Positions 1-8,568 of a stretch of 8,568 nt of DNA are shown here, in pieces. The notes below the pieces were generated by a model. The model worked only from the letters and a program-made list of their open reading frames with translations, was not told the DNA's origin and did no database searches. How positions within the stretch are numbered: position 1 is the stretch's first letter; the number at the start of each line of letters is the position of its first letter. The translations under genes and the position numbers were made by a program. Location of the stretch: contig JAEOSI010000084.1 in NCBI GenBank assembly GCA_016840425.1, forward strand, positions 1 through 8,568, in the 5' to 3' direction. The DNA comes from Candidatus Wukongarchaeum yapensis (GTDB lineage: Archaea > Asgardarchaeota > Wukongarchaeia > Wukongarchaeales > Wukongarchaeaceae).

Positions 1-1
1 G

Positions 2-454
2 CTTGCGGATGGGTCTACGATTAATAGTCTTCAGATTGGGCAGATTGGTCGTGCTTTGGTATTTAATGAGACGGAGTCTCTTAAGATTTTGTGGGCTTTT
101 AGTGTGGATTATGTTTTGGTGAATTTTGCGGCGGCTGAGATGAATGCTGGTAGTGATTTGGCGAAGGCTATTTGGATGATAAGGATCGGTCAGCAATATG
201 GTACGATGGGGGCGAATTTTGAAGTAAGTGATTACTATAAAGACGGGAAGTATACGGAAGCTTTCACTGATGGGGTTTTATACAGGCTGTGTATGTATAA
301 TATGGATGCGTATAAGGAGAAGTTGACTAACAGTGGGCTTTTTGATGAGGTGCCTAGTGTTTCTAGTTTGACGTATTTTAATGAAGTTTTTACAAGCACA
401 AACGATTGGGTACGGATCTACCAGGTAGTGTATCCTGTAGGCTATATCCCTTAA
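2..454 (+). CDS. aglB: Oligosaccharyltransferase AglB/STT3, C-terminal part (5'-partial; the frame is open from the window edge)
   Basis: The frame is open from nt 2: LADGSTINSLQIGQIGRALVFNETESLKIL...DYVLV...SDLAKAIWMIRIG...LYRLCMY...EVFTSTNDWVRIYQV. This matches the STT3 segment after WWDYG, including the DK motif DxxKxxxM (DLAKAIWM) and the terminal VRIY(K/Q)V. WWDYG itself lies outside the window. Confidence 0.85.
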   Translation, partial: LADGSTINSLQIGQIGRALVFNETESLKILWAFSVDYVLVNFAAAEMNAGSDLAKAIWMIRIGQQYGTMGANFEVSDYYKDGKYTEAFTDGVLYRLCMYNMDAYKEKLTNSGLFDEVPSVSSLTYFNEVFTSTNDWVRIYQVVYPVGYIP

Positions 455-639
455 GTTTTTGAGGGAGTTTTTTCTTCTTCCATTTTCTTTTTCCAGACTC
501 TTCTAAATTTTCCGTATCTGTCTTCTGGTGAAAACTTTGGGGGGTGTGCTGTCTTAACAGGACCCCCGCAAAAGGGGCATGTAGATTTTTGTAACGTGTA
601 TCGCATACATTTTTGGCATCGTTGAAGCATTTTAGGCAT
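451..639 (-). CDS. nop10: H/ACA RNP protein Nop10
   Basis: MPKMLQRCQKCMRYTLQKSTCPFCGGPVKTAHPPKFSPEDRYGKFRR has the zinc-ribbon CxxC...CxxC and the HPPKFSPEDRYGKYR-type Nop10 signature. ATG at 639 has GGAG (648-645) upstream, which is preferred over the TTG at 654. It follows aIF2-alpha, as in many archaea. Confidence 0.95.
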   Translation of the reverse strand: MPKMLQRCQKCMRYTLQKSTCPFCGGPVKTAHPPKFSPEDRYGKFRRVWKKKMEEEKTPSKT

Positions 640-660
640 AAAAACTCCGACCAAAAACTC

Positions 661-797
661 TTAAAAGCGTATCAGTATGGATCGTTGGAAAATGCTCCTA
701 ACTGTAATCCCCGCGTGAACTCGGGCAACGTGAGCAAATGGAACGGATCACATTTGACGTCTATGGAAGTTCCGTCTGTAAGGGCGGGGTAGTTCAC
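661..797 (+). mobile_element. IS200/IS605-family right-end remnant (tnpB 3' tail + RE hairpin; possible omegaRNA/reRNA scaffold). Left boundary uncertain.
   Basis: GAAG (766-769) + hairpin TTCCGTCT-GTAA-GGGCGGGG (770-789, all Watson-Crick or G.T pairs) + TAGT + TCAC (794-797). GAAG/TCAC fits the IS608-type guide/cleavage-site pairing rule. An open frame from 661 ends ...MEVPSVRAG*, like tnpB tails that run into the RE. GTGAACT (715-721) is complementary to the terminal AGTTCAC (791-797). Confidence 0.7.
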
Positions 798-1636
798 TCT
801 CTTTCGAATTGGAAGGAACAGTTTGACCGGTTTAGGGCTTTTTTAACTTTGTTAACCGCTTTGCTTAGGGCTTTTTCAGCGGTTTGAAAATCTTTTGCTT
901 CTACTTCGATGCGGTATCTTGGTGCGCCTAGGGAGTATATGTCGATTTCGGATTTTTTATCTGCTGATAAAGATTTGGTAAGGGCGTCTTTAATGATGTC
1001 GACTCCGTTTGGTTCCGTGCTGTTTAATGAAAAAATACCGGATACTTTAACTTTTTTAACTTCAATAGATGACTTTGCAAATTCTTCTAAGATGTCGGCC
1101 CATTCTTTCGGGATTCCTGCATTTATTAAAATTTCAGCTCCTCCTTCAAAAGCAGCTTCTAAACCCCCGTAACTGCTTCCAAATTCTTTTTCTAGAATAT
1201 CATTCACTTCTTCCAAGCTGAGGGGTTTCACTCCCATTTCCTCGATTCTTTTCTGGGCTAAAGCGAGGAGATTTGCTGCTTTTTGCGCGTTTTTCCATGC
1301 TCGAAGTGTTTCACGTTTTTGGGAGTCTGAGACCCTACGCATCGAGACATCGACTTGCCTTTTCTGGCGGTTAACCCGAAGCACCTTAGCAACTGCCTTT
1401 TGCCCTTCCTTTATGTAGTTCCGAATATTTCGCACCCATGTCGAAGCTATTTTCGGAGATATGACGGGAAATCATATCTTTTCCGAGATATGACAAAAGG
1501 CTTCTTCTTCTATGTTGGGGTATTCATCTATTTTGAAATAGGCGCCATATGGTGTTACCTTGTTGCAGGTGACTACAAGGAATTCGCCTTCTTCGGGCAT
1601 ATATTCTTCTTTTTCGTAACCTGTTTTTTTCGTCAT
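794..1636 (-). CDS. eif2a: Translation initiation factor 2 alpha subunit (aIF2-alpha/eIF2-alpha); join(complement 1481-1636, 794-1450); 270 aa after removal of a 30-nt intron
   Basis: The ORFs 1472..1663 and 794..1435 are in the same frame. The N-terminal S1 domain (PEEGEFLVVTCNKVTPYGAYFKIDEY...HISE) continues as IASTWVRNIRNYIKEGQKAVAKVLRVNRQKRQVDVSMRRV and ends with the ...YSLGAPRYRIEVEAKDFQTAEKAL domain. ATG at 1636 is preceded by GGAGG (1644-1640). Confidence 0.92.
1451..1480 (-). other. Predicted 30-nt BHB-type mRNA intron in aIF2-alpha
   Basis: The mRNA reads UCGG-AA^A-AGAUAUGA-UUUCCCG-UCAUAUCU-CCGA-AA^A-UAGC. It has a 4-bp central helix UCGG/CCGA, two 3-nt AAA bulges and an 8-bp intron stem. 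Cutting after the 2nd nt of each bulge removes 30 nt, including the in-frame UGA (1474-1472), and gives UCG GAA AUA GCU (S-E-I-A). Confidence 0.85.
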
Positions 1637-1663
1637 TTTCCTCCAAAGCTCCTTTAAGAGCAT

Positions 1664-1853
1664 TCTAAATTTTTGATGATTTAAAATTAATTATAAGGTT
1701 TATGAATAAATCTTTAATTCGCTTTAGAACTATGGAAGTAAAAGGTTTAATAAGTATTTTATGATTTAAAACCTAAAGATGATAATGATTAAACTTAAAA
1801 AATAGTTTTTATAAATGTTTAGTTTACTTTTTAAGATAAAAGGGGTTTTTTTA
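1664..1853. promoter_or_regulatory. AT-rich divergent promoter region between aIF2-alpha and rps27e
   Basis: Very AT-rich intergenic spacer between head-to-head genes. TATA-like TTTATAAA at about 1808-1815 (+) and TTATAA at about 1691-1696 (-). The exact boxes are not verified. Confidence 0.45.
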
Positions 1854-2063
1854 ATGTTTAGGTCGAGGAAAAGGAGAAAGGCGATGATTGTAAAACCTAG
1901 AAGTAGGTTTCTTAAGGTCAGATGTAGGGATTGTAGCGCGGAACAGGTAGTTTTTAATAAATCAAGTATGAGGGTTAATTGCTTAATTTGCGGTAAACTT
2001 CTTTTGGAGCCTGCAGGAGGAAAATCTAAGATTTACGGCGAGGTTATAGCGGTACTTGAATGA
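1854..2063 (+). CDS. rps27e: 30S ribosomal protein S27e
   Basis: PRSRFLKVRCRDCSAEQVVFNKSSMRVNCLICGKLLLEPAGGKSKIYGEVIAVLE is a classic S27e zinc finger (CxxC...CxxC, EPxGGK). ATG 1854 is preferred over 1815 on expected protein length. Confidence 0.95.
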   Translation: MFRSRKRRKAMIVKPRSRFLKVRCRDCSAEQVVFNKSSMRVNCLICGKLLLEPAGGKSKIYGEVIAVLE

Positions 2064-2131
2064 AAACTTGTTGTAGATGCTTTAGCGGGGCTTTTTTTCA
2101 AATTTCTGCCCTTTTTTAGAGGGTATAGTCT

Positions 2132-2731
2132 TTGGATTATGAGATTTTGTTACAAAAATGGCGAGAAATGGTAGGAAAAAAAGGCGTTTACGGTTCATTA
2201 ATTGATGAGGAATTTATAGAAGAAGGAAAAAAATTTCTATCAGAACTTAAAAGTATACAGGAAAAAAAAGGCTCAGAACTAAAGAATGTTTTATCAGAAG
2301 CGATGTATTTAAGGGCAAAATTCATGCTAGAAGAACTCCTAAAACTTGAAAAAAAAGAAAAAATATGGCAGGGAGGAGGAGAAGGACGAGAAGGACGAGA
2401 AGGACGAGAAGGACGAGAAGAAGGAGTAGAAGAAGAAGAAAAAATAGAAACTAAAAGCGAGAGAAAAGAAGAAGAATTTTCCAAGCGACTTCCTTTTCAA
2501 GAAGTGCCAAAAGAAGAACCTTTACTTTTAAAAGAATATATCACGGTGAGAATCCTAAAAGATCTACCGTCAGTGGTTGGAATTGTAGGGGAAAAACTCC
2601 ACGTTTTTGGTCCTTTTAAAAATGAAGATATAGTTATTCTTCCCAAAAAAGTTGCTGAAGCGTTCATAGAAAACAAAGTTGCGAACCCTATTCAAATGGA
2701 AAGTTTAAACATAAAAAAAGAAGAAATATAG
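2132..2731 (+). CDS. GINS complex subunit, Gins51 (Gins15) type
   Basis: N-terminal helical A-domain followed by a C-terminal B-domain with VRILKDLPSVVG...FGPFKNEDIVILPKKVAEAFIENKVA, typical of archaeal Gins51. TTG start with GAGGG (2119-2123) upstream. Lies next to PCNA and rps27e, as in the conserved archaeal cluster. Confidence 0.75.
   Translation: MDYEILLQKWREMVGKKGVYGSLIDEEFIEEGKKFLSELKSIQEKKGSELKNVLSEAMYLRAKFMLEELLKLEKKEKIWQGGGEGREGREGREGREEGVEEEEKIETKSERKEEEFSKRLPFQEVPKEEPLLLKEYITVRILKDLPSVVGIVGEKLHVFGPFKNEDIVILPKKVAEAFIENKVANPIQMESLNIKKEEI
2381..2416 (+). repeat. In-frame 9-bp tandem repeat (GAAGGACGA)x4 encoding (EGR)4
   Basis: Four exact copies at 2381, 2390, 2399 and 2408, inside a purine-rich, low-complexity linker of the GINS gene. 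Confidence 0.95.
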
Positions 2732-2747
2732 ACATTGAAGCAAATGC

Positions 2748-3509
2748 CTATTTTTCAATTCTTGGCGCTAGGAAATAGGTTAGTTTGCCTTGGCCTGGTA
2801 GACCAAAGGAGAATTTCATGGGCATATCTGAAGAAAATTCTACGGTAACTACGTCGGATAGAGAAGCGGCTTTTATCATTTTTGAGAGCATGTCGATGGC
2901 ATACATTGATTTTGAGCTTTCAGAAACGTTGTATTCATGGACGCCTTCTCCATCCTTTTCTAAGGATATTTGCGCTGATTGTCTTTCTCCTCGTGATTCT
3001 ATTTTTAAAGTATTATCTTCAGCGATTATTTCTACGTATTCTCCGGCAATTCCTGCATCTTTTAGTGCTTGTTTTAATAGGTCTGAATCTAGGCTTGTTT
3101 TAACGTTAAAATCTATCTCTAAGCGGGGTAATTCCTCGGATTCTAAACTTAGTATAGGTAGTGTAAAGATTCTGGTAGCTTTTCCCATAAGCTTTATTCT
3201 AAGCCTTCCCCCTTCCTCTTCGCTTGTTTCAAGGGTTAAAGCATCGCCAGCACCTGCTCTGGAAGTGATCTTTGAAAGTTCATCAAAATTAACACCGAGA
3301 ACAAAGTCCTCTTCGCAAACGTAGTCCTCGAAAAAAGCTTTATTAAGTTCTAAATCGACCATGGCAACGTGACTGGGATCCATTGCCCTGAAACTCAAAC
3401 CATCCGGGCTAAAATAATAATTCCCCTCATCAATTAACGCGCTGATAGCGTCCACGATCTGGGAAAAGATCCGCGCATCAGAAAGTTTCGCTTCAAACTT
3501 GCCGCCCAT
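2748..3509 (-). CDS. pcn: DNA polymerase sliding clamp PCNA
   Basis: FEAKLSDARIFSQIVDAISALIDEG...GLSFRAMDPSHVAMVDLEL...LGVNFDELSKI...VEFSSDMPMKFSF...LTYFLAPRIE; 253 aa with the canonical PCNA motifs. Confidence 0.97.
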   Translation of the reverse strand: MGGKFEAKLSDARIFSQIVDAISALIDEGNYYFSPDGLSFRAMDPSHVAMVDLELNKAFFEDYVCEEDFVLGVNFDELSKITSRAGAGDALTLETSEEEGGRLRIKLMGKATRIFTLPILSLESEELPRLEIDFNVKTSLDSDLLKQALKDAGIAGEYVEIIAEDNTLKIESRGERQSAQISLEKDGEGVHEYNVSESSKSMYAIDMLSKMIKAASLSDVVTVEFSSDMPMKFSFGLPGQGKLTYFLAPRIEK

Positions 3510-3585
3510 AAGATAAACACCCCGAAAGAATAATCAAAAACCTAAAAAAAGTACTTATAGAAAAATTAATCCTAAACTTATGAAC

Positions 3586-3957
3586 TTATCCCACTTTATT
3601 TTCCGTTCCACCACTTAATAAACTCTGCTCTAATTCAACAATCTTTCTATAAAGCTCCATATCTACTCTCTCTAATCTAGTGACAGAAACCGCCGTTAAA
3701 ACAACTTCTCCGCCCCGATCCAAATCAACGCGACCCATAACTCTCACAATATCCATTAACTCAACCTCCTCTAGAGCCTCAAAAACATTAACCTTCAAAC
3801 TCCCAGAACCATCATCTAAAACCAAATGACCCTGACCCATCGAAACAACAGCACCCAAAACACGAACCCAGACACTCTCATACTCTACACTAATCTGGCC
3901 TATAAACAAATCTTTTGCAGGAGGAAAAATACCAGTAGGAAAATCCAAAATACACAT
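3586..3957 (-). CDS. Single OB-fold protein, RPA14/RPA3-like replication protein A small subunit
   Basis: PAKDLFIGQI...VRVLGAVV...LVLDDGSGSLKV...IVRVMGRV...VDMELYRKIVELEQSLL resembles the Thermococcales RPA14 pattern (PA...V.L.G.V...LDDGTG...VRV.GR...D.E....I.ELE). It is 123 aa and co-oriented upstream of PCNA. Confidence 0.7.
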   Translation of the reverse strand: MCILDFPTGIFPPAKDLFIGQISVEYESVWVRVLGAVVSMGQGHLVLDDGSGSLKVNVFEALEEVELMDIVRVMGRVDLDRGGEVVLTAVSVTRLERVDMELYRKIVELEQSLLSGGTENKVG

Positions 3958-3987
3958 CTCCTTTAAAAAGCTTCTAAAAACGATTGA

Positions 3988-4090
3988 TGCGGGGGACGGG
4001 ATTCGAACCCGCGCAGGCCTACGCCACTGGGTCCTGAACCCAGCACCTTAAACCAAAAAACCTTTTTTGGCCGGACTCGGTCACCCCCGC
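3988..4090 (-). tRNA. tRNA-Leu(CAG) with an 18-nt D-loop intron at 21/22 (4049-4066); CCA not encoded
   Basis: Acceptor GCGGGGG/CCCCCGC, anticodon arm CUGGG-UU-CAG-GA-CCCAG, long variable arm and T-arm GCGGG-UUCGAAU-CCCGU. Removing the BHB-defined intron gives the normal D-loop GAGUCCGGCCAAAGG. Confidence 0.93.
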
Positions 4091-4190
4091 CGCTCAAAAA
4101 CAAAACAAACTTTAATACAGATCATATTTTAATTATGCTTTAAGGTTTTTAACTTAAACCACACAATTTTATAAGCTAAATTAGGCGATA

Positions 4191-5324
4191 TTATATTTTT
4201 GCCAGTAGTTCTAAAAGCACTCTTGGAATCTGTGAATAGGTTTCAACCTCTCTATAGCGGCCCCTACCTAGTTTAGCCAACCTTTTAGCGATATGGCTTC
4301 CTTGAGGATGGACATTATAAGGAGAGCGTTGAAGAGCGTATGCGGGATAGGGGTTAGGCGGTGTGATCACGTGGAGTTTTGGAAAATGACAGGCTACGGG
4401 AAAAGGTTCTCCTCCTCGATTATAATTGCCATCTGATATCAAAATACCCCATCTATTCTTTTCCTTGGATTTACTGAGCTCTTTTAACCCTTTTTCCAAA
4501 GCATCTCTTATATTTGTAAATCCTGCCGCTTCTATCTCTAAAACTCTATCCACAAGTGTGTAAACATTTACTTGTTCATCGAGTTTTTTCAAAGTTTTTG
4601 CTTTGGTATTAAAAACAACTACTGCATAATCATCGTTTCGCATATGATGTGCTAAAACCGCTGTAGCTAAAGCTGCGTTGGTAAGTTTATCCCCGTACAT
4701 ACTCCCACTAGTATCCAACATGAGAGCGCCGACTTTCTTTCGCTCCTTTCTTTCTATCCCCACAATATCCTCGTAGGTAATGGAAGAAAATTTGCCCTTT
4801 TCCAAAATCTTTTCCAAAGTAGCATACTCATCGAACTCTGTAACCATGTCAGGGATATAGGGAATACGATGGATTGTTTCACCCCTCAAACCCTTACCGC
4901 TTATCCTACCGCTGCTACGTAAAATAGACTGGGCTGCTAAACGCTTAAAAATAGGTCTATGTTTTGCAGCGGCACTTACACCCCGTAATAAATACCACAT
5001 CTCAACGGGGATGGTGCTACCTTCACTAGCTTTATCAGAGATCAACCGAACACCGTCAGCGGTACATATAGGTTGTGCAACGGCAAAAATCCTTGAGCGT
5101 GCCAAGATCATTAAGGCTTCCAAATTCTTGTACTCAATTGCTAACTCGGTTAATTTCTGGAGAGTTGGTAAATCAAGCTCATTGACCACTCTGCGAAGCT
5201 TTTGAGGAACACGGCCTTTAACAATTTCGGCTTCTAAAATAGCTTTATTGTCGACTTTTCCTGCAAGCAAAACTTGCCTATCTCTTGAAACTCGGGGCTT
5301 ACCTGCTTCCCTCCCTTTCTTCAA
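4191..5324 (-). CDS. VWA (von Willebrand factor A) domain protein, CoxE-like partner of MoxR
   Basis: MIDAS motif LMLDTSGSM...FTNI...LISDG in the C-terminal half. The TTG start overlaps the upstream AAA+ stop (TTGA), indicating translational coupling. Confidence 0.85.
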   Translation of the reverse strand: MKKGREAGKPRVSRDRQVLLAGKVDNKAILEAEIVKGRVPQKLRRVVNELDLPTLQKLTELAIEYKNLEALMILARSRIFAVAQPICTADGVRLISDKASEGSTIPVEMWYLLRGVSAAAKHRPIFKRLAAQSILRSSGRISGKGLRGETIHRIPYIPDMVTEFDEYATLEKILEKGKFSSITYEDIVGIERKERKKVGALMLDTSGSMYGDKLTNAALATAVLAHHMRNDDYAVVVFNTKAKTLKKLDEQVNVYTLVDRVLEIEAAGFTNIRDALEKGLKELSKSKEKNRWGILISDGNYNRGGEPFPVACHFPKLHVITPPNPYPAYALQRSPYNVHPQGSHIAKRLAKLGRGRYREVETYSQIPRVLLELLAKI

Positions 5325-6250
5325 AAATTTTCCTTTTTCTTCCTCCCGAGGATTTCGTGTACTATTTCCTCAATAATACTCTCGACATTTCTTTCAACGC
5401 CGTCTTCAACCTCAATTTTAGTTGCAAGGCCCATGATGCAGACTTCTATCCAAATATCAATAGCCCTTGATTTATACTGGCGCATAATGCTTGCAATGTC
5501 TATTGCTCCCCTAACAGAGGCTCCTCTTCTTAAATCTGGATGATTACGTGTAGCCCGAGTGATAGCTACAGCATTACTTGTTACATCAGCATCCTTCATA
5601 CCTGACCTAAGCCAAACGATCTGTCTCTCTTCTGCTTCAGATTGATGCTCAAGTTTTACCCAAACGAAACGATCGCGAATAGCTTCACTTAAAGGAGAAA
5701 CTGCTACATATTCCCGCGGGTTCATAGTAGAGATGACGCAAAAATTAGGTCCGGCCCTAACCTTCCCGAGCTTGGGAATAATCATAAAACCTTCATCCAT
5801 AGCGCTCAACAAAGCATTCTGGGTACCTTCTGGTAAACGGTTAAGCTCGTTGATAAACAGAATTCCATCTTCCTTCATAGAACTCGTCAAGGGACCCGGG
5901 ATAAAACTGTCGTAGCAGAAACCTTTCTCAAGGACCAAAGGAGGTTCAAAGTGCCCTGTAAGTCTGGAAGAAGGGTATTGCTCATCTCCATCAATCCGGT
6001 ATAAAGGCTGCCTAAAGAACCCAGAAATGGCCAAAGCAAGCGTGGTCTTACCCACTCCAACATCTCCCTCCAGCAATATATGCTTACCAGAAAGCTTGGC
6101 CGCCAAACACCTCCTAATCTCAGCCTCCCGACCAATAATGCCAAACTTTCTCCGCAAAGCTTCGGTCAAAGGAAGTTCTTTAGATGACGCATCCTCAACT
6201 TCTTCAACTTTCATCTTCGAGTTTTTCTCTTTAGTCTTCGATTCGCCCAT
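5321..6250 (-). CDS. MoxR-family AAA+ ATPase
   Basis: Walker A GDVGVGKT, Walker B region ILFINELNR, followed by TQNALL, STMNP, A(I)RDRF and GASVRG motifs. Paired with a VWA gene. Confidence 0.9.
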   Translation of the reverse strand: MGESKTKEKNSKMKVEEVEDASSKELPLTEALRRKFGIIGREAEIRRCLAAKLSGKHILLEGDVGVGKTTLALAISGFFRQPLYRIDGDEQYPSSRLTGHFEPPLVLEKGFCYDSFIPGPLTSSMKEDGILFINELNRLPEGTQNALLSAMDEGFMIIPKLGKVRAGPNFCVISTMNPREYVAVSPLSEAIRDRFVWVKLEHQSEAEERQIVWLRSGMKDADVTSNAVAITRATRNHPDLRRGASVRGAIDIASIMRQYKSRAIDIWIEVCIMGLATKIEVEDGVERNVESIIEEIVHEILGRKKKENF

Positions 6251-6429
6251 AAAAACACCTAATTCAAGATTAGATCTTTTATCTTACGTACGCCCCATTT
6301 TTATTTATATCGGTATTTTTAAAAGATAAAATAATCCAACTTAACCCTCCCTGACAAAAAAGCGAGAAAAGAAAAAAGAAAAAAAAAGCAATATCTTGCT
6401 AAATTTAAAAACAGGGACTTTTACGAAAG

Positions 6430-6445
6430 AAAAAAAGGAAAAAAA
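6430..6445 (-). terminator. Oligo-U tracts downstream of tRNA-Trp (archaeal-type terminator)
   Basis: Two T7 runs on the minus strand (6445-6439 and 6436-6430), starting about 15 nt after the CCA end. Confidence 0.45.
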
Positions 6446-6459
6446 GGGCAGGTTTTTTG

Positions 6460-6588
6460 TGGTGGGGCCTGCGAGATTTGAACTCACGTGAGCGGGTACC
6501 TTCGTCGTATAAAAATCCTCTGGAGCCCGCCATGCTACCAAGTTGTGCCTAGCGGCTTGTTTTGCTGCTTTGTCTACATCAAGGCCCC
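6460..6588 (-). tRNA. tRNA-Trp(CCA), CCA-encoded, with two introns: 31 nt in the D-loop (about 15/16; 6543-6573) and 22 nt at the canonical 37/38 site (6498-6519)
   Basis: Acceptor GGGGCCU/AGGCCCC + ACCA, D-stem AUGU/GCAU, anticodon arm GCGGG-CU-CCA-GA-CCCGC after removing the 22 nt, T-arm GUGAG-UUCAAAU-CUCGC. Removing the 31 nt gives the standard GUAGCUUGGUAGCAU D-arm. Confidence 0.9.
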
Positions 6589-6597
6589 ATCGATGGC

Positions 6598-6652
6598 TCG
6601 AATCTCCTGAGACTGATCATCGTATATCACAGTACCCAATCCAGATCATCGC
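6598..6652 (-). ncRNA. Candidate box C/D guide sRNA in the 5' leader of tRNA-Trp
   Basis: GCGAUGA (C, 6652-6646) - 15 nt - GUGA (D', 6630-6627) - UAU - ACGAUGA (C', 6623-6617) - 15 nt - UCGA (D, 6601-6598). The architecture is symmetric and the guides pair with pre-tRNA-Trp at C39 and C34 by the +5 rule. The D boxes are non-canonical. Confidence 0.6.
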
Positions 6653-6671
6653 CAATTAGGACAAGATTTTG

Positions 6672-6679
6672 TTTATTTA
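6672..6679 (-). promoter_or_regulatory. Putative TATA box for the sRNA-tRNA-Trp co-transcript
   Basis: TAAATAAA on the minus strand, 20-27 nt upstream of the C box. No TATA-like element lies closer to the tRNA 5' end. Confidence 0.45.
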
Positions 6680-6868
6680 CCCTGCCTGTAACTAAAAAAG
6701 AAAGTTCTTAAAAAAACTTTACGGTTTAGTTAGACAAAAATGAACTAAACAACATCTATAAGGAGGCTTCACTAAAGCATTCATTATGGCATTAATTCTG
6801 AAAACGCTTATGAAAACATAAACTTAGGAAATAATGCTAATCATGCTCTTATTTGGTGGTTAAACCCT

Positions 6869-7156
6869 ATGTCTATTAATGTGAAGTTTTTTGCAATTTT
6901 TCGTGATCTTTTGGGCTTAAAAGAGTTACAATTAGAAGCGGGATCCAAAGAGAATCTAAAACTGATAGACCTTTTAGAGAGTTTGTTTCAAAGATTTGGG
7001 GAGGATTTTCGCTCCAAAATTTTAGAAAATGGAAATATTAGGCCAAAGGTAAATATAATGATTAATGGTAGAAACATAAAGTTTTTAGACGGGGTTAACT
7101 CTACCTTAAAAGATGGCGATATCGTAGCCATATTTCCCCCTGTTGCAGGAGGTTAA
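6869..7156 (+). CDS. MoaD/ThiS-family ubiquitin-like sulfur carrier (SAMP-like)
   Basis: 95 aa beta-grasp pattern VKFFAIFRDLLG...VNIMINGRNI...LKDGDIVAIFPPVAGG with a C-terminal Gly-Gly. Confidence 0.92.
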   Translation: MSINVKFFAIFRDLLGLKELQLEAGSKENLKLIDLLESLFQRFGEDFRSKILENGNIRPKVNIMINGRNIKFLDGVNSTLKDGDIVAIFPPVAGG

Positions 7157-7267
7157 ACTACACAATAATAAAAAAGCAAACCAAACTAAAATATTAAATT
7201 CTAACATTTAGTCCACATAAGATTAAAAAAGGAAGGAGAGGGCATTTTAAGGGCTTTTGTTTATATT

Positions 7268-7460
7268 TCCCACGAGGATGTACAAAATGTTTTCGGGTCC
7301 TAATGGATTTATTCCTGGTTTTAGGCAATCCAGTAATATGTTTATGCCGAGTTCTCTTCCACCGATCCATTTTCTCTCAGTTTCATCATCAAATCTTCGA
7401 GCTCTGAACTCGCCCTTGGATAAATCTGCTAATAAAAGAGTTAATACCAATAGTTTCCAT
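7268..7460 (-). pseudogene. N-terminal fragment of an aldehyde:ferredoxin oxidoreductase (AOR family), frameshifted and truncated
   Basis: ADLSKGEFRARRFDDETERKWIGGRELGINILLDCLKPGINPLGPENILYILVG matches the AOR N-terminus (VDLS.G....YIGGRGLG...PG.DPLSPEN). The ATG at 7460 is out of frame with this segment, and homology stops after about 65 codons. Confidence 0.8.
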
Positions 7461-7505
7461 TTACAAAAAGTCGCTAAGAAAGCTCAAATCCTTCAGGGTT
7501 GAGAT
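7461..7505 (+). other. IS605 left end: TTAC cleavage site, AAAG guide and imperfect hairpin
   Basis: TTAC|AAAAAGTCGCTAAG-AAAG-CTCAAATCC-TTCA-GGGTTGAG-AT. The layout and the TTAC/AAAG code match those established for the IS608 left end. Confidence 0.75.
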
Positions 7506-7550
7506 GAATTAGGGGAGGTGGGTGGGAGTATATATAAATTTGAGATATAT

Positions 7551-7564
7551 CAAAAAACTTATAT
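7551..7564 (+). promoter_or_regulatory. BRE/TATA-like promoter for a probably leaderless tnpA mRNA
   Basis: CAAAAAAC-TTATAT about 25-31 nt upstream of ATG 7589, with no SD motif before the ATG. Confidence 0.45.
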
Positions 7565-7588
7565 GCTATTTCGTTATATATTGTTTAT

Positions 7589-8002
7589 ATGAGGGTAGAG
7601 AATCCTATCAAACGATACAAATCAGGCAACCATTTGGTGTACAGTTGTCAGTATCATGTCATATTCTGTTCAAAGTATAGAAGATCAGTACTTGTAGGTG
7701 GTGTTGAAAAGAGACTTAAAGAGTTAATTCTTGAAAACCAGGAAGAATACGGTTATGAAGTGCTCGATATGGAGATTATGTCAGACCACGTTCATTTATT
7801 GCTGGATGTGAATCCAAAGATAGGTGTTTTTAGAGTTGTTAACAAGATTAAGGGATATACTTCCAGAAAACTCAGAGAGGAATTTCCAGCTCTGAGAAAG
7901 CGTCTTCCAACTTTGTGGACTCACTCGAAGTTTATATCCTCTGTCGGGGCTGTAACTCTTGAAGTTGTTAAAAAATACATTGAAGAGCAGAAGGGGAAAT
8001 AG
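7589..8002 (+). CDS. tnpA: IS200-type Y1 HUH transposase
   Basis: YSCQYHVIFCSKYRR, the HUH motif DHVHLL, LWTHSKFISSVG and the catalytic Y-x-x-x-Q (KKYIEEQ). Confidence 0.96.
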   Translation: MRVENPIKRYKSGNHLVYSCQYHVIFCSKYRRSVLVGGVEKRLKELILENQEEYGYEVLDMEIMSDHVHLLLDVNPKIGVFRVVNKIKGYTSRKLREEFPALRKRLPTLWTHSKFISSVGAVTLEVVKKYIEEQKGK

Positions 8003-8004
8003 AG

Positions 8005-8568
8005 ATGAAGAGGACCAACATCTTCAAGTTAAAACCAGCAAAGGAGCAGGAGCAAAGACTGTTCGAGTTAGCCGATAACTGTGCAAGGATGTTTAACGAG
8101 ATAAACTATAAGAGAAGACAGTCCTTTTTCTCGCGAAACTTCGAATGGAACACCGACGAATCCTACCACAAATACAAGAAGATTATAGGCTCTGCAACAG
8201 CCCAACAAGTAACAAGGAAGAACAACGAAGCTTGGAAGTCTTTCTTCGCTTTGTTAAGGTTGAAAAAAGAGGGAAAACTCCCAAGGCAGATAAGAAAGGT
8301 TTCTCCTCCAGGCTACTGGAAAGACAGGAAAACGGGGAAAAGGGTTTTAACCATTCTCATAAGGTGTAACTGTTATAAGCTTTCCGAGAACTATTTAAAA
8401 CTCCCCTTAGGACTAAAAGTTAGGTGGAAAGGAAAGAACAGGTGGGAAGGAAAAAAGCAGGGAAGGTTAGAGATAAGTTATGATGACCTCTCAAGGAGAT
8501 GGTATGCTTATATGCCGGTAGAGGTAGAAAAACCCCTACATCAACCAACAGGAGACAAGAAAAAGAAG
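8005..8568 (+). CDS. tnpB: TnpB RNA-guided nuclease (3'-partial; not in the supplied ORF track because it lacks a stop)
   Basis: ATG 2 nt after the tnpA stop. The frame is open to the window end: MKRTNIFKLKPAKEQEQRLFELADNCARMFNEINYKRRQSFF...SATAQQVTRKNNEAWKSFF...PPGYWKDRKTG...RWYAYMPVEV. It ends just before the expected RuvC-I (GIDLG-type) motif. Confidence 0.9.
   Translation, partial: MKRTNIFKLKPAKEQEQRLFELADNCARMFNEINYKRRQSFFSRNFEWNTDESYHKYKKIIGSATAQQVTRKNNEAWKSFFALLRLKKEGKLPRQIRKVSPPGYWKDRKTGKRVLTILIRCNCYKLSENYLKLPLGLKVRWKGKNRWEGKKQGRLEISYDDLSRRWYAYMPVEVEKPLHQPTGDKKKK

Follow-up and report, generated by a model that had tools for sequence, protein, structure and literature searches.

Whether the sequence lodged between nop10 and aIF2-alpha of Candidatus Wukongarchaeum yapensis is a working guide RNA, a part of the host genes, or the fossil of a transposon is the question raised by this locus. 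A first-pass annotation, made from the sequence alone, had described an orphan IS605 right end (RE) there and suggested that it might be retained as a stand-alone omegaRNA, loaded in trans by a TnpB such as the one encoded at position 8005. We compared the window, that is, the whole 8,568-nt stretch of DNA analysed (contig JAEOSI010000084.1, positions 1–8,568), with the rest of its own genome and with a sister genome, a Candidatus Hodarchaeota MAG of the same genus.

The Locus Between nop10 and aIF2-Alpha

Both host genes lie on the minus strand, nop10 at 451–639 (Pfam Nop10p), with the conserved start MPKML at 639–637, and aIF2-alpha at 794–1663 (Pfam EIF_2_alpha). From the nop10 ATG (639–637) to the aIF2-alpha stop codon, the gap comprises 154 nt (640–793), so that the length originally given holds with the nop10 start placed at the conserved ATG; with the end of the aIF2-alpha coding sequence as the reference, the distance is 157 nt, compared with approximately 58 nt in the sister genome. 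Among relatives, both the length of this spacer and the orientation of the two genes differ. A TATA-like sequence, TTTTAAGAG, is found on the minus strand approximately 25 nt upstream of the nop10 ATG (window 640–667), right at the deletion junction described below; its counterpart in the sister genome, TTTTAAAAGAG, lies at an equal distance from the nop10 ATG, and TTTTAAGAG may be a separate nop10 promoter. The aIF2-alpha gene of the window itself contains a 30-nt insert with an in-frame TGA (1451–1480, minus strand), absent from the sister gene according to the alignment; its removal restores the orthologous sequence, and its fold, a 4-bp helix UCGG/CCGA, an AAA bulge, and an 8-bp inner stem, has a bulge-helix-bulge shape.

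Based on homology among 16 copies, positions 660–797 (plus strand) are the 5′-truncated right end of a tnpB-only IS200/IS605-family element, of which they retain the last 138 nt, and align to C177:4405–4542 of a near-full element in the same genome. The earlier coordinates, 661–797, were correct at the end, whereas at the start homology begins at 660. The remnant of the tnpB frame (658–792, plus strand) retains the last 44 codons (...NCNPRVNSGNV.KW...EVPSVRAG) and a TAG at 790–792, and this tail shares 73–80% identity with the cognate TnpB C-terminus (tblastn). It leads into a terminal module at 765–797 formed by GGAAG (765–769), a hairpin (770–777/782–789, loop GTAA), TAG (790–792), and TTCAC; all eight hairpin pairs form, four of them G–U, and the hairpin is followed by the sharp terminus ...TAGTTCAC. 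Thus the GAAG-hairpin-TAGT-TCAC end and the ...EVPSVRAG* frame described initially are both present where they had been placed. The TGA stop codon of aIF2-alpha, read directly on the minus strand (794–796), falls within the element end, and base 797 is the third base of the last aIF2-alpha Glu codon. The flank at 798–815 (plus strand), which would be the guide of an omegaRNA, is the antisense of the last aIF2-alpha codons, as had been pointed out.

The region shows a subterminal hairpin with a short terminal sequence, a precise boundary shared with other copies, and continuity with a tnpB 3′ end. No left-end homology was found near 660; only the counterpart of C177 coordinates 4405–4542 is present, with host sequence resuming at 655, in agreement with the initial observation that neither a left end nor a nuclease gene is visible. 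With no left end at the window copy, it is neither a complete IS200/IS605 element nor a PATE. Taking all this into account, sequence comparison confirms 660–797 as an orphan right end of an IS200/IS605 element, probably remaining after a deletion.

A Family of Elements With a Common Terminus

The genome BLAST proposed in the first-pass annotation recovered the expected similarity to tnpB 3′ ends and right ends: window 660–798 has eight further matches in its own genome (78–88% identity, E from 4e-45 to 2e-23). A covariance model, R1, built from these nine own-genome copies (the window one included), detected seven copies in the sister genome. All 16 stop at one base, ...GTTCAC, with similarity lost right after ...TAGTTCAC, and three of the seven sister copies form the 3′ end of an open 422-aa TnpB gene. 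The homologous copies, their common terminus, and the TnpB C-terminal tail together bear out the identification as an IS605 right end, and window 660–797 coincides with the omegaRNA-scaffold region (tnpB 3′ end plus RE) of the intact copies, as had been proposed.

The protein of the family is matched by Pfam Cas12f1-like_TNB on C177 and C61, and the cognate TnpB matches TnpB and Cas12f chains from the PDB with E from 1e-8 to 1e-18. At the position of the canonical RuvC-II glutamate, the cognate TnpB of the sister genome (L041:364–1629) has Gly (VVVGDL), while the other TnpB family of the window, at 8005, has IGDI. The VVVGDL variant appears to resemble the “RuvC-II rearranged” TnpB clades, where the Glu is substituted and which are presumed active (PMC10691335).

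The most complete own copy, C177:2956–4542, comprises a left end and a tnpB interrupted by an in-frame stop; inside this cognate tnpB pseudogene lies an unrelated 205-nt repeat (C177:4058–4262, locus L002). Near-full copies of the repeat (81–96% identity) occur on C168, C77 (two), C88, C160, C147, C253, and C201, while partial ones are numerous elsewhere. The repeat appears to be a MITE-like family that targets tnpB genes or often lands in them. Four own and four sister copies are mini elements of approximately 360–480 nt, in which the left end and the last ~150 nt flank a short internal block, with one internal deletion common to all of them. Right-hand-only pieces, 139–417 nt long, number four in the own genome, including that of the window, and none in the sister genome.

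Left ends align from ...TTTAT/CTTCATGCCGCAAG... on (the slash denotes the insertion point), and TTTAT precedes nine out of nine aligned left ends, identifying it as the target motif (TAM). Four further own-genome empty sites, corresponding to insertions in the sister genome, read TTAT/, TTTAT/, CTAT/, and TTTAT/. Thus the empty sites and left ends replace the target motif TTAC suggested earlier by TTTAT (TTAT).

More distant sequences also resemble parts of the family. The scaffold has a degenerate relative at C12:8610–8739 (locus L039; 30 bits), which contains no ORF, ends with AGTTCAT, and adjoins a 214-aa convergent frame ending at its TGA. In at least five other Asgard genera (loci L042–L055), elements that are otherwise unrelated keep a terminal GGAAGC-hairpin-GTAGTTCAC module, whose hairpin shows compensatory changes.

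The Empty Site and the History of the Insertion

The sister genome aligns with window 1–655 and 798–948, with 43 nt in place of the 142 nt of the window, and its homology resumes exactly at 798. The sister junction is ...TTTTTTTTAT/TCCCTTTCGAATTGG, and the empty site, TTTAT/TCCCTTTCG. The sister aIF2-alpha ends with ...FERE, encoded as GAA TAA at its last position and stop, whereas the window has the identical protein end with GAG TGA, where G and TGA come from element bases 797–794. The empty site and this supply of G and TGA demonstrate an insertion on the stop codon and 3′ of TTTAT: the ...GTTCAC end of the element changed GAA TAA to GAG TGA, and the protein was unaltered.

At the left junction (657–667, plus strand), CTCTTAAAAGC contains CTTAAAA, a string common to the sister spacer CTCTTTTAAAATT and the tnpB 3′ end of the intact element CCTTAAAACG. 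The junction fits a microhomology deletion across CTTAAAA, which we infer from a 7-nt shared string and a spacer taken from another species. Similar events have been described for archaeal IS605-type elements, e.g., in Haloquadratum, where repeat-mediated deletions leave C-terminal and terminal remnants (PMC3119063).

The history of the locus may then be envisaged as follows. A tnpB-only IS200/IS605 (IS1341-type) element, or a mini derivative with both ends, inserted in the lineage of this Hodarchaeota-type Asgard archaeon 3′ of TTTAT, which overlapped the TAA stop of aIF2-alpha, and lay antisense to the aIF2-alpha–nop10 pair. A later deletion between the two CTTAAAA strings would have taken out the remaining spacer together with the left end and almost the whole of tnpB, shortening the spacer again and keeping the TATA-like motif before nop10. 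The remnant can no longer transpose, as it has no left end, and it has no cognate TnpB in this assembly; it would persist because it carries the aIF2-alpha stop codon, being otherwise neutral. Metagenome scans for the occupied junction and for the flank, in which an intermediate with the full element was sought, both yielded zero matches. We consider it highly probable that window 660–797 is an inert relic of a peel-and-paste insertion, and a fossil, rather than a working stand-alone guide RNA, is the most likely reading.

One alternative is that the fragment has been domesticated as a cis element, either as a minus-strand 3′ UTR, terminator, or spacer setting nop10 expression, or as a plus-strand antisense RNA to the aIF2-alpha 3′ end. 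It does supply the stop codon, and positions 794–797 are certainly functional now; moreover, the TATA-like TTTTAAGAG is placed relative to the nop10 ATG as its sister counterpart is. However, the sister species does without the relic, having a 43-nt spacer, and relatives differ in spacer length and even in gene orientation; no sign of constraint is seen beyond the stop codon, and the fragment differs from its paralogues by approximately 12–22%, as in neutral drift. We regard such domestication as improbable.

Scaffold Structure and Its State

According to RNAalifold and pair counts, the scaffold consists of four local or nested helices and a long-range pairing. Helix P1 (CAGT 673–676/ACTG 701–704, plus strand) is invariant in 16 copies; P2 (679–684/693–698) has one out of six pairs broken in the window copy; and hairpin P4, CAAATGGAA/TCACATTTG (CAAATG/CATTTG, 735–756), two out of nine, in the upper stem. 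The long-range helix P3 is formed by GTGAACT (715–721, plus strand) and the last seven nucleotides, AGTTCAC (791–797). GTGAACT, its perfect complement, and the CAAATG/CATTTG hairpin had all been noticed at the outset, and are present as described.

Across the 16 copies, P3 has standard pairs throughout, with one C-to-U change yielding a G–U pair; a distant Asgard relative has the compensatory version GTCAACT/AGTTGAC, and in another family the P3 partner lies at a constant distance. The 7-nt pairing suggested for this end is borne out in all 16 copies, with the one compensatory case. The terminal hairpin is 97% paired over 14 elements from several Asgard genera, with three pairs changed on both sides, and none of 500 shuffles reach the observed covariation score. 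Within the genus (16 copies), 90% of cells pair, and covariation does not rise above shuffled controls since the copies are too similar. The constraint on the terminal hairpin could equally reflect its role as DNA, for TnpA, instead of RNA. The single-sequence fold of 660–815 has a minimum free energy no better than that of shuffled sequences (z 0.09), so that folding energy by itself is uninformative here.

We considered whether the window copy is more decayed than the others, as several wobbles in the hairpin had seemed to hint, and rejected this: the G–U wobbles keep the hairpin, and three out of 34 pairs are broken, compared with two to five in the three sister copies with intact TnpB. The R1 model score is 137.7 bits, which we count as within the range of the intact-TnpB copies (138.9–154.1 bits). 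As pairing and model score are like those of intact copies, the sequence itself does not show loss of function.

Could the Relic Serve as a Stand-Alone omegaRNA?

If the locus nevertheless encoded a working stand-alone omegaRNA, it would be transcribed from the plus strand, loaded in trans by an unassembled cognate TnpB or by a non-cognate one of the 8005 type, and, with TCTCTTTCGAATTGGA as its guide, directed at a copy of the aIF2-alpha end flanked by TTTAT. Several observations are compatible with this. All five scaffold helices are kept, with pairing equal to that of copies with intact TnpB, and the position and extent fit, the scaffold at 660–797 being followed by the flank from 798. Gene-less PATE guide RNAs needing TnpB in trans have been discussed (PMC10055086), approximately ten open full-length tnpB genes of other families are present in the genome, and, given that the assembly is 92% complete in 277 contigs, an intact cognate tnpB may be unassembled.

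The available partners argue against it. In this genome, the cognate tnpB occurs only as the C177 pseudogene, with its in-frame stop and 205-nt repeat, and beyond the listed relics no high-identity fragment of the cognate TnpB is found. All other TnpBs of the genome are at most 28% identical over the full length, and R1 matches no other tnpB 3′ end in the genome.

The candidate originally proposed, the TnpB at 8005, belongs to a separate tnpA–tnpB IS200/IS605 element of another family (7455–8568, plus strand; Pfam Y1_Tnp; full copies elsewhere), with the left end at approximately 7465–7540, tnpA at 7589–8002, and tnpB from 8005 to the contig end. Full copies of the 8005 family on C117, C5, and C235 encode intact TnpBs of 410–417 aa with a different C-terminus. 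We rejected this TnpB as a partner: its family is approximately 27% identical to the cognate one, its right end, ...GGGTGGAGAGTATGTCAG, and scaffold are unrelated to those of the relic, and the covariance model gives no match.

Some features of the wider TnpB repertoire were recorded alongside. Apart from the Y1 transposase gene at 7589–8002, no intact tnpA was detected in the assembly, a 44-aa fragment being all that C117 contains; the TnpB TNB domain is matched 31 times in the genome, and about ten of these matches lie in open frames of at least 379 aa; and the left ends of the relic family and of the 8005 family share ...GATGAATT....

The target and the transcript of a stand-alone omegaRNA fare no better. 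The genome contains no TTTAT-flanked target, the sole match to the guide being the occupied site: a search of the own genome with the 16-nt guide gave no other match at up to one mismatch and none after TTTAT at up to three. TnpB is reported to cut the guide out of tnpB mRNA (PMC10278001); here the tnpB promoter and mRNA that would normally yield the RNA are gone, and upstream on the plus strand lie the stop of a convergent gene and T-runs at approximately 455–480. The scaffold matches no Rfam family, as a scan of window 400–1100 with Rfam covariance models at E up to 10 produced a chance AsxR match only.

With the cognate tnpB present as a pseudogene only, the 8005 gene belonging to another family, and no second target for the guide, the proposed stand-alone omegaRNA, including its loading by the TnpB at 8005, found no support, and we hold it to be very unlikely. 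A chance resemblance or an assembly artefact, with no transposon sequence at all, is already refuted by the 16 homologous copies with a common end, the translated TnpB C-terminus match, and the clean empty site in the sister genome.

The Family on Stop Codons

For the relic of a transposon, the preferred reading, the position on the aIF2-alpha stop codon is no accident, as the family habitually occupies stop codons of convergent genes. In seven out of 15 independent insertions, the TGA of the element is precisely the end of an opposite-strand frame of 106–467 aa. The frames belong to real host genes, many of them essential, namely, aIF2-alpha and those of a FEN1-like XPG nuclease, a D-aminoacyl-tRNA deacylase, a DUF711 protein, a 4Fe–4S protein, a TrmB-like regulator, and ATP synthase subunit F; the sibling loci are L008:1637–2698, L041:1634–2479, L049:101–1504, L057:536–1504, L056:1061–1504, and L054:1184–1504. 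Against the background, where 2.2% of the 14,446 TTTAT sites of the genome are at such a stop, the binomial P is 1e-8; against TTTAT sites outside long ORFs (5.8%), it is 9e-6. For two of the sister insertions, the empty sites of the own genome show a native TAA (deacylase) and TAG (TrmB-like) overlapping the TAM. In other Asgard genera, two out of 12 distant elements that share the TAGTTCAC end are on a stop codon, and hence the habit belongs to the genus-level family and not to every element ending in TAGTTCAC.

The motifs on the two sides of the insertion point are in the same register: (T)TTAT is the complement of N-TAA-A, and the end GTTCAC is the complement of G-TGA-AC. Due to these matched registers, an element could insert at the final codon of a convergent gene, including an essential one, and return a stop at no cost. 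Survivorship must account for a part of this enrichment. The motif TTTAT is also similar to archaeal TATA boxes, at which an insertion would do harm. A stronger interpretation, which we put forward tentatively and would sooner doubt than accept, is that the family is adapted to live on stop codons and that the relic in the window is an end kept as a stop after the host removed the rest. If so, the guide RNA would be the antisense of the last codons of the gene, and the cut made by TnpB after excision would fall in an essential gene, enforcing re-copying of the element.

What is new here is the replacement of stop codons at the level of a family (seven out of 15 sites, P ~1e-5). The relic itself is ordinary: an Asgard genome sheds a TnpB element yet must retain its last bases. 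If the pattern reflects target choice and not survivorship alone, transposons with RNA-guided nucleases would gain a simple route to safe sites beside essential genes of compact archaeal genomes. The family also offers a set for experiments, namely, an intact 422-aa Asgard TnpB, a candidate scaffold, and a TAM (TTTAT).

Comparison With Known Systems

In the 2021 work of Karvelis on the TnpB of ISDra2, the omegaRNA is said to be encoded in the tnpB 3′ end and the right end. The same location, the tnpB 3′ end plus RE, has been described for the Geobacillus IS elements (Meers 2023, PMC10055086). We also considered the GTTCACTCA motif found downstream of aCas1-associated Asgard TnpBs (PMC10691335) and set it aside, as the layout differs, with a hypervariable region preceding the motif.

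Like TldR and other immobilised TnpB derivatives (PMC10705468), the locus has a guide-RNA scaffold fixed beside a host gene. However, TldR loci keep a conserved nuclease-dead TnpB gene by the guide, whereas no such protein gene adjoins the relic, which is also not conserved across species.

In Haloquadratum walsbyi, PATEs are gene-less derivatives that arise via repeat-mediated internal deletion, and remnants composed of a C-terminal piece and an end are found as well (PMC3119063). The eight sibling mini elements of our family, having both ends and sharing one internal deletion, are similar to PATEs. The window copy differs, as its deletion would have fused element DNA to the host spacer and not two parts of the element; without a left end, it is not a PATE and is not mobilisable.

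Compared with the IS1341-type, tnpB-only IS200/IS605 elements (PMC10055086), the window copy is reduced to the right 138 nt, with no left end, tnpB, or cognate protein, and the cognate TnpB differs by the Gly of VVVGDL at the RuvC-II glutamate position. In other respects, the family resembles them closely: the ends are asymmetric, with subterminal hairpins; the target is not duplicated upon insertion, which takes place 3′ of a short motif (TTTAT in this family); the tnpB reading frame continues into the RE, and a structured region of approximately 140 nt immediately precedes the flank; and non-autonomous copies far outnumber tnpA, represented by one intact gene in the assembly.

What the first reader, a model, noticed from the sequence alone, without database searches (positions are those of the whole stretch)
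1451..1480. Candidate BHB (tRNA-type) intron in the aIF2-alpha protein-coding gene
Seen: the two aIF2-alpha ORF pieces are in one frame, separated by a 30-nt insert with an in-frame UGA. The pre-mRNA forms UCGG/CCGA (4-bp central helix) flanked by two AAA bulges and closed by a perfect 8-bp intron stem AGAUAUGA/UCAUAUCU. The exon-side helix is loose (UGUC/GACA further out), so this is a relaxed BHB/BHL form. The standard endonuclease cuts (after the 2nd bulge nt: 1481^1480 and 1451^1450) yield HISE|IASTWVRNIR and a 270-aa protein, versus a 54-aa stub unspliced. Established: archaeal EndA + RtcB splice BHB introns, and the well-known mRNA case is cbf5 in some Crenarchaeota. I know of no described case in aIF2-alpha. 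Three non-ideal tRNA introns in this same window imply a broad-specificity endonuclease in this host. Inference: an essential translation factor here depends on tRNA-type mRNA splicing.
Basis: partly seen in the sequence, partly recalled or inferred. Interest (0 to 1): 0.95.

Follow-up and report, generated by a model that had tools for sequence, protein, structure and literature searches.

The report
tRNA-type intron in aIF2-alpha gene
The only gene for an essential translation-start factor in this Asgard archaeon is broken by a 30-base insert shaped like a tRNA intron, which the cell very probably cuts out of the messenger RNA; this kind of splicing is published for only one other archaeal coding sequence, although this scan has now met it repeatedly in Asgard genomes.

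Summary
The single aIF2-alpha gene (minus strand, 1636-794) carries a 30-nt insert (1480-1451) with an in-frame TGA inside the conserved HISE|IAS motif of its S1 domain. A congener and three other close relatives lack exactly these 30 nt, and about 45 more distant orthologues align without a gap at that site. The insert is no artefact. Eight further contigs from other assemblies carry it at 97.9-99.4% DNA identity. Its only substitution turns a stem U-A pair into U.G. Polymorphism among the nine alleles shows purifying selection (14 nonsynonymous against 14 synonymous, P=0.0008 against neutrality) and no further lesion. The RNA folds as a relaxed bulge-helix-bulge: UCGG/CCGA, two AAA bulges and an 8-bp intron stem, with a poor exon helix. 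The host has RtcB and an EndA catalytic subunit closest to crenarchaeal (alpha-beta)2 enzymes, with the broad-specificity loop intact. I checked three more BHB-type inserts in protein genes of the same genome (Alba, dnaG, radical SAM). No RNA data exist, so splicing is inferred. This is a new member of the cbf5-type class and a recent gain. This scan has already noted the class in other Asgard genomes; I found no publication of it.

The parts
1481..1636 (-). aIF2-alpha exon 1 (52 codons, N-terminal half of the S1/OB domain), ATG at 1636-1634
   Evidence: It aligns without gaps to residues 1-52 of 47 orthologues. Among nine alleles it shows only 2 synonymous and 0 nonsynonymous polymorphisms.
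1640..1644 (-). Shine-Dalgarno-like GGAGG 3 nt upstream of the ATG
   Evidence: Read directly from the sequence.
1451..1480 (-). 30-nt BHB-type intron with an in-frame TGA (1474-1472)
   Evidence: It is exactly absent in G001, L040, L041 and L055. It is present in L054 and L056-L062 and in two haplotype contigs of run X4.
1483..1486 (-). Central helix H, 5' strand (UCGG, exon 1)
   Evidence: It pairs with 1453-1456. Pair probability is 0.95-1.0 in 5 of 6 sequence contexts.
1453..1456 (-). Central helix H, 3' strand (CCGA, 3' end of the intron)
1480..1482 (-). 5' bulge AAA, with the predicted cut between 1481 and 1480
   Evidence: The rule of cutting after the second bulge nucleotide is established knowledge (Marck and Grosjean 2003).
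1450..1452 (-). 3' bulge AAA, with the predicted cut between 1451 and 1450. It is not closed by a clean exon helix (relaxed, HBh'/BHL-like).
1457..1479 (-). Intron hairpin h': AGAUAUGA (1479-1472), loop 1471-1465, UCAUAUCU (1464-1457)
   Evidence: The only intron polymorphism, A1460G in 5 of 9 alleles, changes U1476-A1460 to U.G.
1486..1493 (-). Exon copy of UCAUAUCU. It can pair with 1479-1472 in a competing hairpin (-7.4 kcal/mol, against -11.5 for the BHB core).
794..1450 (-). aIF2-alpha exon 2 (218 codons plus stop): rest of S1, then the helical and C-terminal domains
   Evidence: PF07541 E=1.7e-27 and S1 HMM positions 43-74. Public annotation calls only truncated products of 196, 213 or 222 aa.
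454..654 (-). nop10, downstream in the same orientation (conserved aIF2-alpha/nop10 neighbourhood)
   Evidence: PF04135 E=3.7e-20. The same order is seen in L060 and L061.

Best explanation
The 30 nt at 1480-1451 (minus strand) are an archaeal bulge-helix-bulge intron inside the coding sequence of the organism's only aIF2-alpha gene. In the pre-mRNA, the last exon-1 bases UCGG pair with the intron's 3' CCGA. An AAA bulge lies on each strand, and an 8-bp intron hairpin closes one side. The tRNA-splicing endonuclease EndA cuts in both bulges and RtcB joins the exons (GAA|AUA). This restores the conserved HISE|IAS motif and a 270-aa protein, and it releases a 30-nt intron that is probably circularised. 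Shown here: the insert, its exact absence in relatives, its presence and conservation in nine assemblies, selection on both exons, the fold, and the enzymes in the genome. Inferred: the cleavage and the ligation themselves. The intron is a recent gain confined to one species-level lineage. Its sequence looks built from copies of the adjacent exon end.
For: (1) Precision. The congener G001 and contigs L040, L041 and L055 lack exactly these 30 nt. The spliced product aligns without gaps to 47 orthologues across the most conserved motif. All 40 relatives searched have uninterrupted frames of 264-308 aa.
(2) Not an artefact. Eight further contigs carry the same 30 nt at 97.9-99.4% DNA identity. 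They come from two other NCBI MAGs, four Logan runs, ENA and JGI. Two haplotype contigs in run X4, which is from another study, also contain it.
(3) The gene is kept. Among the nine alleles there are 14 nonsynonymous and 14 synonymous exon polymorphisms, where neutrality predicts 79% nonsynonymous (binomial P=0.0008). Exon 1 has 0 nonsynonymous and 2 synonymous changes. No allele has a further stop or frameshift. Between species, omega is 0.04-0.15 for both exons.
(4) Single copy in a 92%-complete genome.
(5) Structure. H 4/4 plus h' 8-9 bp occurs only at the frame-restoring register. The BHB core scores -11.5 kcal/mol, and its pair probabilities are at least 0.95 in 5 of 6 contexts. The one intron substitution keeps its pair as U.G.
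(6) The exon-side strand of H exists only in the intron-bearing lineage. That lineage reads CAT ATC TCG GAA where all intron-less relatives read CAC ATA AGC GAR. These are five synonymous changes.
(7) Machinery. RtcB is present. The EndA catalytic subunit has both domains. Its best solved relatives are the catalytic subunits of the A. pernix, S. tokodaii and P. aerophilum enzymes (E 1.7e-49 to 1.8e-35). It aligns without gaps through the Crenarchaea-specific loop, with K44 kept and R46 replaced by K. That loop confers broad specificity, including BHL motifs (PMC3241643). ARAGORN finds an intron in 27 of 29 tRNA genes.
(8) Other protein genes in the same genome carry inserts with the same geometry. 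Alba has 36 nt, and its H helix shows a G:C to U:A compensatory change against the congener. dnaG has 32 nt, both bulges are AA|A, and the insert is shared with the congener. A radical SAM gene has 41 nt in a strict hBHBh' motif that is absent in the congener.
Against: There is no RNA evidence of any kind. The 3' splice site lacks a clean exon-exon helix, so the motif is relaxed, and cleavage there depends on a broad-specificity enzyme. Only one EndA subunit was found. The beta subunit expected for an (alpha-beta)2 enzyme was not detected, so the enzyme architecture is unresolved. Most of the insert can be read as local direct and inverted copies of the exon end, so a hairpin would arise from the mutational mechanism alone, and the shuffle test overstates the significance. 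A competing hairpin (exon 1493-1486 with 1479-1472) reaches about 45% in one of the six contexts for the window allele, and 99% for the A1460G allele. The nine alleles differ by at most about 2% from the window, so covariation evidence for this intron rests on a single one-sided change. Some polymorphism could have been imported by recombination from functional alleles.
Confidence: 0.8

Rival explanations
1. Dead gene. A complex local duplication inactivated aIF2-alpha. The copy seen is a pseudogene, and the function is supplied by something missing from the assembly.
For: The insert carries a stop codon. Its sequence looks like a mutational product of the adjacent exon. The MAG is 92% complete in 277 contigs.
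Against: Only one copy was found, and the congener also has only one. All nine alleles keep both exons free of further lesions. Their nonsynonymous to synonymous ratio is 1:1 against 3.7:1 expected for neutrality (P=0.0008). Start codon, SD-like GGAGG and operon context with nop10 are intact in the window. The same genome tolerates BHB-type inserts in dnaG, Alba and a radical SAM gene.
Confidence: 0.07
2. Rescue during translation. The ribosome either hops over the insert, as in T4 gene 60 or the mitochondrial byp elements, or it reads the TGA through and keeps ten extra residues.
For: The exon end and the intron end form a 15/16-nt direct repeat containing GAA codons. A stop follows soon after the possible take-off site, and a hairpin lies there.
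Against: The repeat offset is 29 nt, not 30. Landing on the second GAA (1454-1452) would continue out of frame as AAU AGC UUC (read). Read-through would put ten residues into the conserved HISE|IAS strand, where no orthologue among 47 has any insertion.
Confidence: 0.04
3. Split protein. The 54-aa stub and a C-terminal product from an internal start are made separately and work together.
For: In 5 of 9 alleles the A1460G change creates an AUG inside the insert, in frame with exon 2, so gene callers predict a 222-aa product.
Against: The window allele and three others have AUA at that place, so the start is not conserved. No SD-like sequence precedes it. The break lies in the middle of the S1 fold: exon 2 holds only HMM positions 43-74 of 74.
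Confidence: 0.03
4. Assembly or sequencing artefact.
For: Logan contigs break next to the repeat at 1490.
Against: The same 30 nt occur in nine assemblies made by different pipelines from different samples.
Confidence: 0.01

Closest known systems
cbf5 pre-mRNA intron of Crenarchaeota (Desulfurococcales and Sulfolobales; Watanabe 2002; Yokobori 2009, PMC2738675)
   Same: Both are short BHB-type introns inside a coding sequence. Both often have a relaxed cleavage motif. Both are linked to a CSL-bearing crenarchaeal-type EndA, and both are gained and lost among relatives.
   Different: The gene differs (aIF2-alpha, not cbf5) and so does the phylum (Asgard). This intron is confined to one species-level lineage rather than being ancient, and it is not homologous in sequence. 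cbf5 splicing has been shown experimentally; this one has not.
BHB intron in the 5' UTR of Haloferax volcanii HVO_1309 (PMC7714728)
   Same: It is an mRNA substrate of the tRNA-splicing endonuclease. That paper states that cbf5 is the only other reported case.
   Different: It lies in the untranslated leader, so the reading frame does not depend on it. It is cut by a euryarchaeal enzyme of narrow specificity at a canonical BHB.
Multi-intron tRNA genes of Asgard archaea (PMC11291895; bioRxiv 10.64898/2026.10.13.758758)
   Same: The same host group is involved, with the same presumed enzymes, many recent gains on terminal branches, and no known route of arrival. Here 27 of 29 tRNA genes found by ARAGORN carry introns.
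   Different: Those papers treat tRNA genes only, and neither mentions protein-coding genes.
HAC1/XBP1 unconventional mRNA splicing in eukaryotes (Ire1 cleavage, RtcB or Trl1 ligation; from my own knowledge)
   Same: An mRNA intron is removed by an endonuclease that recognises RNA structure plus a tRNA ligase, and this changes the protein made.
   Different: The nuclease and its recognition motif differ, and that system is a stress-regulated switch. No regulation is shown here.
Translational bypass elements (T4 gene 60; yeast mitochondrial byps; from my own knowledge)
   Same: A short insert with a stop codon and a hairpin lies inside an essential coding sequence, flanked by a repeat.
   Different: Matched take-off and landing codons in frame are required. 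Here the repeat offset of 29 nt puts the landing site out of frame.

Membership tests
Archaeal BHB intron (EndA/RtcB-spliced) | A 4-bp central helix flanked by two 3-nt bulges on opposite strands | tested here: met
   UCGG/CCGA with all four pairs Watson-Crick, and AAA bulges at 1482-1480 and 1452-1450.
Archaeal BHB intron (EndA/RtcB-spliced) | Outer helices on both sides (strict hBHBh') | tested here: not met
   The intron-side helix h' has 8-9 bp. The exon-side helix h scores 0 bp in the strict register, with only UAU/AUA and UGUC/GACA across internal loops. The motif is therefore the relaxed HBh'/BHL form. That form is a recognised substrate class of CSL-bearing enzymes (PMC3241643) and is frequent in cbf5 introns (PMC2738675).
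Archaeal BHB intron (EndA/RtcB-spliced) | The predicted cuts restore a functional exon junction | tested here: met
   The product is 270 aa and aligns without gaps to 47 orthologues at HISE|IAS. It is the same junction that intron-less relatives have.
Archaeal BHB intron (EndA/RtcB-spliced) | The host encodes the splicing endonuclease and the RtcB ligase | tested here: met
   EndA at C113:735-1346 (PF01974 97 bits, PF02778 67 bits). RtcB at C137 (586 bits).
Archaeal BHB intron (EndA/RtcB-spliced) | An endonuclease of broad specificity: a CSL-type loop and a heteromeric (alpha-beta)2 architecture | tested here: inconclusive
   The loop is present and aligns without gaps to A. pernix 3P1Z_B, with the K44 equivalent kept. 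No second subunit was found in the 92%-complete MAG.
Archaeal BHB intron (EndA/RtcB-spliced) | A spliced RNA junction or an excised, circular intron is observed | not testable with these tools
   No RNA run was listed.
aIF2-alpha / eIF2-alpha (S1 plus EIF_2_alpha domains) | An N-terminal S1/OB domain followed by the PF07541 domain | tested here: met
   PF07541 E=1.7e-27 in exon 2. S1 HMM positions 43-74 fall in exon 2, and the first half falls in exon 1 by alignment with intact orthologues (S1 positions 2-74 in L055).
Programmed translational bypass | Matching take-off and landing codons that keep the frame | tested here: not met
   The direct repeat is offset by 29 nt. The landing GAA at 1454-1452 leads into the wrong frame.

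The most novel reading that the evidence does not exclude
The intron was born on the spot rather than imported. All 30 nt can be read as one inverted and one direct copy of the 15-nt exon end. The single mismatch in the direct copy completes the central helix. Five synonymous changes rewrote the flanking exon codons in the same lineage. If so, this locus, together with the radical SAM intron, catches Asgard archaea creating mRNA introns de novo from exon sequence in essential genes. The shared arm, which can pair either with the exon or inside the intron, might additionally gate splicing of a translation factor at its Ser48/51-equivalent loop.
Probability: 0.35. Interest if true: 0.85.

Novelty: new member of a known kind. 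Interest (0 to 1): 0.68.

Why it matters
Endonuclease-spliced introns inside archaeal coding sequences are published for a single gene (cbf5), in a different phylum. Here an indispensable translation initiation factor of an Asgard archaeon, the group closest to eukaryotes, depends on such an intron. The intron is young: it is present in one species and exactly absent in its congener. That gives a before-and-after pair for asking how BHB introns arise. It also has a practical side. Public gene calls for this species list only truncated aIF2-alpha proteins of 196-222 aa, so annotation pipelines and completeness or metabolic inferences for intron-rich Asgard genomes will miscall such genes. Together with the Alba, dnaG and radical SAM cases in the same genome, it suggests that mRNA splicing by the tRNA machinery is routine in this lineage.

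Tried and rejected
1. Genome-wide scan for BHB motifs whose excision merges two open frames. Hits at the correct cut register (7,722 with the loose motif; 476-1,190 with the strict ones) did not exceed frame-shifted controls (7,703-7,801; 505-1,244). Operon junctions swamp the signal, so the scan is uninformative and was dropped.
2. RNA evidence. No RNA holder was listed for the region or the gene.
3. Read laying. Contigs of X3, X7 and X15 did not cover the insert. Only X4 did, and its contigs end 10 nt into exon 1, so the 5' junction is bridged by few bases there. The full-length contigs settle the point.
4. Search for other copies of the intron in the genome with blastn-short. Only chance matches of 15 nt or less turned up, so it is not a repeated mobile element.
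5. Second EndA subunit. It was not found by tblastn with the alpha subunit or by PF01974 at E up to 10.
6. ARAGORN on the window found no tRNA. Rfam gave only weak tmRNA-clan hits on the two tRNA-like genes. I did not map their introns.
7. The look-up of encoding contigs returned no DNA for P0041 and no record for P0044.
8. The metagenome and genome collection scans found only intron-less relatives.
9. A simple tandem-duplication origin was considered and rejected. The repeat period is 29 nt, and the middle 14 nt are not a direct copy.
10. The comparison with the congener covered only 400 kb of G001, so it is not a census of mRNA introns.

Full report
WHAT IS THERE. The window comes from a 2.16-Mb, 38% GC metagenome-assembled genome of an Asgard archaeon. 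Its same-genus relative G001 is titled Candidatus Hodarchaeota archaeon in its public record. I did not resolve the label.

On the minus strand an aIF2-alpha gene starts at 1636, preceded by a GGAGG. It runs into a TGA at 1474-1472 after 54 codons. The same frame reopens at 1471 and continues to the stop at 796-794. Removing 1480-1451 gives a 270-aa protein. The neighbours are intact: nop10, S27e, GINS51, PCNA, an OB-fold protein, a VWA protein, a MoxR-type ATPase, a ThiS-like protein and an IS200 transposase.

THE INSERT IS PRECISE AND LINEAGE-SPECIFIC. The congener G001 (89% protein identity) lacks exactly these 30 nt. So do two JGI metagenome contigs (L040, L041) and a Logan contig (L055, 90% protein identity). 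All 40 relatives searched in the phylum have uninterrupted frames of 264-308 aa. In a protein alignment of 47 orthologues the spliced product has no gap at the junction, which falls inside the most conserved motif, HISE|(I/V)A(S/A). Pfam places the break in the middle of the S1 domain. Exon 2 carries only HMM positions 43-74 of 74, whereas the intact L055 protein matches positions 2-74.

IT IS REAL DNA. A protein search found a 90%-identity cluster of 15 sequences, all truncated to 196, 213 or 222 aa except the intron-less L055 product. I fetched eight of the underlying contigs: two other NCBI MAGs, four Logan runs, one ENA assembly and one JGI assembly. All are 97.9-99.4% identical to the window gene, and all contain the 30-nt insert. 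Contigs of run X4, from another study, also contain it in two haplotypes.

THE GENE IS STILL UNDER SELECTION. The nine alleles have 31 variable sites: one in the intron, 14 nonsynonymous, 14 synonymous, and two in or next to the stop codon. With 79% of sites nonsynonymous, 14 or fewer nonsynonymous changes out of 28 has P=0.0008. Exon 1 would be free to decay if only the C-terminal part were used, yet it shows two synonymous and no nonsynonymous changes. No allele has any other stop or frameshift. Between species, omega is 0.04-0.15 for both exons. The genome holds a single copy. One caveat remains: some of this variation could have entered by recombination.

THE FOLD. The minimum-energy fold of the 76-nt region contains the motif. 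At the register that restores the frame, the central helix is UCGG/CCGA (4/4), the intron stem has 8-9 bp, and the bulges are AAA and AAA. Neighbouring registers score near zero.
- The BHB core scores -11.5 kcal/mol.
- Its pairs have probability 0.95 or more in five of six contexts from 76 to 337 nt.
- A competing hairpin between the exon copy of UCAUAUCU (1493-1486) and AGAUAUGA (1479-1472) scores -7.4 kcal/mol. It dominates in one context, more strongly in the A1460G allele.
- The only intron polymorphism, A1460G in five alleles, turns U1476-A1460 into U.G. As a side effect it creates an in-frame AUG, which explains the 222-aa gene calls.
- Only 249 of 200,000 shuffled inserts reach the observed score. 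If the insert arose by local duplication, this null is too generous.

THE HOST CAN DO IT.
- ARAGORN with introns allowed finds an intron in 27 of 29 tRNA genes.
- RtcB is present.
- One EndA subunit with both domains is present.
- Its closest solved relatives are the catalytic subunits of the heterotetrameric enzymes of A. pernix, S. tokodaii and P. aerophilum. The M. jannaschii homotetramer is far behind.
- The alignment runs without gaps through the Crenarchaea-specific loop, with K44 conserved.
- That loop was shown to confer broad specificity, including BHL motifs, and K44 to be required (PMC3241643).
- I found no beta subunit, so the architecture stays open.

NOT ALONE IN THIS GENOME. I followed leads from earlier notes of this scan and checked three further protein genes myself.
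- Alba paralogue (C201:429-464). The insert is 36 nt with an in-frame TAG, H is CGGU/GCCG, the bulges are AA|A and UA|U, and it joins KPV|MNY. The congener has an intron at the same codon that is longer and unrelated in sequence, with H CUGU/ACAG. This is a G:C to U:A compensatory pair whose exon side is a synonymous CCG to CCU.
- dnaG (C87). The insert is 32 nt between GALFGQ and TEGLLG, H is GGCC/GGUU, and both bulges are AA|A. It is shared with the congener, with three substitutions.
- Radical SAM gene (C235). The insert is 41 nt in a strict hBHBh' motif and is exactly absent in the congener.
In a comparison of 370 kb aligned between the two genomes, 20 indels of 10 nt or more lay at coding sites. 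Only the radical SAM insert had a BHB score in the range of the aIF2-alpha insert.

ORIGIN, UNRESOLVED. The intron has no other copy in the genome. Its 30 nt read as four pieces:
- one A;
- the reverse complement of exon TCATATCT;
- TTTCCC, close to the reverse complement of exon CGGAAA;
- a 14/15 direct copy of the exon end GTCATATCTCGGAAA.
The one mismatch in the direct copy is what makes the central helix 4/4.

All three intron-less lineages read CAC ATA AGC GAR at this place, whereas the intron-bearing lineage reads CAT ATC TCG GAA. These are five synonymous changes, including a serine codon-family switch. Divergence from G001 and L040 is locally raised around the junction. L055 is a mosaic with a break next to it. 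Either the exon changed first and was then copied, or one complex event or a conversion from an unsampled allele wrote both at once. The radical SAM intron shows the same clustering of synonymous differences in the exon strand of its helices.

RIVALS. A pseudogene is contradicted by the selection data and by the single copy. Ribosomal hopping fails because the repeat offset is 29 nt, so the landing GAA is out of frame. Read-through would insert ten residues where no orthologue tolerates any. A two-piece protein lacks a conserved start and would cut an OB fold in half. An artefact is excluded by nine assemblies.

LITERATURE. In the library searched, the only coding-sequence BHB intron is cbf5 of Crenarchaeota, and one 5' UTR case is reported in Haloferax (PMC7714728, PMC2738675). 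The two papers on Asgard tRNA introns do not mention protein genes. Earlier follow-ups of this scan reported similar mRNA introns in other Asgard genomes, so within the scan this is a repeat of a pattern, on a new gene.

VERDICT. Splicing itself remains untested. I class it as a new member of the cbf5-type class. It is interesting mainly for the essential gene, the Asgard host and the very recent gain.

Noticed in passing
G000:C201:429-464 (+) = L053:429-464: A 36-nt strict BHB insert with an in-frame TAG lies in an Alba paralogue and joins KPV|MNY. The congener has a longer, unrelated intron at the same codon. Its central helix carries a compensatory G:C to U:A change. A second, uninterrupted Alba gene lies on C254.
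   Followed up: partly
G000:C87, minus strand, between the codons for GALFGQ and TEGLLG: A 32-nt GC-rich BHB insert (H GGCC/GGUU, both bulges AA|A) splits dnaG. It is shared with congener G001 (L078), with three substitutions.
   Followed up: partly
G000:C235, minus strand (41 nt, offset 6855-6895 of the reverse complement): A strict hBHBh' insert in a radical SAM gene is exactly absent in G001 (L064). The exon codons beside it differ synonymously from G001 and form the helices.
   Followed up: partly
window 6460-6588 (-): A tRNA-Trp(CCA)-like gene with a genomically encoded CCA carries extra sequence in the D region and after position 37. ARAGORN misses it, and Rfam scores it only as a weak tmRNA-clan hit.
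   Followed up: partly
window about 3995-4089 (-): A second tRNA-like gene (class II-like, with a good T arm and acceptor) has extra internal sequence. ARAGORN does not call it.
   Followed up: no
L055 (Logan contig, 981 nt): This intron-less aIF2-alpha allele is a mosaic relative to the window: about 23% diverged over the first 170 nt and about 7% over the rest. The break lies a few codons after the intron site. It is either recombination or a chimeric contig.
   Followed up: partly
window 1460 (-) in alleles L054, L056-L059: The A-to-G intron polymorphism creates an AUG in frame with exon 2. Gene callers then predict a 222-aa product instead of 196 or 213 aa. All public calls for this species are truncated.
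   Followed up: yes
window 7589-8568 (+): An IS200-type TnpA (PF01797, E=9e-41) is followed by an open frame without a Pfam match that runs off the window. It is possibly a TnpB.
   Followed up: no
G000:C113:735-1346 (+): The EndA catalytic subunit has a Lys/Glu-rich N-terminal extension of about 25 residues that the crenarchaeal structures lack. No beta subunit was found in the MAG.
   Followed up: partly

Follow-up and report, generated by a model that had tools for sequence, protein, structure and literature searches.

A probable box C/D guide RNA in the 5′ leader of tRNA-Trp in a Wukongarchaeum genome, related to the tRNA-Trp intron guides of other Asgard archaea

The 5′ leader of the tRNA-Trp gene of Candidatus Wukongarchaeum yapensis contains C, D′, C′ and D-like boxes and two guide stretches that face C39 and C34 of the downstream pre-tRNA, and this pattern of boxes and pairing is real and not the product of chance. 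The element is probably a double-guide box C/D sRNA, a homologue of the guide found within the tRNA-Trp intron of other Asgard archaea, relocated here to the 5′ leader. RNA-guided methylation of tRNA-Trp at C34 and position 39 is the textbook case of an intron serving its own host RNA, and the locus presents this known guide system in a new gene layout. A sequence-only reading of the same DNA had proposed that the guide function moved from the intron to the leader; intron-borne homologues with the same architecture and the same two targets in the same phylum now support that proposal.

The window, that is, the whole stretch of DNA analyzed (8,568 nucleotides), is an entire 8.6-kb contig (C70) of a 2.16-Mb archaeal MAG with 38% G+C. 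This genome is labeled G000, and other G-numbers denote other genomes of the Asgard phylum. The GTDB class of G000 comprises three species genomes only: G000, its congener G001 (labeled Hodarchaeota), and G002, from a sister family of the same order. A PCNA gene 3 kb from the locus is 93% identical to the copy of Candidatus Hodarchaeota archaeon isolate DZ1B.339. Elsewhere in the window, 3993–4090 (minus strand) holds a probable class II tRNA, by eye a tRNA-Leu with anticodon loop UUCAGGA (CAG) and an insert in the D-arm region, which was missed by ARAGORN and gave only a weak tmRNA/T-arm match. The stretch 7589–8568 (plus strand) encodes an IS200-type TnpA (Y1 transposase, E = 9e-41) and, after it, an open frame with no Pfam match that runs off the contig and is possibly tnpB. 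Six tRNA genes of the same genome, on contigs C3, C89, C137, C189, C232 and C259, are immediately preceded by a conserved element of ~60 nt (…CACCCTCAAAGGATCAAAG…GGCGTTTT…).

The tRNA-Trp gene and the features within and after it lie at the following positions.

6460–6588, minus strand: tRNA-Trp(CCA) gene, CCA end encoded, interrupted by two introns
about 6576–6546, minus strand: intron 1, in the D arm
6519–6498, minus strand: intron 2 (37/38), 22 nt
6523 and 6496, minus strand: C34 and C39, respectively
6430–6445 (6445–6439 and 6436–6430), minus strand: two T7 runs after the tRNA, a putative archaeal-type terminator

Without its introns the RNA is 76 nt long and forms a clean cloverleaf with anticodon CCA. 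ARAGORN made no call of tRNA-Trp in the window, and an Rfam search of the window (E up to 1) called neither tRNA-Trp nor any C/D family, the sole trace of the gene being a weak tmRNA/T-arm match. The 37/38 intron is indeed only 22 nt long and free of boxes, as had been described, and the guide lies outside it, upstream of G1.

The leader sRNA spans 6652–6598 (minus strand), with four boxes and two 15-nt spacers, and ends 9 nt (6597–6589) before tRNA-Trp G1 (6588). All coordinates of this layout, first read from the letters, were re-derived.

6672–6679, minus strand: TATA-like box TAAATAAA, its 3′ end 21 nt before G6650
6646–6652, minus strand: box C, GCGAUGA, with the GAUGA core preserved and C in place of U2; invariant in four sequences
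6631–6645, minus strand: C–D′ spacer, 15 nt, holding the D′ guide (6638–6631)
6627–6630, minus strand: box D′, GUGA, 5 nt (UAUAC) before the GAUGA core of C′
6626–6624, minus strand: D′–C′ loop UAU, 3 nt
6617–6623, minus strand: box C′, ACGAUGA (AAGAUGA in relatives); GAUGA core intact and invariant in four sequences
6602–6616, minus strand: C′–D spacer, 15 nt, holding the D guide (6612–6604)
6598–6601, minus strand: box D, UCGA, followed by GCC
6589–6597, minus strand: 3′ stem GCC(A), which pairs with 6654–6651, and a linker of 5 nt up to tRNA G1, free of oligo-T runs

Boxes D (UCGA) and D′ (GUGA) are non-canonical, a caveat that had been raised and is confirmed here: the terminal GA is kept and positions 1 and 2 deviate from CUGA. 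With UCGA, the pairs beside the tandem G·A would be U·C and G·U. The terminal GGC/GCC stem (6653–6651 with 6597–6595) abuts possible tandem G·A pairs, with no obvious 3-nt kink-turn bulge, and the UGGC/GCCA form of the stem is present in the minimum-free-energy fold. Spacers of archaeal sRNAs are typically roughly 12 nt, a norm from which both 15-nt spacers depart. Strict and relaxed regular expressions for a canonical double-guide C/D sRNA (RUGAUGA…CUGA…UGAUGA…CUGA) gave no convincing match in the whole 2.16-Mb genome. Fibrillarin, Nop5 and L7Ae are nevertheless encoded, and the sRNA set of this genome may be small or non-canonical.

Both guides pair with the precursor of the adjacent tRNA in the register of the N+5 rule. 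The D′ guide forms eight contiguous pairs (six Watson–Crick and two G·U) with pre-tRNA positions 6500–6493, and opposite G6635, the fifth nucleotide from D′, stands C6496 (C39). For the D guide, eight of nine positions pair with 6525–6517, the fifth nucleotide from D (G6606) facing C6523, which is C34; a mismatch of A6608 with A36, two positions from the target, splits this duplex 4+4. Both pairings, the A·A mismatch included, had been claimed in the sequence-only reading and were recovered in full. When 200,000 random 15-mers from the genome and shuffles of the real guides were tested, the chance of equal pairing was P = 1.7e-4 to 7.5e-4 in the C39 register and P = 3.4e-3 to 4.1e-3 in the C34 register. 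The joint chance of both registers is ~1e-6, and some freedom in box placement leaves the conclusion unchanged.

That the boxes are a chance resemblance, with no functional RNA behind them, consequently has a negligible probability. The non-canonical D and D′ boxes, the failure to match an Rfam family, and a fold no more stable than that of shuffled sequences (z = –0.14) would fit such a resemblance; unstructured guide regions are, however, expected for C/D sRNAs, and the joint pairing probability, selective conservation, and evident sequence homology with the intron guides found throughout the phylum all speak against it.

Each guide duplex takes in three nucleotides of intron 2, in keeping with the suggestion that the pairing is specific to the pre-tRNA, and this specificity is clear for the D′ guide, whose duplex on the precursor reaches –13.4 kcal/mol vs. 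–10.1 kcal/mol for the best off-register alternative on the spliced arm. The suggestion fares less well for the D guide, for which the specificity is only modest: the precursor duplex (–10.4 kcal/mol) gains only 1 kcal/mol over an off-register alternative on the spliced arm (–9.4 kcal/mol). Because the D guide carries the A·A mismatch and its precursor energy barely beats that of the spliced arm, guidance of C34 may be weak or lost.

As rival targets, the 16S and 23S rRNA sequences of the genome (4.6 kb of rRNA) were scanned. The D′ guide finds 12 pairs, three of them G·U, in 16S rRNA near position 149, with a score of 21 vs. 15 for the pre-tRNA site. This match, at first better than that to the tRNA, was rejected as within chance, since 10% of shuffled guides reach an rRNA match as good, and the best rRNA match of the D guide falls below the shuffle median. 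The sequence-only reading had named better rRNA targets for both guides as an alternative, and none exceeded chance in this shuffle test. It is accordingly very improbable that the sRNA is an rRNA methylation guide, aimed through D′ at the 16S site, that adjoins tRNA-Trp by coincidence. Its homologues reside in tRNA-Trp introns, and a U-to-C change at guide position 8 in relatives improves the tRNA pairing and would break a 16S U-A pair if the 16S site is unchanged. Among the other tRNAs and RNase P RNA, the guides found only G·U-rich or off-register matches.

The TATA-like box TAAATAAA predicts a transcription start at about 6653–6649. It is kept in G001 and in two metagenome contigs that share the locus, and other tRNA genes of G000 are preceded by similar boxes of the GGTAAAATAAA type. 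The only TATA-like box had been placed upstream of the C box; TAAATAAA does lie there and is kept, but the sRNA itself also contains one A/T-rich hexamer, AUAUAC (6626–6621), in the D′–C′ loop ~35 nt before tRNA G1. This hexamer is not conserved, being replaced in G001 and the metagenome contigs (GUGAUGUAAG and GUGAUUUAAG there). The gap between box D and G1 contains no T run and no conserved TATA-like box. From the 9-nt gap, its lack of a T run, and the lack of a conserved promoter-like box inside the sRNA, we infer that the leader sRNA and tRNA-Trp are co-transcribed. A weak internal promoter for tRNA-Trp may exist in addition.

The same evidence bears on whether the sRNA, though a real tRNA-Trp guide, is an independent gene, in which case each of the two RNAs would be transcribed from a start of its own, with no role for RNase P in producing the sRNA. 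AUAUAC offers a potential start for the tRNA, and free-standing trans-acting tRNA-Trp guides exist, for example, Pyrobaculum sR26 (PMC6009581). This arrangement is nevertheless unlikely, given that the hexamer is absent from the relatives, that no T run lies between box D and G1, and that the 9-nt distance between them is fixed in all four assemblies.

Among 400 genomes of the phylum, of which 158 were pattern-searched for the guide, the leader form is confined to G000 and G001; two metagenome contigs, SMTZ1_10013996 and Ga0209536_100035652, have it too. All four combine a short, box-less intron with an upstream guide, and since the assemblies are independent, the leader form is not an assembly artefact. 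The boxes are thus conserved upstream of tRNA-Trp in relatives, a point on which the sequence-only reading had made its proposal depend. All 16 proposed pairs are kept in the four sequences (64 pair cells, all paired), and the single guide change among them, U6638 to C in the metagenome contigs, replaces a U·G pair with G42 by C-G. When G000 is compared with G001, the sRNA differs at 2/55 positions, both in the D′–C′ loop, and the guides at 0/30, compared with 28/175 (16%) for flanks and introns (Fisher p = 0.010 vs. the sRNA); the tRNA exons differ at 2/76. The loop (6626–6622) is the only variable stretch within the sRNA.

At least eight other Asgard families have the guide within the long 37/38 intron of tRNA-Trp, namely in genomes G002; G007, G017 and G152; G027 and G153; and G005, G008, G023, G160 and G040/G057. 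These were found with the pattern GATGA-N5-YTCWGGAG, which joins the C′ box to the anticodon-complementary core, so GAUGA and GGAG at spacer positions 10–13, common to all intron-borne homologues, are the search pattern itself. The 11-mer GGCTCCAGAGG proved too unspecific for a phylum-wide survey of tRNA-Trp, most of its matches lying in coding sequence. The tRNA-Trp of G002 was located with the guide-based pattern, a loosened anticodon pattern having returned nothing tRNA-like. The intron guide, invoked earlier as an established feature of Euryarchaeota, is known there but not confined to them, being common in Asgard genomes.

All intron-borne homologues place C34 opposite the D guide in the same register, with runs of 10–11 pairs. 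For the D′ guide, a script identified C39 as the facing nucleotide in G005, G027 and G152, and sequences read by hand gave the same result for G002 and G007. The closest homologues share the 15-nt C′–D spacer with its GGAG and the GAUGA core of C′. Box C of G002 is GCGAUGA, as in the window, with AGGA-GCC after the 15-nt spacer; G007 has UCGA-GCC after the spacer, identical to the window; G017 and G152 have CCGA-GC, and G027 and G153 GUGA-GCC, in each case after 15 nt. The UCGA, CCGA, GUGA and AGGA variants at box D are therefore family-typical, judged by these members. The distant families (G005, G008, G023, G160 and G040/G057) show no clear NNGA after a 15-nt spacer. Box D′ of the homologues is CUGA or CCGA, 5–7 nt before GAUGA. 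The window differs from the Asgard intron guides in three respects: the location of the guide, a derived U-to-A change in the D guide opposite A36 relative to all intron-borne homologues, and a host intron shrunken to 22 nt vs. 59–67 nt in those measured.

Covariation of guide and target, suggested earlier as a check, is seen in part. The D′ guides of G000 and G005 differ at positions 2, 3 and 7 and match their own targets at each (C-G/U-A, A-U/C-G and G-C/A-U), and U6638 to C improves pairing, but the four sequences of the leader-form clade, which are too closely related, show no double compensatory changes.

The evolutionary polarity, from intron to leader, is clear. The ends of the 22-nt intron (AGGAUUUU… and …CGAAGG) resemble the ends of the long introns of G005 and G027, and the short intron looks like the ancestral one minus its C/D core. 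The retained ends are exactly the guide-paired nucleotides and are also part of the splicing motif. The core may have moved by reintegration of the excised intron, or through a tandem duplication with later reciprocal loss.

Several observations concern the intron form elsewhere in the phylum. In G023, G160, G040 and G057 (L112, L133, L105 and L106), the D guide matches C34, whereas the match of the D′ guide to position 39 is gone; this second guide may be lost or retargeted. G033 (L113, about 1390–1620, plus strand) carries a guide-bearing Trp-type tRNA whose anticodon loop, CUUCAGA, gives the anticodon UCA and would thus read UGA. The sister genome G023 has CCA at this place, and the tRNA of G033 may be an opal-reading tRNA-Trp or an assembly variant. 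Family f9 (L100–L104; G211, G245, G263, G056 and G293) has a tRNA-Trp intron of ~28 nt without boxes and no upstream sRNA. The pattern used found no free-standing guide in this family; recurrent matches in several f9 genomes lie in coding sequence and were rejected.

The leader element might also be a decaying relic, in which only the D′ guide (C39) or neither guide works and which is kept by linkage to the tRNA promoter. The derived A·A mismatch of the D guide and the two non-canonical boxes would fit such decay, as would the loss of the position 39 match by the intron form in G023, G160 and G040/G057. Set against this, guides and all four boxes are invariant or improved in four assemblies where neighboring non-coding DNA differs by 16%, and we regard a relic as quite improbable.

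For the element as a relocated double-guide sRNA, a pathway can be outlined. The genome encodes fibrillarin, Nop5, L7Ae-family proteins and RNase P RNA. With a start ~25 nt downstream of the TATA-like box, at box C or immediately before it, the transcript would run through sRNA and tRNA to the oligo-T runs. L7Ae would bind the C/D and C′/D′ motifs and Nop5–fibrillarin would assemble on them. The D′ guide, paired with the junction of intron 2 and the 3′ exon, would direct 2′-O-methylation to C39, and the D guide, which pairs with the junction of anticodon loop and intron 2, would direct methylation of the wobble C34. Because both duplexes need intron nucleotides, the guide would have to act ahead of splicing, either in cis, on the transcript that contains it, or in trans, on further precursors, and RNase P cleavage at G1 would part sRNA from tRNA. 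Tentatively, the guide may act in cis on the nascent transcript, with RNP assembly and methylation of C39 and C34 followed by RNase P and the splicing endonuclease.

The nearest published counterpart is the C/D guide in the euryarchaeal pre-tRNA-Trp intron (Haloferax volcanii; Pyrococcus sR50), which, in the accounts that PMC7994747 and PMC11408192 give when citing Clouet d'Orval 2001 and Singh 2004, guides Cm34 and Um39. These intron guides are published for Haloferax and "other Euryarchaeota" (PMC11408192; PMC7994747). Like them, the leader element is one double-guide C/D RNA for positions 34 and 39 of its own pre-tRNA-Trp, is linked to the tRNA-Trp gene, and pairs across exon–intron junctions, so that it would act before splicing. 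Unlike them, it lies in the 5′ leader, so that it would be freed by 5′ processing and not by the splicing endonuclease; position 39 is C and not U, and the lineage is Asgard. Our literature search found no paper on C/D guides in Asgard tRNA-Trp, and a recent preprint on Asgard tRNA introns makes no mention of Trp, boxes or guides.

Dicistronic tRNA–sRNA genes are known from N. equitans, where sRNA8 follows tRNA-Val (PMC3491384), from I. hospitalis and T. tenax (PMC7994747), and from Pyrobaculum, where sR44 follows tRNA-Met (PMC6009581); plant tRNA–snoRNA genes are also dicistronic. The published examples, archaeal and plant alike, place the sRNA after the tRNA, with its 5′ end produced by RNase Z (PMC3491384; PMC7994747; PMC6009581). 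The window shares with them a gap of a few nucleotides, no promoter or terminator in between, and, as predicted here, one sRNA end defined by tRNA end-processing. It differs in that the sRNA is upstream, so that RNase P would make its 3′ end, and in that the sRNA targets the very tRNA to which it is fused. Pyrobaculum sR26, a free-standing trans-acting guide for C34 of tRNA-Trp (Lui 2018, PMC6009581), likewise lies outside the intron and targets the wobble C34, but is an independent gene, whereas the guide in the window is fused to the tRNA gene, keeps a C39 guide, and needs a retained intron.

According to PMC7668247, Cm34 of tRNA-Trp is believed to prevent C34 from decoding the stop codon UGA, and for this reason the guide bears on decoding fidelity. 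The tRNA-Trp guide system is widespread in Asgard archaea, beyond Euryarchaeota, and a guide can leave its intron yet remain physically tied to its target gene. The ends of the shrunken intron are still in both target sites, which gives a concrete reason for the persistence of a small tRNA intron. The gene order is reversed relative to published archaeal and plant tRNA/guide dicistrons and would make RNase P an sRNA-processing enzyme. If the guide does act in cis, one primary RNA would run an ordered programme of methylation, then processing. If the relocation is true, the locus would show how a guide RNA leaves a tRNA intron and becomes a gene of its own, and this in the lineage of archaea nearest to eukaryotes; it would illustrate, as a natural intermediate, how snoRNA genes evolved their mobility.
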